Positions 1 to 64,000 of a stretch of DNA of 64,000 nt are shown here, piece after piece. Each line of letters opens with the position of its first letter. Within the stretch, counting starts at the first letter, position 1. Source of the DNA: an uncultured Alphaproteobacteria bacterium (lineage in GTDB: Bacteria > Pseudomonadota > Alphaproteobacteria > Rhizobiales > Xanthobacteraceae); assembly GCA_963703875.1 (NCBI GenBank), contig CAVPFZ010000016.1, positions 17,145 to 81,144 of the forward strand, in the 5' to 3' direction. Under the pieces are notes generated by a model. The model ran no database searches. It was given only the letters and a program-made list of their open reading frames with translations, and was not told where the DNA came from. Position numbers and translations under genes: made by a program.

Positions 1-39
1 AGTCACTCCAATCACAGCAGCGAATAAGCGCATAGACAT
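1..39 (-). CDS. 5' end of a probable secreted protein running off the left edge (MSMRLFAAVIGVT...)
   Basis: Minus-strand ATG at 39 preceded by GGAGAG; signal-peptide-like start; only 13 codons visible. Confidence 0.35.
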   Translation of the reverse strand, partial: MSMRLFAAVIGVT

Positions 40-284
40 TAGTCTCTCCATTGCCATAGTTGGAATTTTTCAGATGAAATCCGAGCCGATGAGACGATCT
101 CAGTTTTCTGGTCGCACGGAGATCAGATGCGAGTGGCAAGAGTGTCAGAAGGAAGCGTTACTTTGAGGCGATTGAAAAACTTGTTCATTCGCCATCGATA
201 ACGCCGGTAGAAAAGCTAGTATACGACAATTTTCGGCAACAGCTCTAAACATGTGTGGGTTCTCGCCGTGGAGGAGAATATCCT

Positions 285-313
285 TTGACATCAGAGTGCC
301 TGCAACCTAGCCT
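285..313 (+). promoter_or_regulatory. Sigma70-type promoter of graspetide precursor A
   Basis: TTGACA (285-290), 17 nt, TAGCCT (308-313); AGGGAG RBS at 351-356 before ATG 364. Confidence 0.6.
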
Positions 314-363
314 TTTATGTGCAATCGGTTTGGTTGTGCTGAGCGATTTGAGGGAGAAAGCGC

Positions 364-678
364 ATGAAGAATACAATTGGAATGTGCCGTTTAGTCATCC
401 GGCGTATTTTGGGCATTATCGGAGTGGCCGCAGCCGGTACCGGGTTGGTATCGATCGCAAGTAGCCAAGTTTTTGCGCATCAGTTTCTCCAAGAAATGGC
501 ACCAGGACCAAATCTTGGAATGGTGTACAGCTCGGAGCTGCAACTCATGGTCAAGCCTGGGACCACCGATCCGGTATATGGCAAAGCGTCACCGGGTTCG
601 CTCAAGGTGGCGGGGACCAATGCCGTGACGCAAGGGTCCGGACCTAACGGCCAAGGCCCGCACCACGACGACGACTGA
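364..678 (+). CDS. Graspetide precursor peptide A (104 aa) with signal-peptide-like N-terminus
   Basis: Directly upstream of ATP-grasp ligase; FAHQFL and YSSELQ leader-like motifs; C-terminal core GTNAVTQGSGPNGQGPHHDDD with Thr/Ser donors and terminal Asp acceptors; good RBS. Confidence 0.85.
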   Translation: MKNTIGMCRLVIRRILGIIGVAAAGTGLVSIASSQVFAHQFLQEMAPGPNLGMVYSSELQLMVKPGTTDPVYGKASPGSLKVAGTNAVTQGSGPNGQGPHHDDD

Positions 679-704
679 CGCTAACGTCGAAATCAATTGC
701 GGCG

Positions 705-751
705 ACGCCGGTTCGGAACCGGCGTGCGTCGCGACAATATAGTCGCGACGC
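705..751 (+). promoter_or_regulatory. Two tandem perfect hairpins between precursor A and ligase
   Basis: ACGCCGGTT-cgg-AACCGGCGT (705-725) then GCGTCGCGAC-aatata-GTCGCGACGC (726-751); no U-tract. Confidence 0.6.
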
Positions 752-766
752 CAAGGTGCGCTGCGT

Positions 767-1723
767 ATGAAGACAATTCTGCTCATCACTGAACAATTTG
801 ATCCGACCGCAGATAACTTAATTCAAGTTTTGCGGCAGCGCGGCTGCCCAGTGCTGCGATGGAATCTCGACCGATATCCGCAGGACTCGACGCTGACCTA
901 TCGCGTCACGGCGCATGAGTTCGGTGGCTCAATTGCCACCGAAGGCCGGCTCGTGCCCTTCGACCTCATTGGCAGCGTCTGGTACCGCGCCTCGCGTTGC
1001 CGTGGTTTTCCAGCCGGCCTTAATTCCGAAGAACTCGCGTTCGCCGCACGCGAGGCCGAAAGCGCGCTGAACTCCCTACCGCTGGTCACCGATTGGCGTT
1101 GGCTCAATGAACCGCGGCGCCATCGCGACGCAACGTGGAAGCCAGCGCAGCTTGCTATAGCGCGCCGACTGGGGCTGGCCATCCCGCGCACGGTCATCAC
1201 CAATGATCCGGCCGTGGTCACGGCTTTCCGCGAAGAATGTGGCGGCACGATCATCTTTAAATCGCTGTCGCAGACGTTGGGTCTCGAGCCAGGCAAAGCG
1301 GCCTTCACCGCCGTCGTAACGGACGAGGTGTTATCGTCACTAAGCCTTATCCGGCATACACCCGGAATATTCCAGGAGCTCGTTCCCAAGAATTTCGAAG
1401 TTCGGCTTACCGTTGTAGCGGACAAAATGTTCGCGGCGAAAATTATGTCGCAGCAAAATGAACTTACAAAGATCGACTGGCGAATTGCACCCCACGACGT
1501 AAAATACGAACCAGTTGAGTTACCAGCCGATATTCGCGACAAGGTTCGCGCCTTCATGGCCGAAACCGGACTGACCTACAGCTGCATTGATTTCATCGTC
1601 ACGCCCGAAGGCCGTCACATCTTCCTAGAAAGCAACCCACGCGGTCAGTATCTTTGGATTGAGCATTACACCGGTATGAAAATCACCGATGCGATCGCCG
1701 ACGCACTTATGGCGAAGTTATAG
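767..1723 (+). CDS. MvdC/MvdD-family ATP-grasp RiPP ligase 1
   Basis: N-terminal LLITEQFDPTAD, WLNEP..KPAQLAIARRLGLAIPRTVITN, IIFKSL, IFQELVPK.FEVR, IDWR, IDFIVTPEG..FLESNPRGQYLW. Confidence 0.92.
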   Translation: MKTILLITEQFDPTADNLIQVLRQRGCPVLRWNLDRYPQDSTLTYRVTAHEFGGSIATEGRLVPFDLIGSVWYRASRCRGFPAGLNSEELAFAAREAESALNSLPLVTDWRWLNEPRRHRDATWKPAQLAIARRLGLAIPRTVITNDPAVVTAFREECGGTIIFKSLSQTLGLEPGKAAFTAVVTDEVLSSLSLIRHTPGIFQELVPKNFEVRLTVVADKMFAAKIMSQQNELTKIDWRIAPHDVKYEPVELPADIRDKVRAFMAETGLTYSCIDFIVTPEGRHIFLESNPRGQYLWIEHYTGMKITDAIADALMAKL

Positions 1724-1775
1724 TCGGGTTTCGCGCTATGTTAGCGAACCCTGCTGACCAGCACTCGATGGCCCC

Positions 1776-2822
1776 TTGACCATAGATAACCACAGAAAAA
1801 ATGCTAGTCGCGGGTACGGGAGAACCGCCGCCGGGCTGAATCCAATAGCAATCGCCGCCGCGCCTTCGGGAGACTTTATCTACGTTGCAAATTGGGGTGC
1901 GCACGATATTTCCGCATACCGGATAGATCGCACCTCAGGCGCGCTTATGCCCATCGCGCGCTCACCTTTCAGAACCGGGCGGTGGCCGCATTCTCTCGCA
2001 ATCGCGCCTTCCGGCCGATTTTTATATTCGGCCAACGGCGACTCTAATGATGTATCGGCGTTCAGTATCGATCAAACAACGGGATCGCTTGAGCAGATGA
2101 AGGGCTCTCCCTACCCGGCGGGCAACCATCCAGAGTCCGTTACCATTTCTCCCTCTGGTGAATTTGCTTACGTATGTAACGGATTCGGCGGTAATATCTC
2201 TGGGTATCAAATCGACAGCTTAGGCGGCGGCTTGCGCGAGCTTCCCGGTTCGCCATTTCAATCGGGCGAAAAACCTTTGGCGCTGGCGGTCGAACCATCG
2301 GGCCGTTTTGCCTATGTTGCCAACCGCCGATCAGATATCTGGGCCTATCGGATTGACGCTGGAATTCTTCGGCCTGCCCCAGGATCTCCCTATCCAGCCG
2401 GGAAGGGGCCAACTGCAATCGCAATCCATCCGTCGGGGCAATTCATCTATTTTGCCAATTTCAAGTCCGACGACGTCGGCGCCTACCAAATCGACCGTAA
2501 CAGCGGCGCGCTCACGCCGTTGCCCGCCGCCCCTTATCGCAGTGAGGGCAAGGTGCCCATCGGCATCGCGGTCGATCCGAAGGGTGAATTCTTGTTCGTT
2601 GCCAATGGAGAATCCGACGGCATCGCGGTTTGCCGGCTTGCTCCCTCGACAGGCGTGCCCGTTGCAGTCGCAGGGAGTCCATTTCAGAGTGGCCGTATGC
2701 CGTGCGGCATAATAGCGGACCCGGGGGGCCGATTTCTGTACGCGACGAACTGGATTTCCAATGATGTGTCGTGCTGGCGGATTGAGCGATCAATAAGCGT
2801 ATTGATACCGGCGGGAAATTGA
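1776..2822 (+). CDS. Seven-bladed beta-propeller, lactonase (6-phosphogluconolactonase/YVTN-like) family
   Basis: Seven repeats of G-x-x-P-x-x-(I/L/V)-x-(I/V/A)-x-P-x-G-x-F-x-(Y/F)-x-x-N, linked by GSPY/FPAG; start codon uncertain (TTG). Confidence 0.8.
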   Translation: MTIDNHRKNASRGYGRTAAGLNPIAIAAAPSGDFIYVANWGAHDISAYRIDRTSGALMPIARSPFRTGRWPHSLAIAPSGRFLYSANGDSNDVSAFSIDQTTGSLEQMKGSPYPAGNHPESVTISPSGEFAYVCNGFGGNISGYQIDSLGGGLRELPGSPFQSGEKPLALAVEPSGRFAYVANRRSDIWAYRIDAGILRPAPGSPYPAGKGPTAIAIHPSGQFIYFANFKSDDVGAYQIDRNSGALTPLPAAPYRSEGKVPIGIAVDPKGEFLFVANGESDGIAVCRLAPSTGVPVAVAGSPFQSGRMPCGIIADPGGRFLYATNWISNDVSCWRIERSISVLIPAGN

Positions 2823-2866
2823 TCATCACCGGACAAGGCAAGCCGCGCGTCCCAAATGGTTCGGAT

Positions 2867-3829
2867 CTACCACCGCGGTTGCGGGCAACTCACGCACGGT
2901 GTGTTTGGGTTAATTTCGTAAACAATTTTCGCCATCAGACCTTCGGTCGAATCGGGATCCAGCCAGCCCCATTCACCGTTGTAGTTGGCCTCAAGAAACG
3001 TGTAGCGGTCGTCCTTGCGTAGAAAGTCGATCCTGGCAAAATGTTGACCCACTTCAGACATAAATCTGAAAATCCCAACTTCTAGTTCCTGGGGGATGCT
3101 GGCGCGCTTCCAGCCCCGATGTGAATAGACGAATGGTGCTCGACGCCAGTCGATCGTTTTGTCGACAAAACTTGTGCGATCGAGCTCGAATGCAAACAGT
3201 TGATCGCGGACCACCGCAACCGTGACATCATGTGTGGCATCTATGAAATCAGTGAGAAACCATGGTTGCGCCGGGTCAAGGTCCCCCTCATCTACTTTCG
3301 AACTATAAAATCCGACGCCATCGGCGTATTTGAAATTGAAGCTTTTGCAAACCGAAATGGTTCCGGGGCGCAAACGGTCGCCCCGATTGAGGACGAAACT
3401 GTAAGGCGTGATTTCGAAATATTTTGGTGCGACTCGCAGTTGCTGTAGCTTTCCCGACCGCAAGGTGCCAAGCGGTTGGCTCAGGACGATTTTTCCCTGG
3501 TGCCAGAAGATATTGAAAAGATCGGCCCATGCAGCATAAACCTCTTCTTCAGCGTAACGCTCGAGGTCGGTCATTTTCGTTTGCGGAAATATCACGGAGC
3601 CGCGCATCGACGAACGTCGATAAACCTTCGCGATGTCGGAATCGGTGACTTTGCGGCCGGTCGGGTCGGAAATCTCTATTCCCGCCGATGAAAAGTAAAA
3701 TGCGTAGTCACGCCACAGATCGGTGTTGTAGCGAAACAATCGATCACTGCCTAATTGGGCTACCAGCAAATCCGCAAGATAGTCGATCGAGTTCGTAATC
3801 AACAAAGTGACTTGCGGCATTGGCGTCAT
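2867..3829 (-). CDS. Divergent ATP-grasp RiPP ligase 2
   Basis: LLITNSIDYLAD, KLQQL, VCKS, IDWRR, IDFLRKDDRYTFLEANYNGEWGWLD; adjacent to precursor B. Confidence 0.85.
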   Translation of the reverse strand: MTPMPQVTLLITNSIDYLADLLVAQLGSDRLFRYNTDLWRDYAFYFSSAGIEISDPTGRKVTDSDIAKVYRRSSMRGSVIFPQTKMTDLERYAEEEVYAAWADLFNIFWHQGKIVLSQPLGTLRSGKLQQLRVAPKYFEITPYSFVLNRGDRLRPGTISVCKSFNFKYADGVGFYSSKVDEGDLDPAQPWFLTDFIDATHDVTVAVVRDQLFAFELDRTSFVDKTIDWRRAPFVYSHRGWKRASIPQELEVGIFRFMSEVGQHFARIDFLRKDDRYTFLEANYNGEWGWLDPDSTEGLMAKIVYEINPNTPCVSCPQPRW

Positions 3830-3851
3830 TAATTTTTTGTCCGTCTATCGT

Positions 3852-3896
3852 CTGACAAAAACAAACTTCCCGCCACGGCAGGGCCGAAGCGGGAAG
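3852..3896 (-). terminator. Intrinsic terminator between precursor B and ligase 2
   Basis: CTTCCCGC...GCGGGAAG stem (3866-3896) with inner CGGC/GCCG pairs, followed on minus strand by TTTGTTTTTG. Confidence 0.65.
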
Positions 3897-3936
3897 CGGT
3901 TGAACTCAGATCGCAAAAACCAAACAAAGACCGAGA

Positions 3937-4167
3937 CTACTCGTCCTTTTCTCCATCGAAGCCCGTGCTGCTGGTCGGCGCACCGGTCGTCATCATCAGC
4001 TGACGAATTTTCTCGCTCTCAGTCCAGCGGCGGGTCTGCGTGACGTAGTCATACGAGCAATTCGGCATTTCTGAGCGCCACAAGAAAGTTTCCTCCGGCT
4101 TCGCGTTGATGAGGTCAGCCGGTGTCAACTTCGCCTTTGCGCCAGTTTGAATTTGGATGTGGCTCAT
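3937..4167 (-). CDS. Graspetide precursor peptide B (76 aa)
   Basis: RBS GAGGGG; TFLWR..EMP..YDYVTQ leader-like motif; core TTGAPTSSTGFDGEKDE; upstream of ligase 2. Confidence 0.85.
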   Translation of the reverse strand: MSHIQIQTGAKAKLTPADLINAKPEETFLWRSEMPNCSYDYVTQTRRWTESEKIRQLMMTTGAPTSSTGFDGEKDE

Positions 4168-4207
4168 AAATATGGTCCCCTCTTCCCAGAATATGAATTA
4201 GTACACC

Positions 4208-4237
4208 AAGCTAGCTCTGGAGTTCCCTCCCTGTCAA
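4208..4237 (-). promoter_or_regulatory. Sigma70-type promoter of precursor B
   Basis: Minus strand TTGACA (4237-4232), 18 nt, TAGCTT (4213-4208). Confidence 0.5.
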
Positions 4238-4322
4238 GGCAACCCGATTGCTTAAGCCTGGGAAAACTCTAGTATTATGAGCGGCTTAGGGTGATTTACG
4301 TGAAGAGCCAACGGCGCGACTG

Positions 4323-6101
4323 TTGAAAATCCAACACTGGCCGAGTGCCTTCCGGTCAAAAGCGAGTTTGCAAATGGACGGCATTCACCTGAGCAGGTGG
4401 TGTCTGCGACAGATTTTGCCGGCCTTGATCATGGGCTCGATCCTTTTGCTATTGGCGACGGCGGCGAATGTATCGGCGGCCCTCCTGTTTCAACCACTAT
4501 TCGACAGGGGCGTTCTCGGCGAAAAGGGCTCGATACTGATTTCGGTTATTGGTTTGCAGATTGGGCTTTTTCTCGCACGTGGGATATTGGCTGGCTTCGC
4601 ATTCGATCTTTTCGCGCGGGCAAGTGCGCGAATTGGCCAAAATCTTACCCTGAAACTTTTCGATCACCTCCAGATCCATTCATTGTCTTATTTCCTCGAT
4701 CATCCGCAGGCGCGCCTGCTCCAGTTGCTTCGTAACGATGTAGTGGTGCTCGAAGTGAACCTTGGACAAACACTGGGCCAAGGAATCATAGCCACATTGC
4801 AAACAGCGCTGACGTTGGTCGTGATCGTGATGTGGGAGCCGCGGCTTGCGCTCCTTTGCGTCGTCGGCCTTGGCGTCGGCGCGGCGCTCATTTGGCTTGC
4901 ATCCCGCCTTACGAATCGGGCGCTCGCAAACGAAATTGGGGCCAATGAACTTGTTGCAGAGCATCTACTGCTGATGCTCAGCCTGCGCGGATTTTTTCTT
5001 CGCGCCAGTGCATCGCCTGGTTGGGGACGGACGCGCCTGCAGCAATTGTTGGCGCGCTATCGCAATCTGCTCGTCCGCCGACGCGTGCTGCCGAATTGGG
5101 TGATGGTCGCGGGCGAAGGCGTCAGCACCGCCACCTATTTCTGTTTCTATCTTACAGGGATCTATCTCGTCGCCGGTGGCGGCACGACGATAGGCTCGTT
5201 AATCGCAATGGCCGCGCTCGTGAGTTTTCTCATCGGATCCATGAATCAGCTCGCGCCGACCTATGTTGGACTAGGTGACGCCTGGCTACGTCTCGGCCGC
5301 ATGGAAAAAGAACTATCAACAGCTCCATCGCGGCGCGAAATCGCGGGCGCTCTGGACCCACAGACACTACACGGCGCGTTCGCACTGGAGCACGTTACCG
5401 TCCGTTATCGCGACGCGGTTGCCCTGAACGACGTATCGGTCGCTATCCACCCGGGTAGAATTACCGCCGTTATCGGAAGCAGTGGTGCGGGAAAAACCAC
5501 GCTGACGCTGCTTCTGCTCGGGCTGATAGAGCCAGAGGCCGGCTTAGTAACTGTCGACGGGGTTGCGGTCGAGAAATATCGGCGCGGAGCATTGTGGCGC
5601 CATATTGGATATGTGCCGCAAGAACCCGTCTTGTTCCGCGGTTCATCGCGGGAAAACATTATGGTCGGAAGACCGATTTCGGATTCAGAGATTATTACCG
5701 CCAGCACCAAGGTCGGTACTCATGATCGGCTTGCTGCGGCGGCGGGCGGATACGACGCCGATCTCGGCGAGAATGGCTTTCGCCTTTCGGGCGGCGAGCG
5801 ACAGCGCATCAGTTTCGCGCGTGTGTTGGCCGGCCGACCAGCCGTGTTAGTCCTCGACGAGCCGACCGCCAATCTCGACGCCTTAACGGAGGCCTTAATT
5901 CGTAAGACGGTTATTGATCAACGCGACGCCGGTCGAACGATCATCGTCGTTTCGCATAACCCGGAAATGGTGGCCATCGCTGATGATGTAATCTGGCTTG
6001 ATAAGGGAAGCCTCGTCTGCAGCGGGTCAACACAAGACCCCAAAATACAAGCGCGGCTGGTTGACCGATATTTCACTCAAAGAGACGTGCGCCCTTGTTG
6101 A
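4323..6101 (+). CDS. ABC exporter, fused TMD-NBD, no peptidase domain
   Basis: Hydrophobic TMD, Walker A GSSGAGKT, LSGGERQR signature, Walker B VLVLDEPT, VSH; start may be ATG 4374. Confidence 0.92.
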   Translation: MKIQHWPSAFRSKASLQMDGIHLSRWCLRQILPALIMGSILLLLATAANVSAALLFQPLFDRGVLGEKGSILISVIGLQIGLFLARGILAGFAFDLFARASARIGQNLTLKLFDHLQIHSLSYFLDHPQARLLQLLRNDVVVLEVNLGQTLGQGIIATLQTALTLVVIVMWEPRLALLCVVGLGVGAALIWLASRLTNRALANEIGANELVAEHLLLMLSLRGFFLRASASPGWGRTRLQQLLARYRNLLVRRRVLPNWVMVAGEGVSTATYFCFYLTGIYLVAGGGTTIGSLIAMAALVSFLIGSMNQLAPTYVGLGDAWLRLGRMEKELSTAPSRREIAGALDPQTLHGAFALEHVTVRYRDAVALNDVSVAIHPGRITAVIGSSGAGKTTLTLLLLGLIEPEAGLVTVDGVAVEKYRRGALWRHIGYVPQEPVLFRGSSRENIMVGRPISDSEIITASTKVGTHDRLAAAAGGYDADLGENGFRLSGGERQRISFARVLAGRPAVLVLDEPTANLDALTEALIRKTVIDQRDAGRTIIVVSHNPEMVAIADDVIWLDKGSLVCSGSTQDPKIQARLVDRYFTQRDVRPC

Positions 6102-6113
6102 ATTCTATAAATC

Positions 6114-6144
6114 TCAAACGCAGCCGCGGTGGTAACCGCGCTGC
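6114..6144 (+). repeat. GC-rich hairpin element copy 1 (terminator-like, between convergent genes)
   Basis: TCAAACGCAGCCGCGGTGGTAACCGCGCTGC; 27/31 identical to reverse complement of 7720-7750. Confidence 0.6.
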
Positions 6145-6186
6145 CTCGCGATGTGGAAACAAAGTCCGATAGAGATTAGAAGGACA

Positions 6187-6834
6187 CTAGTTCTGGATCC
6201 CGTCACCTCGTAATAGTTTAAGTGTATCCGAGCTTATCGAGGTTTGACTTTTTCTATGAATTTCAACTCGCTGATCGGCAGACAGGAAATCGCTCTGCGG
6301 CAAGTGTCTGCTTTCCAAAAACCGTCTTATTGCCCTGCGCGTACTTGGCCCAAACTTGCCGTCTTTAGCGCCATTAAAAAAGCCAAATGCAGTCAGCCCC
6401 TGTTGAATATCGGCGCGTGCTTCGGGAGGGAGATTGGCTTCGGCCAATGCGTCACCTTGTAATAGAGCAAAAAATTCCGTTGCCCGTTGATGAATCGCGT
6501 CGAGAATGCATTCCCTATCGCTGGGCGCAAAGTCTATTTGATCTTTCTTTAATCCGCATTCCCTAGCCAATGCCTTAAACCATTTCCTCTGAGCTTGATC
6601 GAATACCTTTCTTTTATTTTCCGCTATCGAGAAATACCGCGCCCAAAATGCAGAAGTAAGGCCCCAGTCCGCTTCCGCTCCCTCTTGGTCATTGCAGAGG
6701 ATCCGTCGCACGCTATCTCTGGCATATTTACAATTGAAGGTCGGATTGGCGGAAAGTGGTTGGCTGTACGCCGAATATGTTATTATGGCCAATGTTGAGC
6801 CAACGAGTGCGATGAAAACATTTGCGCGCCTCAT
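6187..6834 (-). CDS. Secreted LprI-like (PxFxC) domain plus peptidoglycan-binding domain protein
   Basis: Signal peptide; PTFNC...ILC, QRKW...C...C; C-terminal IQQGLTAFGF..DGKFGPSTRRAIRRF. Confidence 0.75.
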   Translation of the reverse strand: MRRANVFIALVGSTLAIITYSAYSQPLSANPTFNCKYARDSVRRILCNDQEGAEADWGLTSAFWARYFSIAENKRKVFDQAQRKWFKALARECGLKKDQIDFAPSDRECILDAIHQRATEFFALLQGDALAEANLPPEARADIQQGLTAFGFFNGAKDGKFGPSTRRAIRRFLESRHLPQSDFLSADQRVEIHRKSQTSISSDTLKLLRGDGIQN

Positions 6835-6973
6835 GGTAACATGCCCCTAGGGTGTATTTCAAATACTCATAAAATATTTTCTTTACGGCGTCGCTTTCCA
6901 GAACGCGATGTCCGCTAAACATTCACGACAATTCTCCCTGTTGCCTGTTACCAACTTTCATCGGCCGCTGCAA

Positions 6974-7258
6974 TTATTTGCAGCTAACAGCAACACAGGC
7001 AGAGTTCGAGCTGTCCTGGCTTGGGCACGAAACGCAACGCATCTTGCCTGCGTCGTTCACGCATATGCCAAAATATGAGCCGTTAGGCTGCTTGTTCCAG
7101 TTGCAGGAATTGGCTGCCTGCGCGGCGGCCGTCAAAGACGCCGAAGCCCAAAGACACATGCCCAACGCAAGTAAATATTCTTTGAAGACATTCTTAGAGG
7201 TACAAGCTGCTGCGTGCATCGCTGTCTCCTCGGTGGTGGGTTGGAGTTCTGCACTCAC
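6974..7258 (-). CDS. Small secreted Cys-rich protein
   Basis: LALGMCLWASASLTAAAQAA signal; 6 Cys in ~43-aa mature part; true start may be internal. Confidence 0.6.
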   Translation of the reverse strand: MSAELQPTTEETAMHAAACTSKNVFKEYLLALGMCLWASASLTAAAQAANSCNWNKQPNGSYFGICVNDAGKMRCVSCPSQDSSNSACVAVSCK

Positions 7259-7266
7259 AATCAGTC

Positions 7267-7656
7267 CTAAAATTTTGTAGCTGGCGCATTACCAACAGTG
7301 CAGGCAAAATTGTGTATGCTGTTACTTTCAGTTACACCGCTCAAATAATGCCATTCATCGTGGATACTTAAATTCCCTGACGTTCGATTTAGATCATATA
7401 TTTGGACTGCTGTGCCGGGGTTAGATGGAGGGCATTCAGTCCCGCACACCAGGCTGTGCTCCCAATGCATCGAAGTTGCGTTGATTCTCGCTGGGTAGTT
7501 GTTAACGGACCTGTTCGTTAGATCAACGGTTAAGGTCTCAGCATCGGTATTGCTTGCGCTTGGGCATTTGAGAAATATCGTGTTTGCGAAGGCCGGGAAT
7601 GAAGCGGCCACTATCGCTATTGTAGCACAAAAAACTACGACCTTAATCTTGAGCAT
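7267..7656 (-). CDS. Secreted hypothetical protein (4 Cys in mature part)
   Basis: RBS GGAGGGG; signal peptide ending FPAFA. Confidence 0.7.
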   Translation of the reverse strand: MLKIKVVVFCATIAIVAASFPAFANTIFLKCPSASNTDAETLTVDLTNRSVNNYPARINATSMHWEHSLVCGTECPPSNPGTAVQIYDLNRTSGNLSIHDEWHYLSGVTESNSIHNFACTVGNAPATKF

Positions 7657-7710
7657 TGCACCCCTCCTTGCCTGGTAGTTCGTTCATTGAGAAAATTTCT
7701 CGGCCTTATG

Positions 7711-7750
7711 AGAAAAAGCGCAGCGCGGTTATCGCCGCGACTGCGCTTGA
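7711..7750 (-). terminator. Hairpin element copy 2, intrinsic terminator of 7792-8067
   Basis: AAGCGCAG-CGCGG...CCGCG-A-CTGCGCTT stem followed on minus strand by TTTTT. Confidence 0.65.
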
Positions 7751-7791
7751 GGCGTTGGTCAGACTAAGTCCGCTAGAAAGTTAGTAGGACG

Positions 7792-8067
7792 CTAATTGCA
7801 AGTTTGACCATCACAGTGCCCATTTGCGTCCCAATGGCTGCAGCGACAGTGTCCGAATTGAGCGATGCGGCTGTGATTTGATGTTTGAGTAGTGGGGCAG
7901 AATGCTGCCGAAGCCGGATTTCCAGCGGCGACGATGGCCGAACCTGTTGATGCGAGCGATACCCCGCAGCTCAGGGATAGAAACAGCACTGAATATGCGA
8001 CGAGACGAATAGAGTGGGTAGTCATGAAGTCCCCCTTCGCTGCCCAATGATCGAACGTGGTCATCAC
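7792..8067 (-). CDS. Small secreted protein with Cys/His-rich C-terminus
   Basis: Signal-like VAYSVLFLSLSCGVSLA; tail HCRCSHWDANGHCDGQTCN; start probably internal Met (MTTHS). Confidence 0.55.
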   Translation of the reverse strand: MMTTFDHWAAKGDFMTTHSIRLVAYSVLFLSLSCGVSLASTGSAIVAAGNPASAAFCPTTQTSNHSRIAQFGHCRCSHWDANGHCDGQTCN

Positions 8068-8374
8068 GGACGATCAGTGGGACGTAGCGAGAATGAGGGG
8101 ACTAACGATAAGGAGCAAGTATTAAATTGCTCACGCCGTACCGTGCACGCCATGAATCGGAATGCCGTAGCGTTTCTGGATCGATTTCTGTGACAACCTT
8201 TGGCAAGAGGCCATGGCGACCGACAGCATCAAAGCAGAGCGGCGAACACCAACGTTAAACCGATCATCCCACGCATGATTTTCCCTCCCCTCATGATCTT
8301 CCTACCCCTCATGCCGACAGAGCAACTATAGGCAGCTCTTGTGCAATTCGGTCAGCCGTACCCGTGGCAGACTG

Positions 8375-9193
8375 CTAGGGTCTGGACTCACAATTTGATC
8401 CAGTAGAGTGCACTGATGAGCATGGTCGCGGCAAGAAAATTGCGAGCGAGCTTATCGTAGCGGGTAGCGATACGCCGCCAATCCTTGATGCGGCAGAAGA
8501 AGTTTTCGATTTTGCGTCGCCGCCGGTAGAAGCGCTTGGGGCAATAGGCTTTCCGGGTGGCGTTGCTACGATTGGGGATGACAGGCAAGGCGCCTTCGTC
8601 CCTGATCTGTTGTCGCGCTTTTTCGCTGTCGTAGACCTTGTCAGCCGTGACAGCCAGCGGCGGTCGTGGCGTATTCAGTATCTCTTCGACGACTTGGCTG
8701 TCATGGACCTGTCCGCCCGTCACCAAGAAGCTTAGCGGCCGGCCCTTGCTGTCGACAACCGCGTGGATTTTCGTGGTTCGGCCGCCCCGGCTGATACCGA
8801 TCGCCTGATTTTTCTCCCCCCTTTTGCGCCGCTCGCCGCACGGTGAGCCTTCACAATAGTGCTATCGATCAGATACAGGCCGTCACGCCAATTGGTCGAA
8901 TACACGCTTCCAAATACCGCGGCGAGACCACCGGTTGAAGCGATTATAAGCCGTCGTGTAGGGGCCATAGCGTGCCGGCAGATCCCGCCATGGCATTCCG
9001 GTCCGCAGCACGTAAAAGATCGCATTCATGATCTTGCGATCGTCCACTCGCGCGCTCTTTCGGCTCCGCGGCAGCAGCGCTTCGAGCAGCGCCCAATCCT
9101 CATCGCTCAGATCAAATCGCATGACCCACCTCCGCGCACGGTGAATCATGTTCGCTCAAACTATTCAATCATCTATCTGGGTACAGACCCTAG
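8375..9193 (-). mobile_element. IS5-family (IS427-group-like) insertion sequence, disrupted transposase
   Basis: Ends CTAGGGTCTGGACTCA and (rc) CTAGGGTCTGTACCCA, 14/16 match incl. flanking CTAG; orfA LRTGMPWRDLP..YG; AAAAGGGGGG slippage site; orfB IDST, ADKVYD, RRKIENFFCRIKDWRRIATRYDK; extra frameshift with TGA at 8883. Confidence 0.9.
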
Positions 9194-9263
9194 CCAGGCT
9201 CGCAAGCCTCGGCGCATAATATGCGTAGGCAAAAATTCGCGGGACAGGCCGCAAGGGGGAAAC

Positions 9264-10229
9264 ATGCTCACTGCGTTATCGCGTCTTCTCAAAGTCGGCG
9301 CCGTGCTGCTGGCCTTGACCACGGCCGCCGCCGCCGAATACCCGGACAAGCAAATCAGGCTCATCATCCCGTTCCCGCCGGGCGGCAGCAACGATGTGGT
9401 CGGCCAACTCGTTGCCAAGCAATTGAGCGATCAGTTGGGTCAACAAGTCTATGTCGACAATCGCGGCGGCGCCGGTGGCACGATCGGCACCGACATCGCC
9501 GCCAAGGCGGCGCCGGACGGCTATACGTTGCTCGTCGTCTCGTCGGCGCACGCCGTCAATCCGGCGCTCTATAAACTGCCATACGATCACGCCAAGGCCT
9601 TTGTCCCGATCGCCATGTTCGGCTCCGGCACCAACGTGCTTGCGGTCAATCCTGAATTGCCCGTTCACTCCGTGAAGGAACTGATCGCGCTCGCCAAGGC
9701 GAAACCGGGCCAACTGAACTATGCGTCGGCCGGCGTCGGCAGTTTCCAGCATCTAGGCGGCGAACTGTTCAAGCTGAAGGCCGGCGTCGACATCGTTCAC
9801 GTTCCTTTTCGCGGCGGCGGCCCGGCGATGATCGACGTCATGGGCGGCCACACCAAAATCGTTTTCAGCTCGCTCATCCAAACCACGCCGCACATCAAAT
9901 CGGGCCAGCTCAGAGGTCTGGCGACCGGCGGCGCCAAGCGCAATCCGGTGCTGCCCGATCTGCCGACGATCGCGGAGGCGGGCGTGCCCGGCTACGAGGC
10001 CAACAATTGGTGGGGAATGTTGGCGCCCGCCGGTACACCGCCGGCGATCGTCGAGAAACTGAACAAGGCGGTTTCAGCCGCGCTCGATGCCCCGGAGTTG
10101 CAGAAACAATTTGAGGCGCAAGGCGCTTTGGTCGTGAAAATGTCGCCGGCCGAATTCGGCGCCTATATCGAATCCGAAACGGTCAAATGGGGAGAAGTCG
10201 TCAAGCAAGGCCATATCACGGCGCACTAA
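9264..10229 (+). CDS. Tripartite tricarboxylate transporter substrate-binding protein (Bug/TctC)
   Basis: YPDKQIRLIIPFPPGGSND, APDGYTLL, HVPFRGGG; ATG 9264 after GGGGG RBS. Confidence 0.93.
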   Translation: MLTALSRLLKVGAVLLALTTAAAAEYPDKQIRLIIPFPPGGSNDVVGQLVAKQLSDQLGQQVYVDNRGGAGGTIGTDIAAKAAPDGYTLLVVSSAHAVNPALYKLPYDHAKAFVPIAMFGSGTNVLAVNPELPVHSVKELIALAKAKPGQLNYASAGVGSFQHLGGELFKLKAGVDIVHVPFRGGGPAMIDVMGGHTKIVFSSLIQTTPHIKSGQLRGLATGGAKRNPVLPDLPTIAEAGVPGYEANNWWGMLAPAGTPPAIVEKLNKAVSAALDAPELQKQFEAQGALVVKMSPAEFGAYIESETVKWGEVVKQGHITAH

Positions 10230-10270
10230 ACGCCTAGCTGCCCTTGAGGTCGTATCCCTCGGCGAAGAAA

Positions 10271-11026
10271 TCAGACCGTCAACTTGAACAGCGTGGTCTT
10301 TTCCATATCGTCGCCATACCAGGCCGTGATGGCGGCCTCGCGCTTGTCGATATATTTCGTTTCGCCGTTTTCCAGCACCATCGGCACGTCGTGGCCGGGG
10401 ACCAGGATATTGCCGGGCCGCTTGCGCCACATCGACCAAATCATCTCGATCGACGCCTTGCTGACAACGGGGTCATAGGTCATGTCGGTCGTCCGCGACA
10501 CCATTTCGGCGCGGTTCTTGGCGGCATCGCCGGCGAAAATCACGTCGCGTTCGGGAGCGTGCAATACGAACACCAGGCAGCCGGGCGTATGGCCTGGCGC
10601 CAGATGAGCGGTGATGCCGGGAAATACTTCCTCGCCTTCCTTTGCGGCGTGCAGTGTCGGCCAACTCTTGAGTTCGCGCATATAAAGCTCCGGCACCGGC
10701 GTTTCGCCCCAGGGCTCTTTCAGCGACCAGGCCAGTTCATCCGCGCCGATCACGATGCGCGCCTTGGGAAACATGGTCCAATTCACCGAATGATCGTGAT
10801 GCGAATGGGTGAGCAGCAAATCCGTGATGTCGGAAGGCTTCAATCCGCGCTCGGCGAAACGCTTGATCAGCATCGTCCGCATGCTGAACCCGCCGGTATC
10901 GACCAGCACGATGCGGCCGTGCGCGCGCAACAGCACCACCGAGCTCCAGCCCAGCCCGCCATGGCAAACCGATTTGCCCGGGAAGCCCTGCACGACGATG
11001 TCGAGATCGTAGTCGTTGATTTTCAT
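10271..11026 (-). CDS. Metallo-beta-lactamase-fold hydrolase
   Basis: LVDTG, THSHHDH, PGHTPG, GDA, PGHD. Confidence 0.9.
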   Translation of the reverse strand: MKINDYDLDIVVQGFPGKSVCHGGLGWSSVVLLRAHGRIVLVDTGGFSMRTMLIKRFAERGLKPSDITDLLLTHSHHDHSVNWTMFPKARIVIGADELAWSLKEPWGETPVPELYMRELKSWPTLHAAKEGEEVFPGITAHLAPGHTPGCLVFVLHAPERDVIFAGDAAKNRAEMVSRTTDMTYDPVVSKASIEMIWSMWRKRPGNILVPGHDVPMVLENGETKYIDKREAAITAWYGDDMEKTTLFKLTV

Positions 11027-12129
11027 GGCGTGTTCGATTCGTAAGGCGAGGGCGAAACCGGCAGTGGCGGCAATCCGGCGTTGGCGGCTTCGTTCTGCAA
11101 GGCCGCGATTTCCTTGGCGTGATAGGGCAGGCCGGTACGCCGCCGCGTCGCTTCGAGATTGTGTTCTTTTTCGCCCGGCATCAGGATTTCATCGATGCCT
11201 TCGGCTTTGGGCTGCGCGTGCACGCGCAGCACCAGCGTATCCATGCGCTTGAGATATTCGTCTTTCGGCATGAACAGGTCCGGCTTCATGGCCAAAAAGA
11301 AGTGGCCGACATTTTGCGGCCTGTCGTAATCGAGAAACTGATTGCCGACCTCGCCGGCATAACCGGCGCCCGAGATCACGCCGCCCAGAACGTCCATCAG
11401 CATCGAAATCCCTGAACCTTTCGGGCCGCCGATCGGCAGGACGACGCCGCCGTCGAGTGCGGCGTTGGGGTCGGTTGTCGATTTGCCATGCGCATCCAGC
11501 GCGTAGCCGGCCGGGATGGCTTCGCCGCGCCGCGCCGCGCGTCTGATTTTGCCCCGCGCGGCCACCGCCGGCGACATATCCAGATCAAATGGCAACTCAC
11601 TGCCGGACGGCGCGCCGGCGGCGAACGGGTTAGTGCCGAGAAAACCCTCGCGTCCACCCCAGGGCGGCATGGCGCGCGAGGCGTTGCTGAATACCAGCGC
11701 GATGTAACCGGCTTCGATAGCCTGCAGCGTATAATTGGCCGCCATGCCGAAATGCGTGCTGCGGTGGGCGGAGACCACGCCGACGCCGAATTCGCGCGCC
11801 ATGTCCATGGCCTCGGCTATCGCCTTGGTCGCCACCACGAAACCGAAACCGTTTTGTCCGTCGAGCAAACCCGCCATCGGCGTGACGCGTTCGACTTTGA
11901 GTTCCGGCTTCGGATTGACCAGGCCGCGCCGCACCCGCTCGAGATACTGAGGCAGGAATTGCAAGCCGTGGGTGTCGACGCCGCGCAGGTCGGCGCGCAC
12001 CAGGCAGCCGGCCATGGTGGCCGCGTCCTGCTCGGACAGATCATGCGCAACCAGTAGCCGGCGGCCGAACGTTTCCGCCGCCTCCAGCCTGGCATAGACC
12101 GGGCCCTGCGCTGTATCGGTGCTTGCCAC
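11023..12129 (-). CDS. Ldh_2 family (malate/L-lactate/sulfolactate-type) oxidoreductase
   Basis: ADLRGVDTHG, HFG, GTNPFA, LDM, GPKGSG. Confidence 0.92.
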   Translation of the reverse strand: MASTDTAQGPVYARLEAAETFGRRLLVAHDLSEQDAATMAGCLVRADLRGVDTHGLQFLPQYLERVRRGLVNPKPELKVERVTPMAGLLDGQNGFGFVVATKAIAEAMDMAREFGVGVVSAHRSTHFGMAANYTLQAIEAGYIALVFSNASRAMPPWGGREGFLGTNPFAAGAPSGSELPFDLDMSPAVAARGKIRRAARRGEAIPAGYALDAHGKSTTDPNAALDGGVVLPIGGPKGSGISMLMDVLGGVISGAGYAGEVGNQFLDYDRPQNVGHFFLAMKPDLFMPKDEYLKRMDTLVLRVHAQPKAEGIDEILMPGEKEHNLEATRRRTGLPYHAKEIAALQNEAANAGLPPLPVSPSPYESNTP

Positions 12130-12130
12130 G

Positions 12131-13132
12131 TCAGCTTCCGTTCAGGCCCTGTGCTTCGGGGAAGAACATGTCCTTCCACGACGCCGGCTTCTTCTTGATG
12201 CGTCCGACTTTGTACATGAAGTCGACGAACTTCATCAAATTGACCGGCGTCGTGGTGTAGTCCACGTCCGGATCGGCCACCATCTTTTCGAGCGCGTCGA
12301 CCGAGTTCTTGTCCTTGGCGATATCTTTATACATCTGCGCCGCTTCGCGCGGATGCGCCTTGATGAAAGCGTCGGCCTCGTTGAAGGCGGCGACCACCAC
12401 GGCGCAGATTTTTGGATTGGCGTCGTGGAATTTCTTGGTCGCCACCAGCACGCCGTTGGTGTGCTTGCCGCCGACCACATCGTACGACTTGAGCACCTGA
12501 TGGATGCCCGGCGTCGCCAGCTCGTAGTAATAGAACGGCGCGCTAGCGAAATGCGAATCGATCTCGGATTTTCCCGACATCACCGCGGCGGCTGCGTCGG
12601 CATGCGAGCGGGTGATGGTGATCGCGTCGAGCTTGTCGTAGTGCTCGGGCCCCCAGATCTTTGCCGCTTCCATTTCCAGGATGAGCGCATGGCCGGTGAG
12701 CTTGACCGCCGGCAGCGCGATCTTGTCCTTGTCGGTGAAGTCCGCGATCGTCTTGATGTTCGGATTGTTCGTTACCAGCACGAACGGCATCGACTGCATG
12801 GCGATGAGCGCGCGGACCTCTTGCGGCGTGCCGGCGGTCTTGTCCCAAATGGTCGCCAGCGTGGTGCCGCCCGGCCCGATGAAGTCGGCCTGACCCGCGA
12901 GCAGCGCGTCAAGCTCCGCGGCCGGACCGACGCGCTGCGTCCAGGTGGTCTTGACGTCGCCGAGCCCCGCCGCTTTGGCGTTCTTTTCGATCAATTGTTG
13001 CGACTCGATGACGATCATCGGGAGGTATGGCAGGCCGAACTGCTTCGACATATTCACGACGCTGACCTCGGCCTGCGCGGCGCCGCCAGACGCCAAGGCG
13101 CATAAAGCCGCGACTGCGAGTTTCTTCCACAT
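12131..13132 (-). CDS. ABC transporter substrate-binding protein, NitT/TauT-like
   Basis: Signal peptide; QFGLPYLP, DKIALPAVK; paralog of 18405-19433. Confidence 0.9.
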   Translation of the reverse strand: MWKKLAVAALCALASGGAAQAEVSVVNMSKQFGLPYLPMIVIESQQLIEKNAKAAGLGDVKTTWTQRVGPAAELDALLAGQADFIGPGGTTLATIWDKTAGTPQEVRALIAMQSMPFVLVTNNPNIKTIADFTDKDKIALPAVKLTGHALILEMEAAKIWGPEHYDKLDAITITRSHADAAAAVMSGKSEIDSHFASAPFYYYELATPGIHQVLKSYDVVGGKHTNGVLVATKKFHDANPKICAVVVAAFNEADAFIKAHPREAAQMYKDIAKDKNSVDALEKMVADPDVDYTTTPVNLMKFVDFMYKVGRIKKKPASWKDMFFPEAQGLNGS

Positions 13133-13158
13133 GATTTCCTCCCTCGTTTTTATGTGCG

Positions 13159-14055
13159 CTAAAATTGATAGAGCCGGGCGGGGTTGTCGACGAGAATCTT
13201 CCGTAGCGCCGCGTTATTCCCGGCCCAACCGGCGAGCCGGTTGATCGCCTCGCCATTGTCTTCCGGCCGGAACGGCTCAATCACCCCCGGATCGCGCTTG
13301 GCGGCGCCGGGATGCGGCCAATCGGTACCCCAGACGATGCGATCCGGGTTGGCCTCGATCATGGCGCGCGCGATCGGCGCGGCGTCGGGATAACCTGGTT
13401 GCTCCGAGATGCGGTAGGGCGCGGAAATTTTCACATAAACTTTGCCGCTGCGTAGCAGCGCCAACAGTTGCGCGAAGCCTGGCTGTGCGGTGCCGAGCGC
13501 AGCCTGCGGGCGGCCGAAATGGTCGATCACCAAAGTCGTCGGCAGCGACAAGATCGTGTCATGCAAGGCGCCGAGGATCGCGAGGTTGGTATAGGTCTGC
13601 ACGTGCCAGCCGAGCGGCGCCACGCGCGCGGCCGCTTGCCGCAGGTGACGCCCGGCGACGGCGGGATCGCTCTCGCCGTAGGTTTCCAGATTGACACGCA
13701 CGCCGCGGATGCCGGCCGCGTGCATATCGCTGAGTTCTTTGTCGCTGGTTTTGTCGTCGATGACGGCGACGCCGCGCGCGCGTTTTCCCATTCTGCGCAC
13801 GGCATCGACGGTGCAGGCATTGTCCGCGCCATAGGGGCTCGGGTGCACGATCACGACGCGGTCGATATGCAGCGCGCGGTGCAACGCTTCGAGGTCCTCG
13901 ATCGAAGCATCGCCCGGCGTGTAGAGCCGCTTGCTGGAAAACGGAAACTTCTCGGCCGGCCCGAACACATGCGTGTGGCAATCGCAGGCGCCGCGCGGCA
14001 CCTCGAAGGAGGGCGACGTCGGCGCAACACCGAGAATGGACTCTGCCATGGGCAT
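13159..14055 (-). CDS. Amidohydrolase family protein (LigI-like lactonase)
   Basis: ACDCHTHVFG, VIVHPSPYG, VIDHFG, YVKISAPY, WGTDWPH; ATG overlaps aldolase TGA. Confidence 0.9.
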   Translation of the reverse strand: MPMAESILGVAPTSPSFEVPRGACDCHTHVFGPAEKFPFSSKRLYTPGDASIEDLEALHRALHIDRVVIVHPSPYGADNACTVDAVRRMGKRARGVAVIDDKTSDKELSDMHAAGIRGVRVNLETYGESDPAVAGRHLRQAAARVAPLGWHVQTYTNLAILGALHDTILSLPTTLVIDHFGRPQAALGTAQPGFAQLLALLRSGKVYVKISAPYRISEQPGYPDAAPIARAMIEANPDRIVWGTDWPHPGAAKRDPGVIEPFRPEDNGEAINRLAGWAGNNAALRKILVDNPARLYQF

Positions 14056-14852
14056 CACACCGGTATCTCGCGCACCTGCTTGGCCTTTTCGGTCATGGCG
14101 GCAAGCAGAAATTGGATGTCGGTTCCGGTCGACACCATGCGCGCGCCCATGGCGATGAATTCGGCCGTCAGCTTCGGTCGCGTCGACAGGCCGCCGACGC
14201 CGACATGTTTGCCGTGCTTGCGGCACGCCGCGATGGTGCGCGCATAGGCGTCGCGCACCTTGGCGTGCTCGTATTGGCCCGGAAGTCCCATGCTGGCCAG
14301 CATGTCGTTGACGCCGATGAGAACCATGTCGACGCCTTCGACCGCGGCGATCTCGTCCGCTTTCTCGATGGCGTCGGCGGATTCGAATTGCACGATCACC
14401 ATGGTGGCGTCGTTGACCGCCGCATTGGCCTCGGCGGCCGGGAACGAACGGTATTCCAGATGGGGCAGGGCGCCGCCGGCGCCGCGCTCGCCAAGCGGCG
14501 GATATTTCGCGGCCTTGACCACCGCGCGCGCCTCCGCCGCCGATCCGATGCCGGGCGCGACGATGCCGAGCGCGCCGCCGTCGAGCACACGCTGGATGTA
14601 TTCGGGCGTGTTGGCGGGCACACGCACCATCGGCACCAGTCCTATGCCGAGCGCCGCCAGGCAAATCTGCCCGGTCGTCTCCATCGTCATGGTCGAATGC
14701 TCCAAATCGACATAGAGCATGTCGAAGCCGGCGGTCTTGGCCAGCCGCGCGATCTCGACGCCGCGCGTCAGACGGATCGAGATCGACGCGACCACCTCGT
14801 TGCGCGCCAGCTTTTCCTTGACCACGTTACGCAGCACTTCACTTGCCTTCAC
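14055..14852 (-). CDS. HpcH/HpaI aldolase/citrate lyase family protein
   Basis: GFDMLYVDLEH, MVRVP, KYPPLGERG, VQFES, DMVLIGVND. Confidence 0.9.
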   Translation of the reverse strand: MKASEVLRNVVKEKLARNEVVASISIRLTRGVEIARLAKTAGFDMLYVDLEHSTMTMETTGQICLAALGIGLVPMVRVPANTPEYIQRVLDGGALGIVAPGIGSAAEARAVVKAAKYPPLGERGAGGALPHLEYRSFPAAEANAAVNDATMVIVQFESADAIEKADEIAAVEGVDMVLIGVNDMLASMGLPGQYEHAKVRDAYARTIAACRKHGKHVGVGGLSTRPKLTAEFIAMGARMVSTGTDIQFLLAAMTEKAKQVREIPV

Positions 14853-14864
14853 GTCTTTATCTCC

Positions 14865-15182
14865 TTATTTCGGATCAGGCAGCTCGATCGCCAGCATCAC
14901 GTTGCTGTAACTCTTGCCGTGAATGTCTTGCGCCAGCGAAACCGTGACGCCGCCGCCGAGCGCGTTCTCAATGACGAAATTGAACGCCTTGAGATTGCGC
15001 AACGGGTGGCGGCGGATCGGGCCTTTGGCGATGTGCTTGAATGCCTGCGCCACCCGCTCGGGTGTGAGCTTGCGTTCGAGAAATTCCCAATGCTTGGCGT
15101 CGTAGCAGATCACCGAAATATTCGACGTATTGCCTTTGTCGCCGGCGCGCGCATGGGCGAGATCGTAAACGCGGACGGTCAC
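14865..15182 (-). CDS. AtuA-associated small protein (ARAGDKG motif)
   Basis: AHARAGDKGN, NFVIENALGGG, SLAQDIHGK; coupled to AtuA-like gene. Confidence 0.85.
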   Translation of the reverse strand: MTVRVYDLAHARAGDKGNTSNISVICYDAKHWEFLERKLTPERVAQAFKHIAKGPIRRHPLRNLKAFNFVIENALGGGVTVSLAQDIHGKSYSNVMLAIELPDPK

Positions 15183-16531
15183 AGCGAACCCTCGACGACC
15201 ACCTGGGCATTGACCTGATTCTTGGGCAGGAGCACCGATTTCACCGCCAGCACGTCGCGCACGCGCGGCTCGATGGCGCCGCCGGCGCCGCCCGGCCCAT
15301 GCATATGCATGGCGCGCACTTCAAAGCCGATGGCGTGCGCGGCCTTGCGCTCGCGCGTCCGCCCCGCCATGCGCAGCCTGACCTCGTAAGGTTCCGGCCG
15401 TTCGTCGACTTCGCCATGCAGGCTGGACATGCCGATCAGGTCGACACGGAAATCGTCATAGACGAAACCCTGCAGCTTTAGCCGCTGCTTGACGATTTCC
15501 GCCGCCCACTTGGCGCGCGCGATCGCGTCGATGCCGCCATAGGAAACTTCACCCTCGCCGATATAGCCGTCGGCATAGCCGACATTGACTTTGTAGGTTT
15601 CGGTGGCCGGCCGCGCTCTGGCGCCTTCGACGCGCACGCGATCAGCGGCCTCCTGCCTGAGCGCAATGCCGGTGATGTCGAGCACGCAATCCGGCGTGAT
15701 GTAGGCCGTCGGATCGTGGATTTCGTAAATCAGTTGCTCGGTGCAGGTCATGACATCGAGCCGGCCGCCGGTGTCCGGCGTCTTGCCGATGACGATGGAG
15801 CCGTCGGCCTTGACGTCGGCGAACGGAAAGCCGTTGCGGGCGAGATCGGGCACATCTTTCTTGCCGGGCCAGCCAAAACAGCCGCCGGTGACTGACGCGG
15901 TGCATTCGAGCAGATGCCCGGCGGCGGTGCCTTGCGCGATTTTCGGCAGATCGTCATGGGCCCAGCCGAACTCGTGCAGCATCGGCGCCAGAAATAGCGA
16001 GGGGTCGGCAACGCGACCTGACAGCACAATGGGTGCGCCGGTGTTAAGCGCTTCGCACACCACGTCGGCGCCGAGATAGGCGTTGGCGGAGATCATCTTC
16101 GGCAAAATGGATTCGAGCGGCTCGCCGTTCTCGATCAGCTTAAGTTCCGGCCGGTGCTTCACGATGCTCGACACGTCGTCGCCGAGCACGACGGCTACCG
16201 GTACATCGCCGAGGCCGAGATCGGCGGCTTCCTTGCGCGCGGCCCGCGCGCCGCCGAGCGGGTTGGCGGCGCCCATGTTGCTGACGATGCGGATGCCGTT
16301 GCGCATGCAGGCCGGCAGAACCATGCGCAAGCGCGCATGCAGCGACGGCGAATAGCCGAGATTCGGGTCTTTGCTGCGCGCCAGGTTTTCGCGCGACACC
16401 GTTCGCTCGGCGAGGCACTCGAACACGAGGTAATCGATGTCGCCGCGTTCGGCCAGTTCCAGCGCCGGCACCATGCGGTCGTCGGAGGTGCCCGCGCCGG
16501 CGCCGATGCGTACCGTTTCTTGCGTTCCCAT
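15179..16531 (-). CDS. Acyclic terpene utilization AtuA family (DUF1446) protein
   Basis: RIGAGAG..D, FECLAERT, NAYLGA, GRVADPS, GHLLEC, EQLIYEIHDP.AYITPD. Confidence 0.9.
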   Translation of the reverse strand: MGTQETVRIGAGAGTSDDRMVPALELAERGDIDYLVFECLAERTVSRENLARSKDPNLGYSPSLHARLRMVLPACMRNGIRIVSNMGAANPLGGARAARKEAADLGLGDVPVAVVLGDDVSSIVKHRPELKLIENGEPLESILPKMISANAYLGADVVCEALNTGAPIVLSGRVADPSLFLAPMLHEFGWAHDDLPKIAQGTAAGHLLECTASVTGGCFGWPGKKDVPDLARNGFPFADVKADGSIVIGKTPDTGGRLDVMTCTEQLIYEIHDPTAYITPDCVLDITGIALRQEAADRVRVEGARARPATETYKVNVGYADGYIGEGEVSYGGIDAIARAKWAAEIVKQRLKLQGFVYDDFRVDLIGMSSLHGEVDERPEPYEVRLRMAGRTRERKAAHAIGFEVRAMHMHGPGGAGGAIEPRVRDVLAVKSVLLPKNQVNAQVVVEGSL

Positions 16532-16683
16532 CCCGCGTTTCTCTGCTTTTTTAGTTGGCCGCGGAGCGTATAGTCTTGGCAAGCTTATGGAAACCGTCCA
16601 AATTATTGGGCAGCTATGCGGGGCGACAAGTCTCACGCAACCATAACGATAAAAACGGTCGTGCCGGTGGGAGGAGACATCTG

Positions 16684-17511
16684 ATGGCAAGCGGCGCGAC
16701 ACGCGCGTCAAAAACCGCCTTGCCGGATGCAGGGGACGCCAGGCCGTTGCTCGACGTCCAGGGCGTCACCATCCAGTACAAGACTCAGCGCCATCTGGTC
16801 ACCGCGACTTATCGGGTCGGCTTTAACGTGTTGCAAGGCGACCGCTTCGTCGTGCTGGGGCCGTCCGGCTGCGGCAAGTCGACTTTGCTCAAAGCCGTTG
16901 GCGGCTATCTGCAGCCGACCGAAGGCGAAATTCGCCTGAAGGGCGAACTGATCGCCAAGCCGGGCCCCGACCGCATCATGGTGTTCCAGGAATTTGACCA
17001 ATTGCTGCCGTGGAAGACGGTGCTGGAGAACGTCGCCTTTCCGCTCAAGACCACGGGCACCTTGAATGGCAAGGCCGCCGAAGAGCGGGCGATGGCTTAC
17101 ATCAAGATGGTCAACCTCACCAAGTTCGCCAACAGCTATCCGCACACGCTGTCCGGCGGCATGAAGCAACGCGCCGCCATCGCGCGCGGCATGGCGATGG
17201 AGCCGGATATCCTGTTGATGGACGAGCCGTTCGCGGCGCTCGACGCGCTCACGCGCGTGCGCATGCAGGACGAACTGCTGGCGCTGTGGGATGAGATACA
17301 ATTCACCGTGCTGTTCGTCACCCACTCGATTCCGGAAGCAATCAAGATCGGCAGCCGCATCCTGCTGCTGTCGCCGCATCCCGGTCAGGTGAAGGCCGAA
17401 GTCAATAGCGTGCCGCGCGGCCGGGAAAACTCCGACGAGGCCGCGGCGCTCGGCCGAGAGATTCACGAGATGCTGTTTGCCGATCAAATCGAGGAGGCGC
17501 CGCATGCTTGA
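16684..17511 (+). CDS. ABC transporter ATP-binding protein, NitT/TauT family
   Basis: [34 protein letters not shown]. Confidence 0.95.
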   Translation: MASGATRASKTALPDAGDARPLLDVQGVTIQYKTQRHLVTATYRVGFNVLQGDRFVVLGPSGCGKSTLLKAVGGYLQPTEGEIRLKGELIAKPGPDRIMVFQEFDQLLPWKTVLENVAFPLKTTGTLNGKAAEERAMAYIKMVNLTKFANSYPHTLSGGMKQRAAIARGMAMEPDILLMDEPFAALDALTRVRMQDELLALWDEIQFTVLFVTHSIPEAIKIGSRILLLSPHPGQVKAEVNSVPRGRENSDEAAALGREIHEMLFADQIEEAPHA

Positions 17512-18370
17512 TACGGTGCAACGGCCGAACATCTATAGCGAAACACTGGGGCCGGAACAGTTCGGCATCATCCAGAAGCCGCTGACACTGGTTGAGAAAA
17601 TCTACAACCAGACCTGGATACGCAAAATCTTCATCCTCGTCGTTCTCGCAGCTACTTGGGAAATTTACGGCCGCTGGCTCGACAATCCGCTGCTGGTGCC
17701 GCCGTTTAGCGCCGCCGTGAAGGCGCTGATCGCCGATGTTGCCGATGGGACGATACCGACCCGCGCACTCAGCTCGATCCAGGTGCTGCTGGTCGGCTTT
17801 GCCACCGGCACGACGCTGGCCGGCCTGCTCACGGTGTTCGCCATCAGCACGCGCATCGGCACTGATTTCCTCGAAACCATGACGGCGATGTTCAACCCGC
17901 TGCCGGCGATCGCGCTGTTGCCGCTGGCGCTGATCTGGTTCGGCCTGGGTGCCGGCAGCCTCGTTTTCGTGCTGGTCCATTCGGTGATGTGGGCGGTCGC
18001 GCTCAATACGCTGGCCGGATTCCGCAGCGTATCGACGACGGTGCGGATGGTGGGCCGCAACTACAATTTGAAGGGACTGCGCTTCGTCGGCCGGATTCTC
18101 ATCCCGGCCGCGTTTCCGAGCATTCTCGCCGGCCTCAAGATCGGCTGGGCCTTCGCCTGGCGCACGTTGATCGCGGCCGAGCTCATCTTCGGCGTATCGT
18201 CGGGGCAGGGTGGGCTCGGCTGGTACATCTTCGAGAGTAAGAATCAACTCAACATTCCGGAAGTGTTCGCCGGTTTGCTGACGATCATCCTGATCGGCCT
18301 TGCGGTCGAGAACGTGGTGTTCCGCTTTATCGAAACCAGAACGGTGCAACGCTGGGGCATGCAATCCTGA
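17504..18370 (+). CDS. ABC transporter permease, NitT/TauT family
   Basis: PLPAIALLPL, ILIPAAFPSILAGLKIGW..AWRTLIAAE. Confidence 0.93.
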   Translation: MLDTVQRPNIYSETLGPEQFGIIQKPLTLVEKIYNQTWIRKIFILVVLAATWEIYGRWLDNPLLVPPFSAAVKALIADVADGTIPTRALSSIQVLLVGFATGTTLAGLLTVFAISTRIGTDFLETMTAMFNPLPAIALLPLALIWFGLGAGSLVFVLVHSVMWAVALNTLAGFRSVSTTVRMVGRNYNLKGLRFVGRILIPAAFPSILAGLKIGWAFAWRTLIAAELIFGVSSGQGGLGWYIFESKNQLNIPEVFAGLLTIILIGLAVENVVFRFIETRTVQRWGMQS

Positions 18371-18404
18371 TTGCATGACAATCCCGGTTCAAAGGGAGGA
18401 TTCC

Positions 18405-19433
18405 ATGATTCACAGACGCGCTTTCTGCAAAGCGATCGCGGCCGCACCCGTCTTGGCGGCGCCGGGCTTGTTGCGCTCGGCCTTCGCCGACGAAGTGTCG
18501 GGCATCGTGCTGGTCAGCCAGCACGGGCTGCCGTATCTGCCGTTGATGGTGATGGACGAATTCAAACTGGTCGAAAAGCACGCCGCGAAACTTGGCGTCA
18601 CCTCGCTCAAGCCGGAATATAAGACGTTGGGCGGCACGCAATCGCTGATCGACGCGCTATTGAGCGGACAGATGAATTTCGGCGTCACCGGCGTGCCCGG
18701 ATTGAACACGCTGTGGGACAAAACCGCCGGCACGCCGAACGAGGTGCGCGCGCTGTCCGCCGTGCAGTCGATGCCGTTCATGCTGGTGACCAACCGCGAG
18801 GCGGTCAAGACGATCAAGGATTTCAACGAGCACGACAAGATCGCGCTGCCGGCGGTCAAGGTGTCGAGCCAGGCGATCTGCCTGCAAATGGCGGCCGCCA
18901 AGGAGTGGGGCGCGGATCAATATGCCAGGCTCGATGCCTTCACCATCACGCGCCCGCATCCGGATGCCGCCGCGTCGGTGATGTCGAAGGCGACCGAGGT
19001 CAACAGCCACTACTCCGTCGCGCCCTATTATTACCTGGAATTGGCGACGCCGGGCGTGCACCGGGTGTTGAAATCCTACGACACGCTGGGCGGTCCGGCG
19101 ACCAACGGCGTGATGATCATGTCGAAGAAGTTCCGCGACGCCAACCCGAAGGTGACGAGCGCGGTCTACGCCGCGCTCAGCGAGGCGGAGGACTTCATCA
19201 ACAAGAATGCCGGCCAGGCGGCGCAGATTTATATCAAGACCACCAACGAAAAGCGCAGCACCCAGGCGGATCTGACCAAGTACATCTCCGATCCCGACAA
19301 TATCTGGACCACGACGCCGCAGCAGACCATGACCTTCGCCGGCTTCATGCACAAAGTCGGCACCATGAAGCGGCTGCCCGGCTCGTGGAAGGACCTCTAC
19401 ATGCCGGAGTGCCACGACACCAAAGGCAGCTGA
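18405..19433 (+). CDS. ABC transporter substrate-binding protein, NitT/TauT-like
   Basis: RRAFC (Tat-like) leader; QHGLPYLP, DKIALPAVK. Confidence 0.9.
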   Translation: MIHRRAFCKAIAAAPVLAAPGLLRSAFADEVSGIVLVSQHGLPYLPLMVMDEFKLVEKHAAKLGVTSLKPEYKTLGGTQSLIDALLSGQMNFGVTGVPGLNTLWDKTAGTPNEVRALSAVQSMPFMLVTNREAVKTIKDFNEHDKIALPAVKVSSQAICLQMAAAKEWGADQYARLDAFTITRPHPDAAASVMSKATEVNSHYSVAPYYYLELATPGVHRVLKSYDTLGGPATNGVMIMSKKFRDANPKVTSAVYAALSEAEDFINKNAGQAAQIYIKTTNEKRSTQADLTKYISDPDNIWTTTPQQTMTFAGFMHKVGTMKRLPGSWKDLYMPECHDTKGS

Positions 19434-19436
19434 GCC

Positions 19437-21047
19437 TTAAAGCTCGCGCAGCGCGTTGAACTGCGCGACATAGCCGGAGCCGTCGATCCGCACGCCGATC
19501 ACGGTGGTGCGCTTGGATTGTACGGCCGCTTTCAGGGCATTGCTCAGGGCTTGCTCGGTTTCCACCACGATGCCGTCGGCGCCGAAGGATTGCGCCAGCT
19601 TCTCCCAATCGACGCCGCCGATCGCCACGCCGTGCAGCGGAATGCCCTTGATCTCCTGCTTGACGCGAATGAGCCCGATCTCGCGGTCGTCGAGCACCAC
19701 CACGATGATCGGCAGGTTCTCGCGCTGCGCCGTTTGCAATTCCGCGACCGTCATCAGGAAGCCGCCGTCGCCGGTGAACGCCACCACCGGCCGGTCCGGA
19801 AACGCCATGCGCGCGGCCAGCGCGCCGGGCACCGCATAACCCATCGAGGCGAGCCCGTTCGAGGTGAGGAATTCGCGCGGCCCGTAGGATTCCCACTTCT
19901 GCACGATGAGCAGTCGGCTGGCGCCGGCGTCACATGTGGCAATGGTGTTGCGCGGCAGCACCGCGCGCGCCACTTCCATTGCCCGCTGCGGCGACAATCC
20001 TGTGCTCGGCGTGTTGAGCGCGTCGCGCACTTCTTCGCGGAAGTTCTTGGCGGCTTTCTCGCCCCAGTTCGCGCCCTCCGGCGCCCACAGCGACAAGCCC
20101 GCCAGCATAGACTTCAGGCCGCCGATGATTTCCGGATCGGCCGGCACCAGCGCATCGACGCTCGGCACCGAGGACAGCGCCAGCACCGGCAGCGTGTAAG
20201 GCCACGGCTTGGGTTGCAGTTCGACCGCGTCGAGTCCGACGGTGACGATCAGGTCGGCTTCCATCACCAGCTTGCGCTCGATCAGACCGCCGATGATGCA
20301 GCCGGCGCGCAAGCGATGATCCTCCGGGATCATGCCCTTGCATTTGGTGGTGGTGAGCACCGGCGCGCCCAGCCGTTCGGCGAATTTTACGAATTCGGCC
20401 GAAGCGCCGCACCAGTAGACGCCGAGGCCGGCAATCAGGATCGGCCGCTTGGCCCGCGCGAGCATATCGAGCGCCGGCTTGAGGTCGGCGCGGTCCGGGC
20501 CGGGCGTGATCCAGTTCGGCATCAGCGGCGGCTCGGACACGTAGTCGCCGGCCGCGCGCGTGGTCTCGCTCTGCGGAAATTCGAAATGCACCGGGCCGGG
20601 CGGCGCTGCCGTAGCCGTGCGCATGGCGCGGCGCACCTGCTGGCGCACGGTCTTGGCGTCGATGGTCGTGCTCCATTTCACGATCGGCTCGTAGACCGCG
20701 AGCTGATTGATGCGCTGGCGCAAGCCGGTCTCGTAGGTCGGGCGCGAATAGGAATCGGTGATCGCGATCAGCGGCGAGCGGTCGAGGAACGCATACGCCA
20801 CGCCGTTGACCATGTTGGTGGCGCCGGGCCCGCGCGTCGACAGGCAAATGCCCGGGCTGCCGGTGATGTCGCCCCAGGTCGAGGCCAGCATGGCGCCGGC
20901 CACTTCCTGTTTCATCAGCAGAAAACGCATCTGGCGCTGGCGCGCCGCTTCCATCAGCTCGACCGACTCGCCGCCCGGATGGCCGACGATGAACGGCGTG
21001 CCGGCATCCTTGAACGCCGCGGCCAGCACTTCGACGGTCGTTGCCAT
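19437..21047 (-). CDS. Thiamine pyrophosphate-binding enzyme (acetolactate synthase-like)
   Basis: GHPGG, TRGPGATN, GDGGFLM...VVVLDD TPP motif. Confidence 0.92.
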   Translation of the reverse strand: MATTVEVLAAAFKDAGTPFIVGHPGGESVELMEAARQRQMRFLLMKQEVAGAMLASTWGDITGSPGICLSTRGPGATNMVNGVAYAFLDRSPLIAITDSYSRPTYETGLRQRINQLAVYEPIVKWSTTIDAKTVRQQVRRAMRTATAAPPGPVHFEFPQSETTRAAGDYVSEPPLMPNWITPGPDRADLKPALDMLARAKRPILIAGLGVYWCGASAEFVKFAERLGAPVLTTTKCKGMIPEDHRLRAGCIIGGLIERKLVMEADLIVTVGLDAVELQPKPWPYTLPVLALSSVPSVDALVPADPEIIGGLKSMLAGLSLWAPEGANWGEKAAKNFREEVRDALNTPSTGLSPQRAMEVARAVLPRNTIATCDAGASRLLIVQKWESYGPREFLTSNGLASMGYAVPGALAARMAFPDRPVVAFTGDGGFLMTVAELQTAQRENLPIIVVVLDDREIGLIRVKQEIKGIPLHGVAIGGVDWEKLAQSFGADGIVVETEQALSNALKAAVQSKRTTVIGVRIDGSGYVAQFNALREL

Positions 21048-21134
21048 TCTCAGGTCTCCCCGGTCCGGCGGACAAGATAGCAGCAAATCGCGTCCTGCAT
21101 TACACTTCAATGCGTTCTCAGGAACAGATCAGCC

Positions 21135-22181
21135 ATGCCCGCCAACCTGAAGATCGTCGTTCGATTTGATTTTCCCTACCATCCGGCAATGGCCGAGCGG
21201 TTCGCGCGCGAAGACGATATCGATCTGCGCACCTGCGCGCGGGCGGGCGCCGAGAGTCTCGCCTGGACCGCGCTCGAGGAGGCGCACGTCTACATGATTT
21301 CGTCGGCGAAGGACGAGCTGCCGCGCCGGTGGTTCGTGACCGGCGAGCTGCTGCAACGCTGCCCGAAGCTGCTCTGCGCCTCGATGAGCGGCGCCGGCTA
21401 CGACACCGTCGATGTCGAGGCCTGCGGCAAGGCCGGCGTCATCGTCGTCAACCAGGCCGGCATGAACGCGCCGGCGGTCGCCGAGCATACGCTCGGCCTG
21501 ATGCTGGCGCTGTCCAAGCGGATCGCCGAAAACGACCGGCGGCTGCGGCGCGAGCGCGGCTTCACGCGTGAAGACCTGATGGGAAGCGAAATTGGCGGAA
21601 AAACGCTCGGCATCGTCGGCATCGGCCATGTCGGCACGCGGGTCGCGCGCCTGGCGCAGGCCTTTGGCATGACCGTGCTGGCCTATGACCCTTACGTCGC
21701 GGCGGAGGAAATCGCCCGCCGCGGCGCGCGTTCGGTGACGTTCGAGGAATTGCTTGCGCGATCGGACATCGTATCGATCCATTGTCCGCGCACCGGCGAG
21801 ACGATGGGGATGATCGATGCGCGGGCGCTCGCCCGGATGAAGAAGGGCGCGCGGTTCGTGACCACCGCGCGCGGCGGCATCCATGACGAGGCGGCGCTGT
21901 TCGACGCGCTCAAGTCCGGGCATCTCGCCGGCGCCGGGCTCGACGTCTGGGAGAACGAGCCGCCGCCGCTGGACCATCCGTTGCTGACGCTCGACAACGT
22001 GATCGCGACCTATCACACGGCCGGCGTGACGGTTGAAGCGCGCCGGGCGGTTGCCGCCGAAGGCGCCGAGCAGGTCGTCGGCCTGCTCAAGGGCGGCCGG
22101 CCGCCGCGCCTGGTCAATCCGGAAATCTGGCCGGCTTTTCGCGCGCGGTTCGAAGAGATCCTGGGCGTGCCGGTGGCTTGA
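21135..22181 (+). CDS. D-isomer-specific 2-hydroxyacid dehydrogenase
   Basis: GAGYD, AVAEH, GIVGIGHVG, ARGG, LDVWENEP, TYHTAG. Confidence 0.93.
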   Translation: MPANLKIVVRFDFPYHPAMAERFAREDDIDLRTCARAGAESLAWTALEEAHVYMISSAKDELPRRWFVTGELLQRCPKLLCASMSGAGYDTVDVEACGKAGVIVVNQAGMNAPAVAEHTLGLMLALSKRIAENDRRLRRERGFTREDLMGSEIGGKTLGIVGIGHVGTRVARLAQAFGMTVLAYDPYVAAEEIARRGARSVTFEELLARSDIVSIHCPRTGETMGMIDARALARMKKGARFVTTARGGIHDEAALFDALKSGHLAGAGLDVWENEPPPLDHPLLTLDNVIATYHTAGVTVEARRAVAAEGAEQVVGLLKGGRPPRLVNPEIWPAFRARFEEILGVPVA

Positions 22182-22211
22182 GCGCGCCGGACTCTGATAA
22201 GGTCAACGCAA

Positions 22212-22288
22212 GCGCCCGTAGCTCAGCTGGATAGAGCATCAGACTTCGAATCTGAGGGTCGGGAGTTCGAATCTCTCCGGGCGCGCCA
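22212..22288 (+). tRNA. tRNA-Arg (anticodon TCG)
   Basis: 77-nt cloverleaf: GCGCCCG acceptor, TCAGA-CTTCGAA-TCTGA anticodon arm, GTTCGAATC T-loop, 3' CCA. Confidence 0.95.
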
Positions 22289-22300
22289 ACCAAATTCCGC

Positions 22301-22384
22301 TCATTCCCGCGCAAGCGGGAATCCAGGGCCCCAATTTCGTGTGCGTAATGTGTTGCCCTGTTCCCCACTTGCGCGTGGGTGAGT
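22301..22384. repeat. REP-like palindromic element (intact plus degenerate inverted copy)
   Basis: TCATTCCCGCGCAAGCGGGAATCCA at 22301-22325; degenerate inverted copy CTGTTCCCCACTTGCGCGTGGGTGA at ~22358-22382. Confidence 0.55.
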
Positions 22385-22424
22385 CCCGGATAATGCTGGT
22401 AGGGCAGAAGCAATGGGGGGACCT

Positions 22425-22927
22425 ATGAAATTTTTGTCACCGCGATTGGCATAGCTCTGATGATAAGCGGGCTAAGTCCGGCATGGGCGCTTGAGCCGCA
22501 GGATGTTGTCGGCACCTGGAAGCTGTTGTCGAACGTGCGGCAGGTGGCGGGCAGCGATAAGGTCGTCAACAATCTCGGTGCTCATCCGAACGGTCTGATG
22601 ATCCTCACGCCGGACCACCGGTTCACTTACATCGCAACCGCGGAGGGGCGAAAACCCGCGAAGACGACGGAGGAATTCGCCGCTTTGCAAAAAAGCGAGC
22701 TGGCTTATTCGGGACTGGCTACGTTTTCGCCGGACCCGGATAATCCGAAGGGCCTGAAAATGGTGAATAAGGTCGACATGGCGTGGAACGAGGAGTGGAC
22801 CGGCACCAGTCAGACGCGCTTTCTGTCGCTCGACGGTAATCGCCTCACGATTCATACCGCGTTGATGAAAAATCCGATCAGCGGCGAAATGGCGGTCTCG
22901 ACGCTGGTGTTCGAGCGATCCAAGTAG
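22425..22927 (+). pseudogene. Secreted lipocalin-like domain protein with 1-nt frameshift in the signal peptide
   Basis: VVGTWKLLS, GAHPNGLMI, LAYSG lipocalin_5-like motifs; adding one base in AAATTTTT after ATG 22425 restores MK(I/F)FVTAIGIALMISGLSPAWA. Confidence 0.65.
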
Positions 22928-22949
22928 CCCACCTGCTTTGAAACGAAAC

Positions 22950-23177
22950 ATGGCAAAACAACCAAGACAGTTGGTCGTGTGCGTCGGCAATGCCGGCTAT
23001 TCGGCGTCGCTCGAGAAGCGGAAAATTTACGTTGCGCTCCGCGATGCGACTGCTGAAAAACACGGTCTGCTCCGGATCGTCGATGAGTCCGGGGCTGGCT
23101 ACCTTTATCCGAAGACGTTCTTCCGCTCGATCGCCTTGCCGCAGGCCGTTAAGAGAGCCGTGCTGGCCGCTGCCTAG
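22950..23177 (+). CDS. Conserved small hypothetical protein
   Basis: VVCV.N.GY.ASLEKRKIY...RIVDESG..YLYP pattern recalled from a widespread uncharacterised family. Confidence 0.65.
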   Translation: MAKQPRQLVVCVGNAGYSASLEKRKIYVALRDATAEKHGLLRIVDESGAGYLYPKTFFRSIALPQAVKRAVLAAA

Positions 23178-23204
23178 CGAGTTTGGCCGGCGCGCCACTA
23201 AATT

Positions 23205-24167
23205 TCAGCGATCAATCGTAATTTCCTCCCCCTTCGCCCGCGACACGCAAATCATGATGGTGTCCTTGCGCTCGTGCTCGGCCAGCACGAGGTCGCGGTG
23301 ATCGGCTTCGCCCGTGAGCAATTTGGTGCGGCAGGTGCCGCAGGTGCCGGTCTCGCATGAGCTCGGCACGTCGAGGCCGTGCGCGCGCAGAACTTCCAGG
23401 ATCGTCTTGTCGGTCGGCACGTCGAGCAGCGCGCCCGAGCGCGCCAGTTTCACCTTGAACGGCGTGTCGGTGGCCTTATGCGTCTCGGCCTCGCTGAAGG
23501 CCTCGAAATGCACCGCGGTCGGCGACCAATGGTCGGTCATGGCGCGCACCGCCTCCATCAGCGGGCGCGGACCGCAGCAATAAAGATGCTCGCGGTTCTT
23601 TCGCTCCGCGAGGACCGGCTTCAAGTCGAGCGAGGCGGCCGGGTCGCCGCCGTCGTAATGGATGACGACGCTGTCCTTGAATTCCGGCGCGTCCAGCTCG
23701 TCGCGGAACGCCGTCGTCTCCGGCGAGCGCGTGCAGTAGAACAGCCGGAAGCGCTTGTTCTGCGCGCGCACTTCGCGGATCATCGCCATCATCGGCGTGA
23801 TGCCGATGCCGCCGGCGATGAACAGAAAATCCTGCGCGCGCGGCGGCAGGCCGAAATCGTTGACTGGCGCCGCCACCGTCAGCGTGTCTCCCGCCTGAAC
23901 GCGGTCGATCAGGTTGGCCGAGCCGCCGCGGCCATTGGTCTCGCGCTTGACCGCGACCAGATAACGGTCGCGCTCGGCCGGGTCGTTGCACAGCGAGTAT
24001 TTCCGCAGCAGCCCGCCCGGCACGTTGATCGCGATATGCGCGCCGGCGGTGAATTCCGGCAGCGGCTGGTCATCCGCGCGACGGAATTCGAACAGATGAA
24101 TGCCGTCGGCAATCTCGTCTTTGCGCGTCACGCGCAGCGGCATCGGCGGCTGGTCATTGGCAGACAT
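23205..24167 (-). CDS. PDR/VanB-family oxygenase reductase (FMN, NAD, 2Fe-2S)
   Basis: RKYSLC, GGIGITP, YCCGP, C-terminal CETGTCGTC...C. Confidence 0.93.
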   Translation of the reverse strand: MSANDQPPMPLRVTRKDEIADGIHLFEFRRADDQPLPEFTAGAHIAINVPGGLLRKYSLCNDPAERDRYLVAVKRETNGRGGSANLIDRVQAGDTLTVAAPVNDFGLPPRAQDFLFIAGGIGITPMMAMIREVRAQNKRFRLFYCTRSPETTAFRDELDAPEFKDSVVIHYDGGDPAASLDLKPVLAERKNREHLYCCGPRPLMEAVRAMTDHWSPTAVHFEAFSEAETHKATDTPFKVKLARSGALLDVPTDKTILEVLRAHGLDVPSSCETGTCGTCRTKLLTGEADHRDLVLAEHERKDTIMICVSRAKGEEITIDR

Positions 24168-24227
24168 GCGCCAGTAAATGGCCGCTTTTCAGATCAATCG
24201 CAAGGGCGCGAGAAAGGGCGTGAAAGT

Positions 24228-25802
24228 TCAGTGCGCTTCAGTGCTAACGCGCTCGACCGGCGGCGGCGCCGCCGTTACCGGTGCTTCTTCCGCCATCAGC
24301 GCGCCATAGGCATCGACCAGGCCGGCGCCGAACATCGGGTCGATGCCCTTGGGTCCGAGATCCTTGGCGGTTGCCATTAAAATGGCGCGCACAGTGTCGG
24401 GCGAAAGGTCGCCTTTGCGCTCGAGCATCAGCGCGACGATGCCGCTCACTTCGGCCGCCGAATAGGACGTGCCGGATGACATTTCATAGGCGCCACCGGG
24501 GTTGGCCACCAAAATCTGCGCGCCCGGCGCCGCCACCGCGATGTAGCTGCCGCGGTTGGACTGCTCGAACAATTTGTCGTCGGCGTCGGTCGCCGTCACC
24601 GCGATCACCATTGGATAGGCGGCGGGATAGAGCGGCGGCGACTTCGCGCCGGCATTGCCGGCGGCCGCGACCAGCACGATGCCCTTGTTGTGCGCGGCTT
24701 CCAGGCTGCGGCGGAGGACGGGATCGGAAGGTCCGGCAAAGCTCATATTGATGACGCGCGCGTCGTGCGCCGCCGCCCAGTCCAGCGCCTTGAGGATGTT
24801 GAACGTGGTGCCGTCGGCGCCTTTGTCGGATGGATTGAAGGCGCGGATCGCCAGGATGCGCGCGCCCGGCGCCGCGCCCATCAGTCTGCCGTGCGCCGCG
24901 ATCAGGCCGGCGATCGCGGTGCCGTGCTTATGCGGCGTGAACGGCGGCGACAGCGTGTCGTAGGTTTCGGCAATCGCGCCGGCGAGATCGGGATGACCGG
25001 CGTCGACGCCCGAGTCGATGACGGCCACCAGGACCTTGTCGCCCTTGGCGAGCGCGTGCGCCTGCGGCAGATGCAGCTTGGCGAGTTCGTATTGCGCCGG
25101 GTCGCCTTCGCTCATCGATTTGGATTCGTCGCCCTGCATCGTGAACAGATAGTTCGGCTGCACCGCCGCAACGCGCGCATCGCCTCCGAGCGCTCGCACC
25201 GCTCTCGGCACCGAGACATTGCTGGGAATGCGCCAGCGGTACAGCGTGGTGCCGGTCAACTGGAAGCTTTGCTGGTCGAGGCGCGTCAGCCGGAAGCGGG
25301 TTTGCAGGGCGTTGATCTGCGCCGGGCTCACGGTATTGGGAATTTCGAGCACCACTTCGTCGGGTACATAGCGGCGCTCATTAGCCGGCGGCATATTGCC
25401 GGTGTTGCGCGCCGCGTGCTGCGGTCCCCGGTTTGTCCCCGGTGGCCCATTGTCGATGTTGCCGCCGTCCATGTCTTGTACGGCGCCCGGCGGCAACGAC
25501 GGCAAATCTGGCGCGAAATACCCGCCGGTATAGCTGCGAGAATAATTACCACCGCCGAAATTGCGGCCGCGGCCAGTCCAGCCGCCGCGCGAGGGGCCTC
25601 GCGCAGCGACATTCGGCGTCGAGACGCCACGCGTCGGGCCTTTCACCCCGATATTTTGCGATGCGCCGCGCACCGGCCCTTTCACGGCGACATTCTTGGC
25701 CGGGCCGCGGCTGAAGACTTTCTGCGCGAAAGCGGTATCGGCGGCGAAGGCCAGCGCCGCCACGGCGGCGAGGCAGAGCAAAGCGCTACGATATCCGCGC
25801 AT
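24228..25802 (-). CDS. Secreted S8 (subtilisin-like) serine peptidase
   Basis: Signal peptide; VAVIDSG, HGT, AAAGN, SGTS. Confidence 0.93.
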   Translation of the reverse strand: MRGYRSALLCLAAVAALAFAADTAFAQKVFSRGPAKNVAVKGPVRGASQNIGVKGPTRGVSTPNVAARGPSRGGWTGRGRNFGGGNYSRSYTGGYFAPDLPSLPPGAVQDMDGGNIDNGPPGTNRGPQHAARNTGNMPPANERRYVPDEVVLEIPNTVSPAQINALQTRFRLTRLDQQSFQLTGTTLYRWRIPSNVSVPRAVRALGGDARVAAVQPNYLFTMQGDESKSMSEGDPAQYELAKLHLPQAHALAKGDKVLVAVIDSGVDAGHPDLAGAIAETYDTLSPPFTPHKHGTAIAGLIAAHGRLMGAAPGARILAIRAFNPSDKGADGTTFNILKALDWAAAHDARVINMSFAGPSDPVLRRSLEAAHNKGIVLVAAAGNAGAKSPPLYPAAYPMVIAVTATDADDKLFEQSNRGSYIAVAAPGAQILVANPGGAYEMSSGTSYSAAEVSGIVALMLERKGDLSPDTVRAILMATAKDLGPKGIDPMFGAGLVDAYGALMAEEAPVTAAPPPVERVSTEAH

Positions 25803-25828
25803 GGTGGGCCCTCTGCAAGAAGTCTATC

Positions 25829-26506
25829 TCATTCGGCGGTGGCGATGAAGCCGACGACCTTGTCTTCCTGCAGCTTCTTGACGATGTTGGCGAGTTCGCC
25901 CTTCGGCAGCCCGGTCATCGAGACGCGGACCTTGTAGAGTCCGCCGGGCATTGGGCCGGACGCGACTTGCAGCTTGTTGGCTTCGAGGAACTTCGTGATG
26001 TCGTCTGAAGAAGCTTGCGGTGCAAAGCGTATGATCGTGAAGGCGCCGACGCCGGGGTCGGTAGCCGGGGCGGATGCGGTCTCGTAGCCGGTCGTTTTCG
26101 TTTCCTTGATCATCACGCTGGCGATGATTCCCGCTTGCAGCAGAATGGCGAGCGCGGCGGCGCTACCGGCGTAAGCTAGGGTGCGCGGGCTGAAGCTTGC
26201 AAAGAATTCCGCGACGCGCGCGCCGAGATTGAGCGACGTCGCCTGCCGGCGCGCCGGCTCGGCGTCGATCTTGGCGAACAATTTTTCCATGGCGCGGCCC
26301 GAAGGCGCGCCCAGCGTCTCGTTGAGCAGAATGGTTTCGCCGAGTTCCTCGCGCACCATCGCGAAGCGGCGGGCAAGTTCCGGATCGTTGGCCAGCGCCT
26401 GTTCGACGCGCTGCGAGTCGCGGCGGCTCAGCGTGCCGGCGGCGTGCCAGGGCAGCAGGCTTTCGATTTCCTCGTGCGCGATTTTTTCTTTGTTATCCGT
26501 ATTCAT
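25829..26506 (-). CDS. Membrane anti-sigma factor
   Basis: LLPWHAAGTL...VEQALA (zf-HC2-like without Cys), one TM helix, extracytoplasmic C-domain; ATG overlaps sigma TGA. Confidence 0.8.
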   Translation of the reverse strand: MNTDNKEKIAHEEIESLLPWHAAGTLSRRDSQRVEQALANDPELARRFAMVREELGETILLNETLGAPSGRAMEKLFAKIDAEPARRQATSLNLGARVAEFFASFSPRTLAYAGSAAALAILLQAGIIASVMIKETKTTGYETASAPATDPGVGAFTIIRFAPQASSDDITKFLEANKLQVASGPMPGGLYKVRVSMTGLPKGELANIVKKLQEDKVVGFIATAE

Positions 26507-27063
26507 GGCCAACCTCGATCGATTCCTTGTTCCTTCAAGATTTCCGACAACTTCTTGCGGGCGTAGAACATCCGGGTCTTCACGGTCGCTTCCGGGATGC
26601 CGACAATTTCCGCGACTTCCTCCACCGACTTCTCATGGTAGTAAACCAAATCCACGATCTCCCGATGGTCCGCCGACAGTTTGCTCAAGGCCTGCCGCAA
26701 CACCGCGGCCTTGTCCTTTTTCGCCAGAGCGGTCTCAGGCGTGTCGGCATGGTCCTCGATCTGCTCCGCCGTCTCCTCATCCAGTTCCTGCTCGGGCTTG
26801 CGCCGCAAGGCAGATAAGGCCTTGAAGCGCGCGATGCTCAGCATCCATGTCGAGACCGCCGAGCGGCCCTCGAACTTGCCGGCTTGCCGCCAGACGTCGA
26901 GGAACACCTCGCTGATCAAGTCCTCCGCCGTCGCCTCGTTGCGCACCAGACGCAGAACGAACCGGTACACTCGAACGTGATGCCGGGCGAACAGCACCTG
27001 CATGGCGAGCCGGTCGCCGCCTGCGATCCGTGCGATCAGAACTTCGTCCGAAGTCGTTTGCAT
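26503..27063 (-). CDS. ECF RNA polymerase sigma factor
   Basis: AEDLISEVFLDVWR, STWMLSIAR, PEATVKTRMFYARKKL. Confidence 0.95.
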   Translation of the reverse strand: MQTTSDEVLIARIAGGDRLAMQVLFARHHVRVYRFVLRLVRNEATAEDLISEVFLDVWRQAGKFEGRSAVSTWMLSIARFKALSALRRKPEQELDEETAEQIEDHADTPETALAKKDKAAVLRQALSKLSADHREIVDLVYYHEKSVEEVAEIVGIPEATVKTRMFYARKKLSEILKEQGIDRGWP

Positions 27064-27086
27064 CGCAGGCTAATCGGCTCGTGGAT

Positions 27087-27114
27087 ATGTCGCGGGCGGG
27101 GGCGACCAGGTTCA
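27087..27114 (-). promoter_or_regulatory. Candidate ECF autoregulatory promoter
   Basis: Minus strand TGAACC, 16 nt, CGACAT just upstream of the sigma ATG. Confidence 0.35.
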
Positions 27115-27267
27115 AAGGGAACTCGCAGTTTCCTCTTTTCCGCCCTCTTTCCGCAAGCTAAAGCGAGGCAAATGGCTATTTTCCTCTCCCTTTTGGCTAA
27201 AATTCCGTGGCGGCTGTGACGTTTTTGCTAATCTGAATGCCAATAAGAGGGTCAAGGAGGCACGTAC

Positions 27268-28158
27268 GTGCTTGAGGGCTTCAAGCGTAGCGAGATCAAG
27301 ACCAGCGGCGCGCGCATCGTGACCGTCACCGGCGGCAGCGGGCCGCCGCTGCTGCTGATGCACGGCAATCCGTTCACGCATCTGTCGTGGCTCAAGGTCG
27401 CGCCTGCGCTGGCGCGCGAATTCACCGTGGTCTGCACGGACTTGCGCGGCTACGGCGACAGCGAAAAGCCGCCCGGCGGCGACGACCATGCCGGCTATTC
27501 GTTCCGCGCCATGGCGCAGGACCAGGTCGAGGTGATGGCGGCGCTCGGATTTGACGAATTTTACGCCGCCGGACATGACCGAGGGGCACGTGTACTGCAT
27601 CGCATGTGCCTTGATCACCCCGCATCCGTGACCCGCGCTGCGATCATGGACATTATCCCGCAGCATCATTTGTACAACAACATCAATATGCAGTGGGCGA
27701 CGTTCTCCTGGCATTGGTTTTTCAACATCCAACCCGCGCCACTGCCGGAAAAAATGATGGGGGCCAACCCTGATTGGTTCATCGAGAAGAAATTGGCAAA
27801 AACAAAACAAGGTCTGAGTTTCTTCGATCCGGGGGCGCTTGCCGAATACAAGCGCTGTTTCCGCAATCCGGAAACCATCCACGCCATCTGTGAAGACTAC
27901 CGTGCCGCGGCCAGCATCGATCTTGCCATGGACACCAGGGATTTCGATGCCGGGCGGAAGGTCGAATGTCCGGCGCTCATTTTATGGGGTGCGACCGGAG
28001 GGGTGGGACGCAATAGCAAATCCAGCCCCGGCGAGATTTGGCATCGCTACGCATCCAACATCGTTGCCGCCAAAACAGTGCCGAGCGGACATTATCTGTC
28101 CGAGGAAGCGCCGGCCGAAACCATCGCAGCGCTGCGGGAATTCTTCGCTGCCGAATAA
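27268..28158 (+). CDS. Alpha/beta hydrolase, fluoroacetate/haloacetate dehalogenase family
   Basis: LMHGNP, DLRGYGDS, GHDRGARV, WHWFF, CEDYRA, GHY. Confidence 0.85.
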   Translation: MLEGFKRSEIKTSGARIVTVTGGSGPPLLLMHGNPFTHLSWLKVAPALAREFTVVCTDLRGYGDSEKPPGGDDHAGYSFRAMAQDQVEVMAALGFDEFYAAGHDRGARVLHRMCLDHPASVTRAAIMDIIPQHHLYNNINMQWATFSWHWFFNIQPAPLPEKMMGANPDWFIEKKLAKTKQGLSFFDPGALAEYKRCFRNPETIHAICEDYRAAASIDLAMDTRDFDAGRKVECPALILWGATGGVGRNSKSSPGEIWHRYASNIVAAKTVPSGHYLSEEAPAETIAALREFFAAE

Positions 28159-28171
28159 GCCGAGCGGCTTA

Positions 28172-29215
28172 CTACGCCGCTGTCGGCGCCGGAGCGGCCA
28201 GGAAGTTGTGCATGGCGTAATGGAGCAGATGCCGGTTTTTGCTGTAGCCCGCGCTGTGCGCGATCTGCGGCAGAATGACGAACTGGCGGTCGCCGTTCGG
28301 CAATTGACGATAGAAGTCGAGCAGATCGTCATTGGTCGAGTTGCCGTCGAACTCGCCGCGCAGCATTAGCACAGGCGATAGCACTTTCTTGGGATCGACG
28401 ATCGGCAAGTTCGCCGCCATGTCGAGATAGGTGCCGCTCGGCACTTGATCGCCAAATTTCATCTCATCGGCGATCAGCGCGTCGACCATCGCCGGGTCGT
28501 AGAACGAAGGGTGTCCGTCGCGTGTAAAGATTGAGCGGATCATCGCGGCGTCGCGCTTGCGGCGCGGGCTGGCGCGCAGCGTGTCGATTTTCTTGCGCCG
28601 CCGCTCGATCTCGGCCGCGCCGTTGCCCTTGTAGGTAAAGGCACAGAGTATCAGCCGGCCTACATGCTCGGGCTGCACCTGGGCATAGGCCGCGGCGCGG
28701 ATGCCGCCCGATGAGGTGCCGTAGAAATGCGCCTTTTGCTGTCCGGTCTCCTTTGTCACGACCGGCATCGCGGCCTTGATGTCCTCGACGCTGCTGGCGA
28801 TGTCGGAATTGTTGCCTGATGAACCGGAGTAGCCGTAGCCGTCATGGTCCATGGTCCAGACGTCATAGCCGTAACGCGCCAGCACGTTCATGAGCGAATA
28901 TTCGGGTTTGCCGGGCACGGTAAGGTCGTAGGACGAGCGCGCAGAGTTCGACGATCCGTGCACCAGGAACACGACAGGCAGAGGCGTTTCGCCGGACTTG
29001 GGCGCGCCGATGCGTTTGCGCCAAAGATTGAGCTTCACGTCGCCCTTCTTCGCCCAGTACTCTTGGTGCCAGATATCGCCACCGGCCGGCGCCGCTTGCG
29101 CCTGCGCGGCGGTCGAAAAGCCCGAGAGCAGGCCGGCGCCAATGCCGATACCGGCGACAATACCGGTGCCTTGCAGCACCGTACGGCGGGGCAAAGAACG
29201 ATCGATATCGCTCAT
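28172..29215 (-). CDS. Alpha/beta hydrolase with twin-arginine-like leader
   Basis: RRTVLQG leader; VHGSS, DHDGYG, GTSSG nucleophile elbow. Confidence 0.85.
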   Translation of the reverse strand: MSDIDRSLPRRTVLQGTGIVAGIGIGAGLLSGFSTAAQAQAAPAGGDIWHQEYWAKKGDVKLNLWRKRIGAPKSGETPLPVVFLVHGSSNSARSSYDLTVPGKPEYSLMNVLARYGYDVWTMDHDGYGYSGSSGNNSDIASSVEDIKAAMPVVTKETGQQKAHFYGTSSGGIRAAAYAQVQPEHVGRLILCAFTYKGNGAAEIERRRKKIDTLRASPRRKRDAAMIRSIFTRDGHPSFYDPAMVDALIADEMKFGDQVPSGTYLDMAANLPIVDPKKVLSPVLMLRGEFDGNSTNDDLLDFYRQLPNGDRQFVILPQIAHSAGYSKNRHLLHYAMHNFLAAPAPTAA

Positions 29216-29442
29216 GGAGTCACTCCGTAGAGGCTATGGTTCCATCCGTAGCGGTCCGACTTCGCGACGCGGCGGCCATTTACCGTGCAAGCTACCAGAT
29301 CGTAGGGCATGGCGGCAGTACACTCGCGCCCGGGTGTGTGTTCTGCTACGGGGGTTGCATAGCGCGCTGTCGGGGCGTGAGGCGTTATAAGAAATCTAAT
29401 TCTCGGATAAACCGGGGACCGTGACGCCGAGGCGGAGGAAGA

Positions 29443-30507
29443 ATGTTCAATTGGCTGCGCGCGGGGGCGCGATTTTTCCAGAACACGATCGGCTGGAATC
29501 GGATCGGCGTGTTGCTCAGCCTGACCATCATCACCGTGGCGGTTGTGGTGCTGATTCACATGCTGCACGACACCGACGTCGACGAGGTGATCGCGGCGCT
29601 GAAGGCGACGGATAAACGCCATATCGCCGCCGCCGCCGCTTTCGTCGCGGCCGGCTATTTCACGCTTACATTTTACGACCTGTTTGCGTTGCGCACGATT
29701 GGCCGCAACGAGATTCCCTATCGGATCGCGGCGCTGTCCGGATTCACCAGCTACTCGATCGGTCACAACATCGGCGCTACCGTGTTTTCCGGCGGCGCTG
29801 TGCGTTACCGCATTTATTCGGCCTATGGCCTCGACGCCATCGAGGTGGCGAAGATCTGCTTCGTGGCCGGCCTGACTTTCTGGCTCGGCAACGCGACTGT
29901 GCTGGGTCTCGGTGTCGCGCACACGCCGCAGGCGCTGGGATTGCTCGACCGGCTTCCGGACTGGGTGAACCGGTGTCTGGCCGGTGCAAGCCTGCTGATC
30001 CTTGCATCTTATCTGGGCTGGGTCTGGAGCGCCCCGCGCCAAATCGGGCGCGGGGAATGGCAAGTTAATTTGCCGAGCGGGCCGTCGACGTTGCTGCAAA
30101 TCGCTATCGGCATTCTCGATCTCGTCTGCTGCGCGCTTGCCATGTACATGTTGTTGCCGAGCGGGCCGAACATCGGTTTTGTGACGCTGGCGGTGGTGTT
30201 TGTGTCGGCAACCATGCTTGGCTTTGCGAGCCACGCGCCCGGCGGCATCGGTGTCTTTGACGCCGCCATGCTGGTGGCATTGTGGCAATTCGACAAGGAG
30301 GATTTGCTGGCGGGACTGCTCTTGTTTCGGCTGCTTTATTATTTCGTGCCCTTCGTTATCGCGCTGACCATTTTGGGCACGCGCGAAATCGTGCTCAACA
30401 TGGGCGGATCGCGGGCCGAGGGAAAGCCGAAAGCGGTGAAGGCGAGCGCGCCGATACGCAGCGAGATAGAGACTACGAAAACCAGTAAGAAAACCGGCGC
30501 CGACTAA
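29443..30507 (+). CDS. Lysylphosphatidylglycerol synthase TM (UPF0104/MprF flippase-like) protein
   Basis: LTFYDLFAL, SGGAVRYRIYS, APGGIGVFD, LFRLLYY; no transferase domain. Confidence 0.85.
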   Translation: MFNWLRAGARFFQNTIGWNRIGVLLSLTIITVAVVVLIHMLHDTDVDEVIAALKATDKRHIAAAAAFVAAGYFTLTFYDLFALRTIGRNEIPYRIAALSGFTSYSIGHNIGATVFSGGAVRYRIYSAYGLDAIEVAKICFVAGLTFWLGNATVLGLGVAHTPQALGLLDRLPDWVNRCLAGASLLILASYLGWVWSAPRQIGRGEWQVNLPSGPSTLLQIAIGILDLVCCALAMYMLLPSGPNIGFVTLAVVFVSATMLGFASHAPGGIGVFDAAMLVALWQFDKEDLLAGLLLFRLLYYFVPFVIALTILGTREIVLNMGGSRAEGKPKAVKASAPIRSEIETTKTSKKTGAD

Positions 30508-30509
30508 TC

Positions 30510-31736
30510 ATGGCGAGCGAAGACAACAGTGCAAATCTGCCGCGCGGCGCGGATTGGCCAAGCCGTCTTCGCGGGGCGTGGCTTGCGTTGCTTGGCAGGC
30601 TCGGCGCGGACCCGAATATCGGCCGGATGTTGCCAATCAGCAGCCCCTCTGTGCATCCGCAGGCGTCGCTGATCGAATCGCTGATCGGCGGATTGCCCGG
30701 ACCGGCAATTGTGCTCGACCGCGACGGCCGCGTCGTTACCTTTAATGCGGCTGCTGCTGCGATTGCGCCGTCGCTGCGCAGCGGCGAAGCGGCCTTGATC
30801 ACGTTGCGCATGCCCGAATTGGTCGACGCCATCCGGCGCGCAGCCACAAGCTGGACACCGCAACGGGTTGAGTTTTTTGAGCGCGTACCGCTCGATCGTT
30901 GGTTCGAAGCCTTTGTGACGCCGGTCAGATTGGCGAATGTAGGCAGCGCGCTTTCCGACATCCTGCTGATGACGTTCAACGATCTCACCCCGCTGCGCCG
31001 GGTTGAAGAGATGCGCGCCGATTTCATCGCTAATGCCAGCCATGAACTGCGCACGCCGCTGGCGGCGTTGCTCGGATTCATCGAGACGTTGCAGGGGCCG
31101 GCCAGGAGCGATCCGGCTGCGCGCGAAAAATTTCTAGCAATCATGCAGGGTCAGGCTACCCGCATGGCCCGATTGATCGACGATCTGCTCTCGCTCTCGC
31201 GCATCGAGCTCAACGCGCATTTGCATCCGAACACGCCGCTCGATCTGGCGCCGGTGGTGAAGCAGGTGGCCGACGGTTTGCAAACGCTGGCGCGCGATCG
31301 CGACGTCGCGATCAAAGTTGCCGCATCGTCAGACCGGTTGATCGTGCTGGGCGACCGCGACGAATTGATCCGCGCGCTCGAGAACCTGGTGGAGAACGCG
31401 CTCAAATATGGCGCCGCCGGCAAGCGGGTGGATATCACGCTGGCGCGCAGCCAGACCCGCGGCGGTGCCCCCGAGGCCCGCCTGGCGGTGCGCGACTACG
31501 GGCCGGGCATCGCCCCTGAGCATCTGCCGCGGCTGACCGAAAGGTTTTACCGGGTCGATGTCGCCGACAGCCGGGCGCAGGGCGGTACCGGATTGGGCTT
31601 GGCGCTGGTCAAGCACGTACTCAACCACCATGGCGGCCGCTTGAGCATCGACAGCACGCCGGGCGAGGGCGCCACCTTCATCATGCACCTGCCTTTACCC
31701 ACCGGCGATTCGGCGCCAGCGGAAGATTTTTCATAA
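30510..31736 (+). CDS. phoR: Phosphate regulon sensor histidine kinase
   Basis: PAS, DFIANASHELRTP, N box, FYRVD..SR..GGTGLGLA; context with pst-phoUB. Confidence 0.85.
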   Translation: MASEDNSANLPRGADWPSRLRGAWLALLGRLGADPNIGRMLPISSPSVHPQASLIESLIGGLPGPAIVLDRDGRVVTFNAAAAAIAPSLRSGEAALITLRMPELVDAIRRAATSWTPQRVEFFERVPLDRWFEAFVTPVRLANVGSALSDILLMTFNDLTPLRRVEEMRADFIANASHELRTPLAALLGFIETLQGPARSDPAAREKFLAIMQGQATRMARLIDDLLSLSRIELNAHLHPNTPLDLAPVVKQVADGLQTLARDRDVAIKVAASSDRLIVLGDRDELIRALENLVENALKYGAAGKRVDITLARSQTRGGAPEARLAVRDYGPGIAPEHLPRLTERFYRVDVADSRAQGGTGLGLALVKHVLNHHGGRLSIDSTPGEGATFIMHLPLPTGDSAPAEDFS

Positions 31737-31752
31737 AAATCAGTCGGTTATC

Positions 31753-31770
31753 TTGTCATGTGACTGTCAC
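31753..31770 (+). promoter_or_regulatory. Pho box upstream of pstS
   Basis: TTGTCAT-gtga-CTGTCAC, 11-bp periodic direct repeat. Confidence 0.8.
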
Positions 31771-31978
31771 CCAACCTTTATAGAACGGTGACATGCGACG
31801 CCTAAGGCTGACCACGACTTCGGAACTCCTCGATCCAACAAGCAGAAAACCCAGTCCGAAGCTCAGTCTTGGAGCGCGTCTTAAAGCAACAGCGGCCGCC
31901 CGGACCAAGGGCGCGAAGGTGGAGACTGCGGGCGCCAAGGCCCGCGGATGCCTTTGGCCGCAAACATGGAGAGAACCC

Positions 31979-33016
31979 GTGAAACACTGGACGACATTGG
32001 CAGCCGCTGGTTTCATTGCCGCCGCTGCATTCGTTCCGGCCAACGCCGCCGACATTTCCGGCGCCGGTGCCACATTTCCCTATCCGATCTATGCCAAGTG
32101 GGCCGACGCCTATAAGAAGGAAACCGGCAATGGGCTGAACTATCAGTCGATCGGTTCCGGCGGCGGCATCAAGCAGATCAAAGCCAAGACCGTGACCTTC
32201 GGCGCGTCCGACGCGCCGCTTCCCGGCAAGGAGCTTGACGAAGTCGGTCTCGCTCAGTTCCCGATGGTGATGGGCGGCATCGTGCCCGTGGTCAATCTCG
32301 ACGGCATCAAGGCCGGCGATCTGACCATCGACGGCGCGACGCTCGCCAAGATCTTCATGGGCGACATCAAGAAGTGGAACGATCCGGCGATCCAGAAGCT
32401 CAATCCCGGCGCCAAGCTGCCGGACCAGGCGATCGCCGTCGTGCATCGTTCGGACGGTTCGGGCACCACGTTCAACTTCGCCACTTATCTGTCGGACGTC
32501 AGTGCCGACTGGAAGTCGAAGGTCGGCGCCAATACCTCGGTGCAGTGGCCGGTCGGCATCGGCGCCAAGGGTAACGAAGGTGTCGCCAACAATGTCGGCA
32601 ACACCAAGGGTTCGGTCGGCTACGTCGAGTATGCCTATGCCCTGCAGAACAAGCTGACCTTCACCAAGATGATCAACAAGGCCGGCAAAACCGTCGCGCC
32701 GACCTCGGAAGCGTTCCAGGCCGCGGCGGCCAACGCCAACTGGAAATCGCAGCCCGGTTACGGCGTGATCCTCGCCAACCAGCCCGGCGACCAGTCCTGG
32801 CCGATGACGGCGGCGACCTGGATTCTGGTCTACAAGCACCCGGTCGATCCGGCGGCCACCGGCGAAGCGCTGAAATTCTTCGCCTGGGCATACAAGAACG
32901 GCGCCAAGATGGCCGAGAGCCTCGACTACGTGCCGATGCCGGCGAACGTTGCCGCCGACGTCGAGAAGTACTGGAAGGCCGAAGTCAAGGACTCGTCCGG
33001 CAAGCCGGTGTTCTGA
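31979..33016 (+). CDS. pstS: Phosphate ABC transporter substrate-binding protein
   Basis: [32 protein letters not shown]-like motif; GTG start after GGAG. Confidence 0.97.
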
Positions 33017-33029
33017 TCCGACGACTATG

Positions 33030-33070
33030 GGAAAGGGCGCCGGCAACTCGGTCTGTTTGGCGCCCTTTCC
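33030..33070 (+). terminator. 12-bp stem-loop between pstS and pstC (stabiliser/partial terminator)
   Basis: GGAAAGGGCGCC...GGCGCCCTTTCC. Confidence 0.6.
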
Positions 33071-33189
33071 TTGTCCACCGCCGCTCACAAGGCGGCTTGT
33101 CATGTGGCCAGTGGACCGCTTGAGTGGCTCTCCCGGATATGCGCTTGAGCCAATGGGAGAGCTGAATGCAACCCGCCGGGAGGCGACCC

Positions 33190-34185
33190 GTGGTTGACGT
33201 TGCGTTGCAAGGCAATGGCATTTTGGTCGCCGAGCAGGTCGATCGCGCCAAGGTTCTTGGGCGGCTGCGCCTGGGTGACGCGGCGTTCCGCAATTTGACC
33301 CGCGCCGCTGCCATTACCGTTCTTGTCATCCTTGGCGGTATCATCGTCTCGCTGGTCTATGGTTCGCTGCCGGCGCTGCATACCTTCGGCTTCCGGTTCC
33401 TGGTCGATGAGACCTGGAACCCGGTCACCGAGAAATTCGGCGCTATTGCGCCGATCTACGGCACCATCGTCACCTCCATCATTGCCATGCTGATCGCGGT
33501 GCCGGTCGGCCTGTTCATCGCGCTGTTTCTGACCGAACTGTGCCCGATGTGGCTGCGCCGTCCGATCGGCATCGCCATCGAGTTGCTCGCCGGCATTCCC
33601 AGCATCATCTACGGCATCTGGGGACTATTCGTGTTCGCGCCGTTTCTGCAGCAATACGTGCAGCCGTTCCTGATCACGATATTCGGCCACGTACCGGTAC
33701 TTTCAACTCTGTTCGAAGGTCCGCCCTATGGCATCGGCATCCTGACCGCCGGCCTGATCCTGGCCATCATGGTCTTGCCGTTCATCACGTCGATCTCGCG
33801 CGACGTATTCGAGGCGGTGCCGCCGGTGCTCAAGGAGGCGGCCTATGGGCTGGGCTGCACGACCTGGGAAGTGGCGCGCTATGTCGTTCTGCCGTTTACC
33901 CGCGTCGGCGTCATCGGCGGGGTCATGCTGGGTCTTGGCCGGGCGCTGGGAGAAACCATGGCGGTGACTTTCGTCATCGGTAACGCGCACCGCATTTCCG
34001 CTTCCATCTTGGCGCCGGGCACGACGATTTCGGCCACCATCGCCAACGAATTCACCGAAGCCGTTGGCGATCTCTATACCTCGTCCTTGATCGCGCTCGG
34101 TCTCATCCTGTTCGTGATCACGTTCATCGTGCTCGCCCTTGCTCGCTTGATGCTCATGCGGCTCAACGCACGGATCGGAGCCTGA
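33190..34185 (+). CDS. pstC: Phosphate ABC transporter permease
   Basis: [22 protein letters not shown]; GTG after GGAGG. Confidence 0.97.
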
Positions 34186-34187
34186 GC

Positions 34188-35051
34188 ATGGTCATGATTT
34201 CAGGCGCCTCAAGCCCGCTCTACGCCAGCCGCCGCCGCCGCAACGTCATCACGATGGGACTGTCCTTCGGCGCGACCGCGTTCGGCCTGAGTTGGCTGGT
34301 GCTGATCCTGGCCGTGCTATTGTGGGAAGGCTTCAGCGGCCTATCGCTTGCGGTCTTCACCGAGATGACCCCGCCGCCGGGCTCCGCGGGCGGGTTGCTC
34401 AATCCGATTGTCGGCAGCCTGGTCATGACGGTGATCGCGGTGGCGCTGGGAACGCCGCTCGGCATGTTGGCCGGCACCTATATGGCGGAGTACGGCCGCT
34501 ACGACAAATTGACCATGGTGGTGCGCTTCATCAACGACATTCTGCTTAGCGCGCCTTCGATCGTGGTCGGACTATTCGTCTACGAAATCATGGTCGCGCA
34601 GATGGGGCATTTTTCCGGCTGGGCCGGCGCGGTCTCGCTAGCCGTGATCGTGGTGCCGGTTGTGGTACGCACCACCGAGGACATGCTCACGCTGGTGCCT
34701 GATACTTTGCGCGAGGCCGCCGCCTCGATCGGCCTACCACGCGCGCTGATGATCACCAAAGTAGCCTATCGCGCGGCGCGGGCCGGCATGATCACCGGTG
34801 TGCTGCTGGCGGTCGCGCGTATCAGCGGCGAAACCGCGCCCCTGCTGTTCACCTCGCTCAATAATCAGTTCTGGAGTCTCAATTTCAATCAACCGGTTTC
34901 GAGCCTGCCGGTTGTCATCTTCCAGTTTGCGCTCAGTCCCTATAAGGACTGGCAGAAACTGGCCTGGACAGGCGCGCTGATCATCACTCTCGCAGTGCTC
35001 ACTTTGAGCATCATCGCCCGGATCCTCACGGCACAGAGAAAATCATCATGA
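34188..35051 (+). CDS. pstA: Phosphate ABC transporter permease
   Basis: [20 protein letters not shown]. Confidence 0.96.
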
Positions 35052-35863
35052 GTGTTGCAACGTTCACGGTCCCGACCGTTACCCACGCCGCGACCAACAT
35101 CGACGGCCTGCAGGAAAAGATATCGATCCGGGACCTCGATTTCTTTTATGGCGATCATCGCGCCCTGAAGAGCATCAACTGTTCGCTGTACCAGGGCAAG
35201 GTGACCGCGTTCATCGGCCCGTCCGGCTGCGGCAAGTCCACGCTGCTGCGCATCCTCAACCGCATGTACGATCTTTATCCAAATCAGCGCGCCACCGGAC
35301 AGGTCCGACTCGACGACGAGGACATCCTGGCGCCCTCGCAGGATCTCAATCTGTTGCGCGCCAAGGTCGGCATGGTTTTCCAGAAGCCGACGCCGTTCCC
35401 GATGACGATTTTCGAGAATATCGCCTTCGGAATCAGACTGTATGAACGGCTGCCGAAATCCGACCTGGAAGGCCGTGTGCAACATGCCCTGCAGCGCGCC
35501 GCCCTATGGGAAGAGGTCAAGGATAAGCTCAATGCCAACGGGCTTTCGTTATCCGGCGGTCAGCAGCAACGGCTGTGTATTGCCCGCACCGTTGCGGTGC
35601 GCCCGGAGGTGATCTTGTTCGACGAGCCGTGCTCGGCGCTCGACCCGATCTCGACCGCCAAGATCGAGGAATTGATCGACGAGCTCAAGGACGACTACAC
35701 GATCGCCATCGTCACCCACAACATGCAGCAGGCCGCACGCGTATCCGACTTCACGGCCTTTATGTATCTCGGCGAGCTGATCGAATACGGCGACACGTCG
35801 CACATGTTTACGACACCTAACGATCGCCGCACTCAGGACTATATAACCGGTCGCTTCGGCTAG
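35048..35863 (+). CDS. pstB: Phosphate ABC transporter ATP-binding protein
   Basis: [32 protein letters not shown]. Confidence 0.98.
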
Positions 35864-35893
35864 TCGCGTGACTGCGACTGAAGGACAACAACA

Positions 35894-36616
35894 ATGACTG
35901 ATTTGCACACGGCCAAGGCCTTCGACACCGACCTGCAAGACCTCGGACGCATGGTCGCGGAAATGGGCGGACTTGCCGAGAAGCAAGTCGCCAACTCGGT
36001 CGATGCGCTGGCCAAGCGCGACAACGCGCTGGCGCAACGCGTCACGCAAGCCGACGCCAATATCGACACGTTACAGCGCGAGATCGAGGAAAAATCGGTC
36101 CTCACCATCGCCCGCCGGCAGCCGATGGCGGTCGATCTGCGCGAAATCGTCGGTGCGCTGCGGATCGCCAACGATCTGGAACGCATCGGCGACCTCGCCA
36201 AGAACATCGCCAAGCGCGTGATCGCGCTCAATGCCGAATTTCCGCCCCCCAAGCTGATCCGCGGCGTCGAACATATGGCTGACATGGTGCTCGGTCAGAT
36301 GAAAGCCGTGCTCGACGCCTATGCCCGCCGCGATGACAGCAAGGCGATGGCGGTATGGCGGGGAGACGAGGAAATCGACGCGGTTTGCACGTCGGTATTC
36401 CGCGAGCTTCTGACCTATATGATGGAAGACCCGCGCAACATTACGTTCTGTATCCATCTGCTGTTCTGCGCCAAGAATATCGAGCGCATGGGCGATCACG
36501 CCACCAACATTGCCGAGACGGTACACTACGTCATCGAAGGTCGACCGATCGCCGATCAACGGCCGAAGGGCGATACCACAACAATCGCGGCACTGCGCTC
36601 AGCCGGCGATAGATAA
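35894..36616 (+). CDS. phoU: Phosphate signalling protein
   Basis: QPMAVDLR, DLERIGD, IERMGDHATNIAE. Confidence 0.97.
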   Translation: MTDLHTAKAFDTDLQDLGRMVAEMGGLAEKQVANSVDALAKRDNALAQRVTQADANIDTLQREIEEKSVLTIARRQPMAVDLREIVGALRIANDLERIGDLAKNIAKRVIALNAEFPPPKLIRGVEHMADMVLGQMKAVLDAYARRDDSKAMAVWRGDEEIDAVCTSVFRELLTYMMEDPRNITFCIHLLFCAKNIERMGDHATNIAETVHYVIEGRPIADQRPKGDTTTIAALRSAGDR

Positions 36617-36630
36617 TGGAGCCAGGCGGT

Positions 36631-37332
36631 ATGAACGCGCGCATCCTGATTGTCGAGGACGAAGAGCCTCTGACCATGCTGTTGCGCTACAACCTCGAAG
36701 CCGAGGGTTACGAGGTCGAGACCGCCGCGCGCGGCGACGATGCCGATACCCGCCTCAAGGAGAGCAGCCCGGATTTAGTGGTGCTCGACTGGATGCTGCC
36801 AGGCCTATCCGGCATCGAACTGTGTCGGCGCTTGCGTGCAAGGCCGGAAACCCGGCAGTTGCCTATCATTATGCTCACCGCCCGCGGCGAAGAGAGCGAA
36901 AAGGTGCGCGGGCTCGCCACTGGAGCTGACGACTACATCGTCAAGCCGTTTTCGGTGCCGGAACTGCTGGCTCGTGTACGCGCGCTATTGCGCCGCGCCA
37001 ATCCCGAGCGGGTGGCGGTGATGCTGAACATCGGCGATCTTGAGCTCGACCGCGAAAAGAAGCGTGTTTCCCGCAACGGTCGCCCGATCGACCTTGGCCC
37101 GACCGAATATCGACTGCTGGAATTCCTGATGGAGCGCCCGGGCCGCGTGTTCTCGCGCGAGCAATTGCTCGACGGCGTCTGGGGCAGCGACATTTATATC
37201 GACGAGCGCACCGTGGACGTTCATGTCGGCCGGCTGCGCAAGGCCATCAACCGCGGCCAGGTGGCCGATCCAATCCGTACCGTGCGCGGGGCTGGTTACG
37301 CGCTCGATGACCGTTTCGGGCGGGCGAGTTGA
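36631..37332 (+). CDS. phoB: Phosphate regulon response regulator
   Basis: LIVEDE, LDWMLP, GADDYIVKPFS, RTVDVHVGRLRK; alternative start 36616. Confidence 0.96.
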   Translation: MNARILIVEDEEPLTMLLRYNLEAEGYEVETAARGDDADTRLKESSPDLVVLDWMLPGLSGIELCRRLRARPETRQLPIIMLTARGEESEKVRGLATGADDYIVKPFSVPELLARVRALLRRANPERVAVMLNIGDLELDREKKRVSRNGRPIDLGPTEYRLLEFLMERPGRVFSREQLLDGVWGSDIYIDERTVDVHVGRLRKAINRGQVADPIRTVRGAGYALDDRFGRAS

Positions 37333-37333
37333 C

Positions 37334-37819
37334 CTAGCCGCGGAAAGGCCGCTTGTCGCGCCGCCGGTCGGTCATAGGCTGGTAGGCGACGCGCGCGTGA
37401 TAGGCGCAATAAGGCTGCTCGTTGGCGTTTTCGCCACCGCAGAAGAAGAATTCTGTGCTGCCCGGATCGCCGATCGGCCAGCGGCAGGTCTTTTCGGTCA
37501 GTTGCAGCAAGGTTTTCCTTTGCTCAATCGGAATCTCGATGAGTTCCGGCTCGGGCTCGATCTCGTATTCGTAAGCCAGCGCTGTATTGCCCCGCATCGA
37601 AGCCCGCGGCACCCGCATCATGCCCGAGGAGCGCGCCTTGCGCGGCCGCGGCGAGGTCGAGGAGGGGCTCTTGGCGCGGCCGGAAAGTCCGAGCCGATGA
37701 ACCTTTCCAATCACCGCATTGCGGGTGATCCCGCCCAGTTCTGCCGCGATCTGGCTGGCGGACAGACCGTCAGCCCACAATTTCTTGAGGAGTTCGACCC
37801 GCTCGTCGGTCCAGCCCAT
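37334..37819 (-). CDS. gcrA: Cell cycle regulator GcrA
   Basis: WTDERVELLKKLW..GLSASQIA...TRNAVIGKVHRL; C-terminal CRWPIGDP...YCAYH; alternative GTG 37840. Confidence 0.95.
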   Translation of the reverse strand: MGWTDERVELLKKLWADGLSASQIAAELGGITRNAVIGKVHRLGLSGRAKSPSSTSPRPRKARSSGMMRVPRASMRGNTALAYEYEIEPEPELIEIPIEQRKTLLQLTEKTCRWPIGDPGSTEFFFCGGENANEQPYCAYHARVAYQPMTDRRRDKRPFRG

Positions 37820-38137
37820 CGGTTTCCCCTTAACAGTCACGCCGTTCCAATACTTGGAACGAAGCTAACTTCTTATTTTCGCGGGGCTTTTGGCCCCAGA
37901 TAGAATCCCACCCCGATGTCCGACGCGGTTTCGTGCGCCCGACCCCTTACGCTTCAGGGATGAACTAGATAACGCTTGATAGCACGAGATGTCGTACTAG
38001 CTATCCAAAACGCTACAATATGGAGTGACTCAGGTGCAAGCGTTTGCAACCCCTCGTGCCCAGCTACCAACAGTTTTCCTTTAGAATCGGCACTTGCGGC
38101 GATTTTGAGTCCGCCGGCGGCGCTCCCGTCCGGCGTG

Positions 38138-38203
38138 TTGACAGCGCAAGGCCCTGCAATAGAATGAAAAAAGTGCCGCCCGGCGAGGCGGCACATTTCT
38201 TTT
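38138..38203 (+). promoter_or_regulatory. Sigma70-like promoter and GC hairpin upstream of argD
   Basis: TTGACA (38138), 16 nt, TAGAAT (38160); GTGCCGCC-cggcga-GGCGGCAC flanked by A-run and T-rich run. Confidence 0.5.
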
Positions 38204-38288
38204 CGGCCTGTGCATGATCGTAAAAAGTGACATTGGAATTTAGTAGAGATCATGCACAGACGAAAACGTTCGATGGATCAGACAGGCC

Positions 38289-39509
38289 GTGAACTCGCAT
38301 TTATTGCCGACCTATGCGCGTGTCGATCTCGCTTTCGAGCGGGGCGAGGGCGCTTGGCTGGTCACGGCTGAGGGTGAGCGCTACCTCGATTTCACGTCCG
38401 GCGTGGCTGTTAATGCTCTTGGACACGCCCATCCTCGGCTGGTGAGCGCGCTCCAGGATCAGGCGAGCAAGGTCTGGCACGTCTCGAATCTGTATCGCAT
38501 TCCAGAAGGCGAAAGGTTGGCGGATCGGTTGTGCCAGGCGACCTTCGCCGACTTCGTGTTTTTCCAGAACTCCGGCGCCGAGGCGATCGAATGTGCGATC
38601 AAGATGGCGCGTCATTATCAATTCTCCAGTGACAAGCCCGAACGTTTCCGCATCATCACGTTTGAAGGGGCATTCCACGGGCGGACGCTGGCCGCGATCG
38701 CGGCGACCGGAAATAAAAAATATCTCGAAGGCTACGGCCCGCCGGTCGAAGGCTTCGATCAGGTGCCGTTCGCCGACCTGGAAGCGACCAAGAAAGCCAT
38801 CGGCCCAGCGACTGCTGGCATCATGATCGAACCGATCATGGGCGAGGGTGGCGTGCGGGTCGTGCCGCACAACTTCCTGCGCGCCTTGCGCAAATTATGC
38901 GACGACCACGGTCTGCTGCTGATTTTCGACGAGATCCAGACCGGTATCGGCCGCACCGGCGACCTGTTCTGCTATCAGCACACCGGCGTTACGCCCGATA
39001 TCATGGCGGTGGCGAAGGCGCTCGGCGGCGGCATTCCGATCGGCGCTTGCCTCGCGACGGCGGAAGCCTCCAAGGGCATGACCGCCGGCACCCACGGCTC
39101 GACCTTCGGCGGTAATCCACTGGCGATGGCGTGCGGCAATGCCATGCTCGACGTGATCACGGCCGCCGGCTTTCTCGACCGGGTGCGCAAGAATTCGCTG
39201 GCGCTCAAACAACGGCTGGCTGAGCTCAAGGACCGCCACGCCTCGGTAATCGCCGAGGTGCGGGGCGAAGGCCTGCTGATCGGCCTGCGCATGGTGCCGC
39301 CGGCGTCCGAGATGGTGGACGAATTGCGCAAGGAGAAGATGATCACGGTATCTGCCGGCGACAACGTGGTGCGGTTGCTGCCGCCGCTGATCATTGGTGA
39401 AGAGGAGATCGCGGAGGCATTTACGCGCATCGATCGCGCTTGCGTGAAGCTCGAGCAGGCCCATCCGCGGCAGGCCGGTAACGTTGCCAAGCAGGAGGCC
39501 GCGACATGA
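38289..39509 (+). CDS. argD: Acetylornithine aminotransferase
   Basis: [35 protein letters not shown]. Confidence 0.95.
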
Positions 39510-40435
39510 CCGGAAACGGCGTGCGGCACTTCCTCGATCTGATCGACATCCCGAAGCCGACTTTGGCCGGGATGATCGACGACAGCCGCGCCATGAAGGC
39601 CGCGCGCGCGCGCGGCGTGTTGACCGAACCGCTCGCCGGCAAGACGCTGGCGATGATTTTCGACAAGCCTTCGACGCGCACGCGCGTGTCGTTCGACGTC
39701 GCCATGCGCCAGCTTGGCGGCGAGGCGATCCTGCTCACCGCCCAGGAAATGCAGCTTGGCCGCGGCGAGACGCTGGCCGACACCGCGCGTGTGCTCTCGC
39801 GCTATGTCGACGCCATCATGATCCGAATCCTCGACCATGAGGCGGTGGCCGAAATCGCGCGCCACGCCACTGTACCGGTCATCAACGGCCTCACGCGGCG
39901 GTCGCACCCCTGCCAGGTCCTGGCCGACGTCATGACGTTCGAGGAAAAGTGCGGGCCGATCCGGGGCCGCACGGTGGCTTGGAGCGGCGATGCCAATAAT
40001 GTGCTGGCGTCCTGGATGCACGCCGCCGAACGTTTCGAGTTCCGGCTGCGGGTGGCGACGCCGGCCGAGCTCAAGCCCAAGAAATGGCTGATGGACTGGG
40101 TGAAATCCTCGGGCGCGGCGATCAAGTTCAGCGAGGATCCGGAAGCCGCGGTCAAGGATGCCGACTGCGTGGTGACCGACACCTGGGTGTCGATGGGCGA
40201 CCGCGACGGCAAGCACCGGCACAACGTGCTCAAGCGTTACCAGGTCAATGCCCGGCTGATGTCGAAAGCCAAGCCGGACGCGCTGTTTATGCACTGCCTG
40301 CCGGCCCATCGCGGCCAGGAAGTCACCGACGAGGTGATGGACGGCCCGCAATCGGTGGTGTTCGACGAGGCCGAGAACCGGCTGCATGCCCAAAAAGGGC
40401 TGCTGGCCTGGTGCCTGCACGCCGGCGGGCGGTAG
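39506..40435 (+). CDS. argF: Ornithine carbamoyltransferase
   Basis: [21 protein letters not shown]. Confidence 0.97.
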
Positions 40436-40466
40436 CAATCGGCGCCAAGCGCGCTACATAAGTGCG

Positions 40467-41474
40467 ATGAGCAATCCGGAAATCGCCATCCCCACCCGCG
40501 CGCCGTCGGCCACGTCCGCCGACGACACCGTCATGCCGTTTGAAGTGGCCTCGCTCGATCTGCGCGGGCGTGTGGTCCGGCTCGGGCCGGTCGTGGATCA
40601 AATACTTTCGCAACACGCTTATCCGGTGCCGGTGGCCAAGCTTCTCGGCGAGGCGGTGGTGCTCACCGTCATGCTCGGCTCGGCCTTGAAGATCGACGGC
40701 CGGTTCATTTTGCAGACCCAGACCGATGGTCCGGTGCGCATGTTGGTGGTGGACTTCACCGCGCCCGGCAAGGTACGGGCCTGCGCGCGTTTCGACAACG
40801 ATCGGGTCGCCGCGGCGATCGAGGCCGGCAAGGCTGGCGCCGGCGCGTTGCTTGGCAAAGGTCATCTTGCCATGACCATCGATCAGGGGCCCGACACCAG
40901 CCGCTATCAGGGCCTGGTTGCGCTGGAAGGCGGGTCGCTGGAAGACGCGGCGCACGAATATTTTCATCGCTCAGAGCAGATCCCGACGCGGGTGCGGCTG
41001 GCGGTGGCCGAGGAATTGCGCGCTGGCGCCGGTGGCGCCGACCACCGCTGGCGTGCCGGCGGTATTCTTTTGCAGTTTTTGCCGAAGTCGCCTGAACGCG
41101 CGCGAGTTGCCGATCTTCCTCCCGGCGACGCGCCGGAAGGCACAGTGCCGCACACGGTTGCAGAAGACGATGCCTGGGTCGAAGGCCGCGCGTTGGTCTC
41201 AACCGTCGAGGACGTCGAATTGATTGATCCGTCGCTCTCCAGCGAGCGACTGGTATATCGGTTATTTCATGAGCCGGGCGTGCGCGTCTTCCGCGACAGC
41301 GAGGTGCGCGCGGAATGTTCATGCTCGCGCGACAGCGTCGAGGCTATGCTGAAAAGTTTTTCACAGGACGACCGCGACCACATGGTCGAGAACGGCAAGA
41401 TTTCCGTCACCTGCGAATTCTGCAGCGCCAATTACGTGTTCGCGCCGGGTGAGGTCGAGGCCAAAGCGGGCTGA
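40467..41474 (+). CDS. hslO: Hsp33 molecular chaperone
   Basis: CSC...CEFC redox switch; SEQIP. Confidence 0.95.
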   Translation: MSNPEIAIPTRAPSATSADDTVMPFEVASLDLRGRVVRLGPVVDQILSQHAYPVPVAKLLGEAVVLTVMLGSALKIDGRFILQTQTDGPVRMLVVDFTAPGKVRACARFDNDRVAAAIEAGKAGAGALLGKGHLAMTIDQGPDTSRYQGLVALEGGSLEDAAHEYFHRSEQIPTRVRLAVAEELRAGAGGADHRWRAGGILLQFLPKSPERARVADLPPGDAPEGTVPHTVAEDDAWVEGRALVSTVEDVELIDPSLSSERLVYRLFHEPGVRVFRDSEVRAECSCSRDSVEAMLKSFSQDDRDHMVENGKISVTCEFCSANYVFAPGEVEAKAG

Positions 41475-41479
41475 AGCGG

Positions 41480-41872
41480 TCAATTGATGGTGCGCTCGGC
41501 GTAGGATGAATCAAGCGAGAACGCGGGAATTTCGATGTCGAAATGCTCACCCGCCGCGCTCACCATGCCATAGCTGCCGGTCATGAAGCCGGACGGCGTC
41601 GGTAACGGCACGCCGCTGGTATATTCGAACAACTCGCCGGCCTTGAGGGTCGGTTCCTCGCCGACCACGCCGGGGCCTTTGACCTCCTGCAACCGCCCGA
41701 AAGCGTCGGTGATGCGCCAATGGCGCGTCTTGAGCTGCACCGTCTCGGTTCCCAGATTGGCGATGTCGATGGTATAGGCCCAGAAATAGTAGCCTTTGTC
41801 CGGCGCCGACCGCTCCGAGACGAAGCGCGGCGTCACAGTGACCTCGATCTTGCGGGTTACGGCGCGATACAT
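41480..41872 (-). CDS. apaG: ApaG protein
   Basis: RHWRITD, GPGVVGEEP, YTSG, IPAFSLD. Confidence 0.96.
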   Translation of the reverse strand: MYRAVTRKIEVTVTPRFVSERSAPDKGYYFWAYTIDIANLGTETVQLKTRHWRITDAFGRLQEVKGPGVVGEEPTLKAGELFEYTSGVPLPTPSGFMTGSYGMVSAAGEHFDIEIPAFSLDSSYAERTIN

Positions 41873-41959
41873 CTATCTATATGCCTTAAATACGCCGTGT
41901 GAGCCTGTGTTTTTGCCTTAAGATTATGGCCGAAAGACCGCACGAAAGAAAAGCCGTTG

Positions 41960-43120
41960 ATGGCCGAGGTCAAAACCGAACGCGATCTGCGGCTTGACCT
42001 GTTCCGCGGCATTGCCCTCTGGCTGATCTTTCTCGACCACATTCCATCCAATGCGGTCAGCTGGATCACGATCCGCAATTACGGCTTTTCCGACGCCACC
42101 GAAATTTTCGTTTTCATCTCCGGCTACACCGCGGCCTTCGTATATGGCCGCGCTATGTTGACGCACGGTTTCACGGTGGCCAGCGCCCGCGTGCTCAAGC
42201 GCGCCTGGCAAATCTATATCGCGCATGTCTTCTTGTTCGTGATCTATCTCGCCGAGATCTCCTACGTCGCATCGAGCTTCAACAATCCGCTCTTCAGCGA
42301 AGAAATGGGTGTGCTCGATTTCCTCAAGAATCCCGACGTCACCATTTTTGAGGCGCTTATCCTGAAGTTCAAGCCCGTGAACATGGATGTGTTGCCGCTC
42401 TACATCATCTTGCTGTTGTGGTTTCCGCCGATGTTGTGGCTGCTGTTACGCACGCCTTCGCTCGCGCTTGCGGCTTCGGCGGTATTTTATTCGCTGACAT
42501 GGTGGTTCGGTTGGAGCATCCCGGCCTATCCGAATGGAACCTGGGTGTTCAATCCATTTGCCTGGCAATTATTGTTCGTGTTCGGCGCCTGGTGCGCGCT
42601 CGGCGGCGCGCAACGGCTTTCGCGCTGGGTCAATTCGCCGGTGGTAATCGGACTGGCCATCGCCTATATCGTTTTTGCATTCGGCATCGCCATGACCTGG
42701 TATTTTCCGCGCTTCGGCGCCCTCGTGCCGAAATTCGTCGGCGAGGCGATCTATCCGATCGATAAAACCAATCTCGACGTGCTGCGCATTGTGCATTTTT
42801 TATCATTGGCGGTGATCACGGTGTGGTTCGTGCCGCGGAATTGGCAGGGATTGAAATCGCCGCTGCTATGGCCGGCGATCGTTTGCGGTCAGCATTCGCT
42901 CGAAACCTTCTGCTTGGGCGTGTTTCTGGCGTTCGCCGCTCACTTTCTCTTCACGGAGGTATCGAACAGCCTGTTGTCGCAAGTCATCATCAGCCTGACG
43001 GGCATCGTCATCATGGTGGCCGTGGCGGCCTTGATTTCGTGGTATAGAGGCATGGAGCGACAAGGACCGGGACCGCGTCCACCCACGATGAAGCCGGGTT
43101 ACGCGGGGGGCGACGCATGA
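41960..43120 (+). CDS. opgC: OpgC-domain membrane protein (glucan acylation)
   Basis: RDLRLDLFRG, GFSDATEIFVFISG, DVLPLY, NPFAWQ, GQHSL. Confidence 0.88.
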   Translation: MAEVKTERDLRLDLFRGIALWLIFLDHIPSNAVSWITIRNYGFSDATEIFVFISGYTAAFVYGRAMLTHGFTVASARVLKRAWQIYIAHVFLFVIYLAEISYVASSFNNPLFSEEMGVLDFLKNPDVTIFEALILKFKPVNMDVLPLYIILLLWFPPMLWLLLRTPSLALAASAVFYSLTWWFGWSIPAYPNGTWVFNPFAWQLLFVFGAWCALGGAQRLSRWVNSPVVIGLAIAYIVFAFGIAMTWYFPRFGALVPKFVGEAIYPIDKTNLDVLRIVHFLSLAVITVWFVPRNWQGLKSPLLWPAIVCGQHSLETFCLGVFLAFAAHFLFTEVSNSLLSQVIISLTGIVIMVAVAALISWYRGMERQGPGPRPPTMKPGYAGGDA

Positions 43121-43869
43121 CGGCGCGCGTTCTATTTTCGCTGGCATTGCTGGTGCTGGCCGGTCGGGTTTGCGCCGAACAGCCGGCCGAGTGCCGCGTG
43201 GCCGACCCACTCGTCCAGCGCGACTTTGCGCTGTCGCAGGTCAACCGCGCCATCGCTGCCAAGCGGCTCGATATTCTGGTGCTCGGCGCCGGTTCCTCGG
43301 CTCTGCCGGGGCCGAACGGCATCAAGACCGCCTATCCGGCACGGTTGGAACAGGCGCTCAGCGGGCAACTGCCGGGCGTCACCGTGAAAGTCACGACCGA
43401 TGTGAAGGCGAAACGTCCTGCCGGTGAAATGGTGAAAGCGCTGGTTCCGGCATTGGCAGCAACCAAGCCCGCCCTGCTGGTCTGGCAAACCGGAACCGTG
43501 GACGCCATGCAGTCGATCGACGCCGACCAGTTCAGAGCGGCGCTCGATCAGGGGATCAATATTGCCCGTTCCGCGGGCGCCGATGTGATCTTGGTCAACG
43601 CCCAATACAGCCCGCGCACGGATTCGATGATTGCTCTTGGTACATATGCGGAAAACATGCGTTGGGTTGCACTGCAACATGAAGTGCCGGTGTTCGATCG
43701 ATTCAGCGTCATGAAGCTTTGGTCCGATTTGGGGACCTTCAATCTTTACGATCCCGCCAAAAAGCTTGACACAGCCGAGCGAGTTCATGATTGCATAGGC
43801 CGATTGCTGGCCGATCTTGTGGTCGAGTCGGCCAAACCAGACGAGCCGCATGCCGAGGGCGGCCGTTGA
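43117..43869 (+). CDS. SGNH/GDSL hydrolase family protein
   Basis: LVLGAGSS, WQTGTVD; overlaps opgC stop. Confidence 0.8.
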   Translation: MTARVLFSLALLVLAGRVCAEQPAECRVADPLVQRDFALSQVNRAIAAKRLDILVLGAGSSALPGPNGIKTAYPARLEQALSGQLPGVTVKVTTDVKAKRPAGEMVKALVPALAATKPALLVWQTGTVDAMQSIDADQFRAALDQGINIARSAGADVILVNAQYSPRTDSMIALGTYAENMRWVALQHEVPVFDRFSVMKLWSDLGTFNLYDPAKKLDTAERVHDCIGRLLADLVVESAKPDEPHAEGGR

Positions 43870-43919
43870 CGGGGTTGGGGGAAACGTTTTTGCCGGGAAC
43901 TGATCTAGCCTGCCGGGCA

Positions 43920-44699
43920 GTGAAGCTCGCAGCAGCCGCTGCGCTGCTCGTCGTTATGGGCACGCCGCTGTCGGCGCGCGCCGAGGCGCCTGCGTTGACG
44001 TGCGATATGCCGCTCGACCTGGTCCGGCTCGCCTATCCGCTGTCGCATCTTGGTCAGAAATTGGCGGCCGGCGATCCGGTCACGATTGTTGCTATCGGTT
44101 CGTCGTCGACCGCCGGCGCCGGCGCCAGCTCGCCGGCGCATAGCTATCCGAGCCAGCTCGGGGTCGAACTCAAACAGCATTTCCCGGCTGCTTCGATCAC
44201 CGTGCTCAATCGCGGCGTGAACGGCGAGGAAGCTGCCGATATGCTCAAGCGCTTCGACCAGGCGGTGCTTGCCGCCAAGCCCGATCTGGTGTTGTGGCAA
44301 CTGGGCACCAATTCGGTCATTCGGAATCATCAGATTATCGGCCATGACACCGCGATCCGCGACGGACTAAAGAAGGTTCGCGCTGTCGGCGCCGACCTCG
44401 TGCTGATCGATCCGCAATTCGCGCCGAAAGTGATTGTGAAGCCGGAAGCCGAACAAATGGTCAACTTGATCGCCGCCACCGCCAAAGCGGAGGACGTCGA
44501 TCTGTTCCACCGCTTCGCGGTGATGAAGCGGTGGTACAATGAAGACCACATAAAGTTCGAATCGTTCGTGTCGCCCGACGGACTGCACATGAACGATTGG
44601 AGCTACGGCTGCTTCGCCCACGGGCTTGCGCTCGCCCTCGCCGAGGCCGCCGAGCGGCCGACAATGTCGGCGACCGCTTTCTCGCACTTGGTGCCCTGA
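43920..44699 (+). CDS. SGNH/GDSL hydrolase family protein
   Basis: AIGSSST, NRGVNG, LGTN, DGLH; start uncertain. Confidence 0.85.
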   Translation: MKLAAAAALLVVMGTPLSARAEAPALTCDMPLDLVRLAYPLSHLGQKLAAGDPVTIVAIGSSSTAGAGASSPAHSYPSQLGVELKQHFPAASITVLNRGVNGEEAADMLKRFDQAVLAAKPDLVLWQLGTNSVIRNHQIIGHDTAIRDGLKKVRAVGADLVLIDPQFAPKVIVKPEAEQMVNLIAATAKAEDVDLFHRFAVMKRWYNEDHIKFESFVSPDGLHMNDWSYGCFAHGLALALAEAAERPTMSATAFSHLVP

Positions 44700-44715
44700 G
44701 CCGCGGGCGCGTTTG

Positions 44716-45903
44716 CTAAACCGCATCCAGCGCCGTCAGCAGATCCTCGGCCAGGTCGTCTTGGTGTTCGAGCCCGGCTGAGAATCGCACCAATCCATCG
44801 CCAATGCCGAGTTCGGCGCGCTGCTCGGGCGTCAGCCGCTGATGCGTTGTCGTCGTCGGGTGCGTGACCAGGCTCTTGGCGTCGCCGAGATTGTTGGTGA
44901 TGCCGATCAGCCGCAGCGCGTTGAGAAAACGGAAGGCGCCTTGCTTGCCGCCCTTGACCTCAAACGAGCACAGCGTCGAGCCAGCCTTCATCTGTTTCTT
45001 GACGATATCGGCCTGCGGATGGTCGGCCCGGCCGGGATAGATCAGCCGGCTGAGTTTCTTGTGGCCGTCGAGCGCGGCCGATACCGCGGCCGCGTTTTCG
45101 GTTTGCCGCTGCACGCGCACGGATAAAGTCTCGAGCCCTTTCAGCATCACCCAGGCATTGAACGGCGACAGCGACGGCCCGGTCTGGCGGATGATGTGGT
45201 GCACGTGGTCCATGATGAATTTTTCCGAACCCAAGATGACGCCGCCCAGCACGCGGCCTTGGCCGTCTATGTGCTTGGTCGCCGAATAGACCACGCAGTC
45301 GGCGCCGAGCGCGAGCGGGCTTTGGTAGAGCGGCGTGGCGAACACGTTGTCCACCACCAGCTGGGCGCCGGCATTGTGCGCGATCTCGGCGACCGCCGCG
45401 ATGTCGTAGACCTCCAGCGTCGGGTTGGTTGGCGTTTCCATGAAGAACGCCTTGGTTTCCTTGCGCACGGCTTTTTGCCATGCGCCGAGGTCCTTGCCGT
45501 CGACCAGCGTCGAGGTCACGCCGAAGCGTCCCAGCCACTCCTCGATCACCCATCGGCAGGAGCCGAACAGCGCCTTGGCGGCGACCACATGATCGCCGGC
45601 GCGCACAAGGCCCATCAGCGCGGTGGTGACCGCGGCCATGCCGGTCGCTGTCGAACGCGCGGCCTCGGCGCCTTCGAGCGCGGCCATGCGCTGCTCGAAC
45701 ATGGTCAAGGTCGGATTGGAATAGCGCGAATAGACGTAGCCGGGTGTTTTGCCGGAGAAGCGTGCTTCGCATTCCTCGGCGCTCGGATAGACATAGCCCT
45801 GGGTAAGAAACAGCGCTTCCGAGGTTTCGCCGAACTGCGAGCGCAGCGTGCCGGCATGCACCAGACGGGTTTCGGGGCGGTAGGTCTTCTTGGTCGCGGG
45901 CAT
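44716..45903 (-). CDS. metZ: O-succinylhomoserine sulfhydrylase
   Basis: YSRYSNPT, VDNVFA, YSATKHIDGQG, NNLGD, RFSAGLE. Confidence 0.95.
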   Translation of the reverse strand: MPATKKTYRPETRLVHAGTLRSQFGETSEALFLTQGYVYPSAEECEARFSGKTPGYVYSRYSNPTLTMFEQRMAALEGAEAARSTATGMAAVTTALMGLVRAGDHVVAAKALFGSCRWVIEEWLGRFGVTSTLVDGKDLGAWQKAVRKETKAFFMETPTNPTLEVYDIAAVAEIAHNAGAQLVVDNVFATPLYQSPLALGADCVVYSATKHIDGQGRVLGGVILGSEKFIMDHVHHIIRQTGPSLSPFNAWVMLKGLETLSVRVQRQTENAAAVSAALDGHKKLSRLIYPGRADHPQADIVKKQMKAGSTLCSFEVKGGKQGAFRFLNALRLIGITNNLGDAKSLVTHPTTTTHQRLTPEQRAELGIGDGLVRFSAGLEHQDDLAEDLLTALDAV

Positions 45904-45916
45904 GTGTGCCTCCAAT

Positions 45917-45949
45917 AAAAAACCGGCCAGAGATAAAAATCTCGGCCGG
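45917..45949 (-). terminator. Riboswitch-controlled intrinsic terminator in metZ leader
   Basis: CCGGCC...GGCCGG stem followed by T6 on minus strand just before the RBS. Confidence 0.75.
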
Positions 45950-45967
45950 GCACACGCGTCCCCGGCC

Positions 45968-46024
45968 TTTTAGCGATTTATTTTACGTGGCTGCAAGCCG
46001 GCCGGCTCAAATGACCACGGGATA
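45968..46024 (-). ncRNA. SAM-II (SAM_alpha) riboswitch
   Basis: Minus strand CCGTGGTCATTTG...TTGCAGCCACGTAAAATAAATCGCTAAA upstream of a met gene. Confidence 0.9.
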
Positions 46025-46104
46025 AGGTGTTTGTAGCGGGACGGCCCGCTTCACGTCAAGCCACCCATCGGGTTAGATCGGCGTCTCTGAGCAAAAGGGA
46101 CGTC

Positions 46105-47208
46105 GTGGCACTCTCATTCGCCATCGAAGACAAGGGTATCCTGCCGGACCGCATGATCGCGGCGTTGGCCGCCAGCGGCGCTATTCTGCCCGCCACCGAC
46201 TTTGTGCCCGACCAGATCCAACCGGCCAGCCTCGATCTGCGGCTCGGCGAGGTGGCCTATCGCGTGCGCGCCAGCTTCCTGCCCGGTTCGACCACGGTCG
46301 CCCAGCGCATCGATGAATTGAAACTGCACGAATTCGCGCTCACCGACGGCGCCGTGCTGGAGACCGGCTGCGTCTACATTGTGCCGCTCTTGGAAAGCCT
46401 GGCGCTACCCGACGATATCTCGGCCGCCGCCAACCCGAAAAGCTCGACCGGCCGGCTCGACGTGTTCACGCGTGTGATCGCCGATGAACTGCGCGGCTTC
46501 GACCGCGTCGAGCCAGGCTATCATGGGCCGCTTTATGCCGAGATCAGCCCGCGCACCTTTCCGGTGCTGGTGCGCGAGGGCTCGCGTCTGTCGCAAATCC
46601 GTTTTCGCCGCGGCCAGGCGTTGCTCGACGGCGACGCCTTGCGCGCGTTGCATCGCAAAGAGCGGCTGGTGGACACCGACGACGTCGACGTCAGCGAAGG
46701 GGTCGCGGTTGGTGTCGATCTCTCGGGCCTGGGGCCAGGCGGCCTGGTCGGTTACCGCGCCAAGCGCCACACCGGGTTGATCGATGTGGAACGGCGTGGC
46801 GGTTATTCGGTGCTCGATTTCTGGGAACCGATGCAGGCGCGGCCCGACAAGAGTCTGATTCTCGATCCCAACGAATTCTACATCCTGGCGTCGAAGGAAG
46901 CCGTTCAGGTGCCGCCCGATTACGCCGCCGAGATGGTGGCCTTCGATCCGCTGGTTGGGGAATTCCGCGTGCACTATGCGGGATTTTTCGATCCCGGCTT
47001 CGGCTACGCCGGCGCCGGCGGCAAGGGCGCGCGCGCGGTACTCGAAGTGCGCTCGCGCGAGGTGCCTTTCATTCTCGAGCACGGGCAGATCGTCGGCCGG
47101 CTGATCTACGAGAAGATGATGGCCAAGCCCGACAAGCTTTACGGCCAGGGTATCGGCTCAAATTACCAGGCGCAGAGCCTGAAGCTCTCCAAGCATTTCA
47201 AAAGCTGA
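46105..47208 (+). CDS. dcd: dCTP deaminase (alphaproteobacterial long form)
   Basis: QPASLDLRL, NPKSSTGRLDVF, HYAGFFDPGFG, SNYQAQSLKLSKHF. Confidence 0.93.
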   Translation: MALSFAIEDKGILPDRMIAALAASGAILPATDFVPDQIQPASLDLRLGEVAYRVRASFLPGSTTVAQRIDELKLHEFALTDGAVLETGCVYIVPLLESLALPDDISAAANPKSSTGRLDVFTRVIADELRGFDRVEPGYHGPLYAEISPRTFPVLVREGSRLSQIRFRRGQALLDGDALRALHRKERLVDTDDVDVSEGVAVGVDLSGLGPGGLVGYRAKRHTGLIDVERRGGYSVLDFWEPMQARPDKSLILDPNEFYILASKEAVQVPPDYAAEMVAFDPLVGEFRVHYAGFFDPGFGYAGAGGKGARAVLEVRSREVPFILEHGQIVGRLIYEKMMAKPDKLYGQGIGSNYQAQSLKLSKHFKS

Positions 47209-47211
47209 GCG

Positions 47212-48129
47212 CTACTCGGCCGCAGCCTGATAAGTCACGTCGGTCAAGACCTGCGGCGCTCGAACGATCTTGTTACGGCCGGAGCGTTTGGCTTCATACA
47301 GCGCTTCGTCGGCGCGCTTGAGCAGGACCTCGAAGCTCGACATGCTGAGTGCTGCGTCGGCGATTCCGACGCTGATGGTGACCTGCAGAGTCGTTCCGTC
47401 CGGCAAGGTCAGTGGGTGATCCTGGACGGATTTGCGCAGCCGCTCGGCTGCGGTTTCGGCGGATGTTTCATCGGTTTCCGGCAACAGCAACACGAATTCT
47501 TCGCCGCCGAGGCGGGCCAAGACGTCAGGCTGGCGTTTTGTCGACTGGCAGATGTGCGCCACCGCTTTGATGACCAGGTCGCCGACGTCATGGCCGAAGC
47601 GGTCATTGACCGATTTGAATTTGTCGATGTCAAGCAACATGAGCGACAGCGGCCGACCATAGCGTTGAAACCGCGCCCATTCGGCGCACGCCAGCAACTC
47701 GAAATGCCGCCGGTTGAGCAGCGCCGTCAGCCCGTCAGTGGTGGCGAGGATTTCGAGGTCGGCGGTGAGTTGGTCCGAACGTCCGCGCTCGCTGACGGCC
47801 TGCGGCAACCAGCGCATCAGCAAGAGGCCGAGGACGAGGCAGCCGGAAACGATGTTGAACAGCTTGGGCTGGATCAGCAAATACGGATTGCCCAAGGTCG
47901 CGGCGATTTTCGGAGAAAACAATCCGTATTGACCGCCGAAGAACAGTCCAAAATAAACATTCTCGACCAGATTGCGGAAGGTGTCGATCGCCACCACGAA
48001 CAACAGCAGTCGTGTGGTGCCGAAAATGCGCGGGTTGCGGATGTAATGAATGGCAACAATCGTCAACACCGTTAGCCAAATGGCCACTGCGACCCAATAG
48101 ATGAGCGCCGTGACGAGTTGCATGTGCAT
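47212..48129 (-). CDS. Membrane-anchored diguanylate cyclase
   Basis: Three N-terminal TM segments; DIDKFK.VND.FGH..GD, RLGGEEF. Confidence 0.92.
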   Translation of the reverse strand: MHMQLVTALIYWVAVAIWLTVLTIVAIHYIRNPRIFGTTRLLLFVVAIDTFRNLVENVYFGLFFGGQYGLFSPKIAATLGNPYLLIQPKLFNIVSGCLVLGLLLMRWLPQAVSERGRSDQLTADLEILATTDGLTALLNRRHFELLACAEWARFQRYGRPLSLMLLDIDKFKSVNDRFGHDVGDLVIKAVAHICQSTKRQPDVLARLGGEEFVLLLPETDETSAETAAERLRKSVQDHPLTLPDGTTLQVTISVGIADAALSMSSFEVLLKRADEALYEAKRSGRNKIVRAPQVLTDVTYQAAAE

Positions 48130-48279
48130 GGCTGTGACCCCGGAATTATGGTCGTCGCGCCGCTGTACCAACGCGCGGCGGCGCGTAGGGGTCGTTCGGA
48201 TTGCACCGTCCTGTGCGGTATAGTTTATGAGGCGTGAATGCTTGCCGGTTCCCGCGTTCCTTGGCTATGGTGGGCGAGC

Positions 48280-48353
48280 GCGGGCGTAGTTCAATGGTAG
48301 AACGGCAGCTTCCCAAGCTGCATACGAGGGTTCGATTCCCTTCGCCCGCTCCA
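48280..48353 (+). tRNA. tRNA-Gly (anticodon CCC)
   Basis: 74-nt cloverleaf, GCAGC-TTCCCAA-GCTGC anticodon arm, GGTTCGATTCC, 3' CCA. Confidence 0.96.
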
Positions 48354-48377
48354 GCCCTTAGCGGTGTTGCGCCCAAA

Positions 48378-48399
48378 GTTTTTACAGGCGTTTTTACAG
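48378..48399. repeat. Direct repeat GTTTTTACAG x2, candidate integrase arm-type sites
   Basis: Perfect 10-mers at 48378 and 48390, 25 nt after tRNA-Gly. Confidence 0.5.
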
Positions 48400-48441
48400 C
48401 CTTCTGTTCGCGCTCTGGTCCTTCTAACTGTAGCTTTCAGT

Positions 48442-49278
48442 ATGACCGACGAGCAAAAGCAAACTCCAATCTTCGGACCGGCGTGGCGGGGATGGGAAAG
48501 CTATCGCCAATTTGCGCAATCCGTAAAGGCGGATTTGCGCTACGTTAGGTCGAAACCAGCAAGCGGCTTCCTCGAAGAGGTGCTTGCGTCTTGCGAAAGC
48601 CGTAAACTCACTATTCCCAAAGGGAGCTTTTTCTGGCGTGCCCGCCTTGGGTGCGAGGACGAAGTGATAACTGACGCCGGGGGCGATATCACCGTATCCC
48701 ACATTGAGGAACGCCCGTATGGCCGTGAGCAATTGAAGCCTATCTCAAACTGGCAGAGTGAAGGCAGGGCAAATCCGCGCGGCATCCCGAATTTGTATTT
48801 GGCAACGGATCGCGACACTGCTCTTGCAGAAGTTCGCCCGTGGATTGGCGCAACTATTTCGGTTGCTCAATTACAAATCCAGCGGGACCTCACGGTCATT
48901 GACTGCTCGAAGCATCACTCGAAGGATAGTCTTTTCACCATCATCATGGACCCGAAGCGACCTAAAGAGGATGGTGTTTGGACGGCCATTGACCAAGCGT
49001 TTGCTACTCCGGTCAGCAAAGACGATGAGGCGAAAGAGTACATACCGACACAGATAATTGCTGAACTCTTCAAATCCGAAGGCTTCGATGGGATCGTCTA
49101 TAAGAGCCTGCTTTCCGAAGAAGGATTCAATCTAGCTCTTTTCAACTTGGATGACGCCGAAGTCACCTATTGTGCGTTGTACGAAGCTGCGTCGATACGT
49201 TTTGATTTTCGGAAGGGAAACTCCGAATATTTCGTCGGGCCGTCTACCTCGAAGTCGGGTGGTCAGCAGTCGCAATAG
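48442..49278 (+). CDS. RES domain protein
   Basis: WRAR, EGRANPRGIP.LYLA, ALAEVRP, YIPTQIIAELF, FDGIVYKS, NLALF. Confidence 0.88.
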   Translation: MTDEQKQTPIFGPAWRGWESYRQFAQSVKADLRYVRSKPASGFLEEVLASCESRKLTIPKGSFFWRARLGCEDEVITDAGGDITVSHIEERPYGREQLKPISNWQSEGRANPRGIPNLYLATDRDTALAEVRPWIGATISVAQLQIQRDLTVIDCSKHHSKDSLFTIIMDPKRPKEDGVWTAIDQAFATPVSKDDEAKEYIPTQIIAELFKSEGFDGIVYKSLLSEEGFNLALFNLDDAEVTYCALYEAASIRFDFRKGNSEYFVGPSTSKSGGQQSQ

Positions 49279-49829
49279 GGCTTCGTTACCTTTAGAAACT
49301 GACCGAACGTGTAGATCGCGCGGTCGATCTTGCGCAAATCGCCACCGATCTCCGCGACAAAATCCCGATACTGCTTGTAGGCTTCGTAGACGTGCTTTTT
49401 TCCAGCGAGCGTCGTGCCGCTGAGCGTGTCGCTCATCGCACGTCGCTGAATGTAGAGCATAGCGCGATGGGTGTGTTGGTCGAAGATCGGGTAACGGCCC
49501 GGCTGTCTGCAATGTAGGTAGAAGATGTTCCAAATAGGCCCGCCGCCTTGATGTGGGTCGAGGTAGCGAGCCTCAAGATTGGCGTCCTCTATCCAGTGCT
49601 CGTAGTTTGTGCAAATGCTGCGTAGCTTTTGATTTGCTATAGCTCCGCCGTTCTTCCACTTAAAAAGAGCCTCTAACGCTTCAAAGTTGGTTTGCAGGTC
49701 GGCCTTGCCGATGTAGGGATCATAAAATGATTTGTCGTGCTCTTCGTACCGGTATCGGGACGCCCAATAATCGAGAAAAGGAGCAAATGCCGAAAATGCA
49801 ATCTCGAATGAGAGACGTGGTTGGTCCAT
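49263..49829 (-). CDS. Hypothetical protein, possible HhH-glycosylase-like fold
   Basis: LFKWKNG, IWNIFYLH, YPIFDQHTHRAM, RKIDRAIYTFG. Confidence 0.6.
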   Translation of the reverse strand: MDQPRLSFEIAFSAFAPFLDYWASRYRYEEHDKSFYDPYIGKADLQTNFEALEALFKWKNGGAIANQKLRSICTNYEHWIEDANLEARYLDPHQGGGPIWNIFYLHCRQPGRYPIFDQHTHRAMLYIQRRAMSDTLSGTTLAGKKHVYEAYKQYRDFVAEIGGDLRKIDRAIYTFGQFLKVTKPYCDC

Positions 49830-49838
49830 CGGTTACAT

Positions 49839-50865
49839 TCAACCATTTCGCTTTCGGGCGTCGTTCAATTGTCGAATTGCTTCCCTCGTTGCCGCAGCGC
49901 GAGCGACATAGCGCCGAATGATCCGCTCAACCTGATCCTCGCTCCATGCGAGAATTTCCGCGATCACGCGGATCGAAAGCCCGGCAATATAGAATTTCGT
50001 CGCGGCAGTCCCGCGCAAGTCATGGAAATGCAAATCCTTGTCGGCAATGCCCGCATCGTGTTTCGCCGTATTGAATGACGATCCAAAACCGTCTGCCGTC
50101 CAAGGCCGCTTTCGGCTATTCGTCAAGACTGTAGGCGACCGCTTAGGAACCCTTGCCAGCACGGCTCGCAGATCGTCGTAGAGCGGGATTATTGCCTCTC
50201 GCTGGCCCCGGCTCTTGCCGGTCGCAAACACAATCGCATCTTCTCCCATGTGCGACCACGACAAGCGCAGCAAGTCGCTAAGGCGCAAGCCGGTATGCGC
50301 GGCAAGGTCAACCGCGTGAGCGATCTCGGCAGAGCAGGTTCTCTTAATCGCCGCTATATCGGGATCGGTCCAAATGATTTCCGAGCGGTCGCTGTTGTAG
50401 AGTTGTTTGACGCCCTCGCATGGGTTGCCCGCGAGCTTGCCGAGAGGATCAACGGCGTGAGAGCAGACGCGCGACAAAACTTGCATTCCAAAGTCGGCTG
50501 TGCGCGGTCTGTCCGCCCATTCATTGCGCCAGCGGCGGATGATCGGCCGAATCTTTTCCGGCCGGTCGAACTGCGCAATCCGAAGCTCGCCAAAATGGTC
50601 CGCGATACGATCCAGCCAAGGTGCCCAATTCGCGCGCGTCGAATTCGGCAAGCTTTTTGTAATCGGTGCTCGCTTTGTAGAGCGTGACTAGCGATTTGAA
50701 CCGGCCTGTATCTGGCGTGCGGCGACTTTCAATCGCTTCGTTGTAGGACTTGTGAAATTCCGGTGAGCCGGGTTCGCCGCCAAGGCGCGGGCCGCCGCGC
50801 CAAGCGTAGCGGTAGACCTTTCCGTTGGCCTTGACCGTGTGAACGCCCTTCAACTCAACGCGCAT
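49839..50865 (-). pseudogene. Tyrosine recombinase/integrase with 1-nt insertion near 50643
   Basis: N-part RYAWRGGPRL.GEPGSPEF; C-part TGLRLSD, TGKS, HDLRGT, ILAWS, RRY; GAATTCGACG versus in-frame GAA TCG ACG. Confidence 0.88.
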
Positions 50866-50895
50866 GTCTCGCCTCGAAGTCGGCAAGCTCACGGT

Positions 50896-51048
50896 CTAGT
50901 CATCGTCAACCGGCGGCTTGCCCGTGACCACCACAATTTTCCCATCCCGGTCGATTTCGAACCGGGCAATGTCCAATCCTGCGGCTCGCGCCGTTTCGAC
51001 GGCAAGCCTCAAATCACGCTGACGAAAGGTACAACGGGCGCGCGGCAT
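50896..51048 (-). CDS. Small excisionase-like protein (50 aa; below ORF-track cutoff)
   Basis: MPRARCTFRQRDLRLAVETARAAGLDIARFEIDRDGKIVVVTGKPPVDDD; GAGGGA RBS; immediately upstream of integrase. Confidence 0.7.
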   Translation of the reverse strand: MPRARCTFRQRDLRLAVETARAAGLDIARFEIDRDGKIVVVTGKPPVDDD

Positions 51049-51328
51049 GGTCATCCCTCAACTGAGGTTGACCCTTGCCTAGCGTGTGCTTCGGCTCATG
51101 TGTCCGTGGTCGAGGGGGCGGCCAGCGGGAGCGCCTTTCAGGGTGATCCACCAACTCCCGGTCCCGGTGCGTTTAACTGCGCAAGCGGATGTGATGACCA
51201 GCGTCAGACAGGCGGCCCTTTGGGGACTGGCGGGGACAGTAGCGCAAATCACACGCCAAGGAAAGAACAACAAAACGCGAAAAAGAACTGGCGCGTTGAC
51301 CAAGAGCACGCTGTCTTTGCCATTCGCT

Positions 51329-51658
51329 TTACCGTCGCGGGAACGGCTGAAACCCGACAACAGTATGGACCCATCCGGGGTGCTGTAGCGTCGCGCCCTT
51401 GTGGCCGCAAGCAGTGCGCTTGGCGCACCGCCTCAGCTTGTCGCTTGATGCGCCAGCACCCCATCGGATCATGAGCGGAACGAAAGCGACGGGCGCGGGA
51501 TGCAAGCTCTTGTCGCAATAGACCCCTACCCATGCGCTGTGCTTCCGCAGGTCCGTTAAGGTAGGGACTTCGGTTTCCTGAATTGCTCCACATTCAGATA
51601 GCTTAGGAATTTCGCAAGCCCGGAGTCTCGACATAGTGAGGCAAGCGCGCGTCGGCAA
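51329..51658 (-). pseudogene. Degenerate Zn-ribbon-like phage/ICE protein
   Basis: PTL..L, WVGVYC..xH, IRWG...SSD.LR, CG.KGATLQ.PGW...G..PFP; two expected Cys are missing. Confidence 0.45.
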
Positions 51659-52094
51659 TGTCCGGTGCGTCGCCGATCTTCGCGACCACTGTCATAACCA
51701 ATTCGTGCGGGTTGATGTACTTTTGAAAAATTGCCTTGGCGAAACCGAACGTGAATTCAGACAGATCATTGGCAGTCGGCGCTAGATCACCCAAAAGTTT
51801 TTCATGCGCGGCATTCACGTCAGTCTCTTTAAGAGCGTCGGTGATCCCGTGCACGAACACATAGTCGGATACAAAGAAGAAAGTGTTCAGGAGTGCTCGA
51901 TTGAAAAAGACGCTCCAATCGGCTTCTTCACTGTCCTTGTTGGCGGCGGCCATCTGAAACGCTGCTTCCATTTGCACTTTCGTCGGGTGATGGAACGCAT
52001 AGTTGTTTCGGATTGTGGAAATGGGACTTGACGCGAAACGCTGCCGTCGTGCATCGCAGTCGCAAGCGCCCGCCATGCGGCGGCCCGCTCGCAC
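51603..52094 (-). pseudogene. C-terminal part of HEPN-like protein
   Basis: IRNNYAFH (R-x5-H) near the start of an AT-richer helical ORF; no credible start. Confidence 0.45.
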
Positions 52095-52406
52095 GGCAAA
52101 GCCCCAATGGCGTATTCCCGAACATGAAGCCTCCTTCCAAACAAGAGGCCTCCATCGTTCGCGGCGACGGCGCGAACAAGACGGCGAATTTCAAGGCCGA
52201 ACCAAAAAATCCCGGACTGCCGGAATGGGCGCGCCCTAATGCACCCTTCCCGGCCTTTGGTGGCGGCGTGGGGTGCGGCTCACCTTCGGGCCAGCGAGCC
52301 CAACCTTGGGCGCGCGGCGCGGGCGGTCGCGCTTGAGGCTTGGTGCGCTTTAGCGCGCCATTTCGCGTCGGTGCGGCAGGGCGGTGCTCGCGCGCTCGCC
52401 CCACGG

Positions 52407-52747
52407 TTCCGTTAGAAGCAGCGCACTCGCCGAGCTACCGTCGTTGTCCCAGACACACGTATCGATCGTATCCGGCAAGACGACAGGCACGACCTTGTTG
52501 GCGTATCGGCAGATCACCTTAAGCGGTCGGATCGCGGCGTGCAGATTGTGCCACCGCTGCTCCTGCAATTTGCCGTCCGGCTAAATGTCCCCGCGTCCGG
52601 CGAAATGTAACCCGGCGCAGGCATCCCTTGCCCTTGCTCGATGCTCATTGCCGGGACGCCGCGATGACAAGGTTCGATAGCGAACGCCGCACTCGCCGAA
52701 AGACAGGTCGCCACGAGCGCGACGCCTTTAACTATGCGTGACGACAT
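52407..52747 (-). pseudogene. Small secreted protein split by frameshifts
   Basis: Signal MSSRIVKGVALVATCLSASAAFA continues in another frame as DGKLQEQRW...VICRY...IDTCVW, then RVRCF-stop. Confidence 0.45.
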
Positions 52748-52829
52748 AGAAGTTGCCTACCAAATTCATAGGAATTGCTGGTGGTCCAGGGTATCCAGCG
52801 GGTTCCGGCCGCCTGCCCAAGCCATTGAT

Positions 52830-53103
52830 CCTCGACGAATGCCGTTACCGACCAACCCGGTGGACAAGGACCTCTACGACCTCCGCCCGAGGACCTAGCC
52901 GCCGTGCCACAAGTGCCCGCATCACTCGAAGAGGCACTGGCCGCCCTCGAGGCGGACCAGGAGTTCCTCAGGGGCAAAGGCCGGCGGCAGTCTTCACCGA
53001 TGACCTCATCGAGACCTGGACCTCCTACAAGCGGCTGCACGAGATCGACGCCGTAAGACTCCGTCCCCATCCGTGGGAGTTCATGCTCTATTACGACATA
53101 TAG
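52830..53103 (+). pseudogene. glnA: 3' fragment of type I glutamine synthetase, actinobacterial type, with indels
   Basis: Across frames: [60 protein letters not shown]-stop. Confidence 0.88.
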
Positions 53104-53415
53104 GCTGACCAGGGATTTTACCTAGTACATCCCTTTTATTGTCCCTACTTCCCACTGAGCTCACGAGCCGCTCGCTCCGCCGGCTGGCCGTAACGTCGTC
53201 CCGAGGTGATCGGAGCGGCGGCGCTCCAGTCACCTGCAGCAGATCGCTGTCGGGCTAAGGCATTCGGAGCACCCTGAGTTATGGGAGAGCCAGCCAACCC
53301 TCGGCTGGCGGTGGTCATTGACCTGCGAGACCGATACGCGGTGCCGGCCGCTGCGCCGACGCTCAAGGTGAGGAGACCTCATCACTTCCGTCTACATTTC
53401 GTCTACAATGGAGTC

Positions 53416-53653
53416 ATGGCTTCTGGGGACACGACCACCGTCCGAGTCCGCCGACCCGACTCCGAGCGATTGCAGTCCCTCGCCAAGACTCGGAAGACGA
53501 CCGTCATAGATGTCCTGCATGAAGCGATCGACGCCCTCGAACGACAGGAGTTCCTGCGCGGTTTGAACGATGACTATCGCCGGCTCCGCGAAGACTCCCG
53601 CCAAATGGCAGGCATTCACCGAAGAACGTCAGGAGTGGGACTCGATCGGTTGA
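53416..53653 (+). CDS. Antitoxin (RHH-like) with an extra A at 53603-53605
   Basis: TTTVRV...L..LA; removing one A gives WQAFTEERQEWDSIG-stop overlapping the toxin TTG. Confidence 0.7.
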
Positions 53654-53985
53654 TCTGGCGAGGCGAGATTTACGACGTCGACCTGGGACACCCCGTCGGG
53701 CACGAGCCGGCCTTCACCCGCCCAGCGATTGTGGTGTCCGCGGACGTCCTGAACAACGGCGCCGGCAACCTCGTGGTGATCGTGCCTGTTGGCTCGACGT
53801 CATACGGCCTGCGAAGTCACGTCGAGATCGAGCAGGGAGAAAGCGGTCTCGACCACCGGTCATACGCACGCTGCGACCAGATTCGGGTCATCTCCACCGA
53901 ACGCATCGTCGCCAGAAGAGGAACGGCCACGGTCGACGAGGTCCACGCCATCGATCAGGCCCTCCGATTCATCCTCGATCTGTGA
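53650..53985 (+). CDS. PemK/MazF-family toxin
   Basis: RGEIYDVDL, GHEP..RPAIVVS, VIVP, CDQIRVIS. Confidence 0.9.
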   Translation: MIWRGEIYDVDLGHPVGHEPAFTRPAIVVSADVLNNGAGNLVVIVPVGSTSYGLRSHVEIEQGESGLDHRSYARCDQIRVISTERIVARRGTATVDEVHAIDQALRFILDL

Positions 53986-54076
53986 ATGCGTCCACGCGGG
54001 CCGCCGAGCCGGCGAGGTGACCTATGAGCCCCCTGCAGCGATATTCGGGGACACTCTTCGATGCACGCAAGGCGAT

Positions 54077-54986
54077 TCACAGCCATGTGAATCGACGCTG
54101 GCGTTCAATCGCCTCAGCTTCGGTCAACGACTTCGGTTCGCCCTCGGTCGCCAACTGCTTCTTGGCGTCGAAACTCCGGTTCCACAGTCCTGCCGCCCAG
54201 GCTTCCGCGAGCTCGTCGTCGCTGAAGGGTCCCCGGGCGTCCTGGTAGGCATCCAGGAATGCCTCCGACTCCTCGACGGTCGCTTCGGTGCCAGCGTCGT
54301 TGGCGGGATAGACGGCGGCGGCCAGGCCCGCAATGGATGGCTCCGAGGCCGCAATCACGCTGTCCCAGTCCCAGACGGCGTAGAGATCGTCTCCCCTCCA
54401 GCGCAGGTTCCCCGTGTACCAGTCGCCGTGCCCGATGACGAGTGGCGAGCCAGACGCCGCCAGTCTGGTCTTCGCTGCTTGTCCCGCCTCGTCGATCCAC
54501 GCCGGCCCGCCGACACTGTTGAGGTCGACGACCCGGTCGTCGGGCGCGGGCCACAGCACCGCGGCCCCAAGGTCGGGACCCGTCCATGGAGGCGGCGGGT
54601 CGAGGGAGGGGATCTCGGCCGACACGCGGCGCGAGGCTGACGAGCTGTGCGAGGGCCGAGGCGAAGGGGGCTGGGGAGCGGCCCGAGCGTGGATAGAGAT
54701 CACCCCCGCTCACCATCGCCTCCGCGCTCGCCACGAGGCCGCCCACCATCGGCTCGACGTCCACTAGGGGCTCGGGACAAGGAAAGCCTTGCTCGAAGAG
54801 CTGGCGGTGGACCTCGGCGCACCCGAGCAACCGATCGGCGCCGGCTCGGATCTTTACGACGATCTGTGCCCCGGAAGTGAGCTCCACGCCGAGCACCGTG
54901 GAGAGGTAGCCGTCGCAGAAGAGCACCGCATCGATGCCGGCAGCCAGGTGGGTGCGAGTCCATCGATCGACGTCCGCGACTTTCAA
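54077..54986 (-). pseudogene. APH/phosphotransferase family protein, frameshifted near 54620
   Basis: VVKIR, GFPCP, HGDWYTGNL, VWDWD in two frames. Confidence 0.8.
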
Positions 54987-55122
54987 CCTGAAGGCGACGG
55001 CCGACTACCGCGTCTCCGGTGGTCCGCCACAAAGCTTCATCTACCACACACGCCGCGCGTCCAGCTACAGCGGAAGCCGCGTTCGATGTCCGGGGCCCGG
55101 GCACCACACATCCATCCCCTGC

Positions 55123-55983
55123 TCACACGCCGAAACGTGCTCCAATGGGCGTGACCTCCGGAATGTCACCGGTGGCGATGACGGCTCGGGTGAGCGGGGT
55201 GAGAGCGTCTATCAGCTGTTGGAGCTGCTGGTCGTCGAGGGTGTCGTAGGCGGAGAGGGCGAGGGCGTCAGTCCGAGCTTCGACGTCGGCCCTTATCGCG
55301 TTGCCTGGAGCGGTGAGGTTGCCGTCGCGGTCGAGCAGTCCACGACCAACGAGCACAGCTGCAATGGTGTCCCACTCGGCGTCGTCGTAGTCTCCGGCTG
55401 CCTCGAATACCTGGCGTGGTACCACCCCACCGGCGGATTGGAGGACGTTTGCTTCCCGGCCGTGTATCCCAACGGCGGTCAGAGCGGCGACATGTCCATC
55501 GCCGCGGTGCTCGCGGAAGAGTGTGGAGGCCTGCCACAAGGCAGCCGTCGGTTCATCCGGCCAGGGCAACGCCCGATTAGCCGCGAATAAGGTGCGGCCT
55601 TCCATCGGCGCGGACTCTGTCGCGACGCGCGCCAACATCGCTGCTGTCTCCACTGCGAGCTCACGGTCGGCGAACGCCCGCCGCAGTGCTGCCACTGAGC
55701 CCTCTTGGCGGGCCTTCAACGCGGCGCTAGGTGGTGCGAATGTCCACGCGTCGGGTATGCGCGTGCTGACGTGCGGCATCGAGAAGTTGTAGAAGGTGGC
55801 GAACACGATCTCAGGGCCGACCGGTCCCATCGGTGCGGCGCGGCCCGCGAAGTAACCCATCCAGAATCCCTTGTACCCGGCTTTGGCAAGCGCAGAGCGG
55901 GCTTCTCGTGAGAAGTACGTGACGGCGTGGATCGGCTCCAGGCAGGCCCACAACCGGCGGGCCAACTTTGCGTCACGGATCAT
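55123..55983 (-). CDS. SCO6745-family actinobacterial protein
   Basis: LEPIHAVTYF, YFAGRAAPMG, TFYNF, FREHRGDGH. Confidence 0.8.
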   Translation of the reverse strand: MIRDAKLARRLWACLEPIHAVTYFSREARSALAKAGYKGFWMGYFAGRAAPMGPVGPEIVFATFYNFSMPHVSTRIPDAWTFAPPSAALKARQEGSVAALRRAFADRELAVETAAMLARVATESAPMEGRTLFAANRALPWPDEPTAALWQASTLFREHRGDGHVAALTAVGIHGREANVLQSAGGVVPRQVFEAAGDYDDAEWDTIAAVLVGRGLLDRDGNLTAPGNAIRADVEARTDALALSAYDTLDDQQLQQLIDALTPLTRAVIATGDIPEVTPIGARFGV

Positions 55984-56275
55984 CGCAGCAGTCTGGTTCA
56001 CTGCTCTTCCGACCCACAACTGTGACGACGCAGTCACGGGCTTGGCTAGGCCAGCGACTGCCTGTGTGCCCACCCGCACAACGGCAGTTTGAGCTCCACC
56101 GACCCGGCGGGAGGTGGCGCGAGCGGCATCGATCGGGTCCGACATTCGGGGACGCCCGGTGCGGCGTTATCGCGGCTGGGCGCCGTCCGACAGCCGTCGT
56201 ATGGAAGGCTCCGGTCCGTGGGTCCGCCCTGCCGGGTCGAAGCTCTCGATGTCGACCTGGCCGGCTTTCGCGGCG

Positions 56276-56413
56276 CTACCGTTCCAAGCGCTCGCCGAGC
56301 GTCCGGCCGCTGTAGCGGGCCAGAAACGTCACTGCCGCTAGTTGAGCCTCATCGAGCGGGTACGGCTTGTGCGTAGCAGCGATCGTCCGCTCCGTTGAAT
56401 CGACTCTGGACAT
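56276..56413 (-). pseudogene. 5' stub of an actinobacterial tyrosine integrase
   Basis: EAQLAAVTFLARYSGRT then loss of similarity. Confidence 0.55.
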
Positions 56414-56690
56414 GGTTTCCCCCTTGTATTGGAGAACCACCCAACACCCCGCCCGGAGCCCGGGCCTTGGCGGCAAGACTGCCCCGAGAACCGAAAACGC
56501 CCCATCTGCCGATCGCCTACCCCGCGTTTACGGACGGTTTGCCCGTACGTATTGTGACGGCGCAGCATGTCGATCCGGGACAGTCCCGAGGTGACCGTAG
56601 CCTGTAGGTCGTTGAGAGTGTCGCAGTGCCTGAAGGCCAGCGGTGAGGTTCGTTGGCGATTCCGGTATCAGACTGGCAGGCATGGCCAAT

Positions 56691-57190
56691 ATGAGCGACC
56701 GAAGACCGTTCTGCGCCACTACCTCCACTGACTCGCGACGACCTGATCTGGAAGCTCGATGGGCCGGGGTGAACACGACGCCAGACTCTCTCGCACCCCG
56801 ACGGGCAACAACCTGCTGGCAATCATCAAGCACTGCCTCAATTTCGAGGCCGGCTGCTTCGGGCCCACCTTCGGCGTGAGTTCCCGACGCCCGAGCAACT
56901 GATCCCTACGGAAGCGTACGACGAGGACCCCCAGGCAGATTGGTATGCACGGGAGGACGAGACGAAGGACGGGCTGATCGATCTCTACCGTCGTGTCTGG
57001 GCCTTCGCGGACCAGACGATCGATCAGCTACCGCTCGATACTCCTGGGCGGGTGTGTCAACGGGTGCCATGGTGGCCGCACGGCGCCCAGGATGTGACTC
57101 TGCAACGTGATCGTCCATGTGATTTAGATAGCAACGTTCGTGTTGGCAGGGGCCGGATCGATGCGCTATCAGGCCGTCTTCCTCGAACGA
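56691..57190 (+). pseudogene. DinB/DUF664 family protein with several frameshifts
   Basis: Across frames: LIWKLDG, TPTGNNLL.IIKH, DWYAREDET..GLIDLYRRVWAFADQTI..LPLD.PG.V. Confidence 0.7.
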
Positions 57191-57252
57191 GGCGAGATTC
57201 GCACGCGGCAGGATAGGTTGCGAGCAACGAAGGTCGCAAGGGAGGAGATTCG

Positions 57253-57657
57253 ATGACCCTGGAGCTGATGTGGGCAGACACGGTTGTGCTCGTCGTGAAC
57301 GACCTCGAAAGCTCGCGTGACTTCTACACGATGTCACTCGGGATGCAGATGGGGGGTGGGGACGAGGATGCCGTCGTCTTCAAGACGGAGAACGGCGGAA
57401 TGCTCATCCTGTTGTCGCACCACCGGGCAGACGCCCTCCTCGGCGCCGACAACGTCGACCACGGGGTGGCCACCGCTGCTCGCTCATACAACGTTGCCGA
57501 GGTCGAGGACGTCGACCAGGCCTGCGAGACGCTCCGATCCCGAGGAGTGGAGTTCTTTCGCGAACCGGAGAACCATCCATGGGGAATCCGTACCGCATTC
57601 TTCCACGACCCGGACGGCCATGTGTGGGAGATCAGTAGTGACCTTCCCGAGGAGTGA
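57253..57657 (+). CDS. VOC/glyoxalase family protein
   Basis: LVVNDLESSRDFY, VEDVD, PWGIRTAFFHDPDGHVWEI. Confidence 0.9.
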   Translation: MTLELMWADTVVLVVNDLESSRDFYTMSLGMQMGGGDEDAVVFKTENGGMLILLSHHRADALLGADNVDHGVATAARSYNVAEVEDVDQACETLRSRGVEFFREPENHPWGIRTAFFHDPDGHVWEISSDLPEE

Positions 57658-57789
57658 GCCAGCCGACGCCAGCGAGGAACTCGACCTCTCGTGGTGCAGA
57701 TGTGGTGCGACGCAGGCGGTGTGAGTCGCTCCTCCCTCAGTGTCCGCACCCACCAGCACCTCCGGAACCCACGCGTCCCTCACTCTGCA

Positions 57790-57994
57790 AGTCTCGGTCG
57801 CCGCTGGACCAGCTACTACCCCGACTCGACGACACGGCGGTCAACGGAATGGACTACATCCTGCTCGACGCCGACGGCAAGATTACCAGGTGACCATATT
57901 TTGGCGCCCGCTGCCGTCCGCTGTCGAGATGCAGGGCCACCTTGCGCCTCTCGTCGGCATGCAGCCCTGGGAACTGCGCATCGAGGGGGAATAA
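57790..57994 (+). pseudogene. C-terminal fragment of SnoaL/NTF2-like protein
   Basis: GMDYILLDADGKIT then shifted WRPLPSAV. Confidence 0.45.
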
Positions 57995-58180
57995 CGATCA
58001 TGGATACCCTCGTCCCGTGTCCATGGCCTGACCTATCGAACCGTGGGTTAGTACGTCTCGTGCATAGGGAACAGGCGCCTGACACTAGCGGTTTCACGTC
58101 GGGCCGAGATCGGGGAGACGGGGTTTTATCGGAGCCTTTTCGCGGGACCTACTCACCCTCTGCGTGCGCCGCCCTAGGCG

Positions 58181-58640
58181 TGACCGGACGCCGATTGGCT
58201 GAGCCAGCCGTATGCGAGCTGTAGCTGATTCTGGTTGAGCCAGGCCTCGGCGAACTCGGCCGGAGTGAGCCAGCCGTGGGCGCTGTGAGGCCTGGCCATG
58301 TTGTAGTCGATCCTCCAGTCCTCGAGTAGTACCTGGGCTTCGATCAGAGCGTCGAAGACCTGGCCGTTCAAGAACTCGTCCGCAGGCGGCCGTTGAAGCT
58401 CTCGACCCAGGCGTTCTGCCAGGGTGAGCCCGGGTCGATGAACACGCTGCCAGTGCCGTTGAACCGGCACCGGTCCGAAACGACGTAGGCGATGAACTCG
58501 GGACCGTGGTCGAACCGGGACATACGCCCGGGCGCCGCGTTCGGCGGCCAGGCGTTCAAGGCAGCGGACCACGCCGTCGGCGTCGATGGAGCGATCCACG
58601 TCGATGGCCTTGGCGTCGTAGACGGCAGCGGCCGTTTGGT
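58181..58640 (-). mobile_element. IS3-family transposase 3' fragment with right inverted repeat
   Basis: DHGPEFIA, IDPGSPWQNAWVESFNGRLR, WRIDYN..RPHS; end TGACCGGAC at 58181. Confidence 0.85.
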
Positions 58641-58657
58641 GGCACGATGGCTCGCTG

Positions 58658-59025
58658 ATGCCCCTCGCCCGCATGCGCTCCGTGGTATGGACTGCCCCAA
58701 TCCCCGAGCACTAGCTGATTTCTACATCGGTGTCCTTGGCGGAGAAGTCGATGCCGATGTTGACGATTGGGTCGTGCTAACGGTCAACGGGCTGCGCGTG
58801 GCCTTCCAGCTTGCTGACGACTTTGCGCCCCCGACGTGGCCGTCCGGTGAGCGGCCGCAGCAGTTTCACCTCGATATGACCGTGGACGACGTCGACACCG
58901 TCGAGCGGGAAGTGCTGGCGCTCGGCGCAAGGAAGCATGCGACGCAGCCAGGCGAGGAGGCCGGCGACCGGTTCCGGGTCTACTTGGATCCGGCCGGCCA
59001 CCCCTTCTGCCTCTGCTGGGACTGA
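58658..59025 (+). pseudogene. VOC family protein with 1-nt deletion near 58688
   Basis: MPLARMRSVV(L)DCPNPRALADFY, QFHLD, YLDPAGHPFCL. Confidence 0.8.
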
Positions 59026-59129
59026 GCGATCGCGGCCCCATCGCTCGCTGAGCGATATGTGCGAGCAGGCCGCTCCGAATGTTGATCCGCAGCGCTTCCC
59101 TGGGCTGGTGCTACAACGATGCAGCGACT

Positions 59130-59440
59130 CCTTTGCCGAGGCCTGGAACGGGACGAGCTGGAAGCTGGAGACCACGGCGAGCCCGTCTGGCGGTAGCGAC
59201 AGCTACCTCGCGGGCGTCTCGTGCACGTCCCCGGCGGCCTGCACGGCGGTCGGGTACTACTACTCCAACAGCTCGGACGTCGAGGTGACCCTGGCCGAGG
59301 CCTGGAACGGGACGAGCTGGTCGCTCGAGGCCACGCCGAACCCCGCCGGCGCTCTGGCCAGCTACCAGCGCGTCCCCGTCCACATCCACCACGGCCTGGG
59401 CCGCGGTCGGACGGGTACCTCAACAACTCCGGCGCCATCA
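59130..59440 (+). pseudogene. Fragment of secreted repeat protein (AEAWNGTSW...L.GVSC repeats)
   Basis: Two near-identical GCCGAGGCCTGGAACGGGACGAGCTGG units. Confidence 0.6.
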
Positions 59441-59689
59441 TGATCCTGGCCCGAGCTCTCCTCGGGCTGACCTGACGACCACTGACCCTCGCGCTCTCAC
59501 TAGAGAAACTACTGCTGTGGTGTTGTCGGCTCTCGTCGTACAGGGAGTCAAAAATTCATCGGACCACCGGGAAGCCCGTAGCCGCGTTCGACGCCTTCGG
59601 CGGCGAGCGACTCGAAGACGGCCTGCCGGCCCGTCACCATGTGCAATTGAGCTCCCCGTCAACCCGGCCCTCGGCCCCGGTCCATGGCG

Positions 59690-60778
59690 TCATCGCTGCC
59701 AGCCGCTGATCGGCGATTGTCCTGCTTCGTCCGGGCTCAGCTCGAGCGGCAGGTCGACGCGGGCCTGGCCCGAGGCGGCGCGGTACATCGCATAGATGAT
59801 CTCGAGCACGGCGCGACCGTCGTGTCCGTCCTCGAGCGGCGAAGAGGAATGCTGGACGCATTCGATGAAGTGACGCATCTCTTGCGGGAAGCCGTAATTC
59901 CACGCCTCCTGGAACATCGTGAAACCCCAGCCGCGGGTATCCGGCGCCTTTTCGAGGGCGTAGCCGTAGCCCTGCTCGCTGTAGGTGAGAAGCGACGAAC
60001 CGCGCAGCAGATCGACATAGGTAACCCCGCCTGAGCCGAGCACCTCGGCGCGGTCGTCCATCCCACCCCGCTTCGCCCAACTCGTCTCGACGACTCCGAG
60101 GCGATTGCCCGCGAGCTGCATGGTCACCACGGCGTGATCGTCGCCCCTTGTGCGGTCCCCGTGGACGTACGTCCCGAGCGTGGCCGTCACGTGTTCGACC
60201 GGCGGCTTGTCGTAGATCCAGCGGACGAACTCGATTCCGTGACAGCCCATGTCCATGAGGACGCCACCGCCGGAGCGCTCCACGTCCCAGAACCAGTCGG
60301 CATGTGGTCCGAAATGCTGCTCACCCTGGCGCACGGCGAAGACACGGCCGAGGGCACCCTCGTCTACGAGCTGCTTCGCCCGGAGGTACTTCGGGACGAA
60401 GCACACCTCCTCCGCATACATGAGCAGCACCCCGGCCGAGTCGCAGGCGGCGATCATCTCGTCGGCCTCTGCAAGGGTGCGGGCGAGGGGCTTCTCGCAG
60501 ATCACGTGCTTTCCGGCGCCGGCGGCAGCTACTGCGACCTCGTGATGGAGGTCGTTCGGGCAGGCAATCGAGATGACGTGCACCTCGTCGTCGTCGAGCA
60601 GGCGCCGGTAATCGTCGTGGAAAGTTTCTACACCGTGGCGCTCGCCGAATCGTCGGGCGCTGGCCTCCGTCCGCGCCGCCACACCGCGGATCCGAGCCTC
60701 GGGCACGTGGAGAAGTCCCTCAGCGTGGAGCTCCGCGATGAATCCTGCGCCAACGAGTCCGACGCCGATCTCCCGCAT
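59690..60778 (-). CDS. Gfo/Idh/MocA oxidoreductase
   Basis: VGAGFIA, HVICEKPLA, GGGVLMDMGCH. Confidence 0.93.
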   Translation of the reverse strand: MREIGVGLVGAGFIAELHAEGLLHVPEARIRGVAARTEASARRFGERHGVETFHDDYRRLLDDDEVHVISIACPNDLHHEVAVAAAGAGKHVICEKPLARTLAEADEMIAACDSAGVLLMYAEEVCFVPKYLRAKQLVDEGALGRVFAVRQGEQHFGPHADWFWDVERSGGGVLMDMGCHGIEFVRWIYDKPPVEHVTATLGTYVHGDRTRGDDHAVVTMQLAGNRLGVVETSWAKRGGMDDRAEVLGSGGVTYVDLLRGSSLLTYSEQGYGYALEKAPDTRGWGFTMFQEAWNYGFPQEMRHFIECVQHSSSPLEDGHDGRAVLEIIYAMYRAASGQARVDLPLELSPDEAGQSPISGWQR

Positions 60779-60984
60779 TCGGATATATCTACTTCATCAG
60801 GAAAACACCGCGCATCCTCCGGCGGTGCCGACCAGGGCGCGGTCGGATCGCCGTTTTGGGGACCGATCTCGCCCTCGATTGGCAGCGCGGCTACGGTCAG
60901 ACCCAGACGGCCTCGCGTGACGAACAGCACCTCGCCTACCAGGTAGGTGACTGGCCGGGACCGAGTCGGGCGTTTCCTTGCCCG

Positions 60985-61140
60985 CTATCGGTGTTCTGAC
61001 AGCCAGGCATGCACCTCGGGCACACGATTCTGCAGCAGCGTCAGGTGCCCGTCGTCGTCGAGGAGCCGGCGTCGACGCCGGGAATGTGCGCCGCCAGCCA
61101 TTCGCCGTGGCCGAACGGCACGAACAGGTCCTGCCTGCCG
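60985..61140 (-). pseudogene. C-terminal fragment of alpha/beta hydrolase
   Basis: GRQDLFVPFGHGEWLAAHIPG...DDDGHLTL-stop, no N-terminus. Confidence 0.6.
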
Positions 61141-61789
61141 CTAAGTATGCCGTTGGCCTAGCCACACCGAGCGTCCCCACCAGCCGTCCTCCTCCTCACC
61201 GGCCTGGCGGGGCACGGTCTAGACGTAGAGCTTGAAACTCGGATTCGCGAGTGCTCACCGCCAGGTTGGCTCGGGACCAGCCTCGCTCAGCTACTGGGAG
61301 AGGTGGTCGACCCCCATTAGGTTCGCGTGTGGAACGCTGACTACTCGACCGCTTCAGAGACTTCTGTTGTCGGCACACAAGCCTCTGAGCAGCACTTCTG
61401 TAGCCATCTGACGTCCAAGCGGATTCTCCGAAAGCTTCATGCTCTACTACGACATCTGAAATTCAGGCCTTCTACCAGCGCGTTTCGGCGGAAATAGTCC
61501 GGGCTGTGTTTAGAAGATGGTCCAGAATCTCCGCGACCGCGCCAAATGGGAGAAGCAAGGGGCCGCATTTTGGAGTGCCCGAGTCGTCGGGTGGTGGCCC
61601 GCCAACAGCGCCAGCCGTCGAGCTAATGGAGGCGGGCCTCGGTCGGCGGGAGTTAAGCTGACTTACGACCGTAGTGAAGCGCTCAGCCCGGACGAGGCAG
61701 TCCGACTTGTCGCTAGGTAGAGTTCGCTCAGCCTGACGAGGCCGAGCACGTCGTAGCCTTTCCTGGCATGGTCGCCGAGGTTTAGCTTC

Positions 61790-64000
61790 TCAGGACACTC
61801 TGCCGACAACCTCGGCGACCTGGGGCGCCGCCATGTAAGTGGCTGCCCGCTGCGGGGTTAGTCCGGCGGCGACCAACTGGATGATGCGAGCCGCCTCGTC
61901 CCAGGAGGGGTCCGGATCGGCTCCGGCTCCCGCCAGCGCCCGCGCCAGAGCCGCTCGGGACTGCCATCGCAAGAGGGGCGAGCCGAGGGAATCCGCCAGC
62001 GCCACGGCGCTGCGGAGTTCGCTGGCGGCGTCCCCATGCCGGCGTAGTGCGATCAAGGTGCGCCCCCGCACAGTTTGTGCGATCGCCTCGTACTTCCGCC
62101 GACTTGAGGCGCCCGCCAGCCCGAGAGCCCGCGCCGCCCAGGTGAGAGCATCCTCGAGATGCCCGGACGTGAACTCCAGCTCCGCCCGCATCGCAGCGAT
62201 CCGCCCGCTCACCAGCCAGCGCTCCCAGGCGTTGCTCGTCAACGCGTCGTCCCAGAGCGGGTCCCACTCGCGGCGAGCCAGCGCCACATCACCCCTGAGG
62301 ACGTGGGCCGTGAACACGTCGGCACGAGCGTTCATCCATGGCATGTTGAAGTCGGACGGTCCCAATCTTTCCGCGACCGCCTCGCTTCGCTCCAGGGCTT
62401 CCTCCAGCGCGACACCTCCCGCAGCGGAAGCGTGGAGTAGTTCGTCACGACGTTTATCGGACGACCCATCACCGTCGCCAGCTCGATCGCGTCCTCGGCC
62501 GCTGCGAGCGCCTCTTCGTAGCGACCCACGGCGGCGAGCATCAGCGCCTGCATTCCAGCCCCACGCAGCCGGAACTCCCGGCTGTGGAGCTCCACGCCGG
62601 CCGTGCTCGCGGCCAGTTGGGCTGCTCGCATAGCTCGCTCGTAGTCGCCGCTCCAGTAGTAGTGGTTAGAGGCCAGGTGATACTGCTCTGCCAAATCCGC
62701 CTTGCGAGTGTTCGGCACCCACATCTCGACCGCGGATCGCCGAGCTCGACGGCACGTTCGAGATCTCCCTTGTCGCCACGCATCCCGTGAGCGGACCCGA
62801 GCAGGCCGAGGGCCACCGGTTCGAGCTCGGCGAGTGCGCCCGCCCGCGCCAACTCGAGCGCGAGCTCGGCGCAGGCCATCGCGTCCGCTGTCTGCTCGGT
62901 CCACAAGGCGGCGTGGGTGCGCCCGATGACCGCCTCGACTTGCTGCTCACCCTCGAGGTCGGGAATCACTTCGGCGAGCTCGACGCCAGCGCGAGCGTAA
63001 TCCTGCAGTCGTACCAGCGCGAGTGCTCGAACCAGCCTGACACGGGCATGCTCCGCTGGATTCGTAAGAAGCTCGAGCGCCTGGGCGTAGAGGTCGCGGG
63101 TCTCCTCGATCGCAAACGCGTCGACAGCCCGCTCGGCGGCGACGAGCAGGCAGTGACACGCTCGGTCGGCATCACCGGCCTCGCGCCAGTGGTGGGCGAG
63201 GATCAGCGTGATGTCAGCCGCGTCGCCGGTGACGGACTCCAACGCGCTGGCCGTGGCCGCGTGCAGCTCCCGCCGTGTCGCTCGCGGGAGGGTCGTGTAG
63301 GCGGTGTCGAGGATCAAATCGTGCTTGAAGGTGAACTCGGCGTCGCCCTCGACGCGACTAGCGGATCGTCGCTGGACGAGTCCGCGGGGTCTCGAGGGTA
63401 TCTAGCGCCTCCCCGAGCTGAGCGGTCCCGCCGACACGGCCGAGCACGTCACGCCAGAAGGTCTTGCCGATCACCGAGGCCGTCAGCAGTGTCGCCCTGG
63501 CATCGGCGGGGAGCCCATCGATGCGAGCGGCGATGGCGGCTCGGATCGTGGCGGGTAGCCGCTCCGAGCTGCCCTCGTCGTCGATCGAGGCCACGAGCTG
63601 CTCGATGAAGAGCGGATTGCCCCCTGCTGTGGCGACAACCTTGGCGACCACGGATTCCGTCGCATGGGCGAGCAGCTCGGATGCCGCATGCACGGCGTCC
63701 TGTTCGCTCAAAGGGCTGAGCGTCAGCGAGGTGAAGGCCGACAAGCCGGCAAACCATGCCGGACGCGACTCGAGGAACTCCGGCCGTGCCAGCGCGACGA
63801 CGACGATGCGGCGTTCCTGCAAGTGCTTGCTCAGGTAGCTCACGAGTTCGAGCGAGGCGTCGTCGGCCCAGTGGACGTCATCGAAGACCACCATCAGCGG
63901 GGTGCGCTCGGACAGACTCTCGAAGAGCCGCCGAGTGGCGTACTGCAGTTCGATCGTCTCACGCGCACCGTCGTCGATCCGAAGGCCGAGGACGAGGGAG
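61790..64000 (-). pseudogene. AAA/STAND ATPase-TPR protein (adenylate cyclase-ATPase type), partial, multiple frameshifts
   Basis: VVFDDVHWAD, GGNPLFIEQL, LPATIRAAIAARID, ASVIG..FW, FKHDLI..AY, TPR-like helices over at least four frame segments. Confidence 0.8.

Follow-up and report, generated by a model that had tools for sequence, protein, structure and literature searches.

The described systems closest to the locus analyzed here are mainly graspetides. In Carter et al. 2026 (PMC13097080), groups 11 and 13 are the actinobacterial SAV_5884-type systems, which combine a TIGR04187 ligase with a TIGR04186/PF14404 precursor and include prunipeptin and the graspimiditides. The same paper describes rosaritide (MirB/MirC), a graspetide that depends on a partner protein, a homolog of the PpiC-type PPIases. 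Outside the graspetides, the bufferins, RiPPs modified by MNIO enzymes, carry Sec signal peptides (bioRxiv 10.1101/2024.03.18.585515 / PMC11626156).

The window (the whole 64,000-nucleotide stretch of DNA that was analyzed) contains six genes, preA, lig1, a beta-propeller gene, lig2, preB, and an ABC exporter gene, that resemble each of these systems in part. It is probable that they form a horizontally acquired island with two independent graspetide (omega-ester peptide) modules, now lying back to back and working by the mechanism proposed below: module A, with preA and lig1, and module B, with the other four genes.

Comparison with known systems

Relationship to the SAV_5884-type systems is suggested by lig1, for which TIGR04187 is the best family model (290 bits, E 1e-86, compared with 198 bits for MvdD and 193 bits for MvdC), and by relatives of preA, which match TIGR04186 (GRASP_targ; at most 18.4 bits, cutoff 25) and PF14404 below threshold. 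However, lig1 does not reach the curated TIGR04187 cutoff of 350 bits, the TIGR04188 methyltransferase is absent here, and the hosts of module A are Proteobacteria and Nitrospirota. The preA-type precursors also carry a Tat-like extension of ~35 residues that is lacking in the actinobacterial precursors and in the nearest outgroups. Membership in the graspimiditide/SAV_5884 type was rejected on the lig1 score, on the lack of a TIGR04186 match to the window's own preA, and on the lack of a PIMT-type methyltransferase open reading frame in or around the island. The aspartimide methyltransferase that the first-pass annotation had reported missing was indeed not found in positions 1 to 9000 of the window or in the 5 kb upstream, and neither was a protease gene. 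The "cluster 2" precursors of Makarova 2022 share with preA the Y-D-x3-Q leader box and a T...T...D..D C-terminal core.

Both ligases resemble those of microviridin (MdnA/B/C; MvdC/D; group 1) in having a predicted ATP-grasp fold with a pre-ATP-grasp domain, and MdnC, MdnB, and AMdnB are their best solved-structure matches. In addition, the FAxQFL box of preA resembles PFFARFL, and there are two ATP-grasp genes per locus. In contrast to microviridin, the two ligases here accompany two precursors rather than one, the cores contain neither TxKYPSD nor a conserved Lys, and lig2 falls outside the clade holding the sampled microviridin-type ligases. Assignment to group 1 was rejected given the cores, AVTQGSGPNGQGPHHDDD and TTGAPTSSTGFDGEKDE, and the finding that each lone ligase occurs with its own precursor; assignment to plesiocin (group 2) was rejected because neither preA nor preB has a TTxxxxEE repeat. 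The earlier statement that neither core fits either motif therefore stands.

Neither preA nor preB resembles a representative precursor of groups 25, 27-30, or 32-43 in the accessible part of Carter et al. 2026 (PMC13097080). Within these representatives and the features of microviridin, plesiocin, and the graspimiditides, neither pair belongs to a characterized group, in line with the novelty first proposed. Rosaritide provides a parallel for the propeller, which could likewise serve lig2 as a conserved nonligase protein with no obvious catalytic role that strictly co-occurs with a graspetide synthetase in one lineage, although the protein here is a lactonase-fold propeller rather than a PpiC-type PPIase homolog. 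The co-occurrence tables in the accessible part of the same paper contain no PF10282, lactonase, or Tat HMM. The bufferins are similar in combining a RiPP precursor with a general-secretion signal peptide and periplasmic action, and some relatives of preA have Cys-rich cores (CxxCPKCDDxC); they differ in using MNIO rather than ATP-grasp enzymes and a Sec rather than a Tat-like signal. No metal-related genes were found at this locus, and to assign product A a role with metals would be speculative.

Gene content and island context

The six genes of the twin cluster are genuine, with preA, lig1, and the propeller gene on one strand, lig2 and preB on the other, and the exporter divergent from preB, as originally annotated (Table 1). 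Only the start required correction: position 285, taken as the beginning of the cluster, marks no gene boundary; it falls within the 5' untranslated region of preA, a gene that begins at 364. The start of the exporter is uncertain and may be the TTG at 4323 or perhaps an ATG at 4374.

Table 1. Genes and candidate transcription signals of the locus (positions in the window).
Feature	Position	Strand	Description	Basis
preA	364..678	+	104-aa precursor, module A	ORF and GGGAG Shine-Dalgarno sequence 8 nt upstream
Two adjacent GC-rich hairpins, preA-lig1 spacer	698..752	+	Possible attenuator or RNA-stability element	Folding versus shuffles
lig1	767..1723	+	318-aa putative graspetide-type ATP-grasp ligase, module A	PF21068, TIGR04187
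Beta-propeller	1776..2822	+	Predicted cytoplasmic 7-bladed lactonase-fold protein (YVTN/Pgl-type); module B accessory in Alphaproteobacteria	PF10282
lig2	2867..3829	-	320-aa putative divergent graspetide-type ATP-grasp ligase, module B	Family profile versus AMdnB
Terminator-like hairpin and U-tract, between preB and lig2	3869..3900	-		Terminator scan and folding
preB	3937..4167	-	76-aa precursor, module B	ORF and GAGGGG Shine-Dalgarno sequence
ABC exporter	4323..6101	+	Fused TMD and NBD, 592 aa from TTG; module B	PF00664, PF00005

Each precursor gene is separated from its ligase gene by a structured spacer. Positions 676 to 770, between preA and lig1, fold at -48.6 kcal/mol (z -4.3), a value equaled by 0 of 200 shuffles; because no U-tract follows these hairpins, we infer only that they are possibly an attenuator or an RNA-stability element. 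The hairpin between preB and lig2 (CUUCCCGC...GCGGGAAG, then UUUGUUUUUG) was detected by the terminator scan and folds at -41.1 kcal/mol (z -3.6); it likely terminates only part of the transcripts and so sets how much precursor is made relative to the enzyme.

The locus is a small accessory island that was probably acquired horizontally. The cluster genes have a GC content of 51 to 57%, compared with 62.7% for the genome, IS elements flank the island on both sides, and both ligases are missing from the 40 related genomes searched. The sequence was found in soil DNA runs only.

Ligases and their precursors

The product of lig1 scores 37 bits against PF21068 (cutoff 27), has MdnC (5ig9) as its best PDB match (E 2.5e-41), and is predicted to be an MvdC/MvdD-type ATP-grasp ligase with a pre-ATP-grasp domain. 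The lig2 product has no Pfam match and falls well short of all curated graspetide-ligase HMM cutoffs, the best NCBIfam model being MvdC at ~65 bits. A profile of its family, however, aligns with AMdnB (7m4s) over positions 3 to 304 at E 2.5e-30 and covers AMdnB, MdnB, CdnC, and MdnC at full length (E 2.5e-30 to 8e-21), which places the family among the putative MvdC/MvdD-type ATP-grasp enzymes by family profile, below the curated cutoffs. The family is found at 272 loci in GTDB species genomes (185,579 species genomes), and all 117 metagenomic homologs are annotated as "hypothetical." On these sequence comparisons, lig2 is a putative graspetide ligase in a widespread branch that no database model recognizes.

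The phylogenetic check proposed with the first-pass annotation placed the two ligases in separate clades of the ligase tree, that of lig1 with 20 representatives (SH-aLRT 98) and that of lig2 deep, with a long stem (SH-aLRT 100). The pairs had been called unrelated; the ligases are in fact distant homologs, with 28% identity over ~100 C-terminal residues, and they are not recent duplicates.

Searches for precursors beside homologous ligases were successful for both pairs. A preB-type precursor with Y[DNSH][WYHF]xxQ lies within 500 nt upstream, on the same strand, of 81 of 82 lig2 homologs, and the exception has no upstream sequence. Likewise, 29 distinct preA homologs each lie directly upstream of a lig1 homolog, and no lig1 homolog with 45% identity or more and available upstream sequence lacks such a precursor. 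The preB leader reads KLTPADLV...ETFLWRSEM...SYDYVTQTRRWTESE and its core is MMTTGAPTSSTGFDGEKDE. Outside Verrucomicrobia, the cores of lig2-family precursors are built around S-[SD]-T-x-F-D-G-E; the core of the B1-clade precursors is conserved in 7 phyla, and the kernel T-x-F-D-G-E is invariant in the preB-type core. In preA, the ligase box FAHQFLQ (residues 37 to 43, PFFARFL-like) is followed by a second leader box, YSSELQ (residues 55 to 60), and a C-terminal core, AVTQGSGPNGQGPHHDDD, with T/S and D/E positions that, like the leader boxes, are conserved across the 29 homologs. The FAxQFL and YDPxLQ boxes are exactly 18 residues apart in 29/29.

The leader pattern said to be shared by the two precursors is real and, seen against the families, exceeds chance; it consists of two boxes. 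The first is of the F-A/L-x-x-F-L type (FAHQFL in preA, TFLWR in preB), and the second, Y-[DSN]-x3-Q, is present in all 81 testable lig2-family precursors (as Y[DNS]xxxQ) and in all 29 preA homologs. Both pairs include a small adjacent precursor with a conserved leader and a core rich in Ser/Thr and Asp/Glu.

Microviridin clusters also have two ATP-grasp genes (Makarova 2022), and the two ligases could by analogy act in turn on one precursor, in ester and then amide roles, the second small ORF being no substrate. This is very highly improbable here, as each ligase retains its own precursor when alone, neither core has a conserved Lys, and the ligases share only ~25% identity and fall into separate clades.

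Propeller and exporter

The propeller matches PF10282 at 145.9 bits (cutoff 21.7, E 2.3e-42), and its AF2 model (pLDDT 93.7) has seven four-stranded blades, consistent with a predicted lactonase-type seven-bladed fold. Foldseek ranked putative 6-phosphogluconolactonases highest, together with PpgL and a YVTN S-layer propeller (TM 0.70 to 0.76); catalytic residues could not be assigned. The exporter consists of ABC_membrane and ABC_tran domains, with best NCBIfam matches (LssB, HlyB, and MsbA-like) that all fall far below the cutoffs. It was rejected as a peptidase-containing ABC transporter (PCAT): it has no N-terminal C39 peptidase domain, and its alignment to PCAT models begins past their peptidase region.

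Two modules, probably self-contained

Judging from ~170 related loci, the locus is two self-contained modules, not one system with shared accessories, and the propeller and exporter belong with preB and lig2. In L009-L012, L014, and L021, both are present with preB-lig2 and module A is missing. The propeller is convergent with lig2 in all nine alphaproteobacterial B1 loci, six of them without module A, and no lig2 locus outside Alphaproteobacteria has it. Exporter orthologs (65 to 79% identity) adjoin preB-lig2 in L006, L009, L011, L012, and L021, and 24 of 48 nonverrucomicrobial lig2 loci have an ABC exporter no more than 3 kb away. Module A, in most loci with long flanks, is a stand-alone two-gene cassette without a transporter; in L089-L093, L099, L101, L107, L111, and L118, it has no ABC exporter, propeller, or lig2. 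The proposal of two distinct precursor-ligase pairs is upheld by these loci, in which a ligase found without the other still has its own precursor. The accompanying suggestions of a shared propeller and a common export route found no support: both genes travel with preB-lig2, and preA has its own Tat-like signal.

The first-pass picture of one integrated cluster, in which the propeller acts for pair A or for the two together and the single ABC exporter releases both products, draws on the position of the propeller 52 nt behind lig1 on the same strand, on the single transporter gene in the window, and on L046 and L054, where both modules and an ABC gene are codirectional. It is quite improbable, given that the propeller and exporter remain with preB-lig2 when module A is missing, that module A mostly stands alone with no transporter, that the N terminus of preA is itself signal-like, and that the position of module A around the module B core varies among close relatives. 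The preB>lig2><propeller core is constant in the window, L006, and L013, and module A is placed differently around it in each of the three; the propeller would lie behind lig1 in the window because module A was inserted there.

At least four subclades of lig2-family modules (B1, B2, the L054 type, and the L105/L116 type) have module A as a neighbor, in different gene orders, and the twin layout is therefore recurrent but combinatorial. In L038 and L116, for example, lig1 is 90% identical, whereas the lig2 partners are only 35% identical. The two modules are colocated in about 10 to 15% of the loci of either family. This repeated colocation hints at some functional link and is left without explanation by a purely independent-modules reading.

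The two peptides might instead cooperate. A periplasmic product A could, for instance, confer immunity to an exported product B, help it, or regulate it; the two would act together, and selection would therefore keep the modules linked. Consistent with cooperation, module A is found beside those several lig2 subclades and never beside another ligase type in the loci examined, the modules seem to form one operon in two loci, and chance adjacency of two such rare families is negligible. However, each module is solo in ~85 to 90% of occurrences, L009 lacks module A at 90% lig2 identity, and accessory RiPP genes often gather in the same islands without functional coupling. We consider cooperation unlikely and favor two independent modules.

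N terminus of preA

The preA N terminus looks like a twin-arginine export signal. Residues 1 to 36 contain K2, R9, and R13-R14, followed by a 22-residue uncharged Gly/Ala-rich stretch, to be compared with the Tat reference pattern of an [ST]-R-R-x-F-L-K-like motif, a moderately hydrophobic h-region, a c-region, and Tat machinery in the genome, which here encodes TatC. The family consensus is [ST]xRRRxL[KR]xFGLGAAGT, the window's own preA reading IRRILG. Across the homologs, the n-region carries a median charge of +4, and the uncharged stretch is a median of 20 residues long, with a mean KD hydropathy of 1.58. Against Tat models, 1 of 10 preA relatives scored above the TIGR01409 cutoff and 7 of 10 gave subthreshold matches to TIGR02811.

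The same segment could be a membrane anchor, a Sec signal, or a long leader recognized by lig1, leaving product A membrane tethered or cytoplasmic. The window's own preA matches no Tat model, RR is present in 23 of 29 homologs and missing in 6, and what looks like a V-F-A cleavage site coincides with part of the conserved FAxQFL ligase box, so that the hydrophobic stretch might be a Sec signal or a membrane anchor that is never cleaved. Against this, the RRxhLxhFGLGAAGT consensus, moderate hydrophobicity, and basic c-region are typical of Tat signals, and module A cassettes stand alone without any transporter. The nearest relatives without a signal begin directly at the FA box (e.g., L122, IPFALQF...SYSLELQLRVNPGT), which suggests that the N-terminal segment is an add-on dispensable for ligase recognition. 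A non-Tat role is thus somewhat unlikely, and a Tat-type signal is the preferred reading.

Proposed mechanism

The gene families, precursor-ligase pairings, motif conservation and spacing, cotravelling genes, and accessory status of the island are all directly observed. Ester formation, the number of rings, the routes of export, removal of the leader, and the function of the propeller are inferred. In module B, the leaky terminator behind preB would keep the precursor in excess over lig2, which would bind the preB leader via the TFLWR and YDYxxQ boxes and, with ATP, form side-chain ester rings from Ser/Thr to Asp/Glu in the C-terminal core (...STGAPTSSTGFDGEKDE). The product would cross the inner membrane through the peptidase-less ABC exporter. 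For the propeller, a lineage-specific cytoplasmic accessory, possible roles are that of a partner protein and that of an esterase active in editing or immunity.

In module A, lig1 would bind the FAHQFL and YSSELQ boxes, always 18 residues apart, and make approximately two ester rings in the T-x-T...D-x-D core. The finished, folded product would then exit the cytoplasm by its own N-terminal Tat-type signal, and module A would therefore need no dedicated transporter. A Tat-type export signal on the precursor, if true, would be unusual for graspetides.

Gene content and genomic setting of the two pairs

Graspetides are a known class of RiPPs, in which an ATP-grasp ligase modifies a precursor guided by its leader. 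The ORF map of the window contained all six genes where the first-pass annotation had described them, with good Shine-Dalgarno sequences ahead of both precursor genes; the cluster start given there, position 285, lies upstream of preA and coincides with no gene boundary. In HMM scans the ligase of module A (precursor preA and ligase lig1) matched PF21068 above the cutoff and TIGR04187, the SAV_5884-type ATP-grasp peptide maturase model, at 290 bits, and its nearest solved structure is MdnC (E value of 2.5e-41). The ligase of module B (precursor preB, ligase lig2, a beta-propeller, and an ABC exporter) had no Pfam match in the same scans, and its C-terminal matches to MvdC, SAV_5884, and MvdD were all weak (56 to 65 bits); a profile of 22 lig2 relatives matched AMdnB, MdnB, CdnC, and MdnC over its full length (E values of 2.5e-30 and weaker). 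The HMM scans and solved-structure matches thus identify both ligases as graspetide type, in line with the two graspetide pairs first described. A housekeeping ligase of the RimK/GshB type, the alternative named in the first-pass annotation, is rejected because lig1 scores only 33.7 bits against RimK versus 290 bits against the graspetide model.

Positions of genes and other features in the window and in related loci (L numbers; L005 includes the upstream side of the island). The six cluster genes are from the ORF map of window positions 1 to 9000.
Feature	Sequence	Position	Strand
preA	window	364-678	+
lig1	window	767-1723	+
beta-propeller	window	1776-2822	+
lig2	window	2867-3829	-
preB	window	3937-4167	-
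ABC exporter	window	4323-6101	+
PG_binding_1 protein	window	6187-6834	-
small signal-peptide ORFs	window	6974-8067	-
small signal-peptide ORF(s), other side of island	L005	16947-17195	-
IS5-like transposase fragments	window	8388-9149	-
intact DDE transposase	L005	14961-16364	+
preB homolog	L018	7709-7903	
propeller fragment	L018	~8913-9110	
lig2-family locus, gut clade	L059	7699-8933	
lig2-family locus, gut clade	L060	7669-8951	
lig2-subclade locus	L105	2846-4102	
lig2-subclade locus	L116	3292-4555	
lig1-family outgroup locus	L121	294-1589	
lig1-family outgroup locus	L123	6677-7948	
lig1-family outgroup locus	L125	5256-6509	
lig1-family outgroup locus	L126	367-1627	

The cluster genes have a GC content of 51 to 57% versus 62.7% for the genome, and that of lig2 falls below the first percentile of long ORFs. 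An intact DDE transposase gene about 2 kb before the window and IS5-like transposase fragments downstream together bracket this low-GC island. Neither ligase occurred in 24 genomes of the same genus or 16 genomes of the same order, and the sequence was found in soil metagenome DNA runs only. Just past the ABC gene is a gene of very low GC content (48%) for a secreted protein of 215 amino acids with a PG_binding_1 domain, which was not seen in the related loci examined. Four small signal-peptide ORFs encoding several cysteines and belonging to no family lie on either side of the island.

The lig2 family and module B

When GTDB was scanned at one genome per species, 272 lig2 loci were found, with hosts in the Alphaproteobacteria, Negativicutes, Bacillota, Syntrophaceae, Geobacter, Acidobacteriota, Actinomycetota, Planctomycetota, Nitrospirota, and Omnitrophota as well as a large Akkermansia/Verrucomicrobiota clade. 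None of 117 metagenomic homologs carried a Pfam domain, and every named one was called "hypothetical." A small same-strand ORF with a Y-[DNSH]-[WYHF]-x2-Q box, ending no more than 500 nucleotides upstream of the ligase gene, was present in 81 of 82 fetched loci, the sole exception being the one without upstream sequence; the first-pass annotation had proposed looking for precursors next to homologous ligases.

Precursor types track how similar the ligase is to lig2. Where the identity is at least 57%, the precursors are clearly preB-like across phyla, with the consensus KLTPADLV..KPDE.FLWR.EM..C.YDY..QTR.W.ESE...[ML]M[ST]TG[AS]P.SST.FDGE.[DE]E, whereas at 37 to 45% identity the core is reduced to K-S-[SD]-T-x-F-D-[GK]-E or even P-T-S-T-x-F-D-G-D-R-T. 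Comparison of the cores over these two ranges identifies T-x-F-D-G-[ED] as their invariant kernel. Outside the Verrucomicrobia the core is compact, with a conserved S-[SD]-T-x-F-D-G-E, and in the Akkermansia clade it reads ...VDDWxLA. That clade is large (L053 to L088; 32 to 35% identity), comes from MAGs of Akkermansia and other Verrucomicrobiota from animal guts, and has a conserved precursor directly upstream, M[IT]T..IA..[ST]PF[MV][VA]A...Y[NS]W..Q...VDDW.LA. The clade resembles a graspetide family that has gone unannotated in a prominent genus of the gut.

The spacer between preB and lig2 holds a strong hairpin and, after it, a U-tract, an arrangement by which RiPP clusters usually raise the output of precursor above that of enzyme. 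In the HMM scan, the ABC exporter showed ABC_membrane and ABC_tran domains but lacked a C39 peptidase domain. The propeller belongs to PF10282 (seven-bladed lactonase; E value of 2e-42), has no signal peptide, and gave an AF2 model with seven blades (pLDDT of 93.7), whose nearest folds (TM scores of 0.70 to 0.76) are Pgl/YbhE-type putative 6-phosphogluconolactonases, the gluconolactonase PpgL, and an archaeal YVTN propeller. The propeller was recruited locally from a very large superfamily, and a homolog search, with 1283 matches from the lactonase-propeller superfamily, added no co-occurrence data.

The first-pass annotation gave the two pairs one propeller and a shared export route. In tblastn searches with the six window proteins, a convergent propeller directly downstream of lig2 was found in nine of nine distinct alphaproteobacterial loci of the lig2 subclade, and preB has an orthologous ABC exporter (65 to 79% identity) as its neighbor in the window and in five further loci. 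These features are present in L009 to L012, L014, and L021, where preA and lig1 are absent within 8 kb, and since both genes recur in such loci they belong to pair B; shared accessories and a shared export route are not supported. An ABC exporter of some kind was within 3 kb in 24 of 48 nonverrucomicrobial lig2 loci. In an Acidobacteriota MAG (L018), the preB homolog ends early (...MMSTGAPTE) and the propeller is reduced to a fragment; module B may be decaying in this locus.

The lig1 family and a Tat-like signal on module A precursors

Relatives of lig1 number several hundred and go by the names "RimK-type ligase-like" and "MvdC/MvdD family." In all five long contigs examined individually, the ligase gene and a precursor gene (102 to 129 amino acids) make up a two-gene cassette that has unrelated housekeeping genes around it, with no transporter, propeller, or second ligase nearby, and most further loci with several kilobases of flank in a lig1-centered metagenome scan are likewise two-gene cassettes.

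The 29 distinct precursors compared share one architecture. They begin with a positive n-region (median net charge of +4), which in 23 of the 29 includes RR, within the consensus [ST]-x-R-R-R-x-L-[KR]-x-F-G-L-G-A-A-G-T, and continue with a Gly/Ala-rich uncharged stretch (median of 20 residues and mean hydropathy of 1.58). A first box, F-A-[HKR]-Q-F-[LV], follows, and exactly 18 residues after it, in all 29, comes a second box, Y-[DS]-P-x-L-Q-x-M-V-x-P-x-T-x-x-P-[IV]-[YF], which is joined by a variable linker to the C-terminal core. The core is either of the type found in the window, T-V-T-x-G-x-G-P-N-G-x-G-P-[HT]-x-D-x-D, or a Cys-rich type, T-[VI]-T-[AS]-G-C-x-x-C-P-K-x-D-D. The FAxQFL box is taken to be the counterpart of PFFARFL, the ligase-binding box of microviridins (Makarova 2022).

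In an HMM scan of ten preA-family precursors, one passed the TIGR01409 Tat-signal cutoff, and subthreshold matches were obtained to the TIGR02811 Tat region in seven and to the SAV_5884-system precursor model, TIGR04186, in five; preA of the window itself matched none of these three models. Precursors of the nearest outgroup ligases (33 to 39% identity) begin directly at the first box, without the hydrophobic extension, as in L122 (MTTEVMEGIPFALQF...SYSLELQLRVNPGTDQPTYQV) and L121 (PLGYLY...HYDPDAQTWV...TRTSGSKCGDCVQDDACF), so the N-terminal segment of about 35 residues is an addition peculiar to the lig1 family. The ligases of this outgroup are of actinobacterial type, and their unsignaled precursors, which had no Pfam family in a Pfam scan, follow the pattern PLGYLY...HYDPDAQTWV...TRTSG..CGDCV.DDAC[FS], with a Cys-rich core resembling that of many preA relatives.

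TatC is encoded in the genome. Tat transport is posttranslational and carries folded cargo. As the precursor would have to pass through an ATP-dependent enzyme of the cytoplasm before export, Tat fits better than cotranslational Sec, and Tat export would also fit the absence of a transporter in module A, the product of which is probably exported via its own Tat-type signal. The apparent V-F-A cleavage site overlaps the ligase box, and the N-terminal segment may instead be an uncleaved anchor. The same overlap suggests that bound ligase could cover the signal for as long as modification lasts.

Relationship between the modules

The maximum-likelihood tree, built from 94 representative ligases, has the lig2 family as one clade (SH-aLRT of 100) on a long stem, apart from everything else sampled, including microviridin-type ligases, and the lig1 family as a clade (SH-aLRT of 98) nested among other graspetide ligases. 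The two ligases of the window are about 25 to 28% identical; this low identity and their separate clades reject a recent duplication of one pair. Module A lies beside modules of the B1 subclade in the window, L006, and L013; beside modules of the B2 subclade in L038 and L046 (core of KSDT.[FH]D[KG]E); beside a lig2-family module in L054 (...STTFWDGEKG); and beside lig2-subclade modules in L105 and L116 (...PDCRFD). Precursors in the last two loci end in ...C[DN]T......PDCRFD after a PYDW..QQ box. All genes are codirectional in L046 and L054, the ABC exporter included.

An ancestral twin cluster whose halves codiverged is rejected by the incongruent identity matrices of lig1 and lig2: L038 and L116 share 90% identity in lig1 and 35% in lig2, and the window and L013 share 72% in lig2 and 49% in lig1. 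Around a constant core, in which preB and lig2 converge with the propeller gene (window, L006, and L013), module A takes three positions: behind the start of the propeller on the same strand in the window, behind the ABC gene in L006, and divergent from the propeller in L013. It is absent from L009, where lig2 is 90% identical. Twin layouts make up roughly 10 to 15% of the loci of either family. The pairings that do not codiverge, the three positions, and the locus without module A mark the twin layout as a recurrent, recently shuffled combination that is neither an ancestral unit nor required. It may mean that the two products cooperate, or simply that RiPP cassettes accrete in islands. The best-supported model is that of an acquired island with two modules independent of each other, in which module B would use the ABC exporter and, in this lineage, a lactonase-fold accessory, while module A would probably rely on its own Tat-type signal for export.

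Comparison with known graspetide systems

Module A comes nearest to two actinobacterial systems, that of SAV_5884 (group 13 in Carter et al. 2026) and that of PF14404 (group 11). It falls outside both, as its ligase and precursor score below the cutoffs and it has no methyltransferase; the Tat-like signal is its addition. Module B matches no curated model. None of the representative precursors printed for new groups 25, 27 to 30, and 32 to 43 in Carter et al. 2026 resembles preA or preB, the co-occurrence tables there list no lactonase or Tat HMM, and the searched portion of the Makarova 2022 supplementary precursor files contained no preA- or preB-type peptide strings. By comparison with the SAV_5884 and PF14404 systems and the printed new groups, neither pair falls in a characterized group; the pairs may already have been cataloged, in original groups 1 to 24 or in the full data set.

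A literature search found no link between graspetides and Tat or other signal peptides and nothing relevant on graspetides in Akkermansia or other phyla. In Carter et al. 2026, the group 35 representative precursor, from Nostoc (SI Fig. S12), starts with MKITSSTSTRALALVMGLAIASSIISTVAKAES, which looks Sec-like and draws no comment from the authors there, so a signal on a graspetide precursor may not be entirely without precedent. The established example of RiPPs with Sec signals is the bufferins (bioRxiv 10.1101/2024.03.18.585515; PMC11626156). What is possibly new here, within a known class, is a lig2 ligase clade outside existing models and a Tat export route.

A proposed model and its implications

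Taken jointly, module A as a class of Tat-exported graspetides and the lig2 clade as a new phylum-spanning graspetide group is a speculative reading that we consider rather unlikely to hold as a whole. Under it, the module A precursor would be cyclized in the cytoplasm and then exported folded via the twin-arginine pathway. The FAxQFL box abuts the c-region of the signal, so that bound ligase would hide the signal until modification had finished, a hold-back or proofreading step like that of the Tat chaperones TorD and DmsD. The lig2 group would range from soil Alphaproteobacteria to gut Akkermansia, with T-x-F-D-G-E as its ring motif, and in one lineage, that of the window, would use a dedicated lactonase-fold accessory as partner or editing enzyme.

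Among RiPPs, graspetides are a class that is growing fast and is mined both for inhibitors of proteases and for enzymes that form macrocycles. The lig2 clade escapes Pfam and NCBIfam, so HMM-based censuses relying on such models could miss it, and its conserved core makes testing easy. The Tat-like signal on module A precursors and the lack of a transporter in module A suggest an export route not described for graspetides; if true, this would explain why module A cassettes need no transporter and would make a graspetide periplasmic, where, to judge by the Cys- or His-rich cores, it might inhibit proteases or bind metals. The repeated combination of module A with different lig2-type modules raises the question of whether both products cooperate and offers a natural example of modular RiPP island assembly.

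What the first reader, a model, noticed from the sequence alone, without database searches (positions are those of the whole stretch)
364..678. Graspetide precursor carrying an apparent Sec signal peptide
Residues 1-38 have a basic n-region (K2,R9,R13,R14), a hydrophobic stretch (ILGIIGVAAAGTGLVSI) and a V-F-A cleavage-like site, directly before HQFLQE. The only strong RBS is at codon 1 and a start at M45 would lose the FxxxFL motif, so the extension looks real. ATP-grasp ligases need cytoplasmic ATP, so this suggests modify-then-export by Sec, membrane tethering, or signal peptidase acting in leader removal. Signal-bearing bacterial RiPP precursors are known for bufferins; I know of no graspetide case. 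The core T85-x3-T89...D102-104 recalls fuscimiditide-type stem-loop cores (from memory, unverified).
Basis: partly seen in the sequence, partly recalled or inferred. Interest (0 to 1): 0.8.

Follow-up and report, generated by a model that had tools for sequence, protein, structure and literature searches.

The report
Graspetide precursor with an export signal
A small conserved gene next to a peptide-cyclising ATP-grasp enzyme encodes a peptide precursor that starts with a genuine-looking export signal, and most of its relatives carry the twin-arginine (Tat) type, which would show how this group of cross-linked peptides leaves the cell without a transporter of its own.

Summary
ORF 364-678 is a real 104-aa gene under purifying selection. 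It has a conserved Shine-Dalgarno site at codon 1 and sits directly upstream of an MvdD/MdnC-type ATP-grasp RiPP maturase.

Residues 1-38 form a basic n-region, an 18-residue hydrophobic h-region and a V-F-A cleavage-type site. All 31 close homologues examined and all 36 family representatives examined keep this extension. Ala38, the -1 position, is the only invariant column in the family.

The conserved cassette is precursor plus ligase only. The nearby ABC exporter belongs to the second, signal-less graspetide system.

New here: 20 of 36 representatives carry a canonical twin-arginine motif (RR-x-Phi-L-K), 18 of those 20 also have a basic residue in the c-region, and several hit Tat-signal HMMs. 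The window's own clade has lost the motif register and the basic c-region residue, and its h-region is among the most hydrophobic. A relaxed, Sec-like signal is therefore somewhat more likely here than Tat.

I found no published graspetide with a signal peptide and no natural Tat-signal RiPP. Export, cleavage and cross-linking are all inferred, and no trained signal predictor could be run. Verdict: new variant of a known kind, interest about 0.7.

The parts
351..356 (+). Shine-Dalgarno site AGGGAG, 7 nt before ATG364
   Evidence: Sequence. GGGAG(A/G)A-N6-ATG is conserved in 6 loci, with 85% identity over 350-366 against 52% over 300-345.
364..678 (+). Precursor A gene, 104 aa plus stop
   Evidence: Conserved family, always directly upstream of an ATP-grasp ligase in every locus long enough to show it.
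364..405 (+). Signal n-region, codons 1-14 (MKNTIGMCRLVIRR), net charge +4, ending in R13-R14
   Evidence: R14 is present in 30/31 and R13 in 27/31 close homologues. In the family alignment the canonical twin-arginine columns correspond to I12-R13, with R14 at the 'x' position.
406..459 (+). Signal h-region, codons 15-32 (ILGIIGVAAAGTGLVSIA)
   Evidence: Mean Kyte-Doolittle hydrophobicity 2.12, joint highest of 36 representatives. The best 10-residue window scores 2.61, second highest. Third-codon-position bias is 119:61:32. AlphaFold2 predicts a helix over residues 3-26.
460..477 (+). Signal c-region, codons 33-38 (SSQVFA); predicted signal peptidase I cut after Ala38, between bases 477 and 478
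   Evidence: Position -1 is Ala in 36/36, -2 is Phe in 35/36, and -3 is V/L/I/A. Q35-V-F-A-H39 is invariant in 31 close homologues.
469..492 (+). Conserved motif V-F-A-H-Q-F-L-Q straddling the cut site; candidate ligase-docking helix resembling microviridin PFFARFL
   Evidence: Family consensus is [VLI]-F-A-x-Q-F-[LA]. AlphaFold2 predicts a helix over residues 33-43. PFFARFL as the ligase-binding helix is from PMC8939145.
478..576 (+). Conserved leader region, codons 39-71, including the beta-hairpin M53-V63 (bases 520-552)
   Evidence: 83% pairwise identity among close homologues, the highest of any region. pLDDT is 91-93 for residues 51-70, with strands at 54-56 and 61-63. In relatives this region is the part that matches TIGR04186 GRASP_targ at profile positions ~15-64.
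577..615 (+). Variable linker, codons 72-84
   Evidence: 57% identity and only 21% of differing codons synonymous. It is replaced by Pro-rich inserts of up to ~40 residues in relatives.
616..675 (+). Core peptide, codons 85-104 (TNAVTQGSGPNGQGPHHDDD), with candidate ester donors T85 and T89 and acceptors D102 and D104
   Evidence: T89, V88, P94 and G98 are invariant or nearly so, and D102 is nearly invariant. 66% of differing codons are synonymous. The cross-links themselves are inferred.
698..765 (+). Conserved intergenic double RNA hairpin between precursor and ligase
   Evidence: Fold energy -48.6 kcal/mol, z -4.28, and 0 of 200 shuffles fold as well. 87% identity over 698-750, with a compensatory pair in L004. 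No T-tract follows.
767..1723 (+). Ligase 1, a cytoplasmic ATP-grasp RiPP maturase (318 aa, no signal)
   Evidence: PF21068 3.8e-9. TIGR04187 1.4e-86, scoring 290.6 bits against a cut-off of 350. Best PDB matches are 5ig9 (annotated 'ATP grasp ligase') at 2.5e-41 and CdnC 7mgv. It fails the signal heuristic.

Best explanation
ORF 364-678 encodes a graspetide precursor whose first 38 residues are a cleavable signal for the cell's general export machinery.

Proposed sequence of events:
1. The full-length peptide is made in the cytoplasm.
2. The signal-less ATP-grasp ligase 1 binds the conserved leader. The leader consists of the V-F-A-x-Q-F-L helix that overlaps the end of the signal, plus the M-x-Y-x-x-x-L-Q-x-M-V hairpin.
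3. The ligase esterifies Thr89 (and Thr85) to Asp102 (and Asp104), closing a Gly/Pro-rich loop.
4. The modified peptide crosses the inner membrane.
5. Signal peptidase I cuts after the invariant Ala38 and releases a 66-residue periplasmic product starting HQFLQE.

No dedicated exporter or leader protease is needed, and none is conserved with this cassette.

The family's signal is of Tat type in most lineages. In the window's own clade the twin-arginine register and the basic c-region residue are lost and the hydrophobic core is stronger. For this member I judge Sec, or a relaxed dual route, somewhat more likely than Tat.

Shown here by computation: gene reality, conservation, signal anatomy, ligase linkage and the absence of an exporter. 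Inferred: export, the cut site, the order modify-then-export, and the ester topology.
For: - Real, selected gene with a conserved RBS.
- An ATP-grasp maturase lies directly downstream in the window and in 16 other loci (L002-L015, L019, L025).
- The n/h/c architecture is kept in 31/31 aligned close homologues and 36/36 representatives. Position -1 is Ala in 36/36 and -3 is V/L/I/A.
- Flanking charges are +4 on the N side and about -1 on the C side, which predicts N-in, C-out.
- Relatives match TIGR04186 GRASP_targ only downstream of the signal, so the signal is an N-terminal addition to a normal graspetide precursor.
- Propeller, ligase 2, precursor B and the ABC exporter are absent from 14 related loci. 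The exporter instead accompanies the signal-less precursor B and ligase 2 in L021 and L023.
- Sec-leaning features of this member:
  - RR is off-register.
  - R13 is lost in 4/31 close homologues, and half of the clade's representatives have a single R.
  - Q replaces K/R at -4.
  - The h-region is the most or second most hydrophobic of 36.
  - The clade is monophyletic on the ligase tree, support 97/99.
- Precedent that cytoplasmic RiPP modification can precede Sec export: bufferins (PMC11626156).
- A relative's gene is present in a peat metatranscriptome.
Against: - No trained predictor (SignalP, TatP, DeepTMHMM) could be run. My heuristic is crude.
- The window protein itself hits no signal or precursor HMM.
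- Invariance of F37-A38 could reflect ligase docking rather than a peptidase site. AlphaFold2 puts the site inside a helix.
- An 18-24-residue uncharged stretch could equally be an uncleaved anchor.
- A 14-20-residue macrolactone may be a poor SecY substrate (stated for macrocycles in PMC11626156). That argues for Tat, or for export before cyclisation being impossible.
- There are no expression, export or mass-spectrometry data for any member.
Confidence: 0.5

Rival explanations
1. Same biology, but the route is Tat. The precursor is cyclised in the cytoplasm and then exported in its cross-linked state by the twin-arginine translocase, using R13-R14. Ligase binding across the end of the signal delays export until modification is complete, in the way Tat proofreading chaperones (TorD, DmsD) act on cofactor enzymes.
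For: - 20/36 representatives have in-register RR-x-Phi-L-K, for example SRRDFLKG, RRRFLS and DRRRFLKQ, and 26/36 have some RR at the n/h border. In signal-like N-termini of this genome the figures are 7% and 18%.
- 18/20 canonical members have K/R in the c-region, against 3/16 of the others (Fisher p = 2e-5, not corrected for phylogeny).
- 17/36 have K/R at +1.
- Signal lengths are 33-45 residues.
- HMM hits: TIGR02811 formate_TAT in 17/36 (best 8.7e-6), TIGR01409 in 11/36, and PF25471 or PF10518 in several. P0179 scores 20.5 bits against the 16.7 cut-off.
- Four genomes of the same order carry perfect [ST]-R-R-R-F-L-[KR] precursors next to ligases.
- The window protein does have RR, kept in 26/31 close homologues.
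- TatC is present in the genome.
- Tat accepts folded or cross-linked cargo, which removes the SecY pore problem.
Against: - In the family register, the window's clade has I-R at the twin-arginine positions.
- R13 is G or Q in 4/31 close homologues, and 5 of 10 clade representatives have a single R, yet their genes are intact.
- This clade has no basic c-region residue.
- The h-region is the most Sec-like in the family.
- The window protein gives no TIGR01409 or PF10518 hit even at E = 10.
- Most relatives are below the TIGR01409 cut-off.
Confidence: 0.28
2. The N-terminal segment is an uncleaved signal-anchor. The peptide stays tethered in the inner membrane (N-in, C-out) with the cyclised core displayed in the periplasm.
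For: - The uncharged stretch I15-A38 is 24 residues, long enough to span the membrane.
- 5/36 relatives weakly match the uncleaved Rieske Tat anchor model PF25471 TM_PetC.
- AlphaFold2 models the region as two helices, residues 3-26 and 33-43, without an extended cleavage region.
Against: - Invariant Ala at -1 with small or aliphatic residues at -3, and a polar 6-residue c-region, fit the peptidase I rule.
- Gly-rich h-regions of 12-19 residues in relatives are short and weakly hydrophobic for a stable anchor.
Confidence: 0.12
3. The hydrophobic N-terminus is not an export signal. It is an extended leader that docks on the ligase or holds the precursor at the cytoplasmic face of the membrane, and the product is released by lysis or by an unlinked transporter.
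For: - The most conserved residues (F37, A38, Q40, F41) resemble the microviridin PFFARFL docking helix (PMC8939145).
- Most non-microviridin graspetide clusters have no known export route (bioRxiv 10.1101/2023.06.21.545981).
Against: - The h-region drifts in sequence while keeping hydrophobicity, as signals do.
- Tat motifs and Tat HMM hits have no role in ligase docking.
- The actinobacterial GRASP_targ model aligns only to the part of these precursors that follows the signal, so docking does not seem to require this segment.
Confidence: 0.07
4. The ORF is an ordinary small secreted protein that merely neighbours the ligase, and it is not the ligase's substrate.
For: The window protein has no direct HMM match to a precursor family.
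Against: - Strict adjacency and co-orientation in all loci with enough sequence, across ligases from 39% to 100% identity.
- The precursor sequence classes track the ligase tree.
- Thr and Asp are conserved in a C-terminal core.
- 12/36 relatives match TIGR04186 and 5/36 match PF14404.
Confidence: 0.03

Closest known systems
Fuscimiditide / graspimiditide systems (ThfA precursor, ThfB ligase; NCBIfam TIGR04186 GRASP_targ and TIGR04187)
   Same: The best-matching ligase family is TIGR04187 (1.4e-86). Relatives of the precursor match TIGR04186 and PF14404 after the signal. Both have a long leader, a short C-terminal core with T-x3-T donors and terminal Asp acceptors around a Pro/Gly-rich loop, and no dedicated protease or exporter (bioRxiv 10.1101/2021.05.19.444834).
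   Different: Scores are below both curated cut-offs. There is no PIMT-type O-methyltransferase. Acceptors are spaced D-x-D rather than D-x3-D. The hosts are Alphaproteobacteria, not Actinobacteria. About 30 residues of n- and h-region are added in front of the leader, which those precursors lack.
Bufferins (BufA precursors, MNIO-modified; PMC11626156) and related Sec- or lipoprotein-signal MNIO RiPPs (PMC13056109)
   Same: The RiPP precursor carries a general-secretion signal, is modified in the cytoplasm by a signal-less enzyme, is exported to the periplasm and is cut by signal peptidase. The product is a mini-protein of about 60-70 residues.
   Different: The enzyme class differs completely (ATP-grasp macrolactonisation versus MNIO/DUF2063 thiooxazole formation). 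The signals here are mostly Tat-like. Here a macrocycle is made before export, which the bufferin authors argue would suit Sec poorly.
Microviridin system (MdnA with MdnB/MdnC, ABC exporter with C39 peptidase)
   Same: The closest solved ligase structure is 5ig9 (an ATP-grasp ligase; microviridin MdnC by my recollection) at 2.5e-41. Both have an aromatic amphipathic leader helix: PFFARFL there, VFAHQFL here.
   Different: Microviridin leaders have no signal peptide, and export and cleavage use a dedicated transporter. Here the helix overlaps a signal-peptidase-type site and no transporter is linked.
Tat substrates with signal-binding proofreading chaperones (TorA/TorD, DmsA/DmsD)
   Same: The logic is the same: a cytoplasmic maturation step must finish before export, and a cytoplasmic protein binds at or next to the twin-arginine signal.
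   Different: Those are cofactor-containing enzymes with dedicated chaperones. Here the cargo is a ribosomal peptide and the supposed hold-back factor is the modifying ligase itself. This is an analogy from general knowledge and was not tested.

Membership tests
Graspetide (ATP-grasp-modified RiPP) precursor | Encoded next to an MvdD/MdnC-type ATP-grasp peptide maturase | tested here: met
   PF21068 and TIGR04187/04184/04185 hits. PDB matches 5ig9, CdnC (7mgv) and 5ig8. Adjacency holds in 16 further loci.
Graspetide (ATP-grasp-modified RiPP) precursor | C-terminal core with conserved Thr/Ser donors and Asp/Glu acceptors | tested here: met
   T85 and T89 are nearly invariant or invariant, D102 is nearly invariant, and D/E104 is common.
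Graspetide (ATP-grasp-modified RiPP) precursor | Side-chain ester or amide macrocycles actually installed | not testable with these tools
   Needs co-expression and mass spectrometry or NMR.
TIGR04186 GRASP_targ / TIGR04187 (SAV_5884, graspimiditide-type) system | HMM scores above the curated cut-offs | tested here: not met
   Ligase scores 290.6 bits against 350. The window precursor gives no hit. The best relative scores 21.5 bits against 25.
TIGR04186 GRASP_targ / TIGR04187 (SAV_5884, graspimiditide-type) system | PIMT-like O-methyltransferase (TIGR04188) in the cluster | tested here: not met
   None of the ORFs scanned in window 1-6900 matches a methyltransferase family, and none of the called genes in L002-L006 or L012-L015 carries a methyltransferase Pfam family.
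Sec-type (signal peptidase I) signal peptide | Positively charged n-region, hydrophobic h-region, polar c-region with small residues at -3 and -1 | tested here: met
   Net charge +4. The 18-residue h-region has mean KD 2.12. The c-region is SSQ-V-F-A. Ala at -1 is present in 36/36.
Sec-type (signal peptidase I) signal peptide | High score from a trained predictor (SignalP, Phobius, DeepTMHMM) | not tested
Only my own crude heuristic was run.
Sec-type (signal peptidase I) signal peptide | Demonstrated export and cleavage | not testable with these tools
   Requires reporter fusions and N-terminal mass spectrometry.
Tat (twin-arginine) signal peptide | S/T-R-R-x-F-L-K motif at the n/h border | tested here: inconclusive
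   The window has I-R-R-I-L-G: RR is present but off the family register and lacks a polar -1 residue. The family is canonical in 20/36.
Tat (twin-arginine) signal peptide | TIGR01409 or PF10518 score above cut-off | tested here: not met
   The window protein gives no hit at E <= 10. Relative P0179 passes (20.5 against 16.7), P0180 scores 16.6, and the others score 11-15 bits.
Tat (twin-arginine) signal peptide | Basic 'Sec-avoidance' residue in the c-region | tested here: not met
   The window has SSQVFA. In the family, 18/20 canonical-RR members have K/R at -8 to -2, against 3/16 of the others.
Tat (twin-arginine) signal peptide | Tat translocase encoded in the genome | tested here: met
   TatC (PF00902), 236 bits, on contig C27.
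Bufferin-type signal-bearing RiPP | MNIO (DUF692) enzyme plus DUF2063 partner, and Cys-derived thiooxazoles | tested here: not met
   No such domains occur in the cassette. The resemblance is one of logic only.

The most novel reading that the evidence does not exclude
This small alphaproteobacterial family would be the first natural RiPP class routed through the Tat translocase. Peptides would be macrocyclised in the cytoplasm by an ATP-grasp ligase and then exported as cross-linked cargo. The ligase would bind a motif that overlaps the signal-peptidase site, acting as a built-in proofreading hold-back. One clade, the window's, would be in the process of switching from Tat to Sec. This gives a natural experiment on how export-pathway choice co-evolves with a post-translational macrocycle.
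Probability: 0.3. Interest if true: 0.85.

Novelty: new variant of a known kind. Interest (0 to 1): 0.7.

Why it matters
How most graspetides lose their leader and leave the cell is an open question. Outside the microviridins, clusters contain biosynthetic genes only (bioRxiv 10.1101/2023.06.21.545981).

This family offers a concrete and easily tested answer for one lineage: the precursor borrows the general export machinery and signal peptidase.

Signal-bearing RiPP precursors were described only from 2024, for MNIO-modified peptides, and were called highly unusual (PMC11626156, PMC12452194). Extending the idea to ATP-grasp chemistry broadens that principle. So does the likely use of the Tat route, which suits pre-folded and pre-cyclised cargo.

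It also has a practical consequence. Genome-mining pipelines that discard small ORFs with signal peptides will miss such precursors.

The family further suggests a compact two-gene cassette for delivering macrocyclic peptides to the periplasm.

Tried and rejected
- **HMM scans of the window's own protein.** Pfam and NCBIfam scans gave nothing useful, even at E = 10.
- **Hydrophobicity as a Tat/Sec discriminator.** The h-regions of canonical and non-canonical family members do not differ (1.68 against 1.63, p = 0.47). The genome's own RR and non-RR signal-like N-termini barely differ either (1.51 against 1.60). Only the rank of this member within the family is informative.
- **TIGR01409 as a formal Tat test.** It is too insensitive. 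Even perfect DRRRFLKQ-type sequences score 12-13 bits against a cut-off of 16.7.
- **Transcript evidence for the start site.** Only soil DNA metagenomes hold the locus. One peat metatranscriptome has a 197-nt contig from a relative covering bases 430-573. That shows expression but not the transcript's 5' end.
- **Alternative starts.**
  - M45 is rejected because it is not conserved and has no Shine-Dalgarno site.
  - M7 is not conserved and would keep the signal anyway.
- **Lipoprotein signal.** Rejected: there is no lipobox Cys after the h-region.
- **Alternative cut after S-I-A32.** Position 32 is variable (A/P/T/S/G), so this is less likely than a cut after A38.
- **ABC exporter 4323-6101 as the exporter of this precursor.** Rejected. 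It is absent from 14 related loci and travels with precursor B and ligase 2.
- **Beta-propeller 'lactonase' as a conserved partner.** Rejected for the same reason.
- **Literature.**
  - The Ramesh 2021 paper, the Choi and Link review, and the published fuscimiditide paper are not held.
  - The 174 precursor clusters of Makarova 2022 do not contain this family's motifs.
- **Direction of change on the ligase tree.** The three canonical-RR ligases form an unresolved polytomy, so 'Tat ancestral' is favoured but not shown.
Full report
**1. The observation**

It begins MKNTIGMCRLVIRR-ILGIIGVAAAGTGLVSIA-SSQVFA, followed by HQFLQE, and ends TNAVTQGSGPNGQGPHHDDD. AGGGAG lies 7 nt before the ATG. The frame is open for only four codons upstream.

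Six related loci aligned at the DNA level keep GGGAG(A/G)A-N6-ATG. Identity is 85% over the RBS and start codon but falls to 52% further upstream.

Within codons 15-32, differences between loci are concentrated at third codon positions (119, against 61 and 32 at positions 1 and 2). 55% of differing codons are synonymous. The hydrophobic segment is therefore translated and under purifying selection.

M45 is not conserved and has no ribosome-binding site.

A short contig from a peat metatranscriptome, belonging to a relative, covers bases 430-573. The gene family is therefore expressed. The transcript's 5' end is not visible.

**2. What surrounds it**

- 88 nt downstream lies a 318-aa ATP-grasp enzyme. 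It has the MvdD pre-ATP-grasp domain (PF21068) and strong matches to the RiPP maturase models: TIGR04187 at 1.4e-86, and TIGR04184 and TIGR04185 at about 1e-57.
- Its closest solved relative is 5ig9, annotated 'ATP grasp ligase', at 2.5e-41. By my recollection this is the microviridin ligase MdnC.
- The ligase has no signal sequence.
- Beyond it lie a seven-bladed 'lactonase' propeller and a second, very divergent ATP-grasp on the other strand with its own 76-aa precursor. An ABC exporter lies divergent from that precursor.

**3. Relatives keep the extension**

- A word-indexed search found 42 homologues, mostly 100-109 aa. The 31 that I aligned all carry the N-terminal segment.
- Ligase relatives at 50-65% identity each have a 102-129-aa ORF directly upstream with the same layout.
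- A profile search of 1.84 billion representative proteins found only 38 clusters. This is a small family.
- A pattern scan of 185,579 species genomes found 5 loci, from Bradyrhizobium-, Roseiarcus- and Alphaproteobacteria-labelled MAGs.
- A six-frame search found the family in 5 of 301 genomes of the order, in 4 of 130 genera.
- No homologue starts near residue 35.

**4. Anatomy across the family (alignment A3, 36 representatives)**

- The only invariant column is Ala38. Phe37 is present in 35/36.
- Position -3 is V/L/I/A.
- Position +1 is variable (R9, K8, G7, S6, H4).
- Position +2 is Gln in 27, +3 is Phe in 32, and +4 is Leu in 22.
- Before this motif comes an uncharged Gly/Ala/Thr-rich stretch of 12-24 residues that drifts in sequence, preceded by a basic n-region.
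- After it comes M-x-Y-D-P-x-L-Q-x-M-V-D-P-x-T-x-x-P. Next is a variable linker that is often Pro-rich. Last is a short core with conserved Thr-x-x-(V)-Thr and Asp.

AlphaFold2 with this alignment (mean pLDDT 69.7) gives:
- a helix at residues 3-26;
- a helix at residues 33-43, spanning the V-F-A|H-Q-F-L motif;
- a confident beta-hairpin at 54-63, with pLDDT 91-93 for residues 51-70;
- a disordered core.

Relatives weakly match the actinobacterial precursor models TIGR04186 (12/36) and PF14404 (5/36). These matches start only about eight residues after the cut site. The architecture is therefore an ordinary graspetide precursor with roughly 30 residues of n- and h-region added in front.

**5. 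Sec or Tat?**

Tat features in the family:
- In the family register, 20/36 representatives read RR-x-Phi-L-(K/R/S). Examples are SRRDFLKG, RRRFLS, ARRQVLKM and TRRRFLRQ.
- 26/36 have some RR at the n/h border.
- Four genomes of the same order carry [KRD]-[TSD]-R-R-R-F-L-[KR] precursors next to ligases.
- For scale, I applied a crude signal heuristic to this genome's approximately 3,466 ORFs. It found 538 signal-like N-termini, of which 18% have any RR and 7% have RR-x-Phi-Phi.
- Canonical-RR members nearly always have a basic residue in the c-region as well: 18/20 against 3/16 (Fisher p = 2e-5, not corrected for phylogeny). 17/36 have K/R at +1.
- Both features are known from the Tat literature as hallmarks that keep Tat signals out of Sec. 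This last point is my own knowledge.
- Signal lengths are 33-45 residues.
- HMM scans agree in direction, but mostly below threshold:
  - TIGR02811 formate_TAT in 17/36, best 8.7e-6;
  - TIGR01409 in 11/36, where P0179 scores 20.5 bits (cut-off 16.7) and P0180 scores 16.6;
  - PF25471 Rieske Tat anchor in 5;
  - PF10518 in 3.
- TatC is encoded in the genome.

The window's own clade differs. This clade has QVFAHQFLQ leaders and PNG...GP.D.D cores:
- In the family register its twin-arginine positions are I12-R13, with R14 at 'x'.
- Among 31 close homologues, R13 is Gly or Gln in four and R14 is Ser in one.
- Five of ten clade representatives have a single Arg.
- Position -4 is an invariant Gln rather than Lys or Arg.
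- The window protein has the joint-highest h-region hydrophobicity of the 36 (2.12) and the second-highest 10-residue window (2.61).
- On a ligase tree this clade is monophyletic (97/99). The three canonical-RR ligases lie outside it in an unresolved polytomy.

The simplest reading is a Tat-type ancestral signal that has relaxed toward Sec, or toward dual use, in this clade. I give about 50% to Sec or relaxed export for this member, 28% to Tat, 12% to an uncleaved anchor, and 10% to the non-export readings.

**6. No dedicated exporter**

tblastn of the window's propeller, ligase 2, precursor B and ABC exporter found none of them within 4-8 kb of precursor A and ligase 1 in 14 related loci. Gene tables show a bare two-gene cassette set in unrelated contexts.

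The exporter instead accompanies the signal-less precursor B and ligase 2:
- in the window;
- in L021, where the A cassette sits in a different order and orientation;
- in L023, a complete genome where ligase 2 is 44% identical.

The locus thus contains its own control. The precursor without a signal has a transporter. The precursor with a signal never does.

**7. Mechanism proposed**

The steps are marked as inferred in the explanation section:
1. Cytoplasmic synthesis.
2. The ligase docks on the helix that overlaps the end of the signal and on the hairpin.
3. Thr89 and Thr85 are esterified to Asp102 and Asp104, closing a 12-residue Gly/Pro-rich loop.
4. Export.
5. Signal peptidase I cuts after Ala38.
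6. A 66-residue periplasmic product is released.

Because the conserved motif straddles the cut site, only the uncleaved cytoplasmic form would be a ligase substrate. Bound ligase could also mask the signal until the reaction is finished. This is analogous to Tat proofreading chaperones and is an analogy only.

Several canonical-Tat subfamilies have even numbers of Cys in the core, for example TVTAGCxxCPKCDDxC. That fits either periplasmic disulfides or a metal site loaded before Tat export.

**8. Comparison with what is known**

- Fuscimiditide has esters T3-D22 and T7-D18 forming a stem-loop (bioRxiv 10.1101/2021.05.19.444834). Here the donors share the T-x3-T spacing, but the acceptors are D-x-D and only D102 is conserved. 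There is no O-methyltransferase, and both HMM cut-offs are missed. It works like that group but is not a member by the curated criteria.
- Bufferins are the experimental precedent for modify-then-Sec-export (PMC11626156). Their authors call signal-bearing RiPP precursors rare and note that macrocycles should be poor SecY substrates.
- Lipoprotein-signal MNIO RiPPs followed in 2026 (PMC13056109).
- My searches found no graspetide with a signal peptide and no natural Tat-signal RiPP.
- The family's motifs are absent from the 174 curated precursor clusters of Makarova et al. 2022, and from Pfam and NCBIfam.
I treat it as a parallel lead, not as support.

**9. Verdict**

This is a signal-bearing graspetide precursor, and a new variant of a known kind. 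The route for this particular member remains open.

The main weaknesses are that no trained signal predictor could be run, that most HMM support is sub-threshold, that the statistics are not corrected for phylogeny, and that there is no experimental evidence.

Noticed in passing
window 698-765: A conserved double RNA hairpin lies between the precursor stop codon and the ligase start. Fold energy is -48.6 kcal/mol with z -4.28. Identity across six loci is 87%, and L004 carries a compensatory G>A/C>T pair. No T-tract follows. It may stabilise the precursor transcript or attenuate read-through, and so set the precursor-to-ligase ratio.
   Followed up: partly
window 2867-6101; L021; L023: The ABC exporter (4323-6101, no C39 peptidase domain) travels with the signal-less precursor B (3937-4167, minus strand) and the divergent ligase 2 (2867-3829, minus strand), not with precursor A. 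The same unit occurs in L021 and in L023, a complete 7.5-Mb genome where ligase 2 is 44% identical. In L022 the ligase 2 relative sits beside a LanM-like lanthipeptide synthetase.
   Followed up: partly
window 1776-2822: The seven-bladed lactonase-type beta-propeller follows ligase 1 by 52 nt. It is absent from all 14 other precursor A / ligase 1 loci examined, so it is not a conserved partner of this system. Its role is unknown.
   Followed up: partly
window 1-6200 and 8388-9149; genome contig C16 14.6-16.4 kb: The twin graspetide cluster has 54.8% GC against 62.7% for the genome. Transposase-like ORFs lie on both sides, including an apparently frameshifted IS5-type pair at 8388-9149. Together with the patchy distribution (5 of 301 genomes of the order), this suggests horizontal acquisition.
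   Followed up: partly
P0171, P0177, P0178, P0180, P0182, P0184, P0185, P0193 (relatives); L025-L028: The canonical-Tat subfamilies have Cys-rich cores. One type is TVT(A/S)GCxxCPKCDDxC, with four Cys. The other is ...TRC(S/T)NMFYP..G.P.C..YDS(D/E)QDSHPDGFKPGE. These could form periplasmic disulfides or a metal site combined with Thr-Asp esters. Compare the Zn-tetracysteine cysimiditides (bioRxiv 10.1101/2024.10.02.616296).
   Followed up: no
P0163, P0164, P0167, P0169, P0180, P0182, P0185 (relatives): The linker between leader and core is replaced in some members by long poly-Pro or Lys/Pro/Glu-rich spacers of up to about 40 residues, which give spurious TonB hits. The distance between leader and core is therefore highly tolerant.
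   Followed up: no
L010 6001-7351: Both the precursor and the ligase in this long-read MAG are split by frame shifts. These are probably sequencing indels rather than pseudogenes.
   Followed up: no
window 6974-8067 (minus strand): Three small ORFs with signal-like N-termini and several Cys lie just beyond the cluster. They were also flagged by an earlier first-stage note and were not examined here.
   Followed up: no
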